This document shows, one piece after another, positions 1 to 64,000 of a stretch of DNA of 64,000 bases. The notes beneath the pieces were generated by a model. The model saw only the letters and a program-made list of their open reading frames with translations. It had not been told where the DNA came from and made no database searches. The stretch is taken from assembly GCA_964474445.1 (NCBI GenBank), contig CAYYSJ010000002.1:183774-247773 (forward strand). The letters are read 5' to 3'. Each line of letters begins with the position of its first letter. Positions within the stretch are counted from its first letter, which is position 1. The position numbers were made by a program, and so were the translations under genes. The stretch is from an uncultured Gammaproteobacteria bacterium. GTDB lineage: Bacteria; Patescibacteriota; Microgenomatia; Levybacterales; UBA12049.

Positions 1-823
1 AGGAAGCATTATGCTTTCTTCCCGTATTATTGAAGAATCGTCAGAGTTGAAAAACTATATCAATCAAACGCTATCAACAGCCCATTCTCAATTGCAAGGT
101 TTACCCGACTGGATTCGTCCAACAGCATATGATTTCTTGTTTAATCTAAGACGATCCAAATTTTTTAACTTTTTTGGAACACCTTCACTTTTCCCATTCT
201 TTTCCCAAGCAGTCTCACGACTCATCAGCTTCTTGATTTTTCTTTTTTCTGCGTTTTATTTCTTAAAAGATGGCAAGCTATTTTTCTTACGATTACGTCA
301 ATATGCCCCTAAGGAATACAAAGAAGATGTAGAAGAACTTCTTCGGAAAATTAGTATGTTACTTGGAGGATATTTACGAGGAGAAATTTTTCTTGTATTC
401 CTCATGTCGTTATCCACCTTTATTGCTTTAAGCATTCTCGGTATTCGTTTTGCAGCTATTGTTGCAATTTTTTCTGGATTTGCTGAAATAGTTCCAGTTA
501 TTGGGCCAATTGTTGCGGGAGCTGTTGCAGTCATAGTAGTTCTCCTTACCCAGACAGTAAACTTTGGTTTGTCTCCTCTGAATGCAGCTATCATTATCAT
601 TATCATTTACTTTATGCTACGCCAATTGGAAGATTACTTTGTGATTCCATACGTGATGGGGAAAATTACCAAGTTACCACCATTTATTATCTTCTTTTCT
701 GTGATTGCAGGACAACATTTGGCAGGGCTTTTAGGACTTATTCTTGCAGTTCCATTTACAGCAATTCTTCGATTATTGTTAGAATTTTACTTTGAAAAGA
801 TCAGTACAAAACGAGGGAAATAA
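1..823 (+). CDS. AI-2E family (PerM/YhhT, UPF0118) transporter, N-terminally truncated by window edge
   Basis: ORF 11..823 translates to a multi-TM protein with G/A/I/V-rich C-terminal helices typical of AI-2E permeases. 270 aa is shorter than the usual ~350 aa and the ORF runs to the window start, so the true start is probably upstream. Confidence 0.65.
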   Translation, partial: GSIMLSSRIIEESSELKNYINQTLSTAHSQLQGLPDWIRPTAYDFLFNLRRSKFFNFFGTPSLFPFFSQAVSRLISFLIFLFSAFYFLKDGKLFFLRLRQYAPKEYKEDVEELLRKISMLLGGYLRGEIFLVFLMSLSTFIALSILGIRFAAIVAIFSGFAEIVPVIGPIVAGAVAVIVVLLTQTVNFGLSPLNAAIIIIIIYFMLRQLEDYFVIPYVMGKITKLPPFIIFFSVIAGQHLAGLLGLILAVPFTAILRLLLEFYFEKISTKRGK

Positions 824-882
824 TTCTTTTCCTGCAAGGAAGATCGGCGAGAGTTTCGTTAAATATATTTTCAGTAATAGAG

Positions 883-1313
883 TGTTCTAGGAAGAGAGTA
901 AGCCAGATTCTGTTTTGTCTTTTTCATCCTTTGATAATCTCCGGATTTAGGACTAGTCCGCAATCTTTCTTACGTATGATGTTTGCTCACACATACCTGC
1001 CTTGTCGGCAAGGTGCCTTCGATCTTTCGTGCTGGGTAAGATACGTTAACGCACGCTTTGAGATGCACCACTTGATACATCCCATCGGAAGTTGCAGCAG
1101 GGAGGATTGCCCGTTTCACACCCATTCGTCTCTGTTGCTCTCAAATCCTGTTTATTCAGGACCCGTTCTTTTTGTCACATATGGGTAAAACAAAAAGACA
1201 CAAGCTATTGCTAGTTGGAGCTTACGCTCCATCCCTGATCTTCCATCTGTCTGGACTTTCCTCGATGAAGAAAAGTAAATTCACTTCACCGTAGCGGTCC
1301 TTCTTCCTAGAAC
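883..1313 (-). ncRNA. rnpB: RNase P RNA (bacterial type, rnpB)
   Basis: Minus-strand read shows the P4 5' strand GAGGAAAGTCCAGAC (consensus GAGGAAAGUCCGGGC) and the P4 3' strand ACAGAATCTGGCTTA (consensus ACAGAAcCCGGCUUA) with compensatory CCAGA/TCTGG pairing. Also present: GGGTGTGAAACGG (GGGUGAAA-like), AGCAACAGAGACGAA (E. coli GCAACAGAGAGCAAAC) and a P1 helix GTTCTAGGAAGA...TCTTCCTAGAAC. The region is more GC-rich than its flanks, and the only ORF here (931..1188) is antisense to the RNA. Confidence 0.85.
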
Positions 1314-1392
1314 ACCTGTAATTATAGCACAGTCATGTGTAGATTGCTAACCTGGAAGATGAGAAAGACAAGGAGGATGGTTTGGTTTCCGA

Positions 1393-4290
1393 TTAGACCT
1401 GACAAAGCATTTTGTATTCGCAATTCTCACAAGCAATTGACTTATTGCAAAAGAAATCACTATGTTCAATTTCTTCAGCTTTTTTCAGAATAATTTCTTT
1501 TGCCTTTTCTAATTGTTCTAGGGTACGTGTTGTACTGAATTTTTTCCCTTCTTCAAGGTAATAAAGGGAAAGGATAACTTCATCTGGACGGCGATGGAAG
1601 AGCGGATCACGAATCTCAGAGGCTGCAAGGCCATATAGAGTAAGCTGAAAATTATTCACTATTTCTTTTTCAGTTGGTACATTGTTTCCGGTTTTATAGT
1701 CTATAATTTCAAGTCTTTTTTCATCAAGCCTATCAATTCTATCTATTCTTCCTCCAACTTTTATTTTTCCAACAGGGAACTGAAATGGAATTTCAAGACC
1801 AATCGGTAAGTTGTCAGGAGTAAAATTACTTTGAATATAGTTCTTTATAAGAAAAAGAGCTTGTTGATATGCTGTCTCTTGATGAACATTACTGGTATAT
1901 CCTTCTGAAATCCATTCATCACGAAGGATAGTATCAATATCATCAATAGTTACGTTTTCGCCTTCTACTGCACGTAAATAAAATTCTTTCAGTGAGCTAT
2001 GAATGCTAGTCCCAAACGATTGGCTTGCAGTTTGTGGCGTTGGAATTTTTAGCAAGTATTTTAGTTTGTAATGAAGAGGACACATATCAAATGTTTGAAT
2101 TTGAGAATAGGATAAATATGTTACTGGAGAATTATGGACAAAAGCTGTATCCGAGTGGGGATTAATTTTGGGAAATATATCAATAAGACTTAATTGTGTT
2201 TTCCCTTTGGACAGTTGCAATTGTGCTTTCTCAACTTCCGCTGTTCCTACTGCTTCTAAAACAAAAGGAGATATTTTTCTTTCTCTTTTCCCTTCACCAT
2301 AAAAATGAGATGCAGTTAAAAAAAGCATGTCTTTTGCTCTTGTCATTGCCACATAAAATAGTCTGCGCTCTTCTTGTAGATGGAAATCTCCTTCAGGAAG
2401 AATCTCTTTAATCAGATTATCATGGATAGGAATTTGTTCTTTTCTCTCTCGAGAAGGGAAGCGCTGTGTAACTAAATTGGTAATAAAAACTACTGGGAAT
2501 TCTAAGCCTTTACTTGAATGAATAGTGAGTATATTAACAGCATTATTTTCACTCCAGTCAACAGTTGCAGCAAGGGGACTTTCTCCCATTTGCATAGAGA
2601 GGTCTATCCAGTCAACAACAGCAAAAATAGATGCGTTATCATGTTGTGCTTCATATGTCTTTAATTTCTCAAAAAACTTTGCAATGTTTTGTGCTCTTAC
2701 TTCATCTTTCTGATTCTTTACCTCTAGATATTCTTTCAAGAGGCCACTATCTTCCAAGAAATAGTAAAGAATTTGTCCTGCTGTTTCTTTAGGAACAAAT
2801 TGAAGATGCTTTTGCAGAAGATCAAGGATATGTTTTATTTTATTTTTTGCTTCTTCGGTAATATCAACTTCTTCTGTCCTTTGCATTGCTCTGAAAAGTG
2901 TTATATTCATTTTTTTTGCAAAGTTAAGAACTCCTGCAATATCAATTGCTGGTATATTGAAAATAGGCATCGTTAGTAGTCGATAGAGAGAAGAGGCGTC
3001 TTCAAAGTTATAGAGAACTTTCAAGTAGGCAATAAGATCCTTTATTTCTTCTTGGTGAAAAAGTTGTCCAGGACCGAGAAATTGGTAGGGGATGCGTTGT
3101 CTTTCTAGTGCTCTAAGAAAAGGTTGAGCGTGATCATTCGCTCTGACAAGAATCGCAAAATCTTTATAGTTGTAGTTTTTCTTTTTCATCAGTGTAACTA
3201 TTGTATTTACCACCCCTTCTGCTTCATTCTCTACAGCATCGGTGAGCAAGAACTGTACGGAGTCTCCCATAATGTTTCTTTCCGCTGCAAGTTTTTTATT
3301 AATGTTTTCTTTTACTTCTAATCGATCGGGATTGTTAAATTGAATTGCCTTATATGAGGTATCGAGAATATTTGCTGTAGAACGATAATTTTTGGTAAGA
3401 GTGACTATTTTTGCATCAGGAAAGTGTGTTCTAAATTGAATCATATTGGAAATTGCAGCACCTCTCCATCGGTAAATTGCTTGATCGTCATCTCCAACAA
3501 CTGTTACATTTTTCTTTTCTCCAGCGAGTAACATAATGAGTTGGTTTTGTGAGTAATTTGTATCCTGAAATTCATCAATCAAAATATAGGAAAATTGTTT
3601 TTGGTATTCCTTAAGGATATTTGGTCGAGTACGAAATAGCTTCAGTACATTAGCAATCAAATCGCTAAAATCCATAATTCCCTCTTTTGCTTTTAAGTCT
3701 TCATATGCTTGATAGGCATGTACTAATTCAGTTAATTTCCTATATTCTTCTTTTTCTTCGGGAGAATGAGGTTTGTTAGGGTATGTCTTGTGAATAAACG
3801 CCATGTATTCTTCTGCACTGATATCTTCATCTTTTAGTCTTGAAAAATGTTGCAGGAGACCTTGAAGAAATTTCATTGGATTTCCCAGTGGTCTGTAATA
3901 CGATAGGTTAAGACTAAAAATATGCTCCTTCAAGAAAAGCATCGATTCTGCTTCAGTAAGCATTTTATATTTACCATCAAGCCCAATATCAATTGCATGT
4001 TGTCTCAGGACTCTGTCAGCAAATGCATGGAAAGTTGCAATCCACATATCTGTATATCCATACGGCATAACTACATCAATTCGTTCTTCCATTTCTTTCG
4101 CTGCTTTCTCTGTAAAGGTGAGGGCAAGGATGTTATGTGGAGATATCTCTTTTTCTAAAATCAAATGTTTTATTCTCTCAGTAACGACAGTCGTTTTACC
4201 AGTTCCTGCTCCAGCAATAATAAGGAGAGGTCCATCACCATGCGTAATGGCAGCAATTTGTTCTTTGTTTAGCGTTTCATAGGTGGTCAT
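1393..4290 (-). CDS. UvrD/PcrA-family SF1 DNA helicase fused to a C-terminal Cas4/AddB-like PD-(D/E)xK nuclease domain with Fe-S cysteine cluster
   Basis: 965 aa. Walker A GAGTGKTT at the N-terminus and UvrD motifs (TFTEKAAKEM, DEFQDTN, VGDDDQAIYRWRGA). C-terminus carries RecB-nuclease motifs GRIDRIDR and EIIDYKTG, plus one Cys upstream (FDMCPLHY) and a terminal C-x5-C-x2-C-x5-C (CNKSIACENCEYKMLC), as in Cas4/AddB 4Fe-4S nuclease domains. Confidence 0.85.
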   Translation of the reverse strand: MTTYETLNKEQIAAITHGDGPLLIIAGAGTGKTTVVTERIKHLILEKEISPHNILALTFTEKAAKEMEERIDVVMPYGYTDMWIATFHAFADRVLRQHAIDIGLDGKYKMLTEAESMLFLKEHIFSLNLSYYRPLGNPMKFLQGLLQHFSRLKDEDISAEEYMAFIHKTYPNKPHSPEEKEEYRKLTELVHAYQAYEDLKAKEGIMDFSDLIANVLKLFRTRPNILKEYQKQFSYILIDEFQDTNYSQNQLIMLLAGEKKNVTVVGDDDQAIYRWRGAAISNMIQFRTHFPDAKIVTLTKNYRSTANILDTSYKAIQFNNPDRLEVKENINKKLAAERNIMGDSVQFLLTDAVENEAEGVVNTIVTLMKKKNYNYKDFAILVRANDHAQPFLRALERQRIPYQFLGPGQLFHQEEIKDLIAYLKVLYNFEDASSLYRLLTMPIFNIPAIDIAGVLNFAKKMNITLFRAMQRTEEVDITEEAKNKIKHILDLLQKHLQFVPKETAGQILYYFLEDSGLLKEYLEVKNQKDEVRAQNIAKFFEKLKTYEAQHDNASIFAVVDWIDLSMQMGESPLAATVDWSENNAVNILTIHSSKGLEFPVVFITNLVTQRFPSRERKEQIPIHDNLIKEILPEGDFHLQEERRLFYVAMTRAKDMLFLTASHFYGEGKRERKISPFVLEAVGTAEVEKAQLQLSKGKTQLSLIDIFPKINPHSDTAFVHNSPVTYLSYSQIQTFDMCPLHYKLKYLLKIPTPQTASQSFGTSIHSSLKEFYLRAVEGENVTIDDIDTILRDEWISEGYTSNVHQETAYQQALFLIKNYIQSNFTPDNLPIGLEIPFQFPVGKIKVGGRIDRIDRLDEKRLEIIDYKTGNNVPTEKEIVNNFQLTLYGLAASEIRDPLFHRRPDEVILSLYYLEEGKKFSTTRTLEQLEKAKEIILKKAEEIEHSDFFCNKSIACENCEYKMLCQV

Positions 4291-4340
4291 ATATCAGCAA
4301 TTGTAGCATAAAATTGAGGCTAAATGGAGGCAAGGACTCG

Positions 4341-4790
4341 TTATTGGACAATGATAACACCATGCTCATTTGGGTTCAGGTGATTGTGGTATCCATATCG
4401 ACCAGGTTTTGTAAACACAAGTGAAACAGATCCATTGTTCCAAAAATTCCCTAAGTTAAGCTGAGGATAATTTGTGTGTGTTGGGTGAGGATCAGAACTA
4501 ACATTTGCATCACTTCCTGATTTATTTACCCATGTTATTTTTGTTCCAGATGCGATAGTAATAACATTCGGGATAAATCCATAAGGAGTAACGGTGATAA
4601 GGATTTCAACAGGAATAGTTGGTGTTGGAGAAAGAGTGTTTTGGGTTCCAGAGATTGGAAAACTTTTCAGGGATGTTTGCATCATTGTTTTAAGATTAAA
4701 ATTTGCGTTTTTTGCCCAAAAGCTAAAGAGAAGAAGAAGGGTAATACCAAGCCCTGCAAAATATAATTTTTTCATGCGTACTTTGAGCAT
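4341..4790 (-). CDS. secreted hypothetical protein, cupredoxin-like fold suspected (copper ligands not obvious)
   Basis: 149 aa with an N-terminal hydrophobic signal/anchor (LYFAGLGITLLLLFSFWA). Beta-rich C-terminus ends ...GRYGYHNHLNPNEHGVIIVQ, reminiscent of cupredoxin C-termini but without the Cys ligand. Confidence 0.35.
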   Translation of the reverse strand: MLKVRMKKLYFAGLGITLLLLFSFWAKNANFNLKTMMQTSLKSFPISGTQNTLSPTPTIPVEILITVTPYGFIPNVITIASGTKITWVNKSGSDANVSSDPHPTHTNYPQLNLGNFWNNGSVSLVFTKPGRYGYHNHLNPNEHGVIIVQ

Positions 4791-4859
4791 ACACTAGACA
4801 TCTTTTACTTTGCAACCAGGATTGCGAAAAGGTACGTTTTGTATTAGGATGGAAAAACA

Positions 4860-5573
4860 ATGAATAACAATTTTTGTGCTCTCCCGCTTATTACAAAAAA
4901 ATTAGTAGCAAATGATATAGGGAGTTTTACGTTTTCAACAAAAGGGTATGATTTCCAATTTCTCCCAGGACAGTACACAACAATGCAGCTTTCTGTAGAT
5001 GGGATGCCTGAAACGAGAGACTTTAGTATTGCATCCTCACCTCTGGAAGAAAATCAAATAACAATTGTTACAAAAAAAGGGTTTAGCGGTTTTAAAAAGA
5101 GACTTTTTGAATTAGTAGAAGGTGATGAAGTCGAAATGCTTCCTCCTCGTGGAGGATTTATCCTTGATACTGTTGATAACACACCTCAAGTTTTTATTGC
5201 AGGGGGCATTGGAATAACACCCTTTTTTAGCATGCTCACCTACGCTGTGGGGAAACATAGCAAAAAACAATTAACACTTTTTATTTCTTTTTCCCGTGTT
5301 GAAGACATCATTTTCTATGATGAATTAAGTAGTATAGAGAGGCAAAATTCAAATATAAAAATTGTCTATACTGTTTCATCTCCTATAACCGGGTGGCATG
5401 GAGAAAGAGGACGGATTCATCCAGATTTGATTAAAAAATATGTGCCTAATGTACAAATCCCCAATTATTACATTGTTGGCAAAGCAGATATGGTTGATGA
5501 TATGTTTGCAATGCTGAGAGATCTAGAAGTACCAAGTGAAAAAGTAAAAATAGAGTATTTTACCGGTTACTAA
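4860..5573 (+). CDS. FAD/NAD(P)-binding oxidoreductase (ferredoxin-NADP reductase-like)
   Basis: 237 aa with RDFSIAS (RxYS-type FAD motif) and GGIGITPFFSML (NAD(P)-binding glycine motif) in the spacing expected for the FNR superfamily. Confidence 0.6.
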   Translation: MNNNFCALPLITKKLVANDIGSFTFSTKGYDFQFLPGQYTTMQLSVDGMPETRDFSIASSPLEENQITIVTKKGFSGFKKRLFELVEGDEVEMLPPRGGFILDTVDNTPQVFIAGGIGITPFFSMLTYAVGKHSKKQLTLFISFSRVEDIIFYDELSSIERQNSNIKIVYTVSSPITGWHGERGRIHPDLIKKYVPNVQIPNYYIVGKADMVDDMFAMLRDLEVPSEKVKIEYFTGY

Positions 5574-6550
5574 TCATCAAGGAATTTTTCCTGTTTATTT
5601 TCAAAGCTCCTTGTTGAAGATAGCTTATCTCCTAATGAAGTAAATCCTTTTATGACCTGCGTGTATTGAGAAGAGGCATTTGTTAAATGTTTTCCTAGGA
5701 CATCAAGGGAATCATTTACTTTTGCATGATCAATCTGCAAAGCTCGAAGAAGTCGAAACACCTCTTTACTTCTTTGCTCAATTTTTTTGCCTTCAAATGA
5801 GAGTAGAATTGTTTGCAAGTGAGCATACAATGTGCTTGGAGAGACAATGTACACACGAGATTTTCGAGCGTATTCTAATATGTCATCGATATTTACCAAT
5901 TCGTAAAAAACAGATTCGCTTGGTACATACATAAGTGCAAAATCCATTGTTCCTTCATCAGGCAGAATATATTTCTTGGAAATTGCATCAATATGCTTTT
6001 TAACATCTTTTGCAAACTCTTTTTTATATTCATCTTTTTCTTTTTGATCCGTTGCTTTGCTATATCTTTGAAAGTTTTCCAAAGGAAACTTCGAGTCTAT
6101 AGAAAGAATACCTGCATCTGTTTGGATTGCAGCATCAACTTTTTCTCCACTCCTAAATTGATATTGCAGGTGAAAACTATTCTTTGGAAAAACTTGCTGG
6201 ATTAAGTCCTTCAAAACTTGTTCTCCAAGATTTCCTCGAAGTTTTGGACTTTTAAGAAAATCTTGTAGCTCTTGCATATTCCGTCCAATCTCACTCATTT
6301 TCCCAACCTCTTTATTGACATCCCTCATAACCTCAGCTGCTCTATCTAAACGTTCATTAAGTTGGCGGGTATTCTCTTGAAGGACACGAGTCATTTGAGA
6401 GGAGTTTTGTTGCAGGGATGATTGGACTGTTTTAATCCATTCAAGGAGTGTTGGATCAACAGTCGTTGTTTGTCTTTTATTGAGAAGATAGAACATGACT
6501 CCAAAACCGAGAATAAGGATTACAGAAAGGAGTAGAAATTCAATGGGCAT
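5570..6550 (-). CDS. DNA recombination protein RmuC family
   Basis: 326 aa with an N-terminal TM helix and a coiled-coil region. C-terminal RmuC-like block DFALMYVPSESVFYELV...YIVSPSTLYAHLQTI. Confidence 0.65.
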   Translation of the reverse strand: MPIEFLLLSVILILGFGVMFYLLNKRQTTTVDPTLLEWIKTVQSSLQQNSSQMTRVLQENTRQLNERLDRAAEVMRDVNKEVGKMSEIGRNMQELQDFLKSPKLRGNLGEQVLKDLIQQVFPKNSFHLQYQFRSGEKVDAAIQTDAGILSIDSKFPLENFQRYSKATDQKEKDEYKKEFAKDVKKHIDAISKKYILPDEGTMDFALMYVPSESVFYELVNIDDILEYARKSRVYIVSPSTLYAHLQTILLSFEGKKIEQRSKEVFRLLRALQIDHAKVNDSLDVLGKHLTNASSQYTQVIKGFTSLGDKLSSTRSFENKQEKFLDD

Positions 6551-6578
6551 GTGACTAGTATATCACGTCAATAAAAGG

Positions 6579-7475
6579 TCAGAGAGAAATAAAGATCAGT
6601 CCAAGGAAAATAAGGAAAATTGATAGACTTTTCAACAATAGTGTGTTTTTCTCTATATCCTCTGATACGATATAGGGGAATTTTATAGACAAGATAATTG
6701 CAAATATGAATACAAAAAAAGATTGTGTCCCTGTGAGAACGCTAACAAGTGCAACTGGTGCTATGGAGAAAGCAAAGGAAGACGAGAGTTCCGCAAGGAT
6801 AGCTATGGCTTGATTTATACTCATAATCCCCCAAATAGGAAACGATAGGTGGAGACCTTCTTTGAGCCAACTCTTTCGATAAGGAGGCACAAGTAATAAA
6901 AGCAATGCAGCAATACCTCCACCAAGTGCTTGATAGAAAAATGCAGTCCAAAAGTCAGTAGTAACAACAACATATTTAAAAAGTATTGGAGCAAGAGAAT
7001 ATAAAAGGCTTGATAACAACATGAGCCAAAAAGCTCTTCTTGGTTTGAGTATTTTTGACTCACCCTTTTCTGCAGTAAGCATAAATGCGCCAACAAATGT
7101 CACCGCAAAGCCCAGAAGTTGATGAGTGGTGATTCCTTCATGAAGAAATAAGTATGAAAAAGAAAGAACGAGTAATGGAATAAACTGGAAAAGGGGAACA
7201 ATACGAGAAGAATCTTCTTTTTGTAAAGCCTTAAAATAAGGAATGAGATAAAAGACAAACACCATTCCAGATAAAAGTAATGCAGCTATTTGAATAAACG
7301 TTAGTGTAGCAATATGATGAAAAAGTAAAATCCCTACTCCCAACATGAAATATAACCACCCTTCATTCAAAATAATGATAATTGGGTTCTCAACGTGTTT
7401 GTCAGATAAAAATTTCTCTCCTAAACTATCTATGGCATTGAGAATAGGAGGTATGAGAGCAAATAGAATCCACAT
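6579..7475 (-). CDS. EamA/DMT-superfamily transporter
   Basis: 298 aa, about 10 predicted TM helices in two halves, typical of EamA-domain duplications. Confidence 0.6.
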   Translation of the reverse strand: MWILFALIPPILNAIDSLGEKFLSDKHVENPIIIILNEGWLYFMLGVGILLFHHIATLTFIQIAALLLSGMVFVFYLIPYFKALQKEDSSRIVPLFQFIPLLVLSFSYLFLHEGITTHQLLGFAVTFVGAFMLTAEKGESKILKPRRAFWLMLLSSLLYSLAPILFKYVVVTTDFWTAFFYQALGGGIAALLLLLVPPYRKSWLKEGLHLSFPIWGIMSINQAIAILAELSSSFAFSIAPVALVSVLTGTQSFFVFIFAIILSIKFPYIVSEDIEKNTLLLKSLSIFLIFLGLIFISL

Positions 7476-7504
7476 GGTGTTAGTGTATCAGGAAGGGAGA
7501 ACTA

Positions 7505-8965
7505 TTAGAAGTTGTTCCAGAGGACTTGATTCGTAACTTCGTGATGATAGACAACTTCTCCTGATTTCACTTTTGTCCCTAATTCTTTTGGTGACCTATC
7601 TGCAGTTGCTTGTTTGAATTTAAGATATTTTTGTTTGTTTTCTTCACCCAATATCTTTGTTACAAATTCACTTCCTTTAAAGAGCCTGAGTGCATCGTAG
7701 ACATTTCCCGGAAGCGTTTTCGTTCTGTCATTCTCGGAAGGTGTGAGACGTGTACCTTCAAGGCCTGTTCGAATGAGAGTATACAAGACAAGGTATGGAT
7801 TTGCATCTGGAGCAACAGATCTCACTTCTATACGAGCGGTTCGTTCATTTGCGACAGGAATTCGAATCATTGACCCTCTATCAATAGGCGATACTTTTAT
7901 TTGATTGGGTGCTTCAAAGTGAGGATCGAGTCTTCGATAAGCATTGACACTTGAATTAAGAACAAGACAAATTTCCTGAGCATGATGAAGTACTCGATAA
8001 ATAAAACTCCATGCTTCCTCAGAAAGCCCATCGTTACCTCCCTTTTTATAGAAAATATTTTTCCCATTTTTTGCAAGAGAAAAATTGGTATGCATACCGC
8101 TTCCATTAATACCAACAATTGGTTTAGGAAGAAATGTTGCAGTCATTCCCATTGTATGAGCAACTTGTCTACAAAGTAATTTGTATAGTTGAATTTTGTC
8201 GCATGCTTGTAATACTTCATCATAAGAAAAATTCATTTCGAATTGTGATGGTGCAACTTCTGGATGATCTTTTTCATTTTTAAATCCTAAAGCCCTTTGC
8301 GCTTCTGCTGCATTATCGATAAATCTTCGAAGTCCATCTAAGGGAAGTGAATTATAATATCCTCCTTGTGAAATCAATTGAAATCCTTGTTTTTCATCAA
8401 ATGTCTGTTCTGCATGCAGGCCATTAACAAGAAATCCTTCAATTTCAGCAGATGCATATGCCGTAAGCCCTTCTTTCTTTTTGAGATTTTCTGTATAGAG
8501 TTGGAGTTGCCCTCGAAAGTCAGAAACGTAGGGTGTATGATCTCTATCTAAGACATTTGCAAACATCAAAACTTTGCCAGGACCAAAAATGTCTGAGGGG
8601 AGATGTTTCATGCTTCCAAAATCAGGAGAAAGACGAAGATCAGATTCATGCTGTGCTGTAAAACCTCGAATCGATGATCCATCAAATGTTAAGTTATCAA
8701 ATGAATGAAGGAAAAATTTTTTATCATAATCAAGCATATGAAATCTTCCTTCTAAATCTGTAAAACAAAGTGTTATTGCTTTGAGTCTTTTTTCTTTTCC
8801 TAAATATTCTAATGTCTCTTGTTGTACTTTTTCTGATGAGAGCTTTTGTGCATTTTCAGCAAGTGTGAGATTCATTTCTTCCAAAACATCATAAGGAAGT
8901 TCAAGAAAATTTTTCATTTCAAGTGGTTCTGTAGTTACTGGTATAGACATTGTTTTTTTTGGCAT
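7505..8965 (-). CDS. glnA: glutamine synthetase (glutamate--ammonia ligase)
   Basis: 486 aa with the GS catalytic-domain signature KPIVGINGSGMHTNFSL, an N-terminal beta-grasp (FTDLEGRFH...DGSS) and a C-terminal nucleotide-binding region. Start MPKKT at 8965 (reverse complement). Confidence 0.75.
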   Translation of the reverse strand: MPKKTMSIPVTTEPLEMKNFLELPYDVLEEMNLTLAENAQKLSSEKVQQETLEYLGKEKRLKAITLCFTDLEGRFHMLDYDKKFFLHSFDNLTFDGSSIRGFTAQHESDLRLSPDFGSMKHLPSDIFGPGKVLMFANVLDRDHTPYVSDFRGQLQLYTENLKKKEGLTAYASAEIEGFLVNGLHAEQTFDEKQGFQLISQGGYYNSLPLDGLRRFIDNAAEAQRALGFKNEKDHPEVAPSQFEMNFSYDEVLQACDKIQLYKLLCRQVAHTMGMTATFLPKPIVGINGSGMHTNFSLAKNGKNIFYKKGGNDGLSEEAWSFIYRVLHHAQEICLVLNSSVNAYRRLDPHFEAPNQIKVSPIDRGSMIRIPVANERTARIEVRSVAPDANPYLVLYTLIRTGLEGTRLTPSENDRTKTLPGNVYDALRLFKGSEFVTKILGEENKQKYLKFKQATADRSPKELGTKVKSGEVVYHHEVTNQVLWNNF

Positions 8966-9277
8966 ACTATGTTGAAGACGACAATGTCAGAACTTGGAGA
9001 CTTCGTAGTCGGGGCCCTTCGATTATCTTAGGGTACATACTTCTACAATGAAGATATATTTTTTATAAACTTTTTGAAAAGAATTGTCAATAGGTAACTA
9101 TAAAAGAGAAATAATGTTCTAAAAAAATTTTAGAATTTTCAATTCATTATTTACAAGAAAAAATAATATGCATATACTAGAAGTATAGATAGATGAGTAA
9201 TAACGGATGAGAGAATGACTCTGTCAACTTTTATACGTATTGCTTGTAATACTAATGAAGAGGAGGTGATAAAAGTT

Positions 9278-9469
9278 ATGGCAAAAGGATGGTTACAATC
9301 AACTCTTGAAATGCTTGGTCTTTCTCAGAAAAAATCTGTTGCTGCACGAAAGCCTGCACGAAAAGCATCAAGACCTGCTGCAAAAAAAAGTAAAGTAGTA
9401 AAAGCAAAATCTACAGCAAAGAAAGTTGTTAAAAAAGCAGCAAAGACAACAAAAAAGAAAAAGAGATAA
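9278..9469 (+). CDS. small lysine/alanine-rich basic protein (histone H1-like / nucleoid-associated candidate)
   Basis: The internal ATG at 9278 is preceded by AGGAGGTGA at 9261-9269, a consensus SD, which the longer track ORF from 9215 lacks. 63-aa product MAKGWLQSTLEMLGLSQKKSVAARKPARKASRPAAKKSKVVKAKSTAKKVVKKAAKTTKKKKR. Followed by a hairpin plus T-run. Confidence 0.55.
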   Translation: MAKGWLQSTLEMLGLSQKKSVAARKPARKASRPAAKKSKVVKAKSTAKKVVKKAAKTTKKKKR

Positions 9470-9488
9470 TCGTTTTTATCCAAACTTA

Positions 9489-9540
9489 TCGCGTTAGTTA
9501 TTGAGAAGTCATAATTAGCGCGATATTTTTTTGTTGAAGT
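9489..9540 (+). terminator. rho-independent terminator-like hairpin after the small basic-protein gene
   Basis: ATCGCGTTAG...CTAATTAGCGCGAT imperfect stem followed by ATTTTTTTGTTG. Confidence 0.4.
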
Positions 9541-9552
9541 GGGTCATTTAGA

Positions 9553-10254
9553 TTATTGCCAAACGAGAAGAATAGCTTCGGCAATTTCTTTCATTGATTT
9601 TCTTTTATTCATTGATTCTGTTCTGATGATTTTAAATGCATCATCTTCATTAATATTTCTTACTTTCATTAAAACTCCTTTTGCTTTCTCAATAATTTTT
9701 CTCTCTTCCAATTTTTCTTCTAAGTCAGTTATTTTACTATCAACCACTGTCTTTGCAAAAACGGAGGAAATGATTTTTCCTATTGCTTCAACTACTTTTA
9801 TTTGTTGTTCTGAAAATTCATAAGGAACTTTATTCTGAAAATTCATGACTCCTACCACTCCTTGATTGTCAAGAATTGGAACAGAAAGAAATGCTTCATA
9901 TTTATCTTCTGGTAGTTCTTTAAAAAATTTAAAACGAGTGTCAAGAAAGGCTTGTTTGGCAATTGCAACGGTTTGTTTGTGTTGTGCTACCCAACCTGTA
10001 ATTCCTTCTCCAGGTTGCATACTAATATGCCCAACGATATCATTATGAGGTTGTTTAGAGGCAATAAGCGTAAACTGTTTTGACTGTTTATCGTAAAAAT
10101 AAATAAAGCATGAATCGACGGTAACAACGTCGTTTGCAATAGTCAGAAGTTTGTGTAAAAATTCCTGAAAGTCATATTGGTTAAAAACAACAATATCTGC
10201 AAGAAGATTAATGATGTCGGGCCAGGATGTTTTTGCTGATGGTCTGCTAAACAT
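9553..10254 (-). CDS. GAF-domain / ANTAR-domain RNA-binding antitermination regulator
   Basis: 233 aa. N-terminal GAF-like region (HNDIVGHISMQPGEGITGWVAQHKQ). C-terminal ANTAR consensus: EERKIIEKAKGVLMKVRNINEDDAFKIIRTESMNKRKSMKEIAEAILLV. Confidence 0.7.
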   Translation of the reverse strand: MFSRPSAKTSWPDIINLLADIVVFNQYDFQEFLHKLLTIANDVVTVDSCFIYFYDKQSKQFTLIASKQPHNDIVGHISMQPGEGITGWVAQHKQTVAIAKQAFLDTRFKFFKELPEDKYEAFLSVPILDNQGVVGVMNFQNKVPYEFSEQQIKVVEAIGKIISSVFAKTVVDSKITDLEEKLEERKIIEKAKGVLMKVRNINEDDAFKIIRTESMNKRKSMKEIAEAILLVWQ

Positions 10255-10306
10255 AAACTTTAGCGGAATATAGCATTTTTTCTCCTATTATGCAATGCGT
10301 CGTTTG

Positions 10307-11374
10307 CTAGTCGAAATATAGTTCTGGGTTTGCAGCAACATGATGCCAATCGACTCCTTCAGATCTAAAACAAGCGGCAGCGCCTATCATTGCAGCATTA
10401 TCCGTACAGAAAGATTTTTGGGGAACAAAAAGTTTTATATTTTGCATGTGATATTTTGTATTTAGTATTTCTCTAAAAGAGTTTCTTAGTGTTTCATTTG
10501 CAGATACTCCTCCGGACAGTAAAATAGACTTTACGTTATATGCTTCTGCAGCCTTGAGTGTTTTAGTAACTAGCACGTCAGTTATTGCATCTTGTACTCC
10601 ACGACAGATATCAGCAATAAGTTGGGGTTCAAGTTGTTTGTCTTTTTGCAATTTTGTTACTTCCCGCAAGACAGCAGTCTTGAGTCCAGAAAAAGAAAAA
10701 TCATATTCTGCATCATGAAGAAGAGGCCTTGGAAAGTGGAACGTTTTAGGATCACCTACTTTTGCAAGTTCTTCAATTTTCGGTCCAGCAGGGTAGGGTA
10801 GCTGAAGTAATCTTCCAATTTTGTCGAATGCTTCACCTGCTGCATCATCTCTTGTACCACCAAGCCAGGTAATATCCGTGTGACTCTTCATAAGAAGGAG
10901 GTCAGTATGTCCTCCAGAAACAATAAGTGCAATAAGAGGAAACAGAGGAGATAGTGTGTCTTGAGTTGTGCGTTGTATAGTATCTTTGATCCAATTAGCA
11001 TAGATATGTCCGAATAAGTGATTAACTGGTATGAGAGGTTTGTTCCACAGGAAGCTGAGTGTTCGTATTGTCTCTACACCAACAAGTAATGAGCCAATGA
11101 GACCAGGCCCGTAGGTAATAGCAATTGCATCGATATCCGGTGCCGTTGTTTTGGTAAAAGAAATGCCCGCCTTATCCAGCGCCTCTGCAATTACTGGTAC
11201 AACATATTGTATTTGATTTCGTGCTGCTGCTTCTGGAATAATGCCTCCAGTTTGTGCATGTATGTGCATTGATGTTGCAATAACATTTGAATGAACGGTG
11301 ATGCTATCACCTTGACGCTCAACAACAGCTGCTCCTGTTTCATCACACGATGTTTCAATAGCTAAAATTTTCAT
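10307..11374 (-). CDS. tsaD: tRNA N6-adenosine threonylcarbamoyltransferase TsaD (Kae1/YgjD family)
   Basis: 355 aa beginning MKILAIETSCDETGAAV. Two His metal-binding motif (NHLFGHIYANW), ASKHA-fold glycine motifs, full-length match to TsaD architecture. Confidence 0.9.
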   Translation of the reverse strand: MKILAIETSCDETGAAVVERQGDSITVHSNVIATSMHIHAQTGGIIPEAAARNQIQYVVPVIAEALDKAGISFTKTTAPDIDAIAITYGPGLIGSLLVGVETIRTLSFLWNKPLIPVNHLFGHIYANWIKDTIQRTTQDTLSPLFPLIALIVSGGHTDLLLMKSHTDITWLGGTRDDAAGEAFDKIGRLLQLPYPAGPKIEELAKVGDPKTFHFPRPLLHDAEYDFSFSGLKTAVLREVTKLQKDKQLEPQLIADICRGVQDAITDVLVTKTLKAAEAYNVKSILLSGGVSANETLRNSFREILNTKYHMQNIKLFVPQKSFCTDNAAMIGAAACFRSEGVDWHHVAANPELYFD

Positions 11375-11423
11375 AAAAAATAATTATTGATGAATTATAA
11401 CAAGTTTTGGGTAGAAATATTCC

Positions 11424-11888
11424 TTACAGATTTATCTGCACAGTATCGCCAATCTTTATATTATCTTTTTGTGCTTCTCCTGCATTAATTTCCAAAACAC
11501 CGTTTGCAGGTTGTGTTGGTTTTACTATGGTTGTATATGGGTCAGATGCAGGTTTGACGTTGGTATATACGGTAACAACTTTTCCGTTATTTGTATAAAT
11601 AATATCAAGGGGAAACTTCATACCCATCATCCAAAATGGGTAAAATGAGGGAGTAGTAAAGGGGAAATACATGCCATCCTCAGTAGGAAGTGAAGGTCGT
11701 CCTGACAATCCCTTTTGTTTTTGTGCTGTTGTGTTTGCAACCTCCACTTGAAATGTATGGGTATTAATTGTTACTGTTGATTGTTTATGTAAAAATGGAA
11801 TATATTGAGCACTTCCAAAAAAAAGAAATCCAACAAAAACAATAATTGCTAGAAGAATAAGGATAGTAATAACTCTCAATTTATCCAT
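11424..11888 (-). CDS. DUF192-domain protein (COG1430)
   Basis: 154 aa with an N-terminal TM anchor. DUF192-like block FPFWMMGMKFPLDIIYTNNGKVVTVY. Confidence 0.55.
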   Translation of the reverse strand: MDKLRVITILILLAIIVFVGFLFFGSAQYIPFLHKQSTVTINTHTFQVEVANTTAQKQKGLSGRPSLPTEDGMYFPFTTPSFYPFWMMGMKFPLDIIYTNNGKVVTVYTNVKPASDPYTTIVKPTQPANGVLEINAGEAQKDNIKIGDTVQINL

Positions 11889-11889
11889 A

Positions 11890-12375
11890 CTATAATTCTT
11901 TTACTAAAAGATCCAAAATGGTACTTGTTGAAATATTTTCTATTATTTTATTAACGTATACCACCTTTGATCCTGTTTCTTTTGCCTGTCTCTCTTTATG
12001 AAATGCATAGGGATCACCAAATGTGGTTGCAATTATAGCAGGTTGAAGAAGGTTTACAACGGTGTCATAATCTTTATCAGTCATTTTTGAAGGCAGCAAA
12101 ATGACATAATCGACAACTGACAAAGATGCAAGAAGATGGGCCCTTTGTTGTTGAGTATGAATTGGTCTGTCTACCCCTTTTTTTGCTTTTATTGCATCGT
12201 CTGATTCTAACATAACCATCAGAATATCTCCTTCTTCTTTTGCGTTTTCCAAAAGAGTGATATGACCAATATGTAGAATATCGAAACATCCTCCAGTCAG
12301 GACAATAGATTTTCCTTGTTGTCTTAGGTCATTATGTATTTTTTCTAGCTGATCAATTTTTAGAATTTTATCCAT
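11890..12375 (-). CDS. cytidylyltransferase-like nucleotidyltransferase (RfaE domain II / RibL / TagD-like)
   Basis: 161 aa with LTGGCFDILHIGHITLL (HxGH motif) and RPIHTQQQRAHLLASLSVVDYVIL, typical of this nucleotidyltransferase superfamily. Confidence 0.6.
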   Translation of the reverse strand: MDKILKIDQLEKIHNDLRQQGKSIVLTGGCFDILHIGHITLLENAKEEGDILMVMLESDDAIKAKKGVDRPIHTQQQRAHLLASLSVVDYVILLPSKMTDKDYDTVVNLLQPAIIATTFGDPYAFHKERQAKETGSKVVYVNKIIENISTSTILDLLVKEL

Positions 12376-12427
12376 ATTGCGAAATTCTAAATACTATAAA
12401 CTTCTCATAATCATTTTACTTTAAACG

Positions 12428-13870
12428 TTATTCTTTTGTTCCTACTAAATATACAGCTTGCCATGGACGGTAATTGGAAACATATGTGTCATTAATAATA
12501 GTTTTTCCATCTTTCTTAACTATTCGAGAGAAACTTACTCGTGCTCCTGCAGCTGCAAAATCAACCTGTTTTACTTGACCCTTCGAAAGTGTTGGATCAT
12601 CTTGGTATAAAGGAGTTGGAGCAGGTGACTCGTTTGTAACAACGGGAGTTGTCATTGTTACTTCTCTCCCGTCTTTTGTTCCATATAAGTAAAAAGAAAG
12701 ACGAAGTTCGGATGGATCAATAATGGTTTGGATAAGAATACTATGTCCGGTATCGTTTTTAAATCGTAAATCAATACTTGGGACGTATACTGTTGCGTCT
12801 ATTCCTGGTGGTCCGTCTTCTTCATAGTATCCTACTCGATAATCGTGTGCATGTCGTTCAGTTATCTCAAGTCCTGCATTTAATGCTGCTCTAAACAGCG
12901 TTGTTGAAACTTGGCAAATGCCTCCACCATCTCCAAGTACGGTATGACCGTTTTGAATGACATATGCTTGTTGATATCCGGTAAGAGAGGAAACATCACC
13001 AATTACTTTTGCAAAAGAAAATTCTTCGCCTGATCTCACAAGTGTCCCATTAATTCGCGTTGCACCAAGCGTTACATTATAAATTCTGCTGGAAATAGAA
13101 TGTTGAAAGAGTGAGGTTCCGTATCCAAGCAGTTCTTTAATACCTAAATTATTGACATCTCCCATTGCTATTTTTGGACGAATGATTTTCAGAGGAACAG
13201 GTATCGTGAGTGATTGTGGTTTATTCAATGCTGTAAGATAAGGAAGACGATTCTGAATACTTTTCCCAATGGCGTTAAAATCGGCATCTTGTCCATCTGA
13301 TGATGGTTTAAATGTTTTCACTTTTCCATTTTCAAATTGAAAAACAGCGTCGACGGGTGCTATATACAGTGTTTGCTCAAGAGAAGAGAGAAGATCACGT
13401 AGTTTTTTATCAGAATATGTAAAAGCAGGCGAAAGGTTAATACCATTTAAATATGCTTGAAATACGAGACTGATATTGGATAACAAATCACTTGATCTGC
13501 CTATGCTCATTGCCTGTTTAGCCAGTAAATCACTATCATATCCTGCTTCAATATCTTTTGCCGAAACAGTTGCAATTTGATCTCCTGTTATAATAGTAAA
13601 TGTACTTTCACCAATTTTTTTATTCTTTTGCTCAAAATAATTAAAAACATATAACTCACTTTTTCCACCAAAAAGTACTCCAGCTACACTGACTCCAGGG
13701 AAAACAGATCCTTGGTATATTCGTTGAAAAATAATGAAAGTGAAACTAAGTAAGAAAAAAAGTCCAAGAATTGCTCCAATACCAAACCAATAAAATGATT
13801 TCAGGTAGATCAAAAGGTATGTGTATTTACTAAAAAAGGATGCTGTTTGTGAAGGAGTGGTTTTTTTCAT
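12428..13870 (-). CDS. VanW-family protein
   Basis: 480 aa with an N-terminal TM helix. Characteristic VanW block GDGGGICQVSTTLFRAALNAGLEITER. Confidence 0.7.
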   Translation of the reverse strand: MKKTTPSQTASFFSKYTYLLIYLKSFYWFGIGAILGLFFLLSFTFIIFQRIYQGSVFPGVSVAGVLFGGKSELYVFNYFEQKNKKIGESTFTIITGDQIATVSAKDIEAGYDSDLLAKQAMSIGRSSDLLSNISLVFQAYLNGINLSPAFTYSDKKLRDLLSSLEQTLYIAPVDAVFQFENGKVKTFKPSSDGQDADFNAIGKSIQNRLPYLTALNKPQSLTIPVPLKIIRPKIAMGDVNNLGIKELLGYGTSLFQHSISSRIYNVTLGATRINGTLVRSGEEFSFAKVIGDVSSLTGYQQAYVIQNGHTVLGDGGGICQVSTTLFRAALNAGLEITERHAHDYRVGYYEEDGPPGIDATVYVPSIDLRFKNDTGHSILIQTIIDPSELRLSFYLYGTKDGREVTMTTPVVTNESPAPTPLYQDDPTLSKGQVKQVDFAAAGARVSFSRIVKKDGKTIINDTYVSNYRPWQAVYLVGTKE

Positions 13871-13906
13871 TGATTCGTCGTACCGACTATTATACTATGT
13901 ATATAT

Positions 13907-15913
13907 ATGGATGATAATGTACTATTTTCTTCACAAGATAAGAATCAGGGTCAGAATTTACCGAATGCGAGTACTCAAGGGAATGCCGTTATGCAACCTT
14001 CTGTACCCCAATCTCCTGTTCATGCTGTTCCTGTAGCTCAAACTCAAGCAGCAGGCACTCTTCAGCAGGTGAATACTCAGGGAATACCAGCAACACCTCC
14101 TGTTCAAAATCCTATTTCCCAGCAAGCGCAGCCTGGTTCCCTTTATCCGGCAAATGCTTCATCTACTGTAAATGGGACAGTTCCTCCAGCTCCAGATGCT
14201 TTCCAACAGGTCGTTCAAGGATCTTCCCCTCAACAACCTTTTGTACCCCAGTCTCAGCAGACTCCTCTTTTGCAAACAACCCAAGATACAACTGCTACTA
14301 ATCCTCGATTTTCATTAGAAGATTTGTATGGGTCTTCTCAACCTGATAGACCACAAAGTACTCCTCAACCTTCTCAGGTTTTGACAAGTAATCCTCCTCT
14401 GGGAGTTATCCCTTCAGAAATGACATCTCCATTGGGAAATATTCAAATGATGGAACCAGAATTTGTGCAGAAAGAACCGGCTCCCGTTGTTCAGAGTCCT
14501 TCACTAACAGTAAAAACAGAAGAGGCTACTGCTTCTGCAGAAGTTTCTCCACCTTCAGGATCTTCTACTCCTCCATCACATGCGGAAGCTTTAGGTGCAA
14601 ATAATGGAGGATTTCGTTTTCCACCAATAGTCCTGAAGGTTATAGGAGGACTTTTCCTTGCACTTATCGCTATTATTGTGCTCAGCAGTATTGCAGCGTT
14701 ATTTAAAGGAAAATCTTCAGATAAACAGGTAACACTTACTTATTGGGGTCTTTGGGAGGATAGTAATGTATTCCAAAGTATTGTCAATGATTTCCATCGA
14801 CAAAATCCAAATATCACAATTTCTTATGTCAAACAAGATCCTGAAAAATATGCAGATAGGTTATTGACCCGAATGCAGAATGGGACAGGCCCAGATATCT
14901 TCAGATTTCATAACACATGGGTAACTCCATTACAAAATGTATTGTTACCACTTCCATCAACAGTAATTGATAAAAATCAATTGCAGCAAAAGTATTTTCC
15001 AGTCGTGAGTAATGATCTGGTGAAAAATGGTGCAGTATATGGCCTTCCACTTGAAATGGATACTCTCGTTTTATATACAAATAGGGATATTTTTGATCAT
15101 GCTGGAGTAAAAGTTCCAACTACATGGGACGAATTTTTAACTGTTTCGAAGGGGTTAACAGTGAAAGACACTGATGGTCATATTAAAACAGCAGGAGCTG
15201 CAATCGGAACCTATGAAAATATAACACATGCGCCTGATATTATTTCACTTCTCTTGTTGCAAAATGGAGCAAACCTACAGAAACTGCAAAATTCTCAAAA
15301 TGCAATTGATGCTCTCACTTTTTATACGTCATTTGCAAAGAACGATGATAGGGTTTGGGATAACACACTTGATTCGTCTCTTATGGCTTTTAGTCGAGGG
15401 AAAGTAGGGATGTATTTTGGGTATTCGTATGATTACTTTGCTATAAAAGCTGCTGCACCCCAACTCAACGTTGAAGTTTATCCCGTCCCACATCTCCCAG
15501 GAAGAGATATGTCTATTGCCAGTTACTGGTCTGAAGGAGTATCTAGTAAAAGTAAACATCCAAAGGAAGCATTTCTTTTCCTGCAATATCTTGCTCAGAA
15601 AGATGTTATGGCAAAATTGTATACCGAAGAAGCAAAAACAAGAGCATTTGGTGAATTATATCCAAGAAGTGACTTGGCAAGTAACCTATCAACCGTTCCT
15701 CTTCTGACTCCTTTTGTGAATCAAGCAGGGAAAGCAGTTTCTTCTTTTTTTGCATCGGATACAAAATATGATAGCTTTAACGGTGGACTTAACCGTTATT
15801 TGGGAAATGCTGTAAACTCAATGCTGAATAATACATCTGCAGATTCTGCAATTGCAACGCTTGCTCAAGGCGTATCTCAGATATTTAATCAATATGCCAC
15901 GCCTTCACAATAA
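13907..15913 (+). CDS. ABC-transporter extracellular solute-binding protein (family 1) with long N-terminal Pro/Gln/Ser-rich disordered region and TM anchor
   Basis: 668 aa. Residues ~1-230 are low-complexity P/Q/S/T-rich, followed by the TM helix VLKVIGGLFLALIAIIVLSSIAALF. The remainder is a sugar-type SBP fold (TLTYWGLWEDSNVFQSIVNDFHRQNPNITISYVKQDPEKYADRL...). Confidence 0.65.
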   Translation: MDDNVLFSSQDKNQGQNLPNASTQGNAVMQPSVPQSPVHAVPVAQTQAAGTLQQVNTQGIPATPPVQNPISQQAQPGSLYPANASSTVNGTVPPAPDAFQQVVQGSSPQQPFVPQSQQTPLLQTTQDTTATNPRFSLEDLYGSSQPDRPQSTPQPSQVLTSNPPLGVIPSEMTSPLGNIQMMEPEFVQKEPAPVVQSPSLTVKTEEATASAEVSPPSGSSTPPSHAEALGANNGGFRFPPIVLKVIGGLFLALIAIIVLSSIAALFKGKSSDKQVTLTYWGLWEDSNVFQSIVNDFHRQNPNITISYVKQDPEKYADRLLTRMQNGTGPDIFRFHNTWVTPLQNVLLPLPSTVIDKNQLQQKYFPVVSNDLVKNGAVYGLPLEMDTLVLYTNRDIFDHAGVKVPTTWDEFLTVSKGLTVKDTDGHIKTAGAAIGTYENITHAPDIISLLLLQNGANLQKLQNSQNAIDALTFYTSFAKNDDRVWDNTLDSSLMAFSRGKVGMYFGYSYDYFAIKAAAPQLNVEVYPVPHLPGRDMSIASYWSEGVSSKSKHPKEAFLFLQYLAQKDVMAKLYTEEAKTRAFGELYPRSDLASNLSTVPLLTPFVNQAGKAVSSFFASDTKYDSFNGGLNRYLGNAVNSMLNNTSADSAIATLAQGVSQIFNQYATPSQ

Positions 15914-16772
15914 CCTGCATCGGTTGATTTTCTCAACACTTGCATATTTTGATATATTTGATTTCCCATTAACACAAGAGGAAATACGACAATTCTTGCA
16001 CGTTTCAAAAAAAATCCCGCAACAACATGTTGAAAAATCACTCATTACAATTCCCCACAAAACTGTAGACAATAACACATTCTATTTTCTACCAGGCAGA
16101 GAAGCAATTGTACAGGGAAGATATCACAAAACAAAAATAAGTGAGACTAAACTCCGCGAGATGTTGCCCATTATACAACTGCTTGGTTTTCTCCCAAGTA
16201 TTACATTTATTGGTCTTAGCGGATCAGTTGCAATGAAAAATGGCGGGATGGAAAGTGATGTTGATGTTTTTGTTATTACTCTTCCATATACGTTATGGCT
16301 TACACGATTAAGTATTTGGATACTGCTTGGGGTATTCTCAAAAAGACGACAAAGAACTAGTACTGGTCAAGATAGCATATGCGTCAATTTGCTTATGGAT
16401 AGAAATCACCTTCTTTTCCCACTAAAAAAACATGACCTTTATACTGCCCATGAAATTATGCAAGTTCTTCCAGTTGTGAATAAATACGGAACATATGAAT
16501 TATTTTTAGAAAAAAATGCATGGGTCATGAAATACCTTGCCAATAGCTATACAGTCAATAATTCTTTGTATAGTGTACCATTTTGGTTAACTTGTGTAAG
16601 CTTTTTGTGTATACCAGTAGAGAGAGTATGTATGTGGATTCAACTTTTTTACATGAGGAATCATAAAACAATAGAACAGACAACAGCAAAATTAATTGCT
16701 TTTCATCCATATAACTATCACGATACAATTATGAATGAATACAAAAAAAGATTACAAACATATGGATTATAA
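15894..16772 (+). CDS. nucleotidyltransferase-domain protein (Pol-beta superfamily), function unknown
   Basis: Minimal nucleotidyltransferase motif GSVAMKNGGMESDVDVFVIT (GS...DxD). The start is chosen at the ATG overlapping the stop of the upstream SBP gene; the track ORF from 15852 would overlap it by 60 nt. Confidence 0.45.
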   Translation: MPRLHNNLHRLIFSTLAYFDIFDFPLTQEEIRQFLHVSKKIPQQHVEKSLITIPHKTVDNNTFYFLPGREAIVQGRYHKTKISETKLREMLPIIQLLGFLPSITFIGLSGSVAMKNGGMESDVDVFVITLPYTLWLTRLSIWILLGVFSKRRQRTSTGQDSICVNLLMDRNHLLFPLKKHDLYTAHEIMQVLPVVNKYGTYELFLEKNAWVMKYLANSYTVNNSLYSVPFWLTCVSFLCIPVERVCMWIQLFYMRNHKTIEQTTAKLIAFHPYNYHDTIMNEYKKRLQTYGL

Positions 16773-17754
16773 AACTGTTATTTGTGGTGGTACATTTGAT
16801 AGATTGCATGAAGGGCATAAATATTTTCTTCGTACCATTTTTTCATTAGGAAAACGGGTTTTGATTGGTTTAACTTCGGATACTTATACTAGACAATACA
16901 AAAAGAATGTTCTTCCATTTCAGAAGAGACTTGAGGATTTAAAAACATTTTTGGCAGAAGAAGGTCTTCTGATTCGTGCAGAAATTTTTTCTATTCAGGA
17001 TGTATATGGAAAAGCCATTGATCCAACGCTTTCATTGGATGCAATTATGGTAACAGACTCAACAAAAAGTGGGGGCGAAGCAATCAATAAAAAAAGAAGA
17101 GAACTTGGTTTGGCAGAATTACCGCTTGTTAGTATTTCACTTTTTAAGAATCATAATCACCTTGTTCTTTCTTCGACAAAAATTAGAGAGGGTGTTATTG
17201 GAAGACATGGAGAAATATACATGGATGATAGATGGAAAAAGCATACTCTTATATTACCAGTTGAGCTTCGTGGTATTCTCCATAAACCGTTCCACACGTT
17301 GCTTACCGGTCCTATTCCAAATGAACTTGTTACCCATCCTCAAACAATTGTCACCGTAGGAGATGCAACGACAAAGCGATTGAATCATGAAGGTTTAAAG
17401 CAAGTATTGTCTGTAGTGGATTTCTCGGTTGAAAGAAAATCCTTATTTCATTCTGTTACAGAATTAGAATTCTCAGGAGAAGAGGAAGTTCTTACTGTTG
17501 CAAATCCTTCTGGTCATATCACTCCACAGGTATGGGAAGTTTTACAAAAAGCCATTCTTCTGAGTCAGCAGAAGCGAGTTATTGTTCAGGTGGATGGAGA
17601 AGAGGATTTACTTGTCATCCCTCTTATTCTCTTATTGCCATTGGGATGGAATCTGTTTTACGGACAACCGAAAGAGGGAGTTGTCTATGTGCCAATTACG
17701 GAAGAGGTAAAGGAGAGAGTTTACCAATATCTTATCCAATTCGTGCGCGAATGA
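16735..17754 (+). CDS. fusion of archaeal-type phosphopantetheine adenylyltransferase (cytidylyltransferase-like) with DUF359 (GTP-dependent dephospho-CoA kinase-like) domain
   Basis: N-terminal ~160 aa VICGGTFDRLHEGHKYFL...LIGLTSD matches archaeal PPAT (COG1019-type). C-terminal ~170 aa carries TVGDATTKRL and VIVQVDGEEDLLVIP, resembling DUF359/COG1909 proteins. The start may be the second ATG at 16762. Confidence 0.55.
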   Translation: MNTKKDYKHMDYKTVICGGTFDRLHEGHKYFLRTIFSLGKRVLIGLTSDTYTRQYKKNVLPFQKRLEDLKTFLAEEGLLIRAEIFSIQDVYGKAIDPTLSLDAIMVTDSTKSGGEAINKKRRELGLAELPLVSISLFKNHNHLVLSSTKIREGVIGRHGEIYMDDRWKKHTLILPVELRGILHKPFHTLLTGPIPNELVTHPQTIVTVGDATTKRLNHEGLKQVLSVVDFSVERKSLFHSVTELEFSGEEEVLTVANPSGHITPQVWEVLQKAILLSQQKRVIVQVDGEEDLLVIPLILLLPLGWNLFYGQPKEGVVYVPITEEVKERVYQYLIQFVRE

Positions 17755-17819
17755 TTACTCCAGGTTATTGACAAAAAAGCTTAGCTCAGATACTATTCTT
17801 TAAGTTAAGAAAATCAGTC

Positions 17820-17852
17820 TCCCTCTCGTCATGTGAGGGATTTTCTTTAAAA
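17820..17852 (+). terminator. hairpin + T-run between the PPAT-fusion gene and greA
   Basis: TCCCTCtcgtcatgtGAGGGA followed by TTTTCTTT. Confidence 0.35.
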
Positions 17853-17857
17853 GATAT

Positions 17858-18316
17858 ATGGATAAAAAAATATACTTAACACAAGAAGGATTGGATGAAT
17901 TACAGCAGGAATATCAAGATTTAACAAAGGTCAAGAGACCAGAGGTCTTGGAAAGACTTTCTCAGGCTCGAAATCAAGGTGATTTGTCAGAAAATGCTGA
18001 ATATACAGCTGCACGAGATGAACTATCTTTTATTGATGGAAGGATCGATGAATTGGAGGAACTTCTCAAGCAGGTCTCTCTTATTCAAGATAGTGGGAAA
18101 GGTTCTGTTGCATTGGGTTCTAAAGTCACCTTAAAGGTTGGAGCTCGAGAAGATGTCTATACTGTTGTTGGAGAATGGGAAGCAGATCCAGCAGAAAAGA
18201 AAATTTCTCATGAATCTCCTCTTGGAAAAGCACTCCTTGGTAAGTCACAAGGTGAACAAGTTGAAGTAGATGCTCCAGCAGGTAAAGTCCTCTATACAGT
18301 AGTTGCTGTTAAATAA
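17858..18316 (+). CDS. greA: transcription elongation factor GreA
   Basis: 152 aa. N-terminal coiled-coil with DLSENAEYTAARDE, C-terminal FKBP-like domain, full-length GreA match. Confidence 0.9.
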   Translation: MDKKIYLTQEGLDELQQEYQDLTKVKRPEVLERLSQARNQGDLSENAEYTAARDELSFIDGRIDELEELLKQVSLIQDSGKGSVALGSKVTLKVGAREDVYTVVGEWEADPAEKKISHESPLGKALLGKSQGEQVEVDAPAGKVLYTVVAVK

Positions 18317-18451
18317 GTTCCCCCCGTCGCTAACTTTCGTAAGCAGTTTAAATTGTATATCGTTTTTTGTTAAATATCTAACATTTTGCATTGTTTTGTT
18401 GATTTTTTTGTAAAAATTGACCATTGCTTTCTCCTCTGCTACTCTCGTCTT

Positions 18452-19474
18452 ATGAATCTTCCTTCAAAAATGGTTGCTGTTGTTAAAGAACAAGCAGAAC
18501 CAGGAGTTGTTATTAAAAAAGTACCTGTTCCACGACCTGGGAAAGATGAGGTCTTAGTTAAAGTAAAAGCTGCCTCAATTTGTGGTACAGATATTAATAT
18601 CTATGATTGGACTCCCTGGGCTGCAGGACACATCAATCCTCCTGCCGTTATTGGACATGAGGTTGTAGGAGAAATTCTTGAGATTAATAGCGAGAATCCT
18701 CAAGGTTTGCAGATAGGTGATCTGGTATCTTCTGAGACTCATATTTTTTGTGGAAAATGTTATCAGTGTAGGATTGGCAACCAACACATTTGTGAGAATA
18801 TGCAGCTTTTTGGTATTGGAAGAAATGGAGGATTTGCAGAATATGCAGTTATTCCTGTTAGGACATCATGGAAAAATGATAAATCTATTCCTGTTGAATG
18901 GATGAGTGCTCAAGAACCACTTGGGAATGCTGTTCATGTAGTTCAAAAGGCTGGAGTGATGGGCAAAACTGTAGTTGTTTTTGGACTCGGGCCAACAGGA
19001 CTTTGTGCAATCGCTGTTGCGAAGGCTTATGGTGCAACAAAAGTAATCGGTATTAACAGAGGAGAATATCGACGTAATCTTGGGAAAGCAATGGGAGCGG
19101 ACGAAGTCTACGATAGTTTACCGAAAAAATATGAGAATGCAGTAGATGTTGTGCTTGAGATGTCTGGAAATGCAGATGTTATTCAAAGTGCTTTAAGAGC
19201 AGCACGAATTGCTGGCATAGTTATATTCTTTGGTATTCCGAAAAAAGAAGTAATGCTTGATATTGGCAAGTATTTTATTAATAAAGAGTTAACTGCAAAA
19301 AGTGTTTTTGGAAGAAAAATCTGGGAAACATGGTATCAAGTAAAAGAACTCCTTACCTCGAAAAAAATTGATCTTGGGAAGATGATTACTCATGAGTTCA
19401 AGTTACAAGAATTTGAAAAAGCGATGGGAGTCATGAAGTCGGGAGAATGTGGTAAGATACTTTTAAGACCATAA
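18452..19474 (+). CDS. tdh: L-threonine 3-dehydrogenase (Zn-dependent MDR family)
   Basis: Start chosen at MNLPSKMVAVVKE. Zn-ADH motifs ASICGTDINIYDW and GHEVVGEI, Rossmann GLGPTGLCA. Immediately followed by kbl, giving the classic tdh-kbl pair. Confidence 0.85.
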   Translation: MNLPSKMVAVVKEQAEPGVVIKKVPVPRPGKDEVLVKVKAASICGTDINIYDWTPWAAGHINPPAVIGHEVVGEILEINSENPQGLQIGDLVSSETHIFCGKCYQCRIGNQHICENMQLFGIGRNGGFAEYAVIPVRTSWKNDKSIPVEWMSAQEPLGNAVHVVQKAGVMGKTVVVFGLGPTGLCAIAVAKAYGATKVIGINRGEYRRNLGKAMGADEVYDSLPKKYENAVDVVLEMSGNADVIQSALRAARIAGIVIFFGIPKKEVMLDIGKYFINKELTAKSVFGRKIWETWYQVKELLTSKKIDLGKMITHEFKLQEFEKAMGVMKSGECGKILLRP

Positions 19475-19476
19475 CT

Positions 19477-20676
19477 ATGTCATACGTATCTTCTTTCTAC
19501 AAAAAATTAGCAGAGCAAAATGCTTCTGGGAAATGGCCTCATGTTATTGAGTCAGGAGAAGGTGCATATCTCACAATTGAAGGGGTAAAAAAAATTAATT
19601 TTTGCTCAAGTCACTATTTAGGACTTGCTGTAGATCCACGTTTAGCTGATGCAGTTGTTGATGCAGTGAAAAAATATGGTATTGGGACAGGCTACCGTAC
19701 ACTTGCTGGCACACATAAACTTCATCTTGAGCTTGAGGAAGCAATAGCACAGTTTAAGGGGACAGAAAAAGCAGTTGTTCTCTCAAGTGCTTACATGGCA
19801 AATGCTGCAGCAATGCAAACAATTCTTGAAAAGGAAGATATTATTATTTCAGATGAGTTAAATCATGCATCTATTATTGATGCAGTAAGACTAACAGGGG
19901 TAAAAAATAAGTTTATTTATAAACATGCTGACACTGCAGACTTGGAAGCACGGCTGATTGAGGCAAAAGAAGTACAGAAAACGCCGAAAGCAAATGGTGA
20001 GATTCCACTTATTCTTATTGTAACAGATGGTGTTTTTTCTATGGATGGAGATTTAGCTCCACTCCCTGAAATTGTAAAGCTTGCAAAGCAGTATGATGCA
20101 CTCACGATGGTTGATGATGCACACGGAGAAGGAGTTTTGGGAAATGGAGGACGGGGAATTGTTGATCATTTTGGACTTGCAGGACAAGTTGATATTGAAG
20201 TAGGAAGTCTTTCTAAGGCATTTTCCGTCATGGGTGGATTTATTGCAGGTAAAAAACCGTTAATAGATTTTTATATGCTCAAGGCTCGTCAAAGACTTTT
20301 CTCTATCGCACTTACCATTCCAGATACAGCAGCAGCACTCAAAGCTATACAAATTCTTCTTGAGTCAGATGCTCTTGTAAAAAAATTATGGGACAATGTC
20401 TCATACTTGCAGGAAGGCTTTAAAAAATTGGGTTTTGATACGGGTAACTCAAAGACTCCAATTATTCCTGTTATGTTAGGTGATGAAGAAGTTGCAAGAC
20501 AATTTAGTGCAAAATTATTTGATTTAGATGTCTTTGCAACTCCAATTGTTTTCCCAATGGTGGGTAAAGGAAAGGCTCGCATCAGAGTCATTGCAAGTGC
20601 GTCTTTCTCAAAAGAAGATATGGATAAGGGCCTTGCTGCATTTGAAAAAGTTGGAAAAGAACTGAAAGTCTTATAG
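19477..20676 (+). CDS. kbl: 2-amino-3-ketobutyrate CoA ligase (glycine C-acetyltransferase), PLP-dependent
   Basis: 399 aa class-II aminotransferase / alpha-oxoamine synthase fold with PLP-lysine region GSLSKAFSVMGGF. Adjacent to tdh with a 2-nt gap. Confidence 0.85.
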   Translation: MSYVSSFYKKLAEQNASGKWPHVIESGEGAYLTIEGVKKINFCSSHYLGLAVDPRLADAVVDAVKKYGIGTGYRTLAGTHKLHLELEEAIAQFKGTEKAVVLSSAYMANAAAMQTILEKEDIIISDELNHASIIDAVRLTGVKNKFIYKHADTADLEARLIEAKEVQKTPKANGEIPLILIVTDGVFSMDGDLAPLPEIVKLAKQYDALTMVDDAHGEGVLGNGGRGIVDHFGLAGQVDIEVGSLSKAFSVMGGFIAGKKPLIDFYMLKARQRLFSIALTIPDTAAALKAIQILLESDALVKKLWDNVSYLQEGFKKLGFDTGNSKTPIIPVMLGDEEVARQFSAKLFDLDVFATPIVFPMVGKGKARIRVIASASFSKEDMDKGLAAFEKVGKELKVL

Positions 20677-20698
20677 TCATTTGACAATTACTTTTGAT

Positions 20699-20715
20699 AG
20701 TCTTGCCGGCAGACT
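20699..20715. terminator. short palindrome between convergent kbl and the hypothetical gene at 20714..21379
   Basis: AGTCTTGCCGGCAGACT, an imperfect palindrome overlapping the stop of the minus-strand gene. The predicted stem is weak. Confidence 0.3.
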
Positions 20716-21379
20716 ATAAAAGTGTTTTTATAGGAAAAAGTCCTTTAAGGATTGCAAAGGCTGCATGAACTTCTGTATCTTCTAAAATGATTGAGACTTC
20801 ATTTAGTGTTGATACTATTTCAATAATATTAATTCCTTCCCATGCAAGCGATTTGAGGAAGAAATAATAGACGCCAGGTGTATCAACATTCTCTTTTGGT
20901 AATCGTATTGTTATTGCAGATAAATTATCTTTTTCAGATAAAACGGTTTCATTTTCAAGCGTCTTTTTTACTTGACTGTGCAAATCTTTACTGAAAATAA
21001 TTGCAGTTTCAAAAACTCCTTCAGTAAGTGTAAAGTAGTATTTATTTTCTTCAGAATACAATGCAGAAAGCTCTTGATATTTTTTACGAAGACTTTCTGA
21101 GTTTGTGTAATTAAGTTCAACAAGGTTAGACCTAACGATCATTTCTGGTGTTGTTCGAAATATCGTAAGAGGAACAAATTTTGGTTTCATCTCCTCAGCA
21201 AGTCTTTTGATTGCCATAATAATAGATGCTTCTGACACATCTTTAAAAAGCATTTTATCAAGCTCTGGCTTAATATACCTTGCAAGTGCAGAGTAGTTAA
21301 TAAGCCCCTTACTCATTGCCTCAGTTAGATAGCGAGATCTCTCTACAATTTGTTTGGTTGCTTCAGGTACAGTAATCAT
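20714..21379 (-). CDS. hypothetical protein with ACT-like C-terminal segment
   Basis: 221 aa, no confident family. C-terminal ~70 aa (GVYYFFLKSLAWEGINIIEIVSTLNEVSIILEDTEVHAAFAILKGLF) resembles an ACT/regulatory beta-alpha-beta-beta-alpha-beta unit. Confidence 0.35.
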   Translation of the reverse strand: MITVPEATKQIVERSRYLTEAMSKGLINYSALARYIKPELDKMLFKDVSEASIIMAIKRLAEEMKPKFVPLTIFRTTPEMIVRSNLVELNYTNSESLRKKYQELSALYSEENKYYFTLTEGVFETAIIFSKDLHSQVKKTLENETVLSEKDNLSAITIRLPKENVDTPGVYYFFLKSLAWEGINIIEIVSTLNEVSIILEDTEVHAAFAILKGLFPIKTLL

Positions 21380-21603
21380 AGATATTGATTGTTAAAATCT
21401 TAACATAATTAATGTATTTCTGTCAAAAATTGTAAGAAATTGGCAATTATCAATGTCCATTGAGTAATAGGATATCTTGAGATTATTCAAGATTCCAACC
21501 GTGGTGCTGTTGGAGGAGCGATCCTTATGGCTGAGCTTCTGGTAAAAAAAGGCTACATTTCCTCATAATTGTTTAAAACTTAAAAGTAAGATAAAATACG
21601 CTT

Positions 21604-23715
21604 ATGGAAGATTCAAGTTTGAAAAAAGTCCGTTTAGAAAAAATAGAAAAATTAAAAGAGGTAGGGATTAATCCTTATCCTCATTCTTTTAACAAAACAC
21701 ATACTGTTGCTCAGACTCGAGATAGCGAAGGGAAAGTGGTCTGCACAGCAGGTCGTATGATGTCATATAGAGAACACGGTAATATCGCATTTGCTGATAT
21801 CGTCGATGAAACAGGAAGAATTCAGATATTCTTCCAGAAAAAAATCCTTGGGGAATCATTTAGACGCCTGAAATTACTTGATATAGGGGATTTCGTTGGA
21901 ATTGAAGGAGAAGTCGGTAAGACGGTTGCTGGGGAAATATCTATTATCCCAACAGAATATACTCTCTTAAGTAAGTCTCTCCGTCCTCTTCCTAATGAGT
22001 GGTATGGGTTAAAAGATACAGAAACGCGATACAGACAGCGATATTTGGATCTGATTCTGAATCCAACAGTAAGGGAAAGGTTTAACATTCGCACAAAGGT
22101 GATTAGTGGAGTGCGTGAGTATCTGGATAGCTTAGGTTTCTGGGAAGTAGAGACGCCAGTATTGCAACCCATGTATGGTGGTGCGAATGCAAAACCGTTT
22201 ACCACTCATTTGAATGCGCTAGATCAAATGATGTATTTGAGAATTGCTGTTGAATTGTACATAAAGCGATTAATTGCTGGTGGATATGAAAAAGTTTATG
22301 AAATTGCAAAAGATTTTCGAAATGAAGGGGTAGACCAAACTCATTCTCCAGAATTCACAATGATTGAGTGGTATGAGTCATATGTCGATTATCATACCAT
22401 GATGGATAGGGCAGAAGGACTTCTGAAATTCCTTGCTACCAAAATCTATGGCACGACTGTTCTACAAGTAGAAGACAAAACAATTGATATTGGTAATACG
22501 TGGCCGAGAATAACTATGTCTGATATTCTCAAAGAAAAACTAAGTCTGGATGTCGAAGCTGAAACACATGAGAGCCTATTGAAATTCTTAAAAGAAAAAT
22601 CCCCTGATGCGGAAGTAATTGGCACAGAAACAAAAGGACAGCTCATCTTTATGATTTTTGATCACCTTATTCCAAAAACATTGAAAGAGCCAACATGGAT
22701 TGTTGATTATCCAGCAGATATTAGTCCTTTTGCTCGTCCTCACAGAGAAAAGGAAGGGTGGGTTGAGCGATTTGAAGGATATATTGGTGGAAAGGAAATT
22801 TTTGATGGATGGACAGAAATTACCGATGCAAAAATTCAGAGAAAGGCATGGGAAAAAGATACCGATGCGGCACGCCCTGATAAAGAAGAAGCACAACATG
22901 TTGATGAAGATTATCTTACAGCGATGGAATATGGTATGCCTCCATATGGGGGTATTGGAGTAGGTATTGATAGATTAACTATGCTTTTTACCAACACATG
23001 GGCCATTAAAGAATTAATTCTATTCCCAACACTGAAGAGAGATAAAACTGAAAAAGAAGAAGTAGAAGAGGTACAACAAAAGACTTCCCATGGCGCTACA
23101 AATAATTTGAAACAAGCTGATGTTTCGAGTGTGACATGGACACGAGATGAAGCATATAATCTCTTAACACAGTATATGTCTTCACCTAATCTTATCAAAC
23201 ACTCTCTTGCAGCTGAGGCAGCGATGAGAGGCATTTATAGATACCTCTATGGGGGAAACGGGAATGTGCATGATGAAGAAATCTGGGGAGTGACAGGACT
23301 TTTGCATGATGTAGATTATGAAGTTGCCCAAAAAGAGGAGAAGTTAGAATTTCATGGAAGACTTCTTTTTGATCAAAATCCTCAATTAATCCCTGAACCG
23401 ATTCAACACGCAATTAAAGCGCATAACTATACCAAGACAGGGACAGATCCTGAAACTGACCTTGATTGGGCAATAGCAACAGTTGATCAACTAACTGGCT
23501 TAGTTGTTTCCAGCGCACTTATTCATCCTGATAAAAAATTGGGATCTATTGATAAGGATTTTGTTCTCAAACGTTTTCATACACCGGGTTTCTCAAAAGG
23601 GGTAGATAGGGAAAATATTAAAAATTGTGAGACAAGACTTGGAATAGCACTTCAGGATTTTATTCAGATTACTTTGGAATCCATGCAACAAATTTCAGAT
23701 AAAATGGGTCTCTAG
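21604..23715 (+). CDS. lysS: lysyl-tRNA synthetase (class II) with C-terminal HD-domain phosphohydrolase extension
   Basis: Residues ~1-500 show the class II LysRS anticodon-binding OB fold and catalytic core (FRNEGVDQTHSPEFTMIEWY; GGIGVGIDRLTMLF). Residues ~510-703 carry HD motifs H-x-L-A-A-E-A...GLLHDVDY. Confidence 0.85.
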   Translation: MEDSSLKKVRLEKIEKLKEVGINPYPHSFNKTHTVAQTRDSEGKVVCTAGRMMSYREHGNIAFADIVDETGRIQIFFQKKILGESFRRLKLLDIGDFVGIEGEVGKTVAGEISIIPTEYTLLSKSLRPLPNEWYGLKDTETRYRQRYLDLILNPTVRERFNIRTKVISGVREYLDSLGFWEVETPVLQPMYGGANAKPFTTHLNALDQMMYLRIAVELYIKRLIAGGYEKVYEIAKDFRNEGVDQTHSPEFTMIEWYESYVDYHTMMDRAEGLLKFLATKIYGTTVLQVEDKTIDIGNTWPRITMSDILKEKLSLDVEAETHESLLKFLKEKSPDAEVIGTETKGQLIFMIFDHLIPKTLKEPTWIVDYPADISPFARPHREKEGWVERFEGYIGGKEIFDGWTEITDAKIQRKAWEKDTDAARPDKEEAQHVDEDYLTAMEYGMPPYGGIGVGIDRLTMLFTNTWAIKELILFPTLKRDKTEKEEVEEVQQKTSHGATNNLKQADVSSVTWTRDEAYNLLTQYMSSPNLIKHSLAAEAAMRGIYRYLYGGNGNVHDEEIWGVTGLLHDVDYEVAQKEEKLEFHGRLLFDQNPQLIPEPIQHAIKAHNYTKTGTDPETDLDWAIATVDQLTGLVVSSALIHPDKKLGSIDKDFVLKRFHTPGFSKGVDRENIKNCETRLGIALQDFIQITLESMQQISDKMGL

Positions 23716-23721
23716 TTCCTC

Positions 23722-24336
23722 ATGCAAAAAATTCTTATTGCAACCACCAATAAAGGAAAATTAGGAGAAATTAAAGAATCTCTCTCTGACTTACCAGTAG
23801 ATTTTGTTTCATTGTATGACGTTGGTATAACAGATGAAGTTATTGAAGATGGAAAAACATACGAAGAGAACTCTCAGAAAAAAGCTACTTTTTATGCATC
23901 ACGGTCTGGTTTACCTGCTATATCAGATGATGGAGGTCTTGAGATAGATGCTCTTGGAGGGGCTCCAGGAATTAACAGCAAATTTTTTGGAGGGAAAGAA
24001 GGAAAAGATGAAGATATCATCAAAAAAATGATGGAAGTTTCTCAAACTATTCCTGACGATAAGAGGGATGCAAAGTTTGTTGCAGTATTGTCTTTTGCAT
24101 TGCCTAATGGGAAGGTATGGAGTGAGAGGTCGGAAGTTGTCCTTCAGGTTTCCAAAAAACCACTTTTCAAACATCTTAAAGGATTCCCCTACCGCTCATT
24201 TCTTGTTATTCCTGCAATTGGCAAATACTATCATGAATCAGAATTGACCGAGCAAGAACGCAAGGAGTATAATCACAGATATAAGGCGTTAGTGAAGTTA
24301 AAGAAAATAATACTTACTGAACTGAAACTTCAATAA
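23722..24336 (+). CDS. rdgB: non-canonical purine NTP pyrophosphatase (RdgB/HAM1, ITPase)
   Basis: 204 aa. MQKILIATTNKGKLGEIKE plus the ITPase substrate-binding motifs. Confidence 0.85.
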   Translation: MQKILIATTNKGKLGEIKESLSDLPVDFVSLYDVGITDEVIEDGKTYEENSQKKATFYASRSGLPAISDDGGLEIDALGGAPGINSKFFGGKEGKDEDIIKKMMEVSQTIPDDKRDAKFVAVLSFALPNGKVWSERSEVVLQVSKKPLFKHLKGFPYRSFLVIPAIGKYYHESELTEQERKEYNHRYKALVKLKKIILTELKLQ

Positions 24337-24380
24337 CCTGCCATAAGGAGATGCTGAAATAATTTCAGCATAAAAATTAC

Positions 24381-25640
24381 ATGATTGATCTTAAATTACT
24401 AAGAGAAACCCCGCAATATTTTAAAGATGCCGCAAAAGCAAAAAATGTACACGTTGATGTCGACCATATCCTAGAAATAGACGCAAGACAAAGGGAATTA
24501 GCGCGAAATGTGCAAATGCTTCGAGAAGAAAGAAATGTGTTGACTTCTGCAATGAAAGGGGGAAAACCGACTCCTGAACAAATAGAAAAAGGAAAAAATC
24601 TCAAAGAAAGGCTTGAAAAAGATGAACATACACTTGCAGCAGTAGATGATGAACTAAAAGCAGAATTATATAAAATTCCAAATCCTGTCAAACCAGATGT
24701 TAAAGTAGGAAAAGATGAGAGTGAAAATGAAGTGATCAAGACTGTGGGGAATCCACGAAAGTTTGATTTCCCAGTGAAGGATCATCTGGAGCTTGGAGAG
24801 AAATTAAACATTATTGATACACAGACGGCTGCAGAGATAAGTGGTGCACGGTTTAATTATTTGAAAAATGAGGGTGCACTGTTAGAATTTGCACTCAAGC
24901 AGCTTGCTTTTGAAGTACTTCTTAAAGAAGGATTTACCCCAATTCTTCCTCCTGTTTTAGTAAGAAAACAAATTATGGATGATTTAGGCTATACGGCAAT
25001 GGGAGAAGAAGAAAATATCTATGCAATTGCACAAGATGATTTGTATTTAATAGGTACTTCTGAACAGTCTATTGTACCGATGTTGAAAGATAAAGTTGTT
25101 GATAAATCAGAATTGCCGAAGCGTTTTGTTGGATTTTCGACATGTTTTAGAAGAGAAGCAGGAAGTTATGGAAAAGATACCAAGGGAATTTTTCGAGTTC
25201 ACCAATTTGATAAAGTAGAAATGGTGAGTTTTGTTGAACAAGGAAAAGATGATGAGGAACACGAATATTTGCTCTCTCTTGAAGAAAAATTCTTTCAACT
25301 TTTAGAGATTCCATATCAGGTTATTCGAATTTGCAGTGGTGATTTAGGATTTAATGCTGCAAGAAAATACGATATTGAAGCATGGATTCCATCACAAGAA
25401 AAGTATCGAGAAGTTACTTCAACATCGACTGTTACTGATTTCCAATCACGAAGACTTAATATGAAGTATCAAGATGGTGATGAGAAGAAATATTTACAGG
25501 TACTTAATGGCACAGCATACTCAATGAATCGTCCAATTATTGCTATTCTAGAAAATTATCAACAAGAGGATGGAAGTGTTGTTATTCCTGAAGTACTAAG
25601 AAAATATATTGGAAAAGACACAATTACTCCCAAAAAGTAA
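24381..25640 (+). CDS. serS: seryl-tRNA synthetase
   Basis: 419 aa with an N-terminal coiled-coil arm and class II motifs (GFSTCFRREAGSYGKDTKGIFRVHQF; NGTAYSMNRPIIAILENYQ). Confidence 0.9.
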   Translation: MIDLKLLRETPQYFKDAAKAKNVHVDVDHILEIDARQRELARNVQMLREERNVLTSAMKGGKPTPEQIEKGKNLKERLEKDEHTLAAVDDELKAELYKIPNPVKPDVKVGKDESENEVIKTVGNPRKFDFPVKDHLELGEKLNIIDTQTAAEISGARFNYLKNEGALLEFALKQLAFEVLLKEGFTPILPPVLVRKQIMDDLGYTAMGEEENIYAIAQDDLYLIGTSEQSIVPMLKDKVVDKSELPKRFVGFSTCFRREAGSYGKDTKGIFRVHQFDKVEMVSFVEQGKDDEEHEYLLSLEEKFFQLLEIPYQVIRICSGDLGFNAARKYDIEAWIPSQEKYREVTSTSTVTDFQSRRLNMKYQDGDEKKYLQVLNGTAYSMNRPIIAILENYQQEDGSVVIPEVLRKYIGKDTITPKK

Positions 25641-25900
25641 TCTTCTCACTACATTTTCATTTATAATTTTTCATTTCCACTGCTATTACTCATTCAAAAA
25701 ATTATTCTATTTTCTGAGTAAAAATTGAAAATTATGCTATGAAATAGGCATCGTAATTTTTATTGGTTTATCAATCTAATCAGTCATTTTTGAAGCAAGT
25801 GAAAAATATTGACAAAATACCCAAAAAGATTAACGATAAATATATCATACCTGCCCAAGATAGAAAAATGCTTGGAGGAAACAAAAAGGAGGTGATTTCC

Positions 25901-25993
25901 ATGCCAGTAAAGAAGAAAACAGCACACAAGAAAACAACAACAAAGAAAGCAACATCAAAGAAGACAAAGACAAAAGCAAAAAAAAGAAAATAA
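25901..25993 (+). CDS. tiny lysine/threonine-rich basic protein (30 aa), paralog-like to the one at 9278
   Basis: ATG at 25901 is preceded by AAAAAGGAGGTGAT, the same SD as at 9261. Product MPVKKKTAHKKTTTKKATSKKTKTKAKKRK. A strong terminator lies 45 nt downstream. The track ORF from 25763 has no SD and odd composition. Confidence 0.4.
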   Translation: MPVKKKTAHKKTTTKKATSKKTKTKAKKRK

Positions 25994-26041
25994 GCTAAGT
26001 CTTGATCTTTTTTGATCAATACCAATTGATCGATTGGTAGA

Positions 26042-26074
26042 CCCCCCACCTCTCTGGTGGGGGTTTACTTTTTG
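26042..26074 (+). terminator. rho-independent terminator
   Basis: CCCCCCACCtctctGGTGGGGG perfect 8-bp GC stem followed by TTTACTTTTTG. Confidence 0.65.
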
Positions 26075-26090
26075 AAAGTCTCAATTTGAG

Positions 26091-26125
26091 TTGACAATGG
26101 TTTTATGGTAAGATGTAATTGTCAT
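26091..26125 (+). promoter_or_regulatory. candidate sigma70-type promoter for secA
   Basis: TTGACA, 17-nt spacer, TGTAAT. A short hairpin ATCCTGGcttgtCCAGGAT lies in the leader. Confidence 0.3.
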
Positions 26126-26186
26126 CCTGGCTTGTCCAGGATCTATTCCTCTTTGTGGAGATTCTGGATGCACTTCGTTTACCAGA

Positions 26187-28907
26187 ATGACATTGAATAT
26201 GGCATTTTCCTTTTTATCCAAATTATTTGATTCAAACGAAAAAGAAATTAAAAAGTTAGAGCCTCTTATTGCCGAAATTAATGCATTTGAACCTCGTATG
26301 GCAAAGTTAAAAGACACCGACTTTGAAAAAAAAACAAAAGAATTAAAAGAACGAGTTGCAGATGGAGAAGCTCTCTCATTACTGTTACCAGAAGCGTTTG
26401 CTTTAGTACGTGAAGCTTCAAAGCGTGCAGTTGGTCTTCGACATCATGATGTTCAGTTGATGGCAGCAATTGCTCTCTCTGAAGGAAAAATTGCAGAACA
26501 AAAAACAGGAGAAGGAAAAACCCTTTCAGCAGTTCCTGCATTGTACCTTCACAGTCTTTTGGGAAAAGGAGTTCATTTGGTAACAGTCAATGATTACTTG
26601 GCACGTCGAGATGCAGGATGGAATGGGCCCATTTTTACCTTACTTGGTCTTCGTGTCTCTGCAATTATTAGTGATAAATCATTTATCTATGACGAGACAT
26701 ATACGAATAAGGATGCTCAAGATTTTCGACTTATTCATCTTCGTGAAATAAGTAGACAAGAAGCATACCAATGTGATGTTGTTTATGGAATCAATTCTGA
26801 ATTTGGGTTTGATTATTTGCGTGATAATATGGCGCAAGACATTAATCAGATCGTACAGAGGGGACATTACTTTGCTATTGTAGATGAAGTTGATTCTGTG
26901 TTGATTGATGAAGCACGAACCCCACATATTATTTCGGCTCCTGATGAAGTTCCAACACAAAAATATTATGAATATGCAAAAGTTGTTGAGAGATTATCGC
27001 CTGATACTGATTATAAGATTGATGAAAAACTCAGAACTGCACACCTAACAGACCATGGTATTGCAAAGATTGAAAAATTATATGGTATTGTGGACATTTA
27101 TGAAAAAGATTTTGATACAGTCTACCATTTAGAGGCGGCACTAAAGGCGAGGACACTTTTTCATAAAGAAAAAGATTATATTGTCAAAGAAAATGAAGTG
27201 ATTTTGGTTGATGAATTCACTGGACGTCTTATGGTGGGGAGAAGACTCTCAGAAGGATTACACCAAGCAATAGAAGCAAAAGAGAATGTTCCTATTCAAC
27301 GAGAATCAAAAACACTAGCGACTGTTTCTTTGCAAAATTACTTTAGAATGTATGAAAAGCTTGCTGGTATGACAGGCACTGCAGTAACAGAGGCAGAAGA
27401 ATTCCATAAAATATATAACTTAGATGTTGTTGTTATTCCAACGCATCGTGAAATAACTCGAAAAGATGTGTCCGATGCAGTGTACAAAACAACTCGTGCT
27501 AAATTAACAGCAGTTGTTGAACAAATTGTAGAGGCATATAAAAGAGGACAGCCGGTACTTGTCGGGACAACCTCCATTGAAAAAAATGAGATTCTTTCAG
27601 AATTGTTAAAAAGACGTGGTATTAAACATGAACTATTAAATGCGAAAAATCATGAGCGGGAGGCTGAAATTATTGCTCGTGCTGGAGAAAAAGGAGCAGT
27701 TACTGTTGCTACAAATATGGCAGGAAGAGGGGTTGATATTGTTTTGGGAGGAGATAGTCCAAAAAATGAAGATGGTTCTCCAAATTATGGGAGTAAAGAA
27801 TGGAAAGAATGGGAAAGGCATAACAAGGAAGTAAAGTCACTGGGTGGTTTATTTATTGTTGGTACCGAACGTCACGAATCTAGACGAATTGATAATCAGT
27901 TACGAGGTCGTGCAGGAAGACAGGGAGATCCAGGGACAACGCGATTTTTCGTTGCGCTTGATGATGATATCATGCGACTTTTTGGTGGAGACACCATAGC
28001 AGGGCTGATGACCCGATTTAATATGCCAGAGGATATTCCACTTGAACACCCATTGGTAAGCCGTGCGATAGAACAAGCGCAAGTAAAAGTTGAAGGATTT
28101 AATTTTGATACCCGTAAACATCTGGTTGAGTATGATGATGTACTCAATAAGCAGCGTGAAATTATTTATGCTTTGAGACGAAAAGTTTTGGAAAAAGGAA
28201 ATGAATTAAGAGGAGACATCCTTGAGAAAATTGATGGAAGTATTGAGACACTAACCACAATGGCAATTGCAGAAGAAAGCGTTGGAGGTATAAGTAGTAA
28301 TCAAAAAATTGTTGGTGAATTTACGACAATCATTCCTTTTGATGAAGCTTCTCAAAAGCAGCTAGTTATGCAACTGGAGCAATTACACGCAAGTTCTGAA
28401 AAAGCTAATTTCTTAAAAGGTCTTGCAAAAGATATTTACGAAGGACGTGAGAAACAGGTAGGGAATGATATTATGAGACAAATAGAACGATTTGTGATGC
28501 TATCAGTTGTTGATACTTTTTGGATGGATCATTTAGATGCTATTGAAAATCTGAGACAGGGTATTGGACTTCGAGGATATGGACAACGGGACCCATTAGT
28601 TGAGTACAAGAATGAAGCATTTCGCATGTTTGAACAACTTCTTGGAGCAATTGATGGGGAAATAGTTCATCGTGTCTATAAAATTCAAATCCAAGGGCAA
28701 CCGCATGTGCATGAGAATCAGAGTAATCCAGTAAGAGAATATACAAATACTCAAGAAGAACATATCATGGCAAACCAGGATAAAAAACAAAAAAATCTCG
28801 ATCCTTTACCCCTTAACCCTAATAAAAGGCTCGGCCGTAATGATCCTTGCTGGTGTGGAAGTGGAAAGAAGTATAAGAAATGTCACTTGAGTAGTGATCT
28901 AGCTTAA
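26187..28907 (+). CDS. secA: preprotein translocase ATPase SecA
   Basis: 906 aa with DEAD-like motor motifs (GEGKTL; VDEVDSVLIDEARTP), preprotein cross-linking and helical wing/scaffold domains. C-terminal Zn-binding CWCGSGKKYKKCH. The start may be the ATG at 26199 (MAFSF...). Confidence 0.9.
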   Translation: MTLNMAFSFLSKLFDSNEKEIKKLEPLIAEINAFEPRMAKLKDTDFEKKTKELKERVADGEALSLLLPEAFALVREASKRAVGLRHHDVQLMAAIALSEGKIAEQKTGEGKTLSAVPALYLHSLLGKGVHLVTVNDYLARRDAGWNGPIFTLLGLRVSAIISDKSFIYDETYTNKDAQDFRLIHLREISRQEAYQCDVVYGINSEFGFDYLRDNMAQDINQIVQRGHYFAIVDEVDSVLIDEARTPHIISAPDEVPTQKYYEYAKVVERLSPDTDYKIDEKLRTAHLTDHGIAKIEKLYGIVDIYEKDFDTVYHLEAALKARTLFHKEKDYIVKENEVILVDEFTGRLMVGRRLSEGLHQAIEAKENVPIQRESKTLATVSLQNYFRMYEKLAGMTGTAVTEAEEFHKIYNLDVVVIPTHREITRKDVSDAVYKTTRAKLTAVVEQIVEAYKRGQPVLVGTTSIEKNEILSELLKRRGIKHELLNAKNHEREAEIIARAGEKGAVTVATNMAGRGVDIVLGGDSPKNEDGSPNYGSKEWKEWERHNKEVKSLGGLFIVGTERHESRRIDNQLRGRAGRQGDPGTTRFFVALDDDIMRLFGGDTIAGLMTRFNMPEDIPLEHPLVSRAIEQAQVKVEGFNFDTRKHLVEYDDVLNKQREIIYALRRKVLEKGNELRGDILEKIDGSIETLTTMAIAEESVGGISSNQKIVGEFTTIIPFDEASQKQLVMQLEQLHASSEKANFLKGLAKDIYEGREKQVGNDIMRQIERFVMLSVVDTFWMDHLDAIENLRQGIGLRGYGQRDPLVEYKNEAFRMFEQLLGAIDGEIVHRVYKIQIQGQPHVHENQSNPVREYTNTQEEHIMANQDKKQKNLDPLPLNPNKRLGRNDPCWCGSGKKYKKCHLSSDLA

Positions 28908-29069
28908 TTTAACAATCTAAACTTGCATTTTAGGTACCACATAGAGAAATGCTTCCGGACTACAGAAGCAGAAGTACAAAAAAACCTCAAAATGAAGGAA
29001 AAAGTACTGAAACAGAAACAGCAAAAAGTAGCAAAACCCTCAGGAAATCAGTTCAACCCCATAGTTTTA

Positions 29070-29098
29070 TTGACTTTTCTTTCTTTTTCTGATATACT
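29070..29098 (+). promoter_or_regulatory. candidate sigma70 promoter for the DEAD-box helicase gene
   Basis: TTGACT, 17-nt spacer, TATACT, about 165 nt upstream of the ATG. Confidence 0.4.
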
Positions 29099-29260
29099 AC
29101 TAATTAGCAGATTGAAGAAATACATCTGCTTAATAGTAGACAATTTTGATTAGATAATTTAAAGATAATAAGTACTACAATTTTTTATACATCCGTATCT
29201 TTCTTCTAACTCCGAATACACTTCATTTTAAGCAGGTTTATTTCTTCAACGCAAAATTAT

Positions 29261-30451
29261 ATGTTTCAACAACGATTTAATCCACATAGAAGATTTCATA
29301 ATAAGGCTCAATCAAAGTCTATTTCTAGCCGTGAACTTTTAGATGCTATTGCGTCTGTAGAAGTAATAAAGAAAGGAAAGGCTTTAGGAGTGGAAGATGA
29401 AGTAGCAGTAATGCATGCTTCTTTTGAAGCATTTCATCTTTCTCCTCTTTTAATACGAAACATTGTAGGAAAAGGATATACTGTACCAACCCCAATTCAG
29501 GATAGAGCAATTCCAGCTATTTTAAAAGGACAGGATGTAATTGGTATTGCAAATACCGGTACAGGGAAAACAGCGGCATTTCTTATTCCTTTAGTAAATA
29601 GGGTTATTCATAATCCTTCAGAAAAGGTATTAGTTATTACTCCAACACGAGAGTTGGGAGTACAAATTCAGGAAGAACTAAAGGGTTTTTCTCAGGATCT
29701 TAATATACGTTCTCTTCTTTTAATAGGTGGTATGAGTATGCACAGACAAAAAGGAGAATTTAAGCAAAACCCTCAATTTGTTATCGGTACGCCGGGAAGA
29801 ATAAAGGATTTACTCAAGGAAAAAAGTTTTTCATTATCTTCTTTTTCTATGGTTGTATTAGATGAAGCAGATAGGATGGTCGATATTGGATTTATTGCTG
29901 ACATTAAGTATTTTATTTCCCTTTTGCCTCATGATCGTCAATCACTTTTTTTCTCAGCTACAATAGATGGAAAAGTAAAAGAGATTCTCAATAGTTTTGT
30001 TCATAATCCTGTCTTTATCTCAGTCAAACAACAAGATACAGCAGAAAATATAGAACAGGCTGTAATGGAAGTTCCTGTCGGACATAGAAAGATTGATACT
30101 CTCCATAAGCTTTTAGCACAAGAAGCATTTACAAAAGTCCTTATTTTTGGTCGCACTAAATGGGGTGTGCAAAAGCTTACAGCACAATTAGCAGAGCGTG
30201 GATTTAGAGCGGCTGCTATTCATGGGAACAAAAATCAAAACCAACGACAACGTGCTTTGCAGCAGTTTAAAAGAGGAGAAATTCAAGTACTGTTAGCAAC
30301 AGATGTCGCATCCCGAGGGTTAGATATTCAGGATGTGTCCCATGTCATTAATTATGACATGCCTGCAACAATGGAAGATTATATCCATAGAATTGGACGG
30401 ACTGGACGAGCAGATAAAAAAGGGAAAGCGGTAACATTTATTGAAAAATAA
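29261..30451 (+). CDS. DEAD-box ATP-dependent RNA helicase
   Basis: 396 aa with Q-motif PTPIQ, Walker A ANTGTGKT, DEAD box VLDEADRM, SAT, HRIGRTGR. Confidence 0.85.
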   Translation: MFQQRFNPHRRFHNKAQSKSISSRELLDAIASVEVIKKGKALGVEDEVAVMHASFEAFHLSPLLIRNIVGKGYTVPTPIQDRAIPAILKGQDVIGIANTGTGKTAAFLIPLVNRVIHNPSEKVLVITPTRELGVQIQEELKGFSQDLNIRSLLLIGGMSMHRQKGEFKQNPQFVIGTPGRIKDLLKEKSFSLSSFSMVVLDEADRMVDIGFIADIKYFISLLPHDRQSLFFSATIDGKVKEILNSFVHNPVFISVKQQDTAENIEQAVMEVPVGHRKIDTLHKLLAQEAFTKVLIFGRTKWGVQKLTAQLAERGFRAAAIHGNKNQNQRQRALQQFKRGEIQVLLATDVASRGLDIQDVSHVINYDMPATMEDYIHRIGRTGRADKKGKAVTFIEK

Positions 30452-30454
30452 AAG

Positions 30455-30922
30455 TTATTGAAAGGTATGTTCACCGTTAGCTTTTCTTTCTGCTGCTTCA
30501 ATGACTCGTTGTCCAACAACAATGTCGTGCTTTGTTTGTTCTGTTGCCTGAATTTTTAGCACTTCCTTAAAAGAAAACCATCTAAACGTATAATTGTTTT
30601 TAGGAAGAAATTCTTGAAAAGTTTCAGTGGTTGCATATAACAATGAGTGGCTATTTTTTGTTGTCTCATTGAGGTAAAAGTATATAGGATAAATGGTATC
30701 AATTTGAATACCTAAAAGCTTGAGTATACTATCCTTAAATATTACTTCTGGTTGTTCATGTTCTGTATATTCTTTTTCAAATAATACCCAAGGAGAAGTT
30801 GTAGGTTGGGGTCGTTGCAAGAGAATTTGTTGGGAAGGCAGATGGTATATAAATCCACTTGCATAAAATATTTTATGCATTATATAAAGTTTACCATAAA
30901 TTGAAAGACAATGCTGGTACAA
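30455..30922 (-). CDS. hypothetical protein, possibly degenerate Nudix-fold
   Basis: 155 aa. The segment EHEQPEVIFKDSILKLLGIQ aligns loosely to the Nudix box GxxxxxExxxxxxxREUxEExGU, but with the catalytic REx2EE replaced. Confidence 0.25.
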   Translation of the reverse strand: MYQHCLSIYGKLYIMHKIFYASGFIYHLPSQQILLQRPQPTTSPWVLFEKEYTEHEQPEVIFKDSILKLLGIQIDTIYPIYFYLNETTKNSHSLLYATTETFQEFLPKNNYTFRWFSFKEVLKIQATEQTKHDIVVGQRVIEAAERKANGEHTFQ

Positions 30923-31032
30923 AAACCCAAAAAGACGAGAGTTATCTAATTGTATGTGTAGCCCTTTGAGAGTGTACTCTTACATAACTCTTTCTTGATT
31001 TTATATACGCAAACTGTCATTGTAGACGCAAG

Positions 31033-31212
31033 ATGGTTGAAGATAAAACATGTCCTAAATGTAAAGGATCTATGAAAGAAGGAAGCTATACAGGAGTCAC
31101 TGTAGATTGGGAGAATAATAAAGAACCTGCTTTTTTAAAACAATCAGGGCGTAGAATAATTACGTATGCTTGTGAAATGTGTGGATATATGGAAAGTTAT
31201 GTTAAAAAATAA
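31033..31212 (+). CDS. small zinc-ribbon protein (59 aa), below the ORF-track length cutoff
   Basis: MVEDKTCPKCKGSMKEGSYTGVTVDWENNKEPAFLKQSGRRIITYACEMCGYMESYVKK. Two CxxC pairs (CPKC ... CEMC) with about 37-aa spacing. Divergent from the 30455..30922 gene. Confidence 0.4.
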   Translation: MVEDKTCPKCKGSMKEGSYTGVTVDWENNKEPAFLKQSGRRIITYACEMCGYMESYVKK

Positions 31213-31260
31213 GAAAGCTAATAGACTATAGATTTTCACTTTGACTAATCTCTTTTTATA

Positions 31261-31380
31261 CTGTCTCTTTTGTCTTATTTAGCCTTGAACTGAGACAGGT
31301 GTTATGACGACGAAAGGGTGCTAGATCGGTACCCCTAGCAAGCTTGTGCACCCTTCGTTGACCGTAGTCTCTATTTAGCT
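31261..31380. repeat. conserved non-coding hairpin element, copy A (upstream of TMTC-like gene)
   Basis: Shares ordered blocks ctgtctc / tttgtct / atttagc / tatgacga / cggtacccc with 37751..37830 at identical spacing (42 nt and 25 nt), about three-quarters identity ungapped by eye. Internal pairing CTGTCTC...GAGACAG and GACGACGAAAGGGTGC...GCACCCTTCGTTGACC. A terminal direct echo gtctctatttagct. Confidence 0.5.
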
Positions 31381-31687
31381 TAATTTTGCTTTCTAAACCC
31401 TCTATTTTTACAAAAAGTCTCGGACCGACTTGAAGCTAATTTTTATCCTCAATTTTTATTGAAATTTGCTCTGAATAACGAGGCTAGGGTTATGGGTTTT
31501 TATAGCCGTTAAACCTCTGATTCAAACCATGTGTGCTGATGGATTCTTTGCAGAATTAATTGGTACAAAGAATGAAAAAGTAATCAGGGAATATGTCCAT
31601 TAGTTTACCTATACGTCGTACAATTCAAGTAAGGCGGACTGAAAAATTCTTATTGAAAATCACCAACATTGAAGCTACCATTGGTAT

Positions 31688-33421
31688 ATGCAAGAACACG
31701 ATTTTTCTTTCAAAAACCCCTTTGTCCCCCTCACCAAAAATAAAGCTATTAGAATAATTGTTTCTATTGGATTAATTATCTTTTTCAATAGTCTTTTTAA
31801 TGGGTTTGTTTGGGATGACGGATCTTATATAATTTTTAATCCCGATTTTCAATCGTTCAATTTACTTCATCTGCTTAGCAAAAATATCTTTAATAGTTCT
31901 GGACAGTACAGACCAATCCCTGCGATTTACTTTGGAACACTTTTTATACTTTTTCATCAGAATCCCTTTTTTTATCATATCATGCAACTCTCAATTCATA
32001 TTGCGAATTCAGTATTAGTTTTTTTACTTTGTAAACATTTTTTCCCAAAAAAACTGTCTCTCTTTTTAAGCACGTTATTTCTTATCCACCCAATTCAAAT
32101 TGAGTCGGTATCATTTATTGCTTCATCAGACAATACGCTTTTTGTCTTCTTCGGTTTGCTTGCCAGTTTATTAAGTCTTACCAGATATATTACCCTCAAG
32201 AGATTTACTATAATTTCATTATTACTATTTGCATCGCTTCTCACAAAAGAGACTGGGATTCTTTTTTTCTTTCCAATTCTCTTCTATCGTTTTGTGGTTA
32301 AAAAAGACGTTAGGAAGTTTTTATTTTCAGGGTTGTGCATTCTTCTGTTATATGGAATGTTACGGTTCTACATAGGAAATGTACAATCTCCAACAATAAC
32401 ATATATCCCAATTGCAACAGTACCCTTTCTTACTCGTCTTATAAATATTCCGGTAATTCTTTTTTATTACATTAAAACTTTATTTTTCCCCTTATGGTTA
32501 TCAATTGATCAGCAGTGGGTTATTCGATCAATATCCTTTTCATCTTTTTACTTTCCACTTTTTATCGATTTCTTATTTTTTTCAACCCTTTGTATCTTTG
32601 GAATGATTCTTCATAAAAAGGGAAAGCAGTATTTTACAACATTCTTATTTTTCTTTATCTGGTTTATTATTGGCATTGGGGCTCATTTGCAAATCATACC
32701 CTTGGATATGACAGTTGCTGATAGATGGTTTTATTTTCCTTTTATTGGATTTATTGGAATCTTGGGGGTTGGGATAGAATACGTTAGTAAACAAAACGTA
32801 CAAGTTAAAAAATCAATCATTGCTATTGGAGTAAGTATTCTTCTCATTTTATCGTTAAGAACGATCATAAGAAATGCTAACTGGTTTGATAATAGGACGT
32901 TGTACTCACATGATACGCTAATTAACGACAATCATGAGCTCGAATTAAATTTGGCAAACGTGTATGTAAATGAACAAAATTATCCAGAAGCGCTAACGCA
33001 CGTTAAAAAATCAATTGAAATATTTCCAACAGAATTTAACTATAGCAATTTGGGCGGAATCTACGAAAAAATGGGTGATACAAAGAATGCAGAATCATCA
33101 TATCGAAAAGCTTTAACATTCAATAAGTATCCACCAGCAGGACATCGGCTAATCTTGTCATGGATTGATACAGGATTAGCATGGACATTACTTCTTAAAA
33201 AGGACTATAAAGATGCAAACAGGTTTATACAAGAAGCTTTACGAGATTTTCCGACATCAGGATTACTGTGGAGTGATCTTGCAATTAGTGAATATGAGTT
33301 AGGGAATAAAATGGAAGCGGTGTCATTCGTTAGAAAAGCAGTAAAATTTTCAAATGATCCTCAAATTGTTCTTATTTACAATAAGATCCTAACAGATCAA
33401 CCTTTTCAATTAAATCCTTGA
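31688..33421 (+). CDS. TMTC-like GT-C protein O-mannosyltransferase homolog (DUF1736/PMT-like membrane domain) with C-terminal TPR repeats
   Basis: 577 aa, about 11 TM helices. GFVWDDGSY (the DD motif of the TMTC/PMT GT-C catalytic loop) near the N-terminus. C-terminal ~150 aa contains TPR-like repeats (ANVYVNEQNYPEALTHVKKSIEIFP...GGIYEKMGDTKNAESSYRKAL). Confidence 0.65.
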   Translation: MQEHDFSFKNPFVPLTKNKAIRIIVSIGLIIFFNSLFNGFVWDDGSYIIFNPDFQSFNLLHLLSKNIFNSSGQYRPIPAIYFGTLFILFHQNPFFYHIMQLSIHIANSVLVFLLCKHFFPKKLSLFLSTLFLIHPIQIESVSFIASSDNTLFVFFGLLASLLSLTRYITLKRFTIISLLLFASLLTKETGILFFFPILFYRFVVKKDVRKFLFSGLCILLLYGMLRFYIGNVQSPTITYIPIATVPFLTRLINIPVILFYYIKTLFFPLWLSIDQQWVIRSISFSSFYFPLFIDFLFFSTLCIFGMILHKKGKQYFTTFLFFFIWFIIGIGAHLQIIPLDMTVADRWFYFPFIGFIGILGVGIEYVSKQNVQVKKSIIAIGVSILLILSLRTIIRNANWFDNRTLYSHDTLINDNHELELNLANVYVNEQNYPEALTHVKKSIEIFPTEFNYSNLGGIYEKMGDTKNAESSYRKALTFNKYPPAGHRLILSWIDTGLAWTLLLKKDYKDANRFIQEALRDFPTSGLLWSDLAISEYELGNKMEAVSFVRKAVKFSNDPQIVLIYNKILTDQPFQLNP

Positions 33422-33502
33422 ATTGTTAGAATTTGCTATATTGACATTAAATAAAACGTTACACTATAACTATAAACAATACCTGTTTAAATAAGAACTA
33501 TA

Positions 33503-36500
33503 ATGAAAGCAAAAATTGCTGGTATAGTTTTCTTCTTACTGATTATATTTTCAGGTTTAATTGCTCCAAAAATTGTCCTAGCTACAACATTTAATCTTTC
33601 AGGAAAAATTTCAGATTCTTCAGGAAATGGGATACCAAATGCAATAATCGCTGTCATTGATACGACAACCAATAATAGTGTTGCTAATACAACAAGTGAT
33701 GCATCAGGAAATTACACAGTAAGCGTTAATGGTGGTACGTATAATATTCAAGTAAACCCACCAGCAAACAGTAATTTTATATCCGCTATTGCGCCAAGTC
33801 GTTCAATTTCATCAGATACGATTGTTAATTTTATTCTTACACCCTCAGGAGTAGTTACTCTTAGCGGTCATATCTTAGGTCCTTTAGGAAATCCATTACC
33901 AAATCAAGTAGTGGGTATGGGTTTTAGTGGACATCCCATTTCTACAACAACAGATGCAAACGGCTATTATGCACTACAAACCACACCAGGTACACAATTT
34001 CTTGACTTTTATTCTCAATCTGCAAATGATCTATCCTTAAGTGTTCCTCAAAATTATCTTATTGAATCTACGAGTGCATCATATTCTATTACTCAGAATA
34101 CTGTTTTAGACGTAACCATCCCTGCTAAAAAAATAACGGTTCATGTGCAGGATGCGTCTAATAACCCAGTTAGCAATATAACCATAGGCGCTAGCCAAAT
34201 TAATACTAATAGTACAAACTTAACCATTCCAGGTGTATCTACTGCAATGCAAGGTGGTTCCTCATATAACTCTTCTAGTGGCCCAAAAACAGACACTTCG
34301 GGCAATGCAACACTATGGTTAATACCTGGAAACTATAATCTTTTTGCAACCCCTCCCAGCGGCAGTAATTTCTCTTTAACACAAGTGCCCAACATGTCCA
34401 TTACTGGGGATACCCAACAAACAATAACTCTAATACAATCAGTTACTCTCAGTGGACACATACATGACCCATTAGGCAATCCATTACCAGATCAAACTAT
34501 ACAGGTGGGTTTTAGTGGGAATACAATCACTAAGACTACCGATGCGAATGGATTTTATTCAATTCAAACTACGCCCGGAACTCAATTCCTTGAGTTTTTT
34601 GCAACTAATCCGTTGTCATTAAATGCACCTCAGCACTATCTCCTTGATAGCGGAGGACCAGTTTATTCCATAACCCAGAATACTGTTCTAGATGTTACCA
34701 TCCCTGCTAAAAAAGTAACAGTACATGTGCAAGATTTTGCAAACAACCCTGTTAGCAATGTGATAATAAATGCCAATCAACTTGGTAATACAAATATAAA
34801 CCTACCGGGTGTTCCGAACGTCATGATAGGTTCTTCTTCTTATGGGAGTTATGGAACTGGTCCAGCAACTGACTCATCAGGGAACGTTACTTTATGGTTG
34901 ATAGCTGGAAACTATACTTTTACTGCAAAGCCTTCTAGTGGAAGTAATTTTTCGCAAACTCAACTTACTAACATATCCATTACTGGGGATACCCAACAAA
35001 CAATAACTTTGATACAGCCAGTTACCCTTAGCGGACATATTTATGGTCCACTAGGAAACCCGTTGCCAAATCAAACTGTTGGAATGGGGTTTAGTGGACA
35101 TCCAATTACTGCAACTACCGATGTGAATGGATATTACTCGCTACAAACAACACCTGGAAACAATTTCCTTAATTTTTATCCAGTAACCACAAATAGTTTT
35201 TCATTAAACGCACCCCAGTACTATCTTATCCAAACACAAGCTGCATCATATTCTATTACTCAGAATACTGTTTTAGACGTAACCATCCCTGCTAAAAAAA
35301 TAACGGTTCATGTGCAAGATGCATCAAATAATCCTGTTAGCAATGTAGTTATAGGTACTAGTGAAAATGGTAACACAGGTGTAAATCTTCCTGGTCTCCC
35401 TTCTGGATTATTAACAGCTTCTTCCTCTTACGGAAATCGTGGACTTGGTCCCGCAACAGATGCTTCTGGAAATGTTACTTTATGGTTAATACCTGGAAAC
35501 TATAATCTTTTTGCAACCCCTCCCAGCGGGAGTATCTATGCACAGTTTATATTATATAATATATCAATAACCAATGATCAAACAGAAATAATTTCTCTTC
35601 AGTTTGTCCATGCTGCACCAGTTACAACAGCTATTTTAACAACCCGTTTATCTGATGAAACATACTCAGATCCAACAACTGTAAGTTTGTCAGCTGTTGC
35701 TTCATCTGGATTTACAGTGACCAATACCTATTACACAGTAGATGGAGGAGCAAAACAAATATATACCACACCATTTACAGTATCAGGAAGTGGTTCTCAT
35801 ATGATTACCTATTGGTCTATTGATAGCTTAGGTGTTTCTGAGACTCCAAACACGAAATCTTTTTCAATTGATGACCCACCAAAAATTTCCTCAATTCCCG
35901 GTGCAACAATAAATGAAGGAAGCACATATACAGCGACAGGATCATTCACTGATACAGATTCATCGTCCTGGACAGGAACAGTTGACTACGGAGATGGTCA
36001 AGGGACACAACCATTAACAATAAATCCTGATAAAACATTTACTCTTTCTCATCAATATCTTGACAATAAACCTAATAATGCTCCATATACGGTAACAGTC
36101 AATATTACCGATAACCAGGGAGCAGGAAGTACTGTGACAACGTCAGTTGTTGTTCTTAACGTAACGCCGTCTGTTGGCTCCATCACTGTCCAATCAAATC
36201 CTGTTATCCAAGGAAGTCCCTTCTCTGTTAATTCCGTAATATTTTCTGATCCGGGAGTACTGGATACCCATACAGCGATATGGAATTGGGGAGATGGAAC
36301 AACAAGTCCAGGAACTGTTGTTGAAACAAATGGTTCAGGATATGTTTCAGCAACAGATCATGTATACTCTGCTGTTGGCACATACCAAATAACACTAACT
36401 GTTACTGATAACGACGGAGCACCAGGTACATCAGTATTTCAATACGCAGTTGTCTATCAACCATCAAGAAGTGGTCTTTTCTCAGGACATAGTATATTTG

Positions 36501-36895
36501 CTTCTCCCAACGGAGCAGATTTGCAAAATCCAAATGTAACTGGGAATGTGCACTTTGCAGTTGATATCAAGTATGCAAACAATAGTAATGTACCAACAGG
36601 TAAAGTTTCTATGGATTTTTCAAGTGGAAAGATTAGCTTAATAGCAACTTCATTTAGGTATCTGGTGATAAATGGCACACAAGCTATCCTGACAGGATCA
36701 GGAACTGTTAATGGAACCTCGGGATATAGCTTCCTTGTATCTGGAATTGATGGTACACAAACAGGAACAGGATACATAAGATTCCAGATTATAGATCCAG
36801 CAGGTAATGTTATCTATGATACACAAACTGGAGCAGCAGTGAATGCAGCACCTACTACAGCAGTGACGGGTGGCATGATTGTTGTGCATAATTAA
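33503..36895 (+). CDS. large secreted cell-surface protein with carboxypeptidase-regulatory-like (Cna-B-type) domains, three ~195-aa tandem repeats and PKD domains
   Basis: 1130 aa with signal peptide MKAKIAGIVFFLLIIFSGLIAPKIVLA. Repeated TLSGHI(L/H/Y)GPLGNPLP(N/D)Q...TDANGYY units, then PKD motifs (VDYGDGQGT...; WNWGDGTTSPG...TVTDNDG). S/T/N-rich throughout. Confidence 0.7.
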   Translation: MKAKIAGIVFFLLIIFSGLIAPKIVLATTFNLSGKISDSSGNGIPNAIIAVIDTTTNNSVANTTSDASGNYTVSVNGGTYNIQVNPPANSNFISAIAPSRSISSDTIVNFILTPSGVVTLSGHILGPLGNPLPNQVVGMGFSGHPISTTTDANGYYALQTTPGTQFLDFYSQSANDLSLSVPQNYLIESTSASYSITQNTVLDVTIPAKKITVHVQDASNNPVSNITIGASQINTNSTNLTIPGVSTAMQGGSSYNSSSGPKTDTSGNATLWLIPGNYNLFATPPSGSNFSLTQVPNMSITGDTQQTITLIQSVTLSGHIHDPLGNPLPDQTIQVGFSGNTITKTTDANGFYSIQTTPGTQFLEFFATNPLSLNAPQHYLLDSGGPVYSITQNTVLDVTIPAKKVTVHVQDFANNPVSNVIINANQLGNTNINLPGVPNVMIGSSSYGSYGTGPATDSSGNVTLWLIAGNYTFTAKPSSGSNFSQTQLTNISITGDTQQTITLIQPVTLSGHIYGPLGNPLPNQTVGMGFSGHPITATTDVNGYYSLQTTPGNNFLNFYPVTTNSFSLNAPQYYLIQTQAASYSITQNTVLDVTIPAKKITVHVQDASNNPVSNVVIGTSENGNTGVNLPGLPSGLLTASSSYGNRGLGPATDASGNVTLWLIPGNYNLFATPPSGSIYAQFILYNISITNDQTEIISLQFVHAAPVTTAILTTRLSDETYSDPTTVSLSAVASSGFTVTNTYYTVDGGAKQIYTTPFTVSGSGSHMITYWSIDSLGVSETPNTKSFSIDDPPKISSIPGATINEGSTYTATGSFTDTDSSSWTGTVDYGDGQGTQPLTINPDKTFTLSHQYLDNKPNNAPYTVTVNITDNQGAGSTVTTSVVVLNVTPSVGSITVQSNPVIQGSPFSVNSVIFSDPGVLDTHTAIWNWGDGTTSPGTVVETNGSGYVSATDHVYSAVGTYQITLTVTDNDGAPGTSVFQYAVVYQPSRSGLFSGHSIFASPNGADLQNPNVTGNVHFAVDIKYANNSNVPTGKVSMDFSSGKISLIATSFRYLVINGTQAILTGSGTVNGTSGYSFLVSGIDGTQTGTGYIRFQIIDPAGNVIYDTQTGAAVNAAPTTAVTGGMIVVHN
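33854..35600 (+). repeat. three tandem intragenic repeats (~580-590 bp each) within the surface-protein gene
   Basis: Units start near 33854, 34442 and 35021. Units 1 and 3 share 78-nt (34073-34150 vs 35242-35319) and 49-nt (34315-34363 vs 35480-35528) identical DNA stretches. Unit 2 is more diverged. Confidence 0.75.
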
Positions 36896-36915
36896 GACAG
36901 GAGAGGTCTATATAA

Positions 36916-37701
36916 ATGATGCAAAGATTAAAAAATAACAAACACGTAAAAACATATATCAAGGCAATTACGCCTCCTTATTCAAAACATGATATTCCCC
37001 ATATCTTAGGAACACTTGTAGCCGTTATTATTTTGTTTGTTCTTTCCAATATTACTCTCAAGCATATCTTTGCATCAAATACGAGTATGACTCCTCCAAC
37101 AAAACCTCAGATACTCGTGGGTACTGAGCACCCACTCCGTATCCCCTTTACTCATGCTGAACAAGGGACAGTATCTATATATTGGCTCTCATCAACTGAT
37201 CCAATAGGCGTTTCAGGATATAAGATATATAGAAATGGGAGTAAAATAGGAGAAACAAATGATACATCTTTTAAAGATAATGGAATTTCAGGAAGTGTCA
37301 CTTATGCAATTGAGGCCTATGATTCTGCGGGAAATACTTCTTCATCATCACTTCACATTAATCTTCCAAAAGCCTGGACAGCAAATGTTTCCCCAAACGA
37401 TTCTGTTATCTCAGGCTTTGTTTTAAACAAAACCAACAATGATCCAATAGCAAATACAACTATCACTACTGCAGAAGGCAAAACAATTCATACTGACCAA
37501 AATGGCTATTTCTATTACATCTCTCTAAATAACAATATTCAGTCGGTACAACTAACATTTAATGCCAAAAGTTACACTAGTGATACAGAAAATATCCAAC
37601 TCAAAAGTGGACAAAGTGTTAATCAAACAATTTACTTGACTCCACAACCAAATGTAGGAAACATGATTATTGATACTCTACTTAAGATTTTTCGCAAGTA
37701 A
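36916..37701 (+). CDS. membrane-anchored protein with fibronectin type III-like and carboxypeptidase-regulatory-like domains
   Basis: 261 aa, N-terminal TM (ILGTLVAVIILFVLSNITL). Fn3-like GVSGYKIYRNGSKIGETNDTSF and Cna-B-like TDQNGYFYY. Confidence 0.5.
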   Translation: MMQRLKNNKHVKTYIKAITPPYSKHDIPHILGTLVAVIILFVLSNITLKHIFASNTSMTPPTKPQILVGTEHPLRIPFTHAEQGTVSIYWLSSTDPIGVSGYKIYRNGSKIGETNDTSFKDNGISGSVTYAIEAYDSAGNTSSSSLHINLPKAWTANVSPNDSVISGFVLNKTNNDPIANTTITTAEGKTIHTDQNGYFYYISLNNNIQSVQLTFNAKSYTSDTENIQLKSGQSVNQTIYLTPQPNVGNMIIDTLLKIFRK

Positions 37702-37750
37702 ATTTAACCGCTTACAAATTATTAGATTGCTTAAAGTAAATGCCTTTTCA

Positions 37751-37830
37751 CTGTCTCATTTGTCTCATTTAGCTTCAGATTGAGTCAGAAGCTATGACGA
37801 TAGAATGGGTCTGGACCGGTACCCCCAGAG
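37751..37830. repeat. conserved non-coding element, copy B (upstream of histidine kinase gene)
   Basis: See copy A. Same block order and spacing. Contains ctgtctc...gagtcag (one mismatch to the copy-A stem) and the shared ccggtaccccc core. Confidence 0.5.
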
Positions 37831-38059
37831 CTTTAATATTTCGAACCCTAACTTTTGATTCTGGTATGTGGTAACCTATTGGACTAGGGCTTCAAGAAGT
37901 GCCATTCTCCCAATTAACGAATAGTTCTATCTATTGGTTGATTAACTGTTCACAACTCTCATTATTCTAATTCAATTCTGATAGTATCCTCATGATTGGG
38001 GAATATAATGCACGAACGAGATATGTAATCTCCTTACATTTCTATATTTTTGAGTTAAT

Positions 38060-39844
38060 ATGGAGAACCAAGAGAGCTTACTTCAGGCTATTAAACGTCT
38101 AGGCAGGCATGATCATATTTGTCTGATTTATGAAAATCAGAGAGATCAATTTGCAAAAGTAATTCCTTATATTAAGATAGGATTTAAAAGAAGTGAAAGA
38201 TGCAAATATATCATTGATGAAAATACGAAAAGCCAGGTTGCGGAGGGGATGCAAAAAGATGGCATCGATCTTACTAAAGCTCTAGAGAATAAATCACTTA
38301 TTTTTGCAACTAAAAACGAGACCTATCTTAAAGGAGGAAAATTTGATCCAGATGCGTTTATAGATCTTTTGGCTAAAGATGCAATAGATGCTAAGAGAGA
38401 TGGTTTTAAATCATTGAGAGTAGCAGGGGAGATGACATGGACTTTAGGAGATGAACCAGGGAATGACAGATTATTAGAATATGAGGCAAAACTCAACTAT
38501 TTTCTCCCGAAATATGATATTTCTCTAATATGCCAATACTATAAAGATAAGTTTCCTCCTACTCTTATAAAAGATATTATTTATACGCATCCGATTGTTG
38601 CATACAATGGTTGGGTCTATAAAAATTTTTATTATATTCCTCCTCAAAACTTTCTTGATAAAAATACAGACGAAGCAAAGGTTAGACATATTTTAAATAA
38701 TATTCAGACTACTGAAGAAGCAATAGAACAACAATTTCAGGCTCTTAAACGATTTGAGATTATATTTATGCAGCTTCCTTCGGCAGTGGTTGTGGCCGAA
38801 GCTTCGACTGGGAGATTAATTATTGCTAATAAAAGGATGGATGAGATATGGAAACAACCTTTTATCAAATTAGCCAACATTAGCGAGTACCGTTTATACA
38901 CAGGGTTCCACAACGATGGCCGGAAATATAAAGTTGATGAGTGGCCGTTAGCCAGAAGTTTACTCAAAGGCGAGACAGTAAATAATGAAGAAATTAAAAT
39001 TTTGCGAGGAGACAAGACATATGGATGTATCAGTGTTAGTTCTGCGCCCATTCGAGATAACGATGGTAATATTTTTGCAGCTGTCACGACGTTTACAGAT
39101 ATAACAGAAAAAAAAGAACAAGAAAGACAAAAAGATGAATTCATAGGAGTTGTATCGCATGAATTAAAAACACCTGTTACTTCTCTAAAGGCTTTTACTC
39201 AGGTTTTACAGAATAGATTTGCTAAAGAACAAAATATGGATGCTGCTTTATACTTTGAGAAGATGGATACTCAAATTAACAAACTTATCGTTTTAATTGG
39301 AGACCTTTTGGACGTAACGAAAATTGAAGCAGGAAAAATAAAATTAAATAATCAACAATTCGATATGGATAGTTTGGTTAGGGAAATTGTAGAAGAGGTT
39401 CAATTAACTACCAAACATAGAATAATAATTAGAGGGAAAACGGGAAAACAGGTCTTTGGGGACAGAGAAAGGATAGGTCAGGTTTTAATAAACCTTCTGA
39501 GTAACGCTATTAAATATTCTCCTTCTGCACTGAAGATTATTGTCAAATTAAGCTTGTCAAATAGTAGTATCACTTGTAGTGTTCAAGATTTTGGGAATGG
39601 TATTGATAAAAAAAATCAAGAGAAATTATTTGAGCGTTTTTATAGAGTTTCAGGCGATAAGGAGTTGACATATCCAGGCTTGGGTTTAGGGCTTTATATT
39701 TCAAAAGAGATTATTTTGAGGCAGGGTGGTAAAATATGGGTGAAGAGTAAAAAAGGCAAAGGTTCAATTTTTTCATTTTCTGTACCCTTTTTAAAAAAAA
39801 CTATAGAAATTCATCAACCCAGCAAGAGTTTAATGGATAACTAA
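38060..39844 (+). CDS. cytoplasmic sensor histidine kinase, MEDS-like N-terminal domain + PAS + HisKA + HATPase_c
   Basis: 594 aa, no TM helices. N-terminus GRHDHICLIYENQRDQF fits the MEDS sensory-domain signature. H-box VVSHELKTPVTSL, N box LINLLSNAIKYS, G boxes DFGNGI and GLGLGLYISKEII. No response regulator gene within the window. Confidence 0.75.
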   Translation: MENQESLLQAIKRLGRHDHICLIYENQRDQFAKVIPYIKIGFKRSERCKYIIDENTKSQVAEGMQKDGIDLTKALENKSLIFATKNETYLKGGKFDPDAFIDLLAKDAIDAKRDGFKSLRVAGEMTWTLGDEPGNDRLLEYEAKLNYFLPKYDISLICQYYKDKFPPTLIKDIIYTHPIVAYNGWVYKNFYYIPPQNFLDKNTDEAKVRHILNNIQTTEEAIEQQFQALKRFEIIFMQLPSAVVVAEASTGRLIIANKRMDEIWKQPFIKLANISEYRLYTGFHNDGRKYKVDEWPLARSLLKGETVNNEEIKILRGDKTYGCISVSSAPIRDNDGNIFAAVTTFTDITEKKEQERQKDEFIGVVSHELKTPVTSLKAFTQVLQNRFAKEQNMDAALYFEKMDTQINKLIVLIGDLLDVTKIEAGKIKLNNQQFDMDSLVREIVEEVQLTTKHRIIIRGKTGKQVFGDRERIGQVLINLLSNAIKYSPSALKIIVKLSLSNSSITCSVQDFGNGIDKKNQEKLFERFYRVSGDKELTYPGLGLGLYISKEIILRQGGKIWVKSKKGKGSIFSFSVPFLKKTIEIHQPSKSLMDN

Positions 39845-39921
39845 AGTTTGGTTTCCAATTTTTTTAACGAAGTGCCTACTTGATAAACATCTTGAAAAAT
39901 GCCACTATCCTAATTAAACCT

Positions 39922-40539
39922 ATGATCTCCTTTGTTTACTTTGATGTGGGTGGTGTTGTCCTAAAAGATTTTAGTGCAAGCAATAAATGGGACCTACTAA
40001 GGAAAGACTTAGGAATTAGTGACGACAACAAAGCCGCATTTGCCAATTTGTGGAGGAGATATGAAAGAGAAATTTGTACAACTAAGAACGTTGAATCAAT
40101 GATTCCTCTTCTTGAAGAGGAATGTTATGCGGCAATATCAAACAGCCATTCTCTTTTAGAAAACTTTATAAAGTATTTTGAAAAGAATGAATCGATGTGG
40201 CGTACCATTGGTGAAGTAAAGGCGCATTGTAGAATAGGTCTCTTAACGAATATGTATGTGGGAATGTTTGATGAAATTTCCAAAGCTAATATACTACCAC
40301 CTGTTTCATGGGATGTTATTATTGACTCGTCTGTTGTAAAGGCTGCAAAACCTGATAAAAAGATTTTTGAAATAGCTCAAGAGAAAGCTCAGGTTTCTGC
40401 GAATACAATCCTTTTTGTTGAAAACACTATGAAAAATATTGAGGTGGCGCATGAGTTGGGTTGGCAAACGTTTTTTTATGACTCTTCAGATTATAGAGGC
40501 TCAAGTCAAAAACTTCACGAGTATTTTCTTAGAGACTAA
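39922..40539 (+). CDS. HAD-superfamily hydrolase (subfamily IA-like, DxGG motif-I variant)
   Basis: Motif I FVYFDVGGVV (nucleophile Asp; Gly at +2 as in L-2-haloacid dehalogenases). Motif II GLLTN, motif III SSVVKAAKPD, degenerate motif IV FVENTMKN. Start chosen at the internal ATG so motif I is N-terminal. Confidence 0.5.
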   Translation: MISFVYFDVGGVVLKDFSASNKWDLLRKDLGISDDNKAAFANLWRRYEREICTTKNVESMIPLLEEECYAAISNSHSLLENFIKYFEKNESMWRTIGEVKAHCRIGLLTNMYVGMFDEISKANILPPVSWDVIIDSSVVKAAKPDKKIFEIAQEKAQVSANTILFVENTMKNIEVAHELGWQTFFYDSSDYRGSSQKLHEYFLRD

Positions 40540-40542
40540 ATA

Positions 40543-41244
40543 CTAATGAGAATCTTTTCGTGCTTTTGCAATAAGTGAAACACCCATAAATGGTTTTATA
40601 ACAGATTCAATCGCACGAAGCAACGGAACAATTTTATCAAATACGACAATTTGATATTTGCTTAAATGATTTCCTTGTTCTATGCGATTTCTAATTGTCC
40701 AACTAATGAGCCCAACGAAATTAAATGAATAGAGTCCTTCGATAACAAATCCTGCCTTTACTAATTTTTCTTTTAATTCATCTTTTTCATACCTTCGATA
40801 GTGTCCAAGCCTTTTATCTAGTTTTGTATATGCGAATCTTTTTGATGGGACGAGTAAAAGAAGATTTCCCTGTGGCTTCAGTAATTGATATATATGACGT
40901 AATGCTTGTTCGTCATTTTTGATATGTTCTAAGACATTAATTCCAATAATTGTTTTAAAATAATTATGAAACTTTTTAGGACTTTCTTTTTCTATATCTA
41001 AATGAATAATATGCTTCTCTTTTGTGGGAAATGTCTCTTGAAGATGGTTAATAAGACCGGTATCAATATCTGATAGATACACATGCTGTCTGGAAACGAA
41101 AAACCTACTAATATTGCCTGTTCCTGAACCAATTTCTAGAAGAGGAGATTTGAGGTGTGGAAGGAATTGGTCGATAATCCATTTATTGTAATTTTGAGCG
41201 TCTTCTAATACTTCTAATGTCGTTAAACCTTTGTATTTTACCAT
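40543..41244 (-). CDS. class I SAM-dependent methyltransferase
   Basis: 233 aa with motif I LEIGSGTGNISRF, motif post-I YLSDID, and motif II/III spacing typical of Methyltransf_11/23 families. Confidence 0.7.
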   Translation of the reverse strand: MVKYKGLTTLEVLEDAQNYNKWIIDQFLPHLKSPLLEIGSGTGNISRFFVSRQHVYLSDIDTGLINHLQETFPTKEKHIIHLDIEKESPKKFHNYFKTIIGINVLEHIKNDEQALRHIYQLLKPQGNLLLLVPSKRFAYTKLDKRLGHYRRYEKDELKEKLVKAGFVIEGLYSFNFVGLISWTIRNRIEQGNHLSKYQIVVFDKIVPLLRAIESVIKPFMGVSLIAKARKDSH

Positions 41245-41295
41245 ACAAATATATACTATATACTAATACTAGCAACCTTACAAGAAATTGAAATA

Positions 41296-42804
41296 ATGAA
41301 GAGAGTTCTTCTCATAACAACATTTATCCTTATAGTTTTATTAACACTTTTCCCACGGTGTATTGAGTTGTTAGCAAATAATTATCTTTTTGGTTTTGAC
41401 CAAGGGAGAGAAATGTTAGCAGCCAAAGGAATAGTAGTCGATCATAAATTTATTCTTATTGGTACTGAGCTCGGTGCTGGTAGCGCAGGCATATCAGGCC
41501 TTTTCCATGGGCCTATCTATTATTACTTGCTTACCGTTCCTTTTCTCCTTTTTAAAGGGGATCCCTATGGTGCTGTAGTACTGATGTTTGTTTTGAGTGT
41601 GGCGACAGTTATCTTTTCTTTCTTCCTTGGTAAAAAACTATTTTCTCTTAAAGGAGGACTACTATTGTCTTTTCTTGTTGCTGTATCACCTCCACTTATT
41701 GCTCAAGCAAGATTTATATGGAGTCCTAACCCTCCGTCTTTTTTTATTTTACTTGCTTTCTACTTTTTGTATCTTTTTATAGTAAAACAAAAATACTACT
41801 ATCTTTTATTTGCTGCGTTTTTTTCAGCATTTGTATATAATTTTGAATTTGCTCTTGCTGTACCGATGTGTTTGACGGTGTTTGTTTTTGCAATTAGCTT
41901 TCTAAAAAATAAAGTCAAATTATTAAGTGGAATTATTTCAGGATTTTTACTTGGATTTCTTCCTATGTTATTTTTTGAAATAAGGCATCATTTCCTTGGT
42001 TTGCATGGAGTGATCACCTACATATTCCACCATAAAGCTTCATCGTCTCATATAAAAGATAGCTCTCTTACGCTTCTTTCTGGTCATTGGCAAACTTTCT
42101 TAGGCAATATCAGTGATGCTTTCCCTGGCCACGGAATATTGCCTGGATGGTTACTTGGTTTGGTGTTGCTTATAGGAACAGTTTTCTTCTTGAGAAAAGA
42201 GAAAAACGATTATCTTAAAAAGTTCATTTTTTATCTATTGTTGTTATTTCCTGTAAATTTTTTTGTTTTTTCATTTTTAAGAAACACTGTATACAACTAC
42301 TATTTAACTGACCTCACATTTGTTTACCTCATTCTTTTAACATATATTATTTGGTCTGCGTTTTATCAAAAGAAAATCGTTTTTCAAATCCTAGGAGGTG
42401 GATATATCATTGTTCTACTCTTTATGGCATCTTTTAGCTCTGTGTCTACTTCTTTTCATGATTATCCAGATTTTGGAGGTACTGCAAAAATAAAAGGATT
42501 AGAACAAGCAATGGATTACATCTATACTGATACGAAGGATAGGCATTTTGGTCTTTTAATATTCGCGCCTCCAGTCTATACCTATCAATATGATTATATG
42601 GTTTGGTGGTATGGTCAGCGTAAATATCAATACAAACCATATACAGATAAAAAAGGAATTGTATATCTTCTTATAGAGCCTGATCCATATAAGCCCTGGT
42701 CATATAATGGTTGGCTAGAAACAGTTATCAAAACAGGTACTGTTATGATAACAACAACACTTCCAAGTGGTTTTATTGTACAAACAAGGGATTTCAATCA
42801 ATAA
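41296..42804 (+). CDS. polytopic membrane protein, GT-C-type glycosyltransferase-like (ArnT/PMT GT39/83-like)
   Basis: 502 aa, about 12 TM helices. An N-terminal periplasmic-loop acidic motif (FGFDQGRE) is in the position of the GT-C DE/DD motif. A C-terminal soluble domain follows the TM bundle. Confidence 0.45.
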   Translation: MKRVLLITTFILIVLLTLFPRCIELLANNYLFGFDQGREMLAAKGIVVDHKFILIGTELGAGSAGISGLFHGPIYYYLLTVPFLLFKGDPYGAVVLMFVLSVATVIFSFFLGKKLFSLKGGLLLSFLVAVSPPLIAQARFIWSPNPPSFFILLAFYFLYLFIVKQKYYYLLFAAFFSAFVYNFEFALAVPMCLTVFVFAISFLKNKVKLLSGIISGFLLGFLPMLFFEIRHHFLGLHGVITYIFHHKASSSHIKDSSLTLLSGHWQTFLGNISDAFPGHGILPGWLLGLVLLIGTVFFLRKEKNDYLKKFIFYLLLLFPVNFFVFSFLRNTVYNYYLTDLTFVYLILLTYIIWSAFYQKKIVFQILGGGYIIVLLFMASFSSVSTSFHDYPDFGGTAKIKGLEQAMDYIYTDTKDRHFGLLIFAPPVYTYQYDYMVWWYGQRKYQYKPYTDKKGIVYLLIEPDPYKPWSYNGWLETVIKTGTVMITTTLPSGFIVQTRDFNQ

Positions 42805-42818
42805 ATATTTGTATGAAG

Positions 42819-44495
42819 TTATCGTTTAAAAAGGGCATTAACCTTTCGAATAGATAATAGTATTTGTGTCGGTCTTCCGTGAGGGCATGTTGCATTATGA
42901 GGCGTTTGTGCTAGATTCTCCAATATTTTTTTCATTTCACTCTCATTCAACTCATCTCCTGCTTTTACAGAGGCTCGACAGGCTAAAAATGCGATCATTT
43001 CTTCAGAAATTTTATCAACTTCTTTGAGAGGGACATCTTCTTCAATAGTTTCAAGAAGTTGTTTTATGAATTCCTGTGGATCTCTATCTTGAAAAAGGTA
43101 AGGAACATGAGTAATAATAGGAAGCTTTTTTTGAGAATCAGCAATAACAAAACCGAGTTTTTTAAACATTTTTTTTCGTTGGTTAAAAAGTATATTTTCT
43201 GTCGTTGTAAATTGTAAAATAACAGGATTAGTTAGTTGAAATGTTTGACGCTTTCTTTTTCGATTTATGAATTCTTTTAATAATTTTTCAAATAGAATTC
43301 TTTCGTGGGCAGCATGTTGATCAGTAAGTACTATGCCTTCTTTTGTTTGAGAGAGAATATACAAATGATTAATTTGTATGAGAGGAGTATCAGACTTGAT
43401 TTGGAAATCTTCTTTATCTAAAACCGTTTGTTTTAATAGTTTTCCGGCAAACGATTGTGTTGTACCAAAACCAGCCCTCTTCCAAGAAAGATTTTGGAAA
43501 GTGAGATTATTCTTTTGCAATGTTTCCAACGCAGTTTCCTTGATAATTTGAAATAGAGATTGGTTATTAAAGAAAGCTAGTTGTTCTTTTCTAGGATGAA
43601 CATTTATATCAACCATTTCGTATGGCAGTTGGAGAAATAAAATAAAAAGAGGATAGGTATTTGACTCAAGCATTGTGCCAAATGCTTCTTTTACTGCAAG
43701 TGAAATAAGTCTATCTGTTACTTTACGGTTATTAACAAATAGTATTTGCCTGCTTTGCGTTGAAGAGTGCATTTGTGGTTTGGCAATGTAACCTGAAAGA
43801 GAAATATGCGAGTCATTATTTTTGAATGGAAGGAAAAAGGAAAATGTCTCTTTCCCAACAATATGTTCTATTCTTTGTGTCTGATTTCTATTGTGGGAAA
43901 AATCTAAAACAGTTCTATTATTGTGTTTTAGCAAAAATATAACAGTAGGATAGGCAATTGCAAAATGACTAATCACCTCTACAATATGACGAAATTCTGT
44001 TTGAGTACTCTTAAGGAATTTTTTTCGTGCCGGAATTGATGCAAAAAGGTGTTCTGCTATCACAGTCGTTCCATGGGGCATTCCAGCAGGAATACTTTTA
44101 AGCATTTTTCCATTTTCAATTTCAACCTGATGGCCTGTTGTATCGTGTTCTCTTCTGCTTTTTATTGTTAACGTACTCACTGCTGCTAAGCTTGCCAATG
44201 CTTCTCCTCGAAATCCAAAGCTTCTAATGCCTATCAAGTTATTATTTTCAGTTAGTTTGCTTGTCGTATGGGGTTTCCAACAAATTTCTAAGTCTTCCTT
44301 AGACATTCCTTTGCCATTATCATTGATTTGAATCTTTTTAAGACCGGCATCTTCAATGAAGATTTGTACTTCAGTTGCTTCTGCGTCAAGTGCATTTTCA
44401 ATAAGTTCTTTAACCGCAAAAGCAGGTCTTTCTATTACTTCACCTGCGGCGATTTTAGCAACGATTTCCGGAGGAAGTTGATGAATTGTAGCCAT
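42819..44495 (-). CDS. mutL: DNA mismatch repair protein MutL
   Basis: 558 aa with the GHKL ATPase N-terminus (AVKELIENALDA; NDNGKGM; GFRGEAL). C-terminal dimerisation/endonuclease domain with ACRASVKAGDEL (ACR-type motif). Confidence 0.9.
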   Translation of the reverse strand: MATIHQLPPEIVAKIAAGEVIERPAFAVKELIENALDAEATEVQIFIEDAGLKKIQINDNGKGMSKEDLEICWKPHTTSKLTENNNLIGIRSFGFRGEALASLAAVSTLTIKSRREHDTTGHQVEIENGKMLKSIPAGMPHGTTVIAEHLFASIPARKKFLKSTQTEFRHIVEVISHFAIAYPTVIFLLKHNNRTVLDFSHNRNQTQRIEHIVGKETFSFFLPFKNNDSHISLSGYIAKPQMHSSTQSRQILFVNNRKVTDRLISLAVKEAFGTMLESNTYPLFILFLQLPYEMVDINVHPRKEQLAFFNNQSLFQIIKETALETLQKNNLTFQNLSWKRAGFGTTQSFAGKLLKQTVLDKEDFQIKSDTPLIQINHLYILSQTKEGIVLTDQHAAHERILFEKLLKEFINRKRKRQTFQLTNPVILQFTTTENILFNQRKKMFKKLGFVIADSQKKLPIITHVPYLFQDRDPQEFIKQLLETIEEDVPLKEVDKISEEMIAFLACRASVKAGDELNESEMKKILENLAQTPHNATCPHGRPTQILLSIRKVNALFKR

Positions 44496-44532
44496 AAATA
44501 TCTACTAATAATAGTATAGGAAGAGGACAGGG

Positions 44533-47223
44533 TCAATCTGCTTTAATAAAACTTTCAGATTCGGTTTGGAACAGTTTTAACTGATCCTTTAACGCAGCTA
44601 ACTTATTCAATGCTTCCAAAGGCGTCATATTGGCAACATCCAAATCCTCTATTTCTTTTTGAATAAGATGCATAGCAAGGGATGCCTGAGTAGTATCATT
44701 CTGAGCAAACTGTTGTGAAATTGAAGAATCTTTCTGTTGGGATATGGGTTCTTCAGTACCCTTCAGAAGGACAGGGCTTTGTCTTTTTTCCAGTGTATGC
44801 AACATTTCAGTTGCTTTGGTTATAACTTCTTGTGGAACTCCTGCCAGTTTTGCAACAGCAACTCCAAATGAATGTGATGCCCCTCCTGGTAATAACGTGT
44901 GAAGAAAGATAGGTTCTCCTTTATCATCAGCAACAGCCATATGATAATTTTTTATATTATTGTGATATTGTTCTTCTAATGCTTGGAGTTCATGATAGTG
45001 GGTGGCAAAAAGAGTCTTTGGAGAAATCTGGAAATGGGTAACAAGGTATTCTGCGACAGCCCATGCAATGGAAATGCCGTCATAGGTACTTGTTCCTCTT
45101 CCAATCTCGTCCATAATAATAAGACTTTTTTCCGTACTGTTGTGAAGAATATGAGCAGTTTCAACCATTTCTACCATAAAAGTTGACAGACCGGAGGTAA
45201 TAACATCTGATGCACCGGAACGAACGAAAATTCTATCAACAAGTGAAAGGTGAGCAGATGTTGCAGGAACAAAGCAACCGATTTGATTGAGCAAAACAAT
45301 TGTAGCAACTTGTCTAATAAACACAGATTTTCCAGCCATATTGGGGCCTGTGATAATAAGAAGAGACTGATTAATGTTATCCAAGACAACATCATTTGGG
45401 ACAAATTGTGTCTCTTCATTCAGCAGTCTTTCAACAACTGGATGTCTTCCCTGATGGATCCGTATCTCTCCTGAGTAGAGAAGTTTGGGACGAATGTACT
45501 GATACTTTTGGCTAATATGAGCAAAATTTGCAATGCAATCAATACTGGCGATAGTTGCAGCGGCTCGTTGGATTTCTTTGGTGTACGTAAGTACTTTTTG
45601 GAGGGTGTGTTGGAAAAGTTCGTACTCTAATTGATTCGCCTTTTCCTCAGCTGTCAGAATAATTTCCTCATGTTTTTTCAGCTCTTCTGTAATAAAGCGT
45701 TCACCATTCACCAATGTTTGTTTCCTCATGTAATGGTGAGGGACAAGATGACTATTTGCTCGACTGACCTCGATATAAAATCCAAATACTTGGTTGAATC
45801 GTATCTTAAGGGATGTGATACCCGTTTTTGTTCTTTCTTCTTGTTCGAGATTTTGAATAAAATGTCGACTATTTTTAATAATACTTCGTAATGTATCAAG
45901 TTCTTTATCGATGTTTTCTTTAATAAGGTTACCTTCTCGAAGTTCTATAGCGGGAGGATCGTCAACAATAGTTGTATCAATAAGGTGAATAACATTCTCT
46001 AACTTTTCTGAAATATTTTTCTGAGCTTGTACAAAGAACGTTGTAGTCGATCCATCTAAATATTTTTTTAATTGGAGAATGTATTGGAGAGATATTTTTA
46101 GACTTTGGAGATCTCGTGCATTTCCAATATTGACAGATAATCGTGATACAATTCGTTCTATATCAATGATTGATGAGAGAGCTTCTCGTATCTGATCTCT
46201 TCTTTCATATTGCTGATGTAATTCTTCAACAGCATCATGTCTTAGTAAAATGCTTTCTTTTTCAATCAGTGGTTTTTTTATCCATTCTTTTAGTAATCTT
46301 CCACCCATTGCTGTTTGTGTCTCATCTAAAACTGATAAAAGACTTCCTCTTGTGTCATGTTCTCGAATTGTTGAAAAAAGCTCGAGATTAATCATCGTTG
46401 ATTTATCAAGAATCATGGATGTTTCTTGTGAATAATAGAGTATCTTTTGGATATGATTTACTTGAGAGAGTTGAGTAGTCTGTAGATACCCAAGAAGTGC
46501 CGCTGATGCTTCTTCAGCAGCAAATCTTCCATCCAAATCAAAAGCAGAAAGTGTTTTGAGTCCGAAATGATGTTGTAAAAAATGGACAGCATCATTTCCA
46601 AAAGTATCCCACTCATGAAAACAGTAAATATTCATTGTTCGTTCTCTCCGCAGCAATTGAAGAAATGTCCTGTTGTTATAGAGTGTTTCCGGTAAAATAC
46701 ATTCTGATGGAGAAAGTCGTGTCAGTTCATCTTGCAGTAAATATTCTTTTTGGTCACCTTCAAGTTCTGTTGTTGCAAAATAACCGGTAGAGAGATCTGC
46801 AATACTCAGTCCGATCTTATTTTCAACATAAGCGATGCTAATAATATAATTGTGCGTTTTTTTCTCTAATGCTTTTTCATCCATCATTGTTCCTGGAGTG
46901 ACAACACGAATAACATCTCTTTTCACAAGACCTTTTTTATTAGGAGGAGATAACTGTTCACAAATGGCAACTTTGTGTCCTGCTTTAACAAGTTTGGCAA
47001 GATAGCTATCTACAGCGTGATAGGGGATTCCTGCCATAGGGATTTTTCCATCTTTTCCTCCGGCTTTACTGGTAAGTGTGATACTTAAGACCTGCGCTCC
47101 AATATGAGCATCTTCCATAAAAAGCTCATAGAAATCACCCATACGGTAAAAGAGAAGACAGTCATGATACTTTTTTTTGATCTCTTTATACTGCTTCATC
47201 ATTGGGGTAGAGAAGTCTTGCAT
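44533..47223 (-). CDS. mutS: DNA mismatch repair protein MutS
   Basis: 896 aa. Mismatch-binding domain MQQYxEIK...FYELF, Walker A GPNMAGKS, signature STFMVEM, Walker B LIIMDEIGRGTST. Forms an operon with mutL. Confidence 0.9.
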   Translation of the reverse strand: MQDFSTPMMKQYKEIKKKYHDCLLFYRMGDFYELFMEDAHIGAQVLSITLTSKAGGKDGKIPMAGIPYHAVDSYLAKLVKAGHKVAICEQLSPPNKKGLVKRDVIRVVTPGTMMDEKALEKKTHNYIISIAYVENKIGLSIADLSTGYFATTELEGDQKEYLLQDELTRLSPSECILPETLYNNRTFLQLLRRERTMNIYCFHEWDTFGNDAVHFLQHHFGLKTLSAFDLDGRFAAEEASAALLGYLQTTQLSQVNHIQKILYYSQETSMILDKSTMINLELFSTIREHDTRGSLLSVLDETQTAMGGRLLKEWIKKPLIEKESILLRHDAVEELHQQYERRDQIREALSSIIDIERIVSRLSVNIGNARDLQSLKISLQYILQLKKYLDGSTTTFFVQAQKNISEKLENVIHLIDTTIVDDPPAIELREGNLIKENIDKELDTLRSIIKNSRHFIQNLEQEERTKTGITSLKIRFNQVFGFYIEVSRANSHLVPHHYMRKQTLVNGERFITEELKKHEEIILTAEEKANQLEYELFQHTLQKVLTYTKEIQRAAATIASIDCIANFAHISQKYQYIRPKLLYSGEIRIHQGRHPVVERLLNEETQFVPNDVVLDNINQSLLIITGPNMAGKSVFIRQVATIVLLNQIGCFVPATSAHLSLVDRIFVRSGASDVITSGLSTFMVEMVETAHILHNSTEKSLIIMDEIGRGTSTYDGISIAWAVAEYLVTHFQISPKTLFATHYHELQALEEQYHNNIKNYHMAVADDKGEPIFLHTLLPGGASHSFGVAVAKLAGVPQEVITKATEMLHTLEKRQSPVLLKGTEEPISQQKDSSISQQFAQNDTTQASLAMHLIQKEIEDLDVANMTPLEALNKLAALKDQLKLFQTESESFIKAD

Positions 47224-47265
47224 AACTATGTTCTATCATAACGTATTTGCAGTAATTTTCCTATA

Positions 47266-47607
47266 TTACCCGGTACATCTTATAAGTTGTAAAAAGTTAT
47301 AAGCATGGTCTATAGAAGACACAATGACATCAGGATAGGAATATAGTGTAATCTGCCAGCCAATTTCCTTACCATTTGCGAGAAATATTGTTTTGTACTT
47401 AGTTTCCTTTGCTATAGTAATAACGGAAAGCATATCTGTAATGACCCAAGACGTAAGGGAGTTAAATTTTTTTATTTTTTGCAATGATTTCAAACGTTTG
47501 TTCATGGGATTTAGTGTGATGTACGAAACTTTTATATAGGGTTTTTTAGGAAATATTACTTTTTGTTTTGTAATGACGTAGACAAAAAGTGTTTTTTGGA
47601 GAGGCAT
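47266..47607 (-). CDS. hypothetical protein (113 aa)
   Basis: ORF in the rsmB-like/mutS interval on the operon strand. No recognisable motif. Confidence 0.3.
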   Translation of the reverse strand: MPLQKTLFVYVITKQKVIFPKKPYIKVSYITLNPMNKRLKSLQKIKKFNSLTSWVITDMLSVITIAKETKYKTIFLANGKEIGWQITLYSYPDVIVSSIDHAYNFLQLIRCTG

Positions 47608-47663
47608 GGGGAGAATCTATAAAAAATATGTAATACTACCTAAACTTTTGTGTAGGAAAAAGA

Positions 47664-47924
47664 TTAGTGTGGTTGTTGTAGAGAGGGGATGTGAGAAGGA
47701 CGTCCTAAAATTGCCATCGGTCTTTCTCTCCAGGTACCATCCTCTTTATATTTCAGCGTGTAGATATGAAGAAGAATCCACCCCTGCTGAAGAAGGTCAT
47801 TTACTTCACTTCTTCCTCTTGTCTCAATATTCCGACCGACAATTTCTTCAATCTCTAAATCCCATAAAGGAATCCCTTGGTGGTAATCTGTAATAATTTC
47901 TTTCGGTGTGGGTTGGGCAGTCAT
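47664..47924 (-). CDS. hypothetical protein (86 aa)
   Basis: Minus-strand ORF with balanced composition (MTAQPTPKEIITDYHQGIPLWDLEIEEIVGRNIETRGR...). Preferred over the overlapping plus-strand ORF 47606..47893 on co-orientation with flanking genes and composition. Confidence 0.3.
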   Translation of the reverse strand: MTAQPTPKEIITDYHQGIPLWDLEIEEIVGRNIETRGRSEVNDLLQQGWILLHIYTLKYKEDGTWRERPMAILGRPSHIPSLQQPH

Positions 47925-47958
47925 AGAAGAAAAATTCTATCTAACAAAGGTAAGGTTA

Positions 47959-48933
47959 TTATGAAAATGAAGGTAGATTTGAGTGAAGTTTTTTTATTTT
48001 TGCAACAAAAAATCCTTCCATTGTTTGTGTAGGAAAAATTCTCATCGTTTTGCTGACTTCCTGATCAAACACCTTATTCCCACATTTTGTAACGCCGGAA
48101 GATATTTCCAAATTTTTTATGGCGATATTTTCAAGTTGAATGGTGTTTTTCTCTTTTTTCAGTATCCAATCTATAACCCCCTCATTCTCCTCAGGAGATA
48201 TGGTACAGGTGGAATAGACAATAATTCCTCCTGGTTTTGTTGCGGATATAGCAGAACGAAGCAGCCATTTTTGCATATCAGAAAGCATGCGTACTTTTCC
48301 TGGTGTCCAGTCTTGATATGTTTTTGGGTCCTCAACAAAAAATCTTCCCTCCATACTGCATGGGACATCAACAAGTGTTCGATCAAAATATTCAGGATAT
48401 TTTTTCCAAAAAACCTCGCCCGGCATATAGGTAGTTTTCACATTTGTTACACCTTGTATCTTTAGATTTGCTTCTAATTTATACATGCGAATTCGACTCT
48501 TGTCATTTGCAACAATTTCACCGGCATTTTCCATCATTGCTGCTATTTGCGTTGTTTTACTTCCAGGAGCTGCGGTAAGGTCAAGTATTCTCTCCTGAGG
48601 CCTTGGATCCAAAATCAGTGGTGGAATCATACTTGAAAGACTCTGCACATAAAAATAGCCTTCTTTATATAAATCTGTTTCTGTCAGTACTTTTTGAGGG
48701 ACATTTTTGAGGACAAAAGCATCAGGAAACCATGTCACTCGTTCTGTTTCTATCCCCAGTTTTGTAAGTTTTTGTTGTAGGTCGTCTGCTGTTATTTTGA
48801 GTGTATTTGCTCGGAAAGTCGATGGATGACGTGAGCAAAAAGATGTAAGGATATCCTCTCTTGTCGAGTCATCAGTAAAAGTAGCGAGTTTTTCTAAAAA
48901 CTTCTCAGGCAGTACATCCCATGGCTGTTTCAT
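47959..48933 (-). CDS. RsmB/RsmF (NOL1/NOP2/Sun) family rRNA cytosine-C5 methyltransferase
   Basis: 324 aa with SAM-binding ILDLTAAPGSKTTQIA, catalytic VDVPCSMEG (motif IV Pro-Cys) and TCT motif VYSTCTISPEENE. Confidence 0.75.
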   Translation of the reverse strand: MKQPWDVLPEKFLEKLATFTDDSTREDILTSFCSRHPSTFRANTLKITADDLQQKLTKLGIETERVTWFPDAFVLKNVPQKVLTETDLYKEGYFYVQSLSSMIPPLILDPRPQERILDLTAAPGSKTTQIAAMMENAGEIVANDKSRIRMYKLEANLKIQGVTNVKTTYMPGEVFWKKYPEYFDRTLVDVPCSMEGRFFVEDPKTYQDWTPGKVRMLSDMQKWLLRSAISATKPGGIIVYSTCTISPEENEGVIDWILKKEKNTIQLENIAIKNLEISSGVTKCGNKVFDQEVSKTMRIFPTQTMEGFFVAKIKKLHSNLPSFS

Positions 48934-48991
48934 AAGGCATATTATACCATTATTCCACTGAACAATTATTTTTGTGATATAGTTAAACTGT

Positions 48992-49891
48992 ATGTGGCTC
49001 TTTGGAAAACAAATAGCAAAAAAGAAAGTGTCTCATTTTGAAGACCTCAAGCAAAAGTGGACGCAAAAACATCAAGTCCTTCAAAAGCAGTTGTGGGACA
49101 AGCATGGGAAAGTGTTGCGAAGGTTTGCTGACAAAACGAAAAACTTTACTGTTGGATCTGTGGCTGGTCTTATTTTACTTGCTTCTCCTGGTTCATCTCT
49201 TGGGAACTCTCTGCCTCATGTCGTAAAAGAAGAGCCATTTAAAGATTTAGATAAAATGTCTTCTTTTCTGCTAGAACTCAATCGGTATATCCCTCGAGAA
49301 GTACGTCCTCTTACACAAGATGAAGAGCAGCGTATAGGTGAGGTACTTTCAAACACGTTTGGAGTTAAGGTGAGCGCAGAGCTTGAGGGAAAAAAACTCA
49401 ATAGAAGTTATGGATACATTGGGCAAGAACAGCATTTAGCAAGGTTTCCAGGAGATACAACAGAGACACAAATGGAAAATGAAGAGGATGCACGACTTTA
49501 CTCTTCCTATGGAATGGCTCCAGGTCTTGGCGCATGGGGATACTTTGCTCCATCGCTATCCCAGATGAAAGATAGTGATAGCTTAAGAGAAAAATATTAT
49601 ATTGCTGTTCAAACATTCCTTGCACCGGGATATGTACAACATGTGAGAGAAATGAATGATTTTTTTAAGTATCGGAAGATGTTAGTTGTGAATCCACAAA
49701 ATGGAAAAGCACTTGTTGCGGATATTGCTGATGCTGGTCCTTCTGAATGGACAGGAAAGTCTCTAGGGGGATCTCCTGAAGTTATGCATTATCTTGAGCG
49801 GGTTGATGGAGCGGCTAAAGGAACAGTTTTATACTTCTTTATTGACGATCCACATGATACGATACCGTTAGGTCCAATTGCATTAAAATAA
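48992..49891 (+). CDS. membrane-anchored protein with RlpA-like double-psi beta-barrel (DPBB) C-terminal domain
   Basis: 299 aa with TM helix FTVGSVAGLILLASPG. C-terminus KMLVVNPQNGKALVADIADAGPSEWTGKSLGGSPEVMHYL resembles the RlpA/expansin DPBB (NGKxVxVxIxDxGP...iDLSxxA). Confidence 0.4.
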   Translation: MWLFGKQIAKKKVSHFEDLKQKWTQKHQVLQKQLWDKHGKVLRRFADKTKNFTVGSVAGLILLASPGSSLGNSLPHVVKEEPFKDLDKMSSFLLELNRYIPREVRPLTQDEEQRIGEVLSNTFGVKVSAELEGKKLNRSYGYIGQEQHLARFPGDTTETQMENEEDARLYSSYGMAPGLGAWGYFAPSLSQMKDSDSLREKYYIAVQTFLAPGYVQHVREMNDFFKYRKMLVVNPQNGKALVADIADAGPSEWTGKSLGGSPEVMHYLERVDGAAKGTVLYFFIDDPHDTIPLGPIALK

Positions 49892-49894
49892 TGT

Positions 49895-50218
49895 ATGAAA
49901 AAACATTTTTATAGCCATTTAGTTGAAACAGAGTCGTTATTTGTAGCGCTCAGCGAGTTGAGTCTTACCGAAGAGGAAAAATTGCATTTGGTGGGAATTA
50001 TTGATTCCTCACTGCAACATGTTATTTTAGATGCTGTACTTTCTGAGTTAAGTGATGAAGATAAAACAGTATTTTTAGAGCATGTCGCAACTGAAGATAA
50101 TGAAAAGATCTGGAAGTTTTTAAATAGTAAAATAGAACATATTGAAGAAAAAATAAAAAAAATAGCAGAAGATTTAAAGACAGAACTTCACAAAGATATC
50201 AAAGAAATTAAGAAATAA
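49895..50218 (+). CDS. hypothetical acidic helical protein (107 aa)
   Basis: ORF begins 4 nt after the preceding stop. E/K/D-rich helical composition, no family assignment. Confidence 0.3.
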   Translation: MKKHFYSHLVETESLFVALSELSLTEEEKLHLVGIIDSSLQHVILDAVLSELSDEDKTVFLEHVATEDNEKIWKFLNSKIEHIEEKIKKIAEDLKTELHKDIKEIKK

Positions 50219-51404
50219 ATTTTTCTACTGCTAAGGCTTGTTCCAGTTGTCTTTTTGCTCTGTTTTGATGAAAAAGAAAGGCAGGGATAGTTGCAACAAA
50301 TGCAGCGAGTGCACAAAAGTAAAAAGAGAAGGTAATATTTGAGTGGTCGGCAACAAATCCAACAATCACTGGTGTAATAGTATTTGCAATAGAGAGAACA
50401 ATATAATTTACCGCATAGGCATGTTCAAAATTTCCTGTATCTTTTACACTTTCTGATGCCATTGTAAGTGATGCTGGTACTGTTCCCTTCGTTAAAACTC
50501 CAAGAATAAAAGAAATACCTGCAAAAAGAATAGGGGACGTTATATTTGCAATGACAATAAGAAAGACAGCCATAAGACTTTCTGCACTAATAAAAACAAG
50601 AGTGTTTCTAAATTTATCTGTTAGTCTACCAAGATATAATTTTCCACAAAGACTTCCAAAGAAAAAAATGGCAATAAGAAATGGCATAAGGGAAAGAGAT
50701 ATATGTCGATATATCATTAAAAAGGGTAAATATACAAATAATGTAGCGCTTGCTATAGAATCGAAGAAAACAATACCGCTTGTTAAGAGAAATTGAACAT
50801 TCTTTGTTAATACTTTTGTCTCATGCAAGAGAGAAGTTTTTTTGTTCTTTCTCTCTTCCTTTATCTGTGGTCTTTTTATATATGCACATAGTAAAAATAT
50901 GAGAAGAATACATCCTGCTCCTATACTTGCAATTCTCCATCCAAGTTGAGTAGCTGCGAAAGATAATGCACCTGCAATACCAATTCGTCCCAAATCCGAT
51001 CCTGATGTAACAAATCCCATCACTCTGCCTCTCTCTCCTGGTTCAGAGAGTCGTGTTGAGAGTCCGAATACAAGTGGTTGAAAGATACTGATTGCGATGC
51101 CGACTAACAAGAAAAGTAAGACAAATATCAAGAAAAAATGTTGAAACCCAACAGAGACAAATCCCAAACAATACATCCCAGTAGCAATAAGCAGCATGGG
51201 AATAGATCCAATTTTGCCAGACAACATCGTTAGGGGAATTACTGAGAAGATTCGAGAAAAACTAAATGCTCCGCCAATAATTCCAGCTTGTGTTAAAGAA
51301 AAATGAAACTCTTTTGTTAAAAATGGCAACAATAAAAGAAAACCTCCTGCAGATCCAGTTGCAAAGAGGAACATGATCATTAAATAAATAATCTCTTTTT
51401 TCAT
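50208..51404 (-). CDS. MFS transporter
   Basis: 398 aa, 12 TM helices in two 6-TM halves with a central loop, typical of MFS. Confidence 0.7.
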   Translation of the reverse strand: MKKEIIYLMIMFLFATGSAGGFLLLLPFLTKEFHFSLTQAGIIGGAFSFSRIFSVIPLTMLSGKIGSIPMLLIATGMYCLGFVSVGFQHFFLIFVLLFLLVGIAISIFQPLVFGLSTRLSEPGERGRVMGFVTSGSDLGRIGIAGALSFAATQLGWRIASIGAGCILLIFLLCAYIKRPQIKEERKNKKTSLLHETKVLTKNVQFLLTSGIVFFDSIASATLFVYLPFLMIYRHISLSLMPFLIAIFFFGSLCGKLYLGRLTDKFRNTLVFISAESLMAVFLIVIANITSPILFAGISFILGVLTKGTVPASLTMASESVKDTGNFEHAYAVNYIVLSIANTITPVIVGFVADHSNITFSFYFCALAAFVATIPAFLFHQNRAKRQLEQALAVEKFIS

Positions 51405-51461
51405 AAGGCTATTGTATCAATTTCTTAAGATAAATCCATAGAAATTCGTTATACTAACTAT

Positions 51462-52388
51462 ATGGATATTTTAGAAGTAAAAAACCTCGTAAAGGATTAT
51501 GGGAGATACCGTGCTGTAGACGACATATCATTTCGTATCGAAAAAGGGAAGGCAGTTGGGTTCTTGGGCCCCAATGGTGCAGGGAAAACTACAACAATTC
51601 AAATACTTTGTGGTATCACACTGCCAAATGGAGGTAGTATTAGCTATTTTGGTAAAGATTTTGCTACTCATAGAGAATATTGCTTGCAACGAATTAATTA
51701 CGGCTCAGCTTTTAATACACTTTTGGGAAGAATAACTGCTTATGAAAATCTGTTTGTTTATGCAAAGCTCTATGGTGTTGCGAATCCTCATAAAAAAATC
51801 CAAGAACTACTCGAGTATTTTGAAGTTACTCATATTGCAAAAGAACTCTATCAAAATCTTTCTGCAGGTCAAAAAACACGTATTAACTTAGTGAAATCAC
51901 TGCTCAATGATCCAGAAATCCTCCTTATGGATGAGCCCACAGCTTCCCTTGACCCTGATATAGCAGATAAAACATTGAGTTTGATTGAAGATTTGAGAAA
52001 AACACGCAACTTATCCTTACTTTTTACCAGTCATAATATGGATGAAGTGACAAGGATTTGTGATGAGGTTATTTTTTTGGATAAAGGGAAAATTTTTGCA
52101 CATGATACACCTCTTGGGTTAACAAAAAGAATTGAAAAGGCTCACCTACGTCTTACTTATGACGTTGGTAAAGAAAAAGTTGAAAGGTATTTATCTGATA
52201 ATCATCATGAATTTTCCTTTGAGGCTCCACATATTGTTATTATAGAGACAAATGAAAAAACAGTCCCTAAAATTATTTTTGGACTTAGTCAAGAAGGTAT
52301 TTGGATAACGGATATTGAGGTGAAAAAGCCTACTCTAGAAGACGTATTTTTACAAATTGCGAGAGGGGTATCCTATGAAGCTGCATAG
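51462..52388 (+). CDS. ABC transporter ATP-binding protein
   Basis: 308 aa. Walker A GPNGAGKTTT, signature LSAGQKTRI, Walker B LLMDEPTASLD, H-loop TSHNMDE. Confidence 0.85.
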   Translation: MDILEVKNLVKDYGRYRAVDDISFRIEKGKAVGFLGPNGAGKTTTIQILCGITLPNGGSISYFGKDFATHREYCLQRINYGSAFNTLLGRITAYENLFVYAKLYGVANPHKKIQELLEYFEVTHIAKELYQNLSAGQKTRINLVKSLLNDPEILLMDEPTASLDPDIADKTLSLIEDLRKTRNLSLLFTSHNMDEVTRICDEVIFLDKGKIFAHDTPLGLTKRIEKAHLRLTYDVGKEKVERYLSDNHHEFSFEAPHIVIIETNEKTVPKIIFGLSQEGIWITDIEVKKPTLEDVFLQIARGVSYEAA

Positions 52389-53163
52389 AATTGAAGCAAT
52401 ATTTATTCAAGAATATTTTGTTATGCGACATGCGCTTGAAGTTATTATGGATATTGCTATATATCCACTGATGTCAGTCGTTGTCTTTGGATTTTTGTCA
52501 CTCTATCTTATTGGCAAAGGTAATTCAGAAATTGGCCAGAGTGTTATTATGGGGATGCTCCTTTGGCAAATTATTTTTATTGCACAATACTCAATTCCTG
52601 TTGCTGCACTATGGAATATTTGGTCTAGGAATTTAAGCAATCTATTTATTACACCGTTAAATGTTACAGAATATGTGATTGCACAGACAATTTCCAGCAC
52701 CGTTAAATCCTTTATTATTGTTGGGCTCAGTAGTCTTATTTGTTACTGGATATTTCATTTCAATATTCTTTCACTTGGACTTACTTCCCTTATTATCATC
52801 TTTATTAACTTTACTATGTTTGCATTTGCACTTGGTCTAATGATTTTGGGTCTTATTTGTCGATATAGCACTCGAATACAATCTCTTGCATGGGGATTAT
52901 TGCCAATTTTGCAACCTCTTATGGCGGCGATTTATCCAGTAAAAGTATTGCCATATCCTTTACAAATACTGTCATATTTTTTTCCTCCAACTTTTACTTT
53001 TGAAGCTGCAAGAAGTGGCCTTGCAAGCCATACCATAGATTGGCAGCTTTATGGTATTTCTTTTGCTATGAACATTATCTATACCTTGATTGCAATTTTT
53101 ATTTTCAGATATATGTTTGATAAATCACGAGACACTGGGCAATTTGCAAGAAATGAGGCCTAA
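52375..53163 (+). CDS. ABC-2 type transporter permease
   Basis: Six predicted TM helices. Start MKLHRIEAIF overlaps the ATPase stop by 14 nt, implying translational coupling. Confidence 0.65.
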   Translation: MKLHRIEAIFIQEYFVMRHALEVIMDIAIYPLMSVVVFGFLSLYLIGKGNSEIGQSVIMGMLLWQIIFIAQYSIPVAALWNIWSRNLSNLFITPLNVTEYVIAQTISSTVKSFIIVGLSSLICYWIFHFNILSLGLTSLIIIFINFTMFAFALGLMILGLICRYSTRIQSLAWGLLPILQPLMAAIYPVKVLPYPLQILSYFFPPTFTFEAARSGLASHTIDWQLYGISFAMNIIYTLIAIFIFRYMFDKSRDTGQFARNEA

Positions 53164-53296
53164 TCTGCGATATGGCTACTTTAGAAGTAAAAAACTTAAC
53201 AAAGAAATGTAAAGATTTCACTGATTGTTTATCTTCTTGGTTTTTATGGTTTGTTTGATCAAGTGTTAGTACTGTTTTGATGAAGGGATTGGTCAA

Positions 53297-53355
53297 GGTG
53301 CTCTAATCCCATAATTCTAGCACTCTATTGACAAGACTGCTAGATATGTTAAGAT
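53297..53355 (+). promoter_or_regulatory. candidate clpB promoter with upstream imperfect inverted repeat
   Basis: TTGACA (53328-53333), 16-nt spacer, TAAGAT. Immediately upstream is GGTGCTCTAAtcccataatTCTAGCACTC, a partial, permuted resemblance to a CIRCE half-site (TTAGCACTC). Confidence 0.3.
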
Positions 53356-53367
53356 AAGAGTTGTAGT

Positions 53368-55539
53368 ATGGACGAGAATCAAGTACCAGATTTTTTAAAA
53401 CCAGTTTCTCCTCAAGAGGCATTAAAAAAATTTACTATTAATTTGACTGCTCAAGCAAAGTCAGGAAAAGTTGACCCGGTTATTGGTCGTGAAACAGAAA
53501 TTCGTCGGGTAATGGAAATTTTATCCAGACGTACGAAGAATAATCCCATTCTTATTGGAGATCCAGGAGTTGGAAAAACTGCAATTGTTGAAGGACTTGC
53601 CCAAAAAATTTCTTCAGGCCAAGTTCCAACAACACTAAAAGAAAAAGAAGTATTAGTACTCGATTTTGCTGCGCTTTTAGCAGGAGCAAAGTTTAGGGGA
53701 GAGTTTGAAGAGCGTTTGAAAGGGGTGATCAAAGCTGTTGAAGAAGGTGAAGGGAAATATGTTTTGTTTATTGATGAGATTCATACACTCGTTGGTGGGG
53801 GAGCGAGTGAAGGATCAGTTGACGCTGCAAATATTCTCAAGCCAAGTCTTGCGAGAGGGACACTTCGGACAATTGGGGCAACAACAGTCAATGAATATAG
53901 AAAATATATAGAAAAAGATCCAGCACTTGCACGTCGGTTCCAACCTGTATTTGTTGAAGAACCAACAATTGAGGATACTATTTCTGTACTTCGTGGTATC
54001 AAAGAGCGATACGAATTACATCATGGTATTAGAATTACTGATAACGCACTCATTGCCGCAGCCAAATTATCTGCTCAATATATTCCACAACGATTTCTTC
54101 CTGATAAAGCAATAGATCTTGTTGATGAGGCGGCAGCAGCTATAAAAATTGAAGCAGAAAGTATGCCAACAGAACTCGATGAATTAAAAAGGAAAATCAC
54201 CCAGTCAGAGATTGCCATAACCGCCCTGAAAAAAGAAAAGACAGAAATTGCTAAAGCAAAAATGCAACAAGAAGAAAATGGGTTAAAAGAGATGAAAGCA
54301 AAAGCTGAAGTAATAGAAAAAAGATGGAGAGAACAAAAAGATATTATTCAACAACTTCAGGAAAAGAGAGCGAAAATCGACGCTTTTCGAATTGAACTTG
54401 AACAAGCAGAGAGAAATATCGAGCTTGAAAAAGCAGCAGAATTGAAATTTGGGAAAATTCCAGAACTAGAAAAAGAATTACTTGCTCTTCAGGCAGATTT
54501 GGAAAAAATTCCAGAGGAAGAGAGAGTATTGAGAGAAGAAGTAGACGAGGAAGATATTGCAAGGGTTGTAAGTCGATGGACTGGGATTCCTGTAACTCGA
54601 ATGCTTTCATCAGAAGCGGATAGATTGTCTCATTTGGAAGAAGAATTGAAGGAGCGAGTTGTAGGACAAGATGAAGCATTATCTGTATTGTCTAGGGCAG
54701 TACGACGTAATCGGTCAGGGTTGGGTGCAAAAAATAGACCAATCGGATCTTTCCTTTTCCTTGGACCAACCGGAGTCGGGAAGACAGAGACAGCAAAAGC
54801 ATTAGCAGCAATTCTCTTCAATGATGATCATGCCATTACCAGAATAGATATGAGTGAGTATCAGGAATCTCATTCTGTTGCACGACTTGTTGGTGCCCCT
54901 CCTGGTTACATTGGATATGAAGAAGGAGGACAATTAACCGAGGCAGTCAGAAGAAGACCATATTCAGTTATATTATTTGATGAAGTTGAAAAGGCTCATC
55001 CTCAGGTATTTAATTTATTCCTTCAAATTTTTGATGAAGGACATTTAACTGATAGTAAAGGAGTAAAGGTTGATTTTCGAAATACCATTATTATCATGAC
55101 ATCAAATTTGGGGAGCGATATCATTCAGGGATATAGTTCAAATACAACTGAAAAAAATAAAGAACAAAATAAAAAAGAAATGGATAAAAAAATTTGGGAG
55201 CTACTTCATACAGCGTTTAGACCAGAAACGCTCAATAGACTTGATGATGTGATTATCTATAACCCACTCACTGCAAAAGAGATTTTGCAGATAGCAAAAC
55301 TACAGCTTGATCAAGTGAAGGAGAGAATGGAAGAAAATAATATTGAACTTGAAGTCGATGATGATGTGGCGATGTATTTAGCAGAAGAAGGATTTGACCC
55401 AGTCTTTGGTGCCCGGCCACTCAAGAGACTTATTGAAGAAAAAATTGTTGATCCCATCGCTCTAAAAATTATTGAAAATGAAATTAAAGCTGGAGACGTT
55501 ATCCGGCCAAAAGTAGAAGACGGGAAAGTAGTTATTTAA
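53368..55539 (+). CDS. clpB: ClpB disaggregase (AAA+), naturally lacking the N-terminal domain
   Basis: 723 aa. It begins at the position equivalent to E. coli ClpB residue ~145 (QALKKFTINLTAQAKSGKVDPVIGRETEIRRV). Walker A motifs GDPGVGKT and GPTGVGKT, an M-domain coiled coil and a C-terminal D2 small domain. No upstream ORF encodes an N-domain. Confidence 0.85.
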   Translation: MDENQVPDFLKPVSPQEALKKFTINLTAQAKSGKVDPVIGRETEIRRVMEILSRRTKNNPILIGDPGVGKTAIVEGLAQKISSGQVPTTLKEKEVLVLDFAALLAGAKFRGEFEERLKGVIKAVEEGEGKYVLFIDEIHTLVGGGASEGSVDAANILKPSLARGTLRTIGATTVNEYRKYIEKDPALARRFQPVFVEEPTIEDTISVLRGIKERYELHHGIRITDNALIAAAKLSAQYIPQRFLPDKAIDLVDEAAAAIKIEAESMPTELDELKRKITQSEIAITALKKEKTEIAKAKMQQEENGLKEMKAKAEVIEKRWREQKDIIQQLQEKRAKIDAFRIELEQAERNIELEKAAELKFGKIPELEKELLALQADLEKIPEEERVLREEVDEEDIARVVSRWTGIPVTRMLSSEADRLSHLEEELKERVVGQDEALSVLSRAVRRNRSGLGAKNRPIGSFLFLGPTGVGKTETAKALAAILFNDDHAITRIDMSEYQESHSVARLVGAPPGYIGYEEGGQLTEAVRRRPYSVILFDEVEKAHPQVFNLFLQIFDEGHLTDSKGVKVDFRNTIIIMTSNLGSDIIQGYSSNTTEKNKEQNKKEMDKKIWELLHTAFRPETLNRLDDVIIYNPLTAKEILQIAKLQLDQVKERMEENNIELEVDDDVAMYLAEEGFDPVFGARPLKRLIEEKIVDPIALKIIENEIKAGDVIRPKVEDGKVVI

Positions 55540-55580
55540 TGGTGTTTGTTTAGTATGATAGATCTTCATACATTAAAAAA

Positions 55581-57479
55581 TTAGAAATAATTTTTTAATT
55601 GTAGTTTATAGTCCTTTATATTCCATTTTTTTCTTATTTTATTTACTTGTAGTGTTAAGTAATCTTTTGCTAATTTTTGAGAATCCTTTTCATACATATC
55701 TAAAAGGTGGGGATATTTAGAAAGATATCTTCTTATCAGGCTGTCTTCTTGTTGCAGAACATCAATGTATAAAAGCCAACGCTCGAGCGCTTTTTTCTGA
55801 AAATCTGAAAGAGATAGAGGAATAAGTTCTGGATGCAGGGCAAGATGTTTATCAGACTGATTACCGATAATGCGCAAACGGTTTTGAAAGGTAGCAATAT
55901 TCGCTGAGTATATTTGTTGATCAATAGCTTCAGATTTTTTACGAGCACCAATTGTATCCATAAGGAGGGAAAGAGACAATTTTTTTGTTCTATCTATCAT
56001 AGAACCCCCTTTTTCATCTCGTTCGGAAACAACCTTGCCGAGAATTTCTGCTTGTGCACGAGCAATACTTGGCAAAGTGCAAGAAATTGCAGTAAGAAAA
56101 GTAGTACTTGATTGTTTTGTGTTATTTGAAATGATATTGGAAAGACGTTGTCTTGCTCGTATAAAAAGTTGCATGAATTCTTTTGCTCTGTCTGAAAATC
56201 CATCCACGAGTTGTCCATTCTCTTCTTTCTTATCAGAGTTTCTCGCGCGAATACCATCTAAGACATCTGTTAAATTTCCAAATCCATAGTTGTATAGTCC
56301 GCTTATCTTTTGTAAGGTTGAAGGGCGTCCTGAGTACAATTGGTTTAGTCCCTTTTGAAGTTTAGTAAGCCCCAAAAATGAAACTTCATTAGGTGAAAGA
56401 TTTTTATCAACAATTCTGTCTAAAAGCGGTTCAAGCGTTCTCACAATTTTTCGAATTGGATTATTTTGAGCAGGAGATAATTTTGATTGTTGTGTTGTCT
56501 TGTTGTGAAAGTCTTGTTGAGGTTGTTTCGTTTCATTTACGATATCGAAAAGTTCTTGACGATTATTATGCAATGACTTTTCTATTACATTCAATATTGC
56601 TTCCGGACCATCTCCTTCGAGAATATGCAGATGAGAGTTACTTTTCTGTGCATTTTCTGCGGCCTTTTTTGCCATTGTGGTTGGATGAACAAGATACTGT
56701 GAAAGTGTATAGTATTTCGGATTATCATGCAGGGTGAGCATGGGGATATCTACTGTTGCATCACCAAAAATGAATGCGTGTATAGCCTTGTGTGTTTGCT
56801 TTGCATATTTTTCCAACAGGTATTTTACCGCGTTATCTTTTCCTCCCAATTTTGGTGTAATTAACAGCTCGCCGGAAAATATATGGGACGTGTTTTTTTT
56901 AAGCAATTTCTCTGTATACACAACACGAACCCCTGAAGAAAAGAGTGTAAGAATATCTTTTCGAATTTGCTCAAGCTGGACATATGGAATATTAAGAAGT
57001 CGAATTCGTATCAAGAACGTATTTCCTATGCCAAATGTTGCTGAATAAGATTGTGTGAGAAAATAATCACGTAAAACATTACTAATTTCTAATTTATTCC
57101 ATGTTTCTATTTTTCCATCTGCCCATTTTACTTTACTATAGTGCATCAAGGATTCCCATTCCATATCACGGGAGTAGACTCTATTCATAAGCTGATGATA
57201 GATAACTGTTCCATTTGCGGTAATAATGCTATCTGGTTGGGAAAATCCCAGAAAAGAAATTTGTCTTTTGTCTGCATCATTCCAGTCTGATCTTCCCGTT
57301 GTGATAACAAAAGGAATATCATGTGATTTGAGGTGCAGAGCTGTTTTTCTATTCACAAATGGAGCTTTCAAAATGTTAAGATTTGGGCTAAAAATTGTTC
57401 CATCAAGATCTGCAAAAACTATCCTGGGATTGTCTTGTTTTTCTAGTTTCTTTACGAGTATTTCTTCTGTTGATAGCAT
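55581..57479 (-). CDS. HAD-IIB family phosphatase fused to a soluble domain bearing a CDP-alcohol phosphatidyltransferase signature
   Basis: 632 aa, no TM helices. N-terminal HAD motifs FADLDGTIF, ITTGRS and FGDATVDIPML. C-terminal region has PNEVSFLGLTK followed by DGIRARNSDKKEENGQLVDGFSD, matching D-G-x2-A-R-x8-G-x3-D-x3-D exactly. Confidence 0.5.
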   Translation of the reverse strand: MLSTEEILVKKLEKQDNPRIVFADLDGTIFSPNLNILKAPFVNRKTALHLKSHDIPFVITTGRSDWNDADKRQISFLGFSQPDSIITANGTVIYHQLMNRVYSRDMEWESLMHYSKVKWADGKIETWNKLEISNVLRDYFLTQSYSATFGIGNTFLIRIRLLNIPYVQLEQIRKDILTLFSSGVRVVYTEKLLKKNTSHIFSGELLITPKLGGKDNAVKYLLEKYAKQTHKAIHAFIFGDATVDIPMLTLHDNPKYYTLSQYLVHPTTMAKKAAENAQKSNSHLHILEGDGPEAILNVIEKSLHNNRQELFDIVNETKQPQQDFHNKTTQQSKLSPAQNNPIRKIVRTLEPLLDRIVDKNLSPNEVSFLGLTKLQKGLNQLYSGRPSTLQKISGLYNYGFGNLTDVLDGIRARNSDKKEENGQLVDGFSDRAKEFMQLFIRARQRLSNIISNNTKQSSTTFLTAISCTLPSIARAQAEILGKVVSERDEKGGSMIDRTKKLSLSLLMDTIGARKKSEAIDQQIYSANIATFQNRLRIIGNQSDKHLALHPELIPLSLSDFQKKALERWLLYIDVLQQEDSLIRRYLSKYPHLLDMYEKDSQKLAKDYLTLQVNKIRKKWNIKDYKLQLKNYF

Positions 57480-57531
57480 ACGCTTTACCCCTTTATTGTA
57501 TCAAAACTGATGGACATGGTATGATAGATCT

Positions 57532-58362
57532 ATGGATAGTCGTCCCCATAAGCTACTTCTGAATGGTGCTCGTGAACTTTTCTCTCTTGCGGTAAGAGGT
57601 GCTGAGAAGCTGAAAGATAAGTATATTTGGACAAAAAAAGAAGTTGAGGAAGCAAGAGGATATCTTATCTACTTCCGAGACACAATGAAGCAAGAGAATG
57701 AAGATCTTTTTCACAATGTATTTGGTGAAAGTGGAGATTTTTTTGACTTGGAGCCTTTTGCAAGAGGGTACAATGCTCGAGTCTTGACATTTAAAACGAT
57801 TGTAGACGGTAAGGTAAGGAAGTGGGTTATTAAGGTTGGGTTTCGAATATCTCCAGTGGTTGATTTTGGTGATCCATCGAGCGAAGGATATTTTGAAGAA
57901 TATCAAGGGTATTTGGATAATCTTCGAAGGGCTGTCTCTCAAAAAAGTGTTTTAAAATACCTGCTTCCAGAGCCTCAGGCAATTCTTCGGGCAACACTTG
58001 ATGGAGAAGAAACAAATATGAATACAACGCTTGCTATTCAGCCATTTATGCATGTTGTACGACCCGCTGATTTAAAAAAGACTATAACGAGGGAGGAACG
58101 TCGACAACTGTTAGCAGAACTGAAAGCATTTAAGGAGTTATCTGCTTATTTGGTGAAACACCATCAAGTAGCTCCTGAGCTTATTGGAGAAGGCAACTTG
58201 GAGATTGTGCGTATTGGAGAAAAATACCACCTGATGCTGTTAGATATGGGATGGGTGGATCTTAAAAAACCTATTCCTATTACCCAAACAATCGCTCATT
58301 TCTCAAGTATCTATGTGATCTCAAAGCTTGAAAATTGGTTGAAGAATAAAGTGAGAGAATGA
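57532..58362 (+). CDS. hypothetical protein, possibly atypical protein-kinase-like fold
   Basis: 276 aa. Spaced elements VRKWVIKVG (beta3-Lys-like), EEYQGYL, LAIQPFMHVV, GEGNLEIVRIGEKYHLMLLDMGW (catalytic-loop/DFG-like without canonical Asp residues). Divergent from the HAD-CDP-OH gene. Confidence 0.3.
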   Translation: MDSRPHKLLLNGARELFSLAVRGAEKLKDKYIWTKKEVEEARGYLIYFRDTMKQENEDLFHNVFGESGDFFDLEPFARGYNARVLTFKTIVDGKVRKWVIKVGFRISPVVDFGDPSSEGYFEEYQGYLDNLRRAVSQKSVLKYLLPEPQAILRATLDGEETNMNTTLAIQPFMHVVRPADLKKTITREERRQLLAELKAFKELSAYLVKHHQVAPELIGEGNLEIVRIGEKYHLMLLDMGWVDLKKPIPITQTIAHFSSIYVISKLENWLKNKVRE

Positions 58363-58408
58363 GGATATATTTAACCTAGTATACTGTTGTAAAATAAAGT
58401 CCACGCCT

Positions 58409-58720
58409 ATGTCTTCCCAGAATTCTTATCAGCGAATTTATGAGATAGTAAGGAAAATCCCATTAGGGAAGGTAATGACCTACAAACAGGTTAGTCTTCT
58501 TGCTAATGTTGCTACTCCGCGTGTTGTTGGTTTTGCCCTTCATATCAATAAGGACCCAGATCATATCCCTTGTCATAGGGTCGTTTTTTCTGACGGGTCG
58601 TTGACAAAAGGTTATGCTTTTGGTGGAGAAGGTGTACAAAAAGAAAAGCTTATGAAAGAGGGGGTTTTGTTTACAGAGAAAGAGAAAGTAAATCTTACTG
58701 AGTCTCTTTGGGTATCGTAA
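58409..58720 (+). CDS. methylated-DNA--protein-cysteine methyltransferase family protein (C-terminal DNA-binding/active-site domain only)
   Basis: 103 aa with the PCHRVV active-site motif and a helix-turn-helix region (TYKQVSLLANVATPRVVG). Confidence 0.7.
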   Translation: MSSQNSYQRIYEIVRKIPLGKVMTYKQVSLLANVATPRVVGFALHINKDPDHIPCHRVVFSDGSLTKGYAFGGEGVQKEKLMKEGVLFTEKEKVNLTESLWVS

Positions 58721-58730
58721 TAATCAAGCA

Positions 58731-59072
58731 TTATTCTTCTTGCTGCTTATCGATATATTTTTCTTCTACTTTCTTTAATTTATCGTTGATTGCTCTTTCT
58801 ATATCAACTCCTGCTGTCATTGCAAGTTGCATTGTTGTAATGATAACATCAGCAAATTCCACGTACATATTACGTTTATCAAATTTTGCCAATTTCGCTT
58901 TTCTTTGTAATTTCAGAATTGCCAGAATATCATTACATAACTCTCCGACTTCTTCATTCAGTTTCACTGTACGAGACAGAATTTCCTGCTCTTGAGGAGT
59001 TTTAATCCGGTAAGAAATGGGGGAATGTTCTGCAATTTTTTTCAATCTTTCTTCTACTTGTTTAAAATCCAT
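58731..59072 (-). CDS. MazG-like nucleotide pyrophosphohydrolase (small all-alpha NTP-PPase)
   Basis: 113 aa with EEVGELCNDIL and EFADVIITTMQLAMTAGVDIERAINDKLKK, characteristic of MazG-like/YpjD proteins. Confidence 0.65.
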   Translation of the reverse strand: MDFKQVEERLKKIAEHSPISYRIKTPQEQEILSRTVKLNEEVGELCNDILAILKLQRKAKLAKFDKRNMYVEFADVIITTMQLAMTAGVDIERAINDKLKKVEEKYIDKQQEE

Positions 59073-59144
59073 ACATTTTATTTTACCACATATTATTTTA
59101 CCACATCGGGTTGGAGAAATACTGAAAGTTGTGTATACTATAAA

Positions 59145-60003
59145 GGTGATTACCTACCTTCAAGCAATCATTTTGGGCATGCTCCAAGGTATTTCAGAGC
59201 TTTTTCCTATCTCTAGTCTTGGACACAGTGTTATTTTTCCCAAGCTTATTGGATGGAATGTTCATCAAGATGCTCCTTATTTTTTAAGTTTTCTCGTTGC
59301 AACCCATCTTGCGACTGCAATTGTTTTGTTTTTCTTCTTTTGGAGAGATTGGGAGCGAATTCTTTCAGGGATGTTTCGATCATTAAAAGAACGGGAGATT
59401 AAAAATGATGATCCTGATGCCAAGCTGGCATGGCTTTTGATAATAGGGACAATTCCTGCTGGTATTCTTGGCCTTCTTTTTGAAGAATCATTCAAAAAAA
59501 ATTTTGCATTTGCAAATATTGCAGCATTCTTTCTTATCTTAAATGGATTGTTGCTTTTTTTTGGGGAAATCTTGCGAAGGCGAAAATTCCTTACCCTTCG
59601 AGATAGTGATAGTCGAATTGCTCAAACGTCATGGCTACAAGCCTTGGGAGTTGGGGCAGCACAAGCCATTGCCCTTATTCCTGGATTCTCTCGTACTGGT
59701 GCAACACTTGTTGGTGGACTTTTACTAGGACTTAGTCACGAAGATGCTGCAAAATATTCATTCTTGCTAGCAACTCCTATTATTGGGGCAGCAGCATTAC
59801 TGAAACTTCCAGAATTATTTACACCAGCAGAAAGTGCCATTTTGGGTCAAACATTTGTTGGATCAATAGGTGCAGCTATTTTTGCTTATCTATCAGTAAG
59901 ATTTCTTACGAAATATTTTAAAACTAATACGTTGTTGCCTTTTGCAATTTACTGCCTTGTGATGGGGATTGGAAGTTCAGCAATTTTATTCCTATTTCGA
60001 TGA
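59145..60003 (+). CDS. uppP: undecaprenyl-diphosphate phosphatase (UppP/BacA)
   Basis: Conserved LQGISELFPISSLGHSV and PGFSRTGATLVGGLLLGLSHEDAAKYSFLL, with 8 TM helices. The start is probably GTG 59145 or ATG 59179; the track ORF from 59017 adds an unlikely N-terminal extension. Confidence 0.85.
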
Positions 60004-60264
60004 TTTTTTGCCGGTTTGAAACCAACCAAAGGCGAAAACAGCAAGACTAAGGAGAAAAGCTCCAATTGCATGTTTGTAGTGTAATTTTGAAGTCATATCA
60101 TATCCTGGGAGAAATGCAGGCAAATTATGTGCAGGTGTCATTGCATACATTCCTGCAAGAACAAGTAGCAATACGCCAACGATTACTGAGAGAACTACAA
60201 TAAGTGTTTTTTGCATATATTCATCATTGCTTACTTGGCAAAAAAAGTCAATAAGAATATACAA
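59992..60264 (-). CDS. small two-TM membrane protein, unknown function
   Basis: 90-aa ORF. The likely start is the internal MQKTLIVVLSV. Two hydrophobic helices. Confidence 0.3.
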   Translation of the reverse strand: MYILIDFFCQVSNDEYMQKTLIVVLSVIVGVLLLVLAGMYAMTPAHNLPAFLPGYDMTSKLHYKHAIGAFLLSLAVFAFGWFQTGKKSSK

Positions 60265-60282
60265 GATATATATCTTTTCTCT

Positions 60283-60618
60283 TCAATTATAGATGCCAAA
60301 GAAAAGAAGCGTAAGAGGTTTTGTCCCTGTTACTGTAATGGTATGAACTTCATTTGGAGATACAGTTATACAAACACCCTGCGAAATATGAAACTCATGT
60401 TCGTCAACTTTCATTATTCCTTCTCCGTCTTCAACATACATAATCTCAGAAAAATCACTATGACTATGAGGTTCAACTGTTTCTCCTGGCTGAAAGGTAA
60501 CCCTTCCAAATTGTTGCAAATGCGTAACTTCGTTTTGAGATACGAGTACCTTTTTCTTTCCCACTCCTGAATGTGATGTCGAAACTTCTGGCAATGTATC
60601 AAGCGATACGATTTTCAT
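60283..60618 (-). CDS. cupin-domain protein
   Basis: 111 aa with the cupin 2 conserved barrel FQPGETVEPHSHSDFSEIMYVEDGEGIM and a second His motif. Confidence 0.65.
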   Translation of the reverse strand: MKIVSLDTLPEVSTSHSGVGKKKVLVSQNEVTHLQQFGRVTFQPGETVEPHSHSDFSEIMYVEDGEGIMKVDEHEFHISQGVCITVSPNEVHTITVTGTKPLTLLFFGIYN

Positions 60619-60675
60619 AAATATAGTATATCAAACAGCGTTGCAAGTTCGTTTCTCATTCACTACAATACCTTT

Positions 60676-61110
60676 ATGCCGAGAAAGAAGGTAACATTTG
60701 CTGAGGATCAGGAAGAAGATGTTGTTGAGGTATGGGATTTTCGAAAAATAGCAGTTGGAGTAGTTATTGTTGCCTTACTCATTGGTGGAGGTATTATTGG
60801 GAAAAGAATCCTTTTTCATGAATCACTTGATCCCCAATCTTTTATTCCTCCATTACCGAGTGTTAAGAGTTTGACTTCTGTTCTCGGGAATAATGATAAC
60901 AATCCACATGTAAAAATACGACTTCCTTCATCGGCGGATATTCAAAATCAAGTACAAAATATTCAACAAGAAGTAACCCACTTAAATGTAAATGAAATAG
61001 CCACTGCTTCTCCTCAAGTACGACAAGTGCTCAAGCAGCTACAAGATTTGCCTGCAGGACCTGCAGGGCAAGTAAAAGAAGCGTGTATAAGACTCTGCTC
61101 ACAGTTGTAA
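60676..61110 (+). CDS. hypothetical single-pass membrane protein
   Basis: 144 aa with TM helix IAVGVVIVALLIGGGIIG and no recognised domain. Confidence 0.3.
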   Translation: MPRKKVTFAEDQEEDVVEVWDFRKIAVGVVIVALLIGGGIIGKRILFHESLDPQSFIPPLPSVKSLTSVLGNNDNNPHVKIRLPSSADIQNQVQNIQQEVTHLNVNEIATASPQVRQVLKQLQDLPAGPAGQVKEACIRLCSQL

Positions 61111-61234
61111 ATAGATATATTCATAAAACCCAGCAACTAATCGTGTTGTTCTTTTGGAATTTAGGCTCTTTTGTGAGAAAATAGAGGAGATTCTGGACAA
61201 ACCAGCATACTAGTAAAACTAGTAATATAGATAT

Positions 61235-62242
61235 ATGGATGATTTACATCACAGAGCACAAAAAGTTATAGAAGCTTTACATGTTGAAGAAAAGAAAAAA
61301 AGAATAAGGGAACTTGAGCTAGAGAGTTCTGATATTAACTTTTGGCAGGATCACCAAGCTGCATCTGCCAAAATGAAAGAATTATCAGGGCTTCAAAAAG
61401 AAGTTGAAGAAGCAGAAATGCTCCAGTTGATGATAGATGAAGGGCAGTGGGATGATGTTGAGGAAACAGTAGATAGACTTGAAATGCTTTTATATTTTTC
61501 TGGAGCACATGATGAATCGGGATGCATTTTGGCAATTCATGCAGGACAAGGAGGGACGGAAGCGATGGATTGGACTGAAATGCTTTTTCGCATGTATACA
61601 AGATATGTTGAACGAAAAGGGTGGAGTTATGAAATTATTGACCAGACTCCCGGAGAAGAAGCGGGATTTAAGTCCATAACTATTCAAATTGATGGGAAAT
61701 ATGCATATGGCTTCTTGAAATTTGAAGCAGGGACTCACAGACTTGTGAGACAGTCACCCTTTAACGCTGACAATCTTCGTCAAACCTCGTTTGCATTAGT
61801 TGAAGTCTTACCTCAAATTGAAAATGATAGTGAAGTTCAAGTAAGGGATGAAGAGTTAGAATGGGATTTTTACCGTGCCGGAGGACATGGAGGACAAAAT
61901 GTCAATAAAGTCTCAACAGCTGTCCGTTTGAAACACAAGCCAACTGGTATTGTTGTGACTGCACAATCAGAAAGATTCCAAGGTGCCAATAGAGAAATCG
62001 CACTAAGGCTTTTAAAATCAAAATTGTGGTTTATTCAGGAAGAAGAGCGAAAGAAAAGAGAAGCAGAATTAAAAGGAGGTTACAAGACTCCTGGGTGGGG
62101 CAATCAAATCCGCTCCTATGTTTTGCATCCTTATCATATGGTAAAAGACTTACGAACTGAATATGAGACAGGTAATACTGGGGCAGTCTTAGATGGAGAT
62201 TTGGATAAATTTATTGAAGAAGAACTACGAAAGCTGTCTTAG
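61235..62242 (+). CDS. prfB: peptide chain release factor 2 (no programmed frameshift)
   Basis: 335 aa with the SPF tripeptide (RQSPFNAD) and GGQ motif ([10 protein letters not shown]). Aligns to RF2 from about residue 11 of the E. coli protein. An uninterrupted ATG start, and no upstream CTT-TGA-C shift site. Confidence 0.85.
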
Positions 62243-62352
62243 GGATTTCTTATAAAAATGTTACCATGCGAGTTAACCAACTGTCACCAGAATTCTTATC
62301 TCATACGAAACACAAGTGGCGACTGCTATTTTAAATGAGAAGAGAAAGTAGT

Positions 62353-63885
62353 TTATTTTTTGGAGGGTCTTATAAGAACAAAAGCGATAATACTACTTAA
62401 GAATGCTAAGACTGCATTGACCCCCATTGCCCATCGAAAACTATACACAAAAGCATTTTCTACATCTTGTTGTGCAATTGCTTTTGTATACGAAGAAAAA
62501 CTATTAGGGATGGTAATTGCTCCGAGTTGGTTCTTTTGCATAAGAATCTGTTGTTGCTCTTGTTTGGTTAATGAGGAAGTAGTAAGTGTTTGAGATAACT
62601 TTTGACCAAATAATGACAAAACGACTGCACCTAAAAGGGCAACTGCCATAAGTCCTGCAACCCGTGAAACAGCATTATTTACTCCTGACGCGCTTCCTGA
62701 AAAATTTTGATTCACTGCAAGTGCTGATTTGGTAAGTGGCGCAATAACAAGAGACATACCAAGACCAAATAACACAAGTCCAGGAAGAAAAGCAGTAAAG
62801 TAATTTGCATGTGTTCCCGATAACACAAAAAGACTCATGCCAATGCCAACAAGGATTGGTCCAATAATCATGGGAGTTCGTGGTCCAATGGTATCTGCTA
62901 AAGATCCCGCAGGACCAGAGAGAAATGTGATAAGAAGAATAGCAGGTAAAAGTCCCATTCCTGCCAGGAGAGGCGGCAAATGCTGGATTTGTTGTAAGTT
63001 CAGTACTAAGAAAAAAATAACACCACTTAGTGCAAAGTATAAGAAAAGTGTTACCAGGTTTGCTCCTGTTACTAATGGTGAATGAAAAATCTCCAAAGGA
63101 ATAAGCGGATCTTTTGTCTTTAGTTCAATAACAACAAAAGCAATAGAAAAAAGAATACCTCCAATAAGACTTACAACCACTGTCGGCTGTTGCCACCCAA
63201 GAGTTGGTCCAGTGATAAGTGCATAGGTTGTTCCTAAAAGTCCTAAAAATATTGACGTTGTTCCCAGGTAATCAATCGAGCGTTGTTCCTCATTTTTTGT
63301 TTCAGGAACAAATCGGGCAGTAATAAACAAAGCAAGCAGGCCAAGTGGAAGATTGATATAAAAAATGGAAGGCCAACCAAAGGTTTGGACGAGAAAGCCT
63401 CCTAAGAATGGTCCAAAAGCGGCAAGTCCACCTGCGAACCCAGACCATAATCCTATGACGCTTCCTCGAATTTTATCTTCAAATGAAGCATCGATAATAC
63501 TTAAACTTCCAGGAACCATCATTGCAGCTCCTATGCCCTGAATTCCTCTGAAAAGAATCAGTTGACTGATTGTATGAGAAATACTGCATAAAAATGAAGC
63601 AAGGCTGAACAACCCAATTCCATACAGAAATATTCTCTTCCTACCAAATCTATCTCCAAGAGCACCACTTATCAAGATAAGTGCACAAAGCAAAAGTGCG
63701 TAGGAATTAATAACCCACTCAATATCGCTGAGTGTTGCATGTAGGCTGGATTGAATTTGAGGAATTGCAATATTAACAACGGTAGCATCTAAGAATGCCA
63801 TACCTGATGCCAGAATTGTTGCAAACAGAATGAGTTTGCCTTCAAGATGAGATAATGTAAATTGCCTCACAACAGTACTGTACAA
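62353..63885 (-). CDS. MFS transporter, DHA2 (EmrB/QacA) 14-TM family
   Basis: 510 aa, 14 predicted TM helices. MFS motif A GALGDRFGRKRIF between TM2 and TM3. Confidence 0.75.
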   Translation of the reverse strand: MYSTVVRQFTLSHLEGKLILFATILASGMAFLDATVVNIAIPQIQSSLHATLSDIEWVINSYALLLCALILISGALGDRFGRKRIFLYGIGLFSLASFLCSISHTISQLILFRGIQGIGAAMMVPGSLSIIDASFEDKIRGSVIGLWSGFAGGLAAFGPFLGGFLVQTFGWPSIFYINLPLGLLALFITARFVPETKNEEQRSIDYLGTTSIFLGLLGTTYALITGPTLGWQQPTVVVSLIGGILFSIAFVVIELKTKDPLIPLEIFHSPLVTGANLVTLFLYFALSGVIFFLVLNLQQIQHLPPLLAGMGLLPAILLITFLSGPAGSLADTIGPRTPMIIGPILVGIGMSLFVLSGTHANYFTAFLPGLVLFGLGMSLVIAPLTKSALAVNQNFSGSASGVNNAVSRVAGLMAVALLGAVVLSLFGQKLSQTLTTSSLTKQEQQQILMQKNQLGAITIPNSFSSYTKAIAQQDVENAFVYSFRWAMGVNAVLAFLSSIIAFVLIRPSKK

Positions 63886-64000
63886 GAAATGAATTGTAGA
63901 GTCTAGAGAGGATAGTGGATGTACAAGATAAAGGTATTGAGTGTAAAAAAGTACATACTTTTCTGAGTATCCTCATATCTTTATTAGGTTTACGAATGGT

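What the first reader, a model, noticed from the sequence alone, without database searches (positions are those of the whole stretch)
31261..37830. Two copies of a conserved ~80-nt hairpin-forming non-coding element upstream of the TMTC-like glycosyltransferase gene and the orphan histidine-kinase gene
Intergenic segments 31261-31340 and 37751-37830 share the ordered blocks ctgtctc / tttgtct / atttagc / tatgacga / cggtacccc with exactly the same internal spacing. The surrounding AT-rich intergenic DNA is otherwise dissimilar. Copy A folds into CTGTCTC...GAGACAG plus a long imperfect stem GACGACGAAAGGGTGC...GCACCCTTCGTTGACC around a palindromic GGTACC core. Copy B keeps the first stem with one mismatch. 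Both sit 230-430 nt upstream of, and co-oriented with, genes of the surface cassette (TMTC-like GT at 31688; MEDS-PAS kinase at 38060). This fits a shared cis-regulatory RNA or protein-binding leader controlling both transcription units, or a small non-autonomous repeat that brackets the surface-protein block. Weaker extended similarity continues downstream (…ctaggg… / …cttgaag… blocks).
Basis: seen in the sequence. Interest (0 to 1): 0.6.

Follow-up and report, generated by a model that had tools for sequence, protein, structure and literature searches.

The report
Conserved Patescibacteria non-coding element, two copies
The two similar intergenic stretches are real and belong to a non-coding sequence family, absent from the RNA-family library, whose 22-base core is identical in more than a hundred species of ultrasmall (Patescibacteria) bacteria; it is most likely a small regulatory RNA gene, not a switch specific to the neighbouring surface genes.

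Summary
Windows 31258-31340 and 37748-37830 (+) align without gaps, 59 of 83 bases identical, and nothing similar occurs elsewhere in the window.

The pair is not a local oddity. The core TGTCTCNTTTGTCTNATTTAGC occurs exactly in at least 118 stretches of species-representative genomes. Where the records carry a credible name, these are nearly all Patescibacteria (Microgenomates classes, Saccharibacteria, Peribacteria, Parcubacteria). It occurs in none of 2.9 million viral contigs, and nothing here matches any Rfam 15 family.

Members share an ordered architecture:
- an optional upstream box;
- a GAGACA box;
- a T-tract plus TATA(C/G);
- two tandem TGTCTCATT boxes;
- a complementary TGAGACA box;
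- a 40-nt domain, TTATARNGAY-N5-GGKTCYAGACC-N5-TGCTCMGC.

A profile built without the window copies finds both (E 5.5e-20 and 7.1e-19).

Neighbouring genes are unrelated across loci, and about a quarter of copies have no co-oriented gene downstream. The element is not coding, not tRNA-like and not a transposon end. The hairpins are complementary but show no covariation.

Best reading (confidence about 0.4): an autonomous small regulatory RNA unit whose invariant tandem repeats are the functional site. The main rivals are a 5' leader and a DNA operator array.

The parts
31240..31261 (+). Copy A upstream part: degenerate upstream box (TTTGACTAA, family consensus TTTGAGACA) followed by the family's T-tract plus TATA(C/G) (CTCTTTTTATAC).
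   Evidence: Columns -12 to -1 are conserved across 106 family members (consensus cCcTTTTTATAc).
31262..31284 (+). Copy A core: tandem boxes TGTCTCTTT / TGTCTTATT followed by TAGCC.
   Evidence: This is the 22-nt core shared exactly with at least 118 genome stretches.
31291..31297 (+). Copy A downstream complementary box TGAGACA. It can pair with either upstream box.
31301..31339 (+). Copy A 40-nt 3' domain (GTTATGACGACGAAAGGGTGCTAGATCGGTACCCCTAGC).
   Evidence: nhmmer alignment of 80 of 106 members; a core-less profile hits 31287-31356 at E 4e-9.
31340..31379 (+). Copy A third module (AAGCTTGTGCACCC..TTGACCGT..TCTATTTAGC), shared with L091 and L020.
   Evidence: 153-nt alignment to L091, 147 nt to L020.
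37742..37751 (+). Copy B upstream part. It has GCCTTTTCAC in place of the T-tract plus TATA, the same subtype as L021 and L070.
37752..37774 (+). Copy B core: TGTCTCATT / TGTCTCATT followed by TAGCT.
37781..37787 (+). Copy B downstream box TGAGTCA (one mismatch to TGAGACA).
37790..37828 (+). Copy B 40-nt 3' domain (AGCTATGACGATAGAATGGGTCTGGACCGGTACCCCCAG).
   Evidence: core-less profile E 1.5e-6.

Best explanation
Each copy is a member of a Patescibacteria-wide non-coding element that is vertically inherited and present in one to a few copies per genome. I read it as an autonomous small regulatory RNA unit.

The proposed layout is as follows. A short promoter-proximal part comes first (T-tract plus TATA(C/G), or a subtype-specific substitute). 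Then comes a transcript of roughly 90-170 nt on the + strand. Its 5' end carries two tandem UGUCUCAUU boxes. These boxes can be masked by pairing with a downstream UGAGACA box, and in longer versions with one or two upstream GAGACA boxes. A 40-nt domain conserved at the sequence level, and sometimes a third module, follow.

The near-invariant tandem boxes would be the working part, either a binding site for a conserved protein or a seed for a conserved RNA target. The complementary boxes would modulate access to them.

Shown: the family, its architecture, its distribution, its independence from neighbouring genes, its non-coding nature, and the complementarity of the boxes. Inferred: that it is transcribed, where the ends lie, that it acts as RNA, and what it binds.
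For: Family and membership: at least 118 exact core matches in species-representative genomes. A profile built without the window copies hits both at E 5.5e-20 and 7.1e-19, and a core-less profile at 4e-9 and 1.5e-6.

Size and polarity: ordered conservation runs over 100-170 nt in one orientation, with length variation confined to discrete places (a hairpin-like insert in the box loop, and 10 nt before the 3' domain).

Independence from genes: upstream and downstream proteins are unrelated. Of 86 loci, 15 lie between convergent genes and 8 are antisense to both neighbours. About 20 have no co-oriented ORF.

Possible transcript ends: canonical hairpin plus T-run terminators follow 10-60 nt after the 3' domain in L060, L061, L066, L081 and L092.

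Pairing: the box-2 / downstream-box helix is formed in most members. In the 27 short-class sequences 93.5% of its cells pair, and the whole named structure pairs in 86% of cells against 30-46% for slid controls. RNAalifold recovers the helix in the +38 class. Substitutions are + strand wobble-compatible: every TGTCTTA variant checked faces a partner box giving G.U or A-U, and the GGTT..GACC and mini-hairpin variants fit the same strand.

Other points: paralogues within one genome share similarity only from about -12 to the end of the 3' domain, which fits a self-contained unit (L033 twice, L080). Large serine recombinase genes abut the 3' end in L002, L021 and L112, as integrases do at RNA genes. 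There is no Rfam match and no description in the searched literature. One preprint states that TM7x has no validated small RNAs.
Against: No compensatory covariation:
- RNAalifold gives 0 pairs on 27 short-class sequences.
- The top mutual-information pairs in the 3' domain are not Watson-Crick.
- The covariation score is 0.099 against 0.088 for shuffles, and 81 of 500 shuffles are at least as high.

About 30% of members carry a mismatch in the box helix (TGATACA, TAAGACA). Rare box-2 variants are compensated in only 2 of 8 independent cases, with 2 more wobble-compatible.

Folding energies are only about 1.5 sd below shuffles, and equally so on both strands.

Terminator-like sites are not enriched overall: 18 of 94 loci have one on the element's strand and 17 of 94 on the reverse complement.

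The putative -10 has no -35 partner at 16-18 nt, and it is replaced in several subtypes, including copy B.

No expression data were available.
Confidence: 0.4

Rival explanations
1. Cis-acting 5' leader, riboswitch-like or protein-controlled. The element is part of the mRNA of the downstream gene and tunes its transcription, stability or translation. In this window that would be the GT-TPR operon and the MEDS-PAS kinase operon.
For: 63 of 86 classifiable loci have a co-oriented gene downstream, and 38 sit in divergent (promoter-type) intergenic regions. 77 copies have a same-strand ORF starting 60-450 nt downstream. Tandem arrangements typical of leaders occur: two whole copies 187 nt apart before one gene in L114, and doubled 3' domains in L089, L012 and L016. 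Both window copies are co-oriented with the next gene.
Against: 23 of 86 loci face an opposite-strand gene, and about 20 have no plausible co-oriented ORF. Downstream functions have no theme, with 47 Pfam families among 52 proteins and at most 3 sharing one. Distances to the start codon are very variable. There are no covarying stems and no consistent expression platform. In the window, 230-350 nt of unrelated sequence separate the element from the start codons.
Confidence: 0.2
2. A DNA-level regulatory module. The four to five copies of one 7-10-bp duplex motif (AAATGAGACA / TGTCTCATTT, in both orientations) around a TATA-like element would form an operator array for a conserved Patescibacteria DNA-binding protein. 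The rest would be further protein sites.
For: The tandem boxes are almost invariant while their partners vary. Only 9 metagenome contigs carry a non-C at box-2 position 4. This fits sequence-specific recognition better than mere pairing. There is no covariation. The T-tract plus TATA sits at a fixed distance. The downstream box lies at +30/31, +41 and +52, in steps of about 11 bp. The upstream ATATCAAACTAYATC box is a 10-bp-spaced direct repeat found only with this element (35 of 35 occurrences).
Against: It does not explain more than 100 nt of further ordered conservation with + strand polarity. No transcription-factor gene is consistently linked. A quarter of copies have no gene to control. 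Box spacing to the upstream partner is not phased (-18 to -20, -27, -31, and about -66 with an insertion). The 9-bp spacing of the tandem boxes is unusual for known tandem-repeat binders (own knowledge). There are no dispersed single boxes suggesting a regulon in the window.
Confidence: 0.2
3. A relic or target of mobile DNA: a miniature mobile element, a mobile promoter, or a recombination (att) site for integrating elements. Under this reading the two window copies would mark the borders of an acquired surface-protein cassette.
For: Copies are often 5-8 kb apart in direct orientation, both in the window and in CAZJUH01 and CAYPZT01. Large serine recombinase genes abut the 3' domain in three loci. 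Neighbours are often accessory-type genes (GIY-YIG, ABC transporters, metal ATPases). GC skew in the window is negative exactly between the two copies. Degenerate extra copies exist.
Against: There are no inverted termini or target duplications, and no inverted partner copies in any 8-kb locus. No viral contig carries the core. Subtypes track taxonomy and orthologous loci keep the same neighbours, so inheritance is vertical. Copy A is closer to copies in other genomes than to copy B. Genes between paralogous copies have mixed orientation and no common theme. No transposase or integrase is consistently linked.
Confidence: 0.1
4. A remnant of protein-coding sequence, or a small ORF.
For: The reverse strand of the 3' domain can be read as AEHxGL(D/E)PFxxYN in many members.
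Against: That frame is bounded by stop codons immediately upstream and lacks start codons. Column entropy shows no codon periodicity: 0.94, 0.89 and 0.53 for the three phases. Forward frames contain stops, and copy A reads MTTKGC*.
Confidence: 0.02

Closest known systems
Bacterial trans-acting small RNAs with a conserved 5' seed partly masked in a hairpin (for example RybB or OmrA/B-type sRNAs; own knowledge).
   Same: Short autonomous unit in variable intergenic contexts. The most conserved stretch lies at or near the 5' end. There are one to a few paralogous copies, sometimes clustered. A terminator follows in some loci.
   Different: The conserved stretch is a tandem 9-nt repeat that is invariant across a whole superphylum. 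A second 40-nt conserved domain shows no clear structure. Most copies lack a canonical terminator. No target and no chaperone are known.
Protein-sequestering RNAs with repeated short motifs (CsrB/RsmZ type; own knowledge).
   Same: A repeated short motif is the conserved feature, and the surrounding structure is variable.
   Different: There are only two tandem repeats plus complementary boxes. The motif (UGUCUCAUU) matches no known binding site. GGA motifs are not conserved.
Operators made of tandem heptad repeats overlapping a promoter (CtsR box GGTCAAA-NAN-GGTCAAA; Pho box; own knowledge).
   Same: Directly repeated heptamers lie next to a -10-like element. The upstream box is also a direct repeat, at 10-bp spacing.
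   Different: The period is 9 bp rather than 10-11. The downstream genes do not form a coherent regulon. A further 100 nt are conserved. Some copies have no gene downstream.
Modular intergenic repeats such as pneumococcal BOX elements or Neisseria Correia elements (own knowledge).
   Same: Modular build with optional modules, intergenic location, possible promoter activity, and several copies per genome.
   Different: Those are species-restricted and high-copy, with inverted termini. This element is low-copy, conserved across classes of Patescibacteria, and lacks termini.
Rfam families (all 4227 of release 15).
   Same: Nothing reaches even E below 0.4. The weak C/D-box snoRNA hits only reflect an AUGAYGA-like string in copy B.
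   Different: No family matches the window copies, or the element in eight diverse loci.

Membership tests
Patescibacteria TGTCTCATT-repeat element (family defined here) | 22-nt core TGTCTCNTTTGTCTNATTTAGC. | tested here: met
   Exact in both copies. Exact in at least 118 genome stretches.
Patescibacteria TGTCTCATT-repeat element (family defined here) | Downstream complementary box at +27/28 and the 40-nt 3' domain in register. | tested here: met
   A core-less profile built from other genomes hits A at E 4e-9 and B at E 1.5e-6, and nothing else in the window.
Patescibacteria TGTCTCATT-repeat element (family defined here) | T-tract plus TATA(C/G) directly upstream of the core. | tested here: met
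   Met by copy A (CTCTTTTTATAC). Copy B has the CCTTTTCAC variant shared with L021 and L070.
Any Rfam 15 RNA family | Covariance-model score at or near the gathering threshold. | tested here: not met
   0 hits at gathering threshold in the window. Only noise at E up to 10 on both regions. No hit on the element in 8 related loci.
Riboswitch / cis-regulatory 5' leader | Always upstream of, and co-oriented with, a gene, with functionally coherent downstream genes. | tested here: not met
   23 of 86 loci have an opposite-strand gene downstream. About 20 lack any co-oriented ORF. There are 47 Pfam families among 52 downstream proteins.
Riboswitch / structured RNA | Helices supported by compensatory covariation. 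| tested here: not met
   the helices are complementary, but covariation is no better than shuffles.
Sigma-70-type promoter | A -10 hexamer with a -35 hexamer 16-18 nt upstream. | tested here: inconclusive
   TATA(C/G)T is conserved at -5 to 0 in 85 of 106 members. TTGACA-like hexamers are not enriched at 16-18 nt, only at 9-11 nt, which is the GAGACA box. Promoter rules for Patescibacteria are not established.
Intrinsic terminator | GC-rich hairpin followed by a T-run, at the end of a co-oriented gene. | tested here: not met
   None at either copy. Half of the family members follow a divergent gene.
Transposon end / MITE | Terminal inverted repeats, target-site duplication, inverted partner copy, linked transposase. 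| tested here: not met
   All paired copies are in direct orientation. No common protein is linked. No viral copies.
tRNA, tmRNA or tRNA-like element | Cloverleaf or acceptor pairing detectable by ARAGORN, with a 5' strand complementary to the GCTCMGC end. | tested here: not met
   ARAGORN finds nothing at the elements. A complementary 5' strand is absent within -600 to +800 nt in 49 of 53 loci.
Protein-coding sequence | Open frame with start and stop, and codon periodicity of variation. | tested here: not met
Transcribed small RNA | A discrete transcript with defined 5' and 3' ends. | not testable with these tools
   No expression data are available. Only indirect support exists (terminators in some loci; stand-alone contexts).

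The most novel reading that the evidence does not exclude
The element is a previously undescribed, superphylum-wide regulatory RNA class of the Patescibacteria, or the RNA half of an RNA-protein system. Its invariant tandem UGUCUCAUU repeats would engage a conserved cellular partner, making it the first broadly conserved small RNA known in these organisms beyond the housekeeping RNAs.
Probability: 0.35. Interest if true: 0.8.

Novelty: new variant of a known kind. Interest (0 to 1): 0.68.

Why it matters
Patescibacteria (the Candidate Phyla Radiation) make up a large share of bacterial diversity. Their genomes are tiny, and little is known about how they regulate genes. The searched literature describes no conserved regulatory RNA for them, and a TM7x transcriptome preprint states that this strain has no validated small RNAs.

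An intergenic element whose 22-nt core is letter-perfect in more than 100 species-level genomes spanning several classes must be under strong selection. It is therefore a concrete handle on an unknown, lineage-wide function. It is directly testable in Saccharibacteria, which carry their own subtype of the element and for some of which genetic tools are reported.

For annotation, it marks long 'empty' intergenic regions in these dense genomes as functional. It also warns against reading it as a gene-specific switch.

Tried and rejected
- Rfam at gathering and permissive thresholds, on the window and on eight related loci: nothing.
- Literature searches by sequence string and by topic: nothing relevant. 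The Patescibacteria LexA paper could not be read. LexA control is unlikely anyway, because no lexA or recA-type genes lie downstream.
- Conserved neighbouring protein, upstream or downstream: none.
- tRNA linkage or tRNA-like fold: rejected.
- A closing stem between the upstream box and downstream sequence (6S-like): no enrichment over control.
- Terminator enrichment: none overall.
- Coding on either strand: rejected.
- Consensus structure of the 3' domain: none by RNAalifold or mutual information. The T-arm-like hairpin GGKY..RACC is lost in one subfamily.
- A regulon of dispersed boxes in the window: none.
- Viral origin: no hits.
- A cassette defined by direct repeats: genes between paralogous copies elsewhere are heterogeneous.
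- A -35 element: not found.
- A targeted metagenome test for compensatory change at box-2 position 4: ambiguous, with 2 compensated, 2 wobble and 4 mismatched.
Full report
OBSERVATION

The two segments exist as described. The block CTGTCTCWTTTGTCTYATTTAGC and the block TATGACGA..CGGTACCCC, with identical internal spacing, each occur only at 31261/31303 and 37751/37793. This holds even with three mismatches allowed, and neither block appears in 100 dinucleotide-preserving shuffles. The ungapped alignment 31258-31340 against 37748-37830 has 59 of 83 identities, while the flanks do not align. A profile of the pair finds no third copy in the 64-kb window.

Both cores start 48-49 nt after the stop codon of the preceding + strand gene. 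For copy A that gene is a 59-aa zinc-ribbon ORF ending at 31212. For copy B it is a CarboxypepD_reg protein ending at 37701. Both cores lie in unusually long intergenic regions of 475 and 358 nt.

The window is bacterial (SecA at 26187-28907) with about 36% G+C. It comes from a metagenome: the kinase is on record in one 6-kb Logan contig of run SRR12266073.

A LARGE FAMILY

Record titles name the following groups:
- Levy-, Shapiro-, Woese-, Gottesman-, Curtiss-, Roizman-, Chisholm- and Beckwithbacteria;
- 'Microgenomates' and 'Patescibacteria group';
- Saccharibacteria, Peribacteria and Giovannonibacteria;
- a Parcubacteria-group genome.

About 44 loci carry placeholder-looking titles such as 'uncultured Gammaproteobacteria'. 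Their G+C (mean 36.6%) and their element subtypes are indistinguishable from the named Patescibacteria.

The core is absent from 2.9 million viral contigs.

A profile built from 104 family members, excluding the window, hits copy A at E 5.5e-20 and copy B at E 7.1e-19. A profile of positions +24 to +100 only, which excludes the core used for fishing, still hits both (4e-9 and 1.5e-6) and nothing else in the window. Copy A aligns better to L091 (153 nt, 97 bits) and to several other genomes than to copy B (87 nt, 58 bits). The two copies are therefore old paralogues, not a recent local duplication.

ANATOMY

From 5' to 3' the family shows these features.
1. An optional box ATATCAAACTAYATC, itself a 10-nt-spaced direct repeat. 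In about 900 kb of fetched loci it occurs 35 times, every time 34-118 nt upstream of a core.
2. A GAGACA box about 20 nt upstream of the core (exact in 36 of 106, degenerate in many more). Saccharibacteria have two.
3. A T-tract plus TATA(C/G) at fixed distance (consensus cCcTTTTTATAc). It is replaced by CCCTTAAGTA in Saccharibacteria, by ..GCC..ATGCGG in a few genomes, and by CCTTTTCAC in the copy-B subtype.
4. Two tandem boxes TGTCTCATT TGTCTCATT, then TAGCC or TAGCT.
5. A complementary box at +27/28, or at +38 with a small extra hairpin. It reads TGAGAC in 48 members, TGATAC in 14 and TAAGAC in 14.
6. A 40-nt domain GTTATARNGAY-N5-GGKTCYAGACC-N5-TGCTCMGC, found in 80 of 106 members and sometimes doubled (L089, L012, L016).
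7. In some members, including copy A, L091 and L020, a third module (..CAGCAAG..GCAC..GTGACCGT..TCTATTTAGC).

Paralogues within one genome (L033 twice, L080) resemble each other only from about -12 to the end of the 40-nt domain. This delimits the minimal unit. Degenerate further copies exist in the loci.

Copy A is a standard member with a degenerate upstream box. Copy B belongs to the L021/L070 subtype.

WHAT IT IS NOT

- Known RNA family: Rfam 15 gives nothing at gathering threshold or at E up to 10 for the window regions, and nothing on the element in eight diverse loci.
- Coding: a reverse-strand reading AEHxGLEPFxxYN is bounded by stops and lacks starts. Column variability has no codon periodicity.
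- tRNA-related: ARAGORN finds nothing at the elements. The tRNA-3'-half look of GGTTCNAGACC..GCTCCGCCA has no complementary acceptor strand nearby.
- Transposon end: all multi-copy cases are direct, there is no inverted partner, and no linked transposase.
- Gene-specific: divergent upstream genes and downstream genes fall into almost as many families as there are loci. Fifty-two downstream proteins hit 47 Pfam families, and none is shared by more than three.

ORIENTATION AND CONTEXT

Of 86 loci with callable neighbours:
- 38 lie between divergent genes;
- 25 lie between co-directional genes;
- 15 lie between convergent genes;
- 8 are antisense to both neighbours.

About 20 have no plausible co-oriented ORF within 350 nt. 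An obligatory 5' leader or promoter-operator would not tolerate this. A self-contained unit does.

Clear hairpin plus T-run terminators follow the 40-nt domain in several loci (L060, L061, L066, L081, L092), but terminator-like sites are not enriched overall. In L002, L021 and L112 a large serine recombinase gene runs antisense into the 3' domain. That is the arrangement seen when integrating elements target conserved RNA genes (own knowledge).

STRUCTURE

The boxes are complementary. In 27 short-class sequences, 93.5% of cells in the box-2 / downstream-box helix pair. For the whole named structure the figure is 86%, against 30-46% when partners are slid. RNAalifold recovers the helix in the +38 class. 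Substitutions tend to be + strand wobble-compatible:
- TGTCTTA facing TGAGACA or TAAGACA;
- GGTT..GACC;
- the mini-hairpin variants in L097, L108 and L059.

There is no compensatory covariation, however:
- RNAalifold returns no pairs for the short class.
- The strongest mutual-information pairs in the 3' domain are non-Watson-Crick, subfamily-linked changes.
- The covariation score equals that of shuffles.
- Folding energies are only about 1.5 sd below shuffles, on either strand.

A targeted scan of the metagenome collection for a non-C at position 4 of box 2 found only nine contigs. Of eight independent cases, two carry a Watson-Crick-compensated partner, two a G.U, and four a mismatch. So the tandem boxes are constrained as sequence, more tightly than pairing alone requires, while their partners are free to drift.

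The conserved TATA(C/G)T has no -35 partner at 16-18 nt.

INTERPRETATION

The evidence shows a low-copy, mostly vertically inherited element of at least 100 nt. It has fixed polarity, modular length variation and an invariant tandem-repeat core, and it does not depend on its neighbours.

The reading I favour, at about 0.4, is an autonomous small regulatory RNA unit. Its tandem UGUCUCAUU boxes would be the functional site, binding a protein or a target RNA. The flanking GAGACA boxes would mask them. Transcription, transcript ends and the partner are all inferred, not shown.

A cis-acting leader (0.2) fits the 73% of copies with a co-oriented gene and the tandem arrangements, but not the rest. 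A purely DNA-level operator array (0.2) fits the invariance of the boxes, the lack of covariation and the roughly 11-bp steps in downstream-box position (+30/31, +41, +52). It does not fit the extent and polarity of conservation, or the gene-less contexts. A mixed model, in which the boxes serve as operator and the downstream part as RNA, is possible. A mobile or att-site origin (0.1) draws on the recombinase cases, on the clustering of direct copies 5-8 kb apart and on the GC-skew reversal exactly between copies A and B. Taxonomy-tracking subtypes and the lack of any mobility hallmarks argue against it.

FOR THIS WINDOW

The two copies are ordinary members of the family. Nothing ties them functionally to the glycosyltransferase / surface-protein block or to the kinase beyond adjacency. 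The 230-350 nt between each element and the next start codon are not conserved and could hold the genes' own promoters.

NOVELTY

I found no match in Rfam 15 and no description in the searchable literature. A TM7x transcriptome preprint notes that this strain has no validated small RNAs. I therefore rate the element as a new family within a known general kind (bacterial small RNA or regulatory element). Its make-up is unusual, and its degree of sequence invariance is remarkable.

Noticed in passing
window 31200-37800: GC skew is positive on both sides but negative exactly between copy A and copy B, switching near 31.2-31.5 kb and 37.8 kb. AT skew is also strongly negative over the glycosyltransferase N-terminal half. 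This may reflect membrane or secreted-protein composition, or a foreign or rearranged block.
   Followed up: partly
window 33853-35571: The 1130-aa CarboxypepD_reg/PKD surface protein gene contains three roughly 580-nt tandem repeat units at 64-77% identity (families D1-D4 of the repeat scan).
   Followed up: no
L051, L067, L085, L107, L126 (Curtissbacteria-type loci), about 50 nt upstream of the core: A roughly 46-nt insertion made of two small hairpins (ATCG-YTTG-CGAT; GCTCTTG-N5-CAAGAGC) splits the T-tract/TATA from the core. TATA is present on both sides, like a tiny palindromic insertion with target duplication. It is retained in several species.
   Followed up: partly
L002, L021, L112 (element 3' end): Large serine recombinase genes (503-525 aa) on the opposite strand end inside or right after the 40-nt domain. 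In L002 the last approximately 12 codons are antisense to that domain.
   Followed up: partly
L026, L046, L047, L096 (+68 to +219 from the core); also six further loci: Small GIY-YIG nuclease-family ORFs (80-126 aa) lie on the same strand directly downstream of the element. This is the only protein family seen in as many as 10 loci.
   Followed up: no
L114 838 and 1025; L089; L012; L016; L074: Tandem arrangements occur: two complete elements 187 nt apart before one gene (L114), and doubled or tripled 40-nt domains (L089, L012, L016, L074).
   Followed up: partly
Genome contigs record titles (about 44 of the fetched loci, e.g. L002, L004, L005, L006, L109): Contigs carrying typical Microgenomates-type elements are titled 'uncultured Gammaproteobacteria', Pseudomonadales, Oligoflexia, Nevskiaceae or Methanoperedens. 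Their G+C (30-43%) and element subtypes match Patescibacteria. These are likely placeholder or mis-binned labels.
   Followed up: partly
window 30455-30922 (-) and 31033-31212 (+): A 155-aa ORF with no Pfam hit and a 59-aa zinc-ribbon ORF (weak Zn_ribbon_TFIIB/DUF6487 hits) lie just upstream of copy A.
   Followed up: no
window 1-64000: No tRNA gene (ARAGORN) and no Rfam family at gathering threshold in the whole 64-kb window.
   Followed up: yes
family members, reverse strand of the upstream box: The reverse complement of the upstream box reads TGATATAGTTTGATATAT, which is two extended -10-like motifs (TGnTATAnT) pointing away from the element. About 60% of the copies with this box that I checked by eye against the ORF table have a divergent gene starting 60-110 nt further on.
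   Followed up: partly

What the first reader, a model, noticed from the sequence alone, without database searches (positions are those of the whole stretch)
55581..57479. Soluble HAD-IIB phosphatase fused to a transmembrane-less domain carrying an exact CDP-alcohol phosphatidyltransferase signature
The N-terminal ~280 aa has complete HAD motifs (DLDGT, TTGRS, GDATVD). The C-terminal half contains PNEVSFLGLTK and then DGIRARNSDKKEENGQLVDGFSD, a perfect match to the CDP-OH P-transferase pattern D-G-x2-A-R-x8-G-x3-D-x3-D. Canonical family members (PgsA, PssA, DIPP synthase) are 4-6-TM integral membrane enzymes, whereas this 632-aa protein has no hydrophobic helix at all. A phosphatase plus alcohol-phosphotransferase combination mirrors two-step pathways such as PGP synthase/PGP phosphatase or DIPP synthase/DIPP phosphatase, so this may be a soluble phosphodiester-forming enzyme with built-in dephosphorylation. 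The alternative is a degenerate, non-catalytic relic.
Basis: partly seen in the sequence, partly recalled or inferred. Interest (0 to 1): 0.6.

Follow-up and report, generated by a model that had tools for sequence, protein, structure and literature searches.

The report
Soluble CDP-alcohol phosphotransferase fused to phosphatase
A Patescibacteria (CPR) gene encodes a HAD phosphatase fused to a water-soluble descendant of an enzyme family so far described only as six-helix membrane proteins (CDP-alcohol phosphotransferases), with every catalytic residue conserved, so it probably makes and then dephosphorylates an unknown phosphodiester compound in the cytoplasm.

The parts
55581..57479 (-). 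Whole gene: 632-aa HAD-IIB phosphatase fused to a soluble CDP-alcohol phosphotransferase-like domain (stop codon at 55581-55583)
   Evidence: identical gene in an independent assembly
56580..57425 (-). HAD-IIB phosphatase domain (residues ~19-300). Motif I is D24/D26, motif II T61, motif III K214, motif IV D240/D244, all invariant in 30 relatives
   Evidence: Pfam Hydrolase_3 and S6PP above cut-off; TIGR01484 HAD-SF-IIB 39.2 bits; invariant columns in A2
56460..56579 (-). Polar Q/N-rich inter-domain linker (residues ~301-340). It ends in the conserved 'AQNNxxR' motif that precedes the juxtamembrane-equivalent helix
   Evidence: sequence; low conservation in A2/A3 except N339 and R343
55860..56459 (-). 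CDP-AP-like six-helix core (residues 341-540): JM1 341-356, h1 363-381, h2 388-414, h3 422-448, h4 454-479, h5 494-509, h6 513-538. Mean hydrophobicity per helix is -0.57 to +0.25
56190..56267 (-). Complete CDP-AP signature D405-x2-D408-G409-x2-A412-R413-x8-G422-x3-D426-x3-D430
   Evidence: D405, D408, G409, D426, D430 invariant and R411/A412/R413/G422 at >=90 %
55875..56075 (-). Acceptor-pocket block (residues 469-535): L469-P470-S-I-A-R474-A-Q-A-E478 ... G492-S493 ... R497-T-K-K500 (RxxR/K) ... Q532-N-R534-L. It aligns with the 'SYxKARAE...RxER...QR' motifs of PIP/AIP synthases
   Evidence: bridging alignment; HMM alignments to 6H53/5D91; role of the two Arg taken from PMC4634129
55584..55859 (-). 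Family-specific C-terminal helical extension (residues 541-632; helices 559-586, 590-608, 612-618). Canonical CDP-APs lack it, and the intermediate relatives have a single TM anchor in its place
57480..57531 (.). 52-bp divergent intergenic region shared with the kinase-like neighbour
   Evidence: the promoter-like matches there are not above background
57532..58362 (+). Conserved divergent neighbour 'c2' (276 aa): protein-kinase-like fold, no Pfam family. Invariant K101, N222 and D238, read from sequence motifs as the beta3-Lys, catalytic-loop Asn and DFG-Asp equivalents

Best explanation
The gene encodes a cytoplasmic, water-soluble, bifunctional enzyme. The C-terminal domain descends from an inositol-phosphate-type class I CDP-alcohol phosphotransferase (the PIP / archaetidylinositol-phosphate / DIPP synthase branch). 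It has lost all membrane-spanning hydrophobicity but keeps the six-helix fold, the metal- and CDP-binding signature, and the basic residues that hold a phosphorylated acceptor. It transfers the substituted phosphate of a CDP-activated alcohol (most likely a soluble one, such as CDP-glycerol or CDP-inositol) to the hydroxyl of a phosphorylated polyol or sugar (inositol-1-phosphate-like), releasing CMP and a phosphodiester that still carries a terminal phosphate. The N-terminal HAD-IIB domain, whose nearest relatives are the sucrose-6-P and mannosyl-3-phosphoglycerate phosphatases, then removes that phosphate and makes the pathway irreversible. The divergently transcribed kinase-like neighbour may supply the phosphorylated acceptor. 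SHOWN: domain architecture, homology, predicted fold, conservation of the catalytic and acceptor-site residues, absence of TM helices in all members, a source record naming Patescibacteria wherever the title is informative, and conserved linkage to the kinase-like gene. INFERRED: that the protein is active, the order of the two reactions, the soluble nature of the donor, an inositol-phosphate-like acceptor, and the role of the kinase.
Against: There are no biochemical data. Pfam PF01066 is below its gathering score for this protein (17.3-18.8 vs 22 bits). No cytidylyltransferase or inositol-phosphate synthase was found among the window ORFs I scanned or in the sampled flanks, so neither donor nor acceptor supply is documented; whole genomes could not be scanned. 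In one genome (L001) the CDP-AP-like domain stands alone without HAD, so the phosphatase is not strictly obligatory in cis. The nearest characterised relatives use lipid donors, so a lipid donor cannot be excluded. The alignment register at the RxxR motif is uncertain by one residue. Asp clustering around a metal site was inferred from the fold match and not measured.
Confidence: 0.55

Rival explanations
1. A peripheral-membrane lipid enzyme. The domain docks on the membrane surface or extracts the lipid, uses CDP-diacylglycerol (or CDP-archaeol-like lipid scavenged from a host) plus inositol phosphate to make phosphatidylinositol phosphate, and the HAD domain acts as the long-sought PIP phosphatase, yielding PI in a lipid-auxotrophic CPR cell.
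For: The closest characterised relatives by sequence and fold are PIP and AIP synthases. Acceptor-site residues are conserved. The intermediate relatives keep one TM anchor, and some are fused to a canonical CDP-AP domain or to a polyprenyl synthetase, which ties the branch to lipid metabolism. The PIP phosphatase step is described as unidentified in PMC4634129.
Against: Every core helix has a mean hydrophobicity of <=0.25, and no amphipathic anchor is evident. PIP synthases accommodate the acyl chains in a hydrophobic crevice that opens to the bilayer, which a soluble protein lacks unless it forms an internal lipid pocket. No lipid-synthesis genes were seen nearby.
Confidence: 0.2
2. The CDP-AP-like domain runs in reverse or as an exchange/catabolic enzyme. 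It uses CMP to cleave a phosphodiester, for example a host-derived glycerophosphodiester or head group, into a CDP-alcohol plus a phospho-alcohol. The HAD domain hydrolyses the phospho-alcohol and so pulls the salvage reaction.
For: The same conserved active site is compatible with microscopic reversibility. CPR bacteria are scavengers (general knowledge). Fusion to a phosphatase would provide the thermodynamic pull. No biosynthetic partner genes were found.
Against: There is no direct evidence. A conserved neighbouring kinase-like gene fits substrate supply for synthesis better than catabolism. HAD-IIB relatives such as S6PP and MPGP act at the end of biosynthetic two-step routes.
Confidence: 0.1
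3. The C-terminal domain is a catalytically dead relic that serves as a scaffold, oligomerisation module or CDP/nucleotide-sensing regulatory module for an ordinary HAD sugar-phosphate phosphatase.
For: It is below the Pfam gathering score. Public annotation sees only a HAD hydrolase. The spacer in the signature varies from 7 to 33 residues.
Against: All four signature Asp, G1 and the adjacent Arg are invariant, and A, R and G2 are at >=90 %, across 30 diverged members, together with a second conserved block lining the acceptor pocket. The domain also exists on its own without HAD in L001 and in at least P0002/P0003. A relic would not conserve exactly the catalytic set.
Confidence: 0.07
4. The motif and fold match are artefacts: a chance motif in a helical bundle that AlphaFold forces onto a remembered fold.
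Against: The chance expectation of the motif is 7e-7. Independent sequence-only evidence gives colinear homology over about 150-200 residues. The top fold hits are exclusively CDP-APs, by two different methods.
Confidence: 0.02

Closest known systems
Bacterial phosphatidylinositol-phosphate synthase (MtPgsA1/MtPIPS, PDB 6H53/6H59/6H5A; RsPIPS 5D91/5D92) and archaeal archaetidylinositol-phosphate synthase (NCBIfam NF040950)
   Different: Those enzymes are integral membrane homodimers with six hydrophobic TM helices that use a lipid CDP donor. This protein has none. It scores far below the equivalog cut-offs (36 vs 180 bits), carries a 90-residue C-terminal helical extension, and is fused to a HAD phosphatase.
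Bifunctional IPCT/DIPP synthase of Archaeoglobus fulgidus (PDB 4MND) and AF2299 (4O6M/4Q7C)
   Different: They are still membrane-embedded. The fused partner is the upstream cytidylyltransferase or an extramembrane domain, not the downstream phosphatase. They come from thermophilic archaea, not Patescibacteria.
HAD-IIB phosphatases that finish two-step solute syntheses: sucrose-6-phosphate phosphatase (PF05116/TIGR01482/TIGR01485) and mannosyl-3-phosphoglycerate phosphatase (TIGR01486/TIGR02461)
   Same: The N-terminal domain matches these models (E 2e-9 to 1e-5) with all four HAD motifs. The pathway logic is the same: a synthase makes a phosphorylated intermediate and a HAD-IIB removes the phosphate.
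   Different: All scores are below the equivalog and subfamily cut-offs, so substrate specificity cannot be transferred. In those pathways the synthase partner is a glycosyltransferase, not a CDP-AP.
Weakly hydrophobic, single-anchor CDP-AP relatives (about 250-290 aa, e.g. P0052, P0064, P0067, P0090; one is from Candidatus Pacebacteria)
   Same: They share the family-specific 'NSxLR' N-terminal motif, the long signature spacer, and the 'LPSxxRAxAE..G..V.E' and RxxR blocks. They are the nearest sequence relatives outside the family (E 1e-18 to 1e-8).
   Different: They pass Pfam PF01066 (26-37 bits), keep a moderately hydrophobic helix 1 and a C-terminal TM anchor, and have no HAD domain and no C-terminal soluble extension. 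They are themselves uncharacterised.

Membership tests
Class I CDP-alcohol phosphotransferase (Pfam PF01066, PROSITE-type signature) | Eight conserved signature residues D1xxD2G1xxAR...G2xxxD3xxxD4 | tested here: met
   Residues 405-430; invariant or >=90 % conserved in 30 relatives; chance expectation 7e-7
Class I CDP-alcohol phosphotransferase (Pfam PF01066, PROSITE-type signature) | Score at or above the Pfam gathering threshold (22 bits) | tested here: not met
   17.3 bits for the full protein and 18.8 bits for the C-half, covering only residues 394-439. Three relatives carry a precomputed PF01066 hit
Class I CDP-alcohol phosphotransferase (Pfam PF01066, PROSITE-type signature) | Six-helix core fold with a juxtamembrane helix, and the signature spanning helices 2-3 | tested here: met
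Class I CDP-alcohol phosphotransferase (Pfam PF01066, PROSITE-type signature) | [quoted passage not shown] | tested here: not met
   Maximum 19-residue Kyte-Doolittle mean is 1.29; per-helix means are -0.57 to 0.25; the same holds in all 13 genome loci and in 37 of 39 strong hits
Class I CDP-alcohol phosphotransferase (Pfam PF01066, PROSITE-type signature) | Divalent-metal-dependent transfer of a substituted phosphate from a CDP-alcohol with release of CMP | not testable with these tools
   Requires an enzyme assay
PIP / archaetidylinositol-phosphate / DIPP synthase branch (inositol-phosphate acceptors) | NCBIfam equivalog cut-offs (NF040950 180 bits; NF045883 170 bits) | tested here: not met
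   33.6-35.9 bits and 17.5-19.9 bits. These are nevertheless the best-matching subfamilies
PIP / archaetidylinositol-phosphate / DIPP synthase branch (inositol-phosphate acceptors) | Two conserved Arg that bind the acceptor's phosphate (MtPIPS R155 in an RxxR motif, and R195 on TM6) | tested here: met
   R497-T-K-K500 (family consensus RTKR; R497 invariant) and invariant R534 align with them. The register at RxxR is uncertain by one residue, and the window protein has K rather than R at position 500
PIP / archaetidylinositol-phosphate / DIPP synthase branch (inositol-phosphate acceptors) | Genomic supply of inositol phosphate (MIPS) and of the CDP donor (CdsA or a cytidylyltransferase) | tested here: inconclusive
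   None among the window ORFs of 150 aa or more that were scanned, nor in the locus flanks sampled by Pfam. The only CTP_transf_like gene is PPAT/DPCK.
HAD superfamily, subfamily IIB phosphatase | Catalytic motifs I (DxDGT), II (T/S), III (K) and IV (GDxxxD) | tested here: met
   D24 D26 T61 K214 G239 D240 D244 invariant in 30 relatives
HAD superfamily, subfamily IIB phosphatase | Profile membership (Pfam Hydrolase_3 / S6PP; TIGR01484 HAD-SF-IIB) | tested here: met
   PF08282 38.1 bits (cut-off 20.9) and PF05116 37.7 bits (cut-off 20.3). TIGR01484 at 39.2 bits is just under its 41.8 cut-off
HAD superfamily, subfamily IIB phosphatase | C2B cap inserted between motifs II and III | tested here: inconclusive
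   A ~150-residue insert lies between T61 and K214, and the alignment covers profile positions 1-221 of 255. This domain was not modelled
Bifunctional IPCT/DIPPS | N-terminal CTP:inositol-1-phosphate cytidylyltransferase domain fused to the CDP-AP domain | tested here: not met
   The N-terminal domain is HAD-IIB, with no nucleotidyltransferase hit

The most novel reading that the evidence does not exclude
This is a natural, fully water-soluble and still catalytic descendant of a polytopic membrane enzyme fold. The 6-TM CDP-alcohol phosphotransferase core was re-surfaced with polar residues in Patescibacteria, through surviving single-anchor intermediates. It works with a fused phosphatase and a dedicated atypical kinase to make a so far unknown cytoplasmic phosphodiester metabolite, such as a di-inositol-phosphate-like or glycerophospho-inositol-like solute or precursor. 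It would be the first soluble class I CDP-AP, and an easily crystallised model for drug targets such as M. tuberculosis PIP synthase.
Probability: 0.5. Interest if true: 0.85.

Novelty: new variant of a known kind. Interest (0 to 1): 0.7.

Why it matters
Class I CDP-alcohol phosphotransferases make the head groups of most phospholipids in all domains of life. The structural literature describes them as obligate integral membrane enzymes (PMC4634129). A naturally soluble member with an intact active site would matter for four reasons. First, it would show that a six-helix membrane enzyme core can be converted by evolution into a cytosolic protein, and the intermediate forms still exist. This is a natural counterpart to designed soluble analogues of membrane folds. 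Second, it would offer a detergent-free model for mechanism and inhibitor studies of a family that includes a tuberculosis drug target. Third, it points to an undescribed phosphodiester metabolite or pathway in Patescibacteria, organisms whose metabolism is largely unknown. Fourth, it corrects an annotation gap: about 45 proteins are currently labelled only 'HAD-IIB hydrolase', and about 80 kinase-fold neighbours are labelled 'hypothetical'.

Tried and rejected
- Single-sequence phmmer of the whole protein and of the C-half against PDB sequences found nothing useful. The profile of close relatives alone reached only E 0.06. The bridging profile was needed.
- The look-up of encoding contigs with the window reference returned nothing, but it worked with P0009.
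- The HAD domain is not encoded next to the stand-alone C-domain in L001. The 268-aa upstream gene (c1) is unrelated to HAD.
- The neighbour families c1 and c2 have no Pfam, NCBIfam (c2 only), PDB-sequence or PADLOC match, and they are unrelated to each other (hhalign probability 0.6 %). c1 is absent from the window.
- An anti-phage defence reading was considered and dropped. There are no PADLOC hits, and the locus sits in conserved housekeeping synteny (ClpB, UppP, RF, MazG-like) across genomes.
- The cytidylyltransferase candidate at 16735-17754 was rejected as a partner. It is a PPAT plus GTP-dependent dephospho-CoA kinase fusion.
- The afdb50 fold library was unavailable.
- Literature searches found no description of a soluble class I CDP-AP or of CDP-APs in CPR. 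The library is incomplete, so this is absence of evidence only.
- Promoter and terminator scans were uninformative.
Full report
1. THE OBSERVATION

The minus-strand ORF 55581-57479 exists as described: 632 aa with an ATG start. The identical gene, with identical neighbours, is present in an independent Logan assembly of run SRR12266073, so it is not an assembly artefact.

Pfam places residues 19-250 in Hydrolase_3 (38.1 bits, cut-off 20.9) and S6PP (37.7 bits, cut-off 20.3). NCBIfam gives Cof-type/HAD-IIB, then the sucrose-phosphate phosphatase and mannosyl-3-phosphoglycerate phosphatase models. All of these score below their specific cut-offs.

The CDP-alcohol phosphotransferase pattern lies at residues 408-430. 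The upstream D1 is also present, so the full eight-residue signature D405xxD408G409xxA412R413-x8-G422xxxD426xxxD430 is intact. Given this protein's composition, the pattern is expected 7e-7 times by chance. None of 200,000 shuffles contains it, and it is the only match in the six-frame translation of the window.

The highest 19-residue Kyte-Doolittle mean anywhere in the protein is 1.29, and that lies in the HAD domain. The C-terminal half peaks at 0.97.

2. THE MOTIF IS NOT ISOLATED; THE WHOLE CORE IS HOMOLOGOUS

Pfam's CDP-OH_P_transf model sees only residues 394-439 and stays under its threshold (17-19 vs 22 bits). On its own that would fit a chance motif.

NCBIfam's archaetidylinositol-phosphate synthase model, however, aligns residues 345-512 to profile positions 8-160 of 191 at E 3e-8 (7e-9 for the C-half alone). 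The PIP synthase model follows at E 5e-4.

I aligned the C-half with its seven close relatives and used that profile to search 1.84 billion representative proteins exhaustively. It found 40 proteins below E 1e-30, which are the family proper. After that came a long tail of 250-300-aa proteins at E 1e-18 to 1e-5.

The sampled tail members pass Pfam PF01066 (26-37 bits), and their best NCBIfam matches are again the AIP and PIP synthases. One hit (P0127, 193 aa) is a canonical hydrophobic AIPS-like enzyme scoring 143.8 bits.

A MAFFT alignment of all three classes is colinear from the juxtamembrane helix to helix 6. Shared landmarks are sPNxxT/SxxG, the signature, LPSxxRAxAE..G, an RxxR/K motif and a Q/N-R-L motif. 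A profile built from this bridging alignment hits M. tuberculosis PIP synthase (6H53) at E 3.4e-18 and R. salmoninarum PIP synthase (5D91) at E 4e-12, with the latter alignment running through helix 6.

3. THE FOLD

AlphaFold2 on the C-domain with 36 homologues gave pLDDT 92.3 and pTM 0.91. The model is all-helical.

- Foldseek against the PDB returns class I CDP-APs as its top 18 hits. The TM-score normalised to MtPIPS is 0.72-0.74 over about 200 columns.
- In full-length numbering the helices are JM1 341-356, h1 363-381, h2 388-414, h3 422-448, h4 454-479, h5 494-509 and h6 513-538. Three extra helices (559-618) have no counterpart in canonical enzymes.
- D1xxD2G sits at the C-terminal end of h2, and G2xxxD3xxxD4 at the start of h3, as in the solved enzymes.

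I could not measure inter-Asp distances because model coordinates are not exposed.

4. THE DOMAIN IS UNDER SELECTION AS AN ENZYME

In an alignment of 30 full-length members sharing 21-65 % identity with the window protein:

- The invariant columns include D24, D26, T61, K214, G239, D240 and D244 (HAD motifs I-IV).
- They also include D405, D408, G409, D426, D430 and R431. R411, A412, R413 and G422 are conserved at 90 % or more.
- A second conserved block (L469, P470, R474, E478, E486, G492, S493, R497, R534) corresponds to the region that forms the acceptor pocket between TM4-6 in PIP synthases.

Clarke et al. (PMC4634129) showed that two Arg bind the phosphate of inositol phosphate and are needed for activity: MtPIPS R155, which lies in an RxxR motif, and R195. 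The family's R497-T-K-[KR]500 and invariant R534 align with these positions, although the register at RxxR is uncertain by one residue.

This pattern rules out a decaying relic. It also suggests that the acceptor carries a phosphate, which gives the fused phosphatase a job.

5. NO MEMBER IS A MEMBRANE PROTEIN, AND INTERMEDIATES SURVIVE

- Maximum hydrophobicity is 1.54 or lower in all 13 genome loci. It is below 1.6 in 37 of the 39 hits scoring better than E 1e-30.
- Per-helix means are -0.57 to +0.25 in the window protein. They are 0.1-1.3 in the intermediates, where only h1 is still moderately hydrophobic and a single C-terminal TM anchor is present. They are 0.85-1.81 in canonical P0127. 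Charged residues make up 22 % of the helices against 13 % in P0127.
- Some intermediate-type domains are fused to a canonical CDP-AP domain, and one is fused to a polyprenyl synthetase. The branch therefore arose beside lipid enzymes.

6. DISTRIBUTION AND CONTEXT

All members come from metagenomes or MAGs. Wherever the record title is informative it says Patescibacteria, Levyibacteriota, Roizmanbacteria or Saccharimonadales. Several MAGs titled 'uncultured Gammaproteobacteria' carry the same locus. Public names are only 'HAD-IIB family hydrolase' or 'HAD family hydrolase'.

Twelve of the 13 genome loci have the N-terminal HAD fusion. The Levyibacteriota MAG (L001/L008) has a stand-alone 302-aa domain.

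The locus sits in conserved housekeeping synteny: ABC transporter, ClpB, target gene, c2, MGMT-like, MazG-like, UppP and RF. Two neighbours are specifically linked to it.

- c1 is about 270-310 aa and lies co-directionally, directly upstream, in the more distant loci and in L001. It has no detectable family.

No cytidylyltransferase or inositol-phosphate synthase turned up among the window ORFs I scanned. The one CTP_transf_like gene is a PPAT/dephospho-CoA kinase fusion.

7. MOST LIKELY MECHANISM

Shown:
- the architecture, the homology and the predicted fold;
- active-site and acceptor-site conservation;
- solubility, as predicted from sequence;
- linkage to the kinase-fold gene.

Inferred:
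- The C-domain binds a CDP-activated alcohol and divalent metal through D405, D408, D426 and D430. D430 would be the catalytic base, by analogy with D4 in PMC4634129.
- It transfers the alcohol-phosphate to a hydroxyl of a phosphorylated polyol held by R497, K500 and R534, releasing CMP.
- The HAD domain (nucleophile D24) then removes the remaining terminal phosphate.

This mirrors PIP synthase followed by PIP phosphatase, and DIPP synthase followed by its phosphatase. It also mirrors the way HAD-IIB enzymes finish sucrose and mannosylglycerate synthesis.

Because nothing in the protein can sit in a bilayer, a soluble CDP-alcohol donor is more likely than CDP-diacylglycerol. The kinase-fold neighbour could generate the phosphorylated acceptor from a scavenged alcohol. 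I put this overall reading at about 0.55, and the specific claim of an inositol-phosphate-like acceptor at roughly 0.35.

Rivals:
- a peripheral enzyme acting on CDP-DAG, making PI (0.2);
- a reverse or salvage reaction pulled by the phosphatase (0.1);
- a non-catalytic module (0.07);
- an artefact (0.02).

8. COMPARISON WITH KNOWN FAMILIES AND NOVELTY

The domain works like, and descends from, class I CDP-APs of the inositol-phosphate-acceptor branch. It nevertheless fails two membership criteria: the Pfam and NCBIfam score cut-offs, and the defining property of being an integral membrane protein. It should therefore be described as a soluble CDP-AP-like family, not filed as a PIP synthase.

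I found no description of a soluble class I CDP-AP in the searchable literature. [quoted passage not shown]

I rate it a new variant of a known kind, with interest 0.7. A specialist would be surprised by a natural soluble version of this fold with the catalytic apparatus intact. It is also directly testable with a simple expression-and-assay experiment.

Noticed in passing
window 16735-17754 (+): A 339-aa fusion of phosphopantetheine adenylyltransferase (PDB 3DO8, E 6e-20) with an archaeal-type GTP-dependent dephospho-CoA kinase (PDB 8JVC, E 2e-23; Pfam DUF359). The last two CoA-synthesis steps sit in one polypeptide in a CPR bacterium.
   Followed up: partly
proteins P0058, P0060, P0070, P0097, P0105, P0061, P0088 (one search hits, not in the window): Weakly hydrophobic 'intermediate' CDP-AP domains occur in tandem with a canonical PF01066 domain (430-480 aa proteins, possible built-in pseudo-heterodimers). 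One is fused to a polyprenyl synthetase (P0061, 769 aa). P0088 (722 aa) has a DxDGT motif plus one TM segment.
   Followed up: partly
L001:6326-7132, L007:6304-7191, L009:6241-7185, L010-L014 (alignment A5): Conserved ~270-310-aa gene 'c1' directly upstream of, and co-directional with, the fusion gene in the more distant loci. It has no Pfam, PDB or PADLOC match. Its invariant HRFVGGxSxGG ... DxD(L)I pattern resembles pol-beta-type nucleotidyltransferases, which would be a candidate activating enzyme, but this is untested.
   Followed up: partly
window 53368-55539 (+); L001:9446-11611: The ClpB-like AAA+ chaperone next to the gene is only 721-723 aa and appears to start at the first nucleotide-binding domain, with no N-terminal Clp_N domain. 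This holds in both genomes.
   Followed up: no
L002, L009-L014 (record titles): MAG records titled 'uncultured Gammaproteobacteria bacterium' carry the same Patescibacteria-type locus and synteny as Levy-/Roizmanbacteria MAGs. The titles look like placeholder or wrong taxonomy.
   Followed up: no
L009:1744-6504 and the equivalent stretches in L011, L013, L014: Upstream of c1 and the fusion gene, these loci share two GT4 glycosyltransferases (the first has a sucrose-synthase/SPS-like N-terminus, PF00862 E 1e-9), a glutaredoxin-fold protein with a long Pro-rich tail, and a GH18-like protein. An SPS-like synthase near an S6PP-like HAD domain may or may not be meaningful.
   Followed up: partly
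P0008 (843 aa, JGI): This family member matches the C-domain profile in two stretches and is about 200 aa longer than the rest. It may carry a partial duplication of the CDP-AP-like domain.
   Followed up: no
window 58731-59072 (-) / 59017-60003 (+): The mechanically called UppP/BacA ORF overlaps the MazG-like gene by 56 bp. The independent gene call in L015 gives BacA 274 aa, so the real start is probably an internal Met.
   Followed up: no
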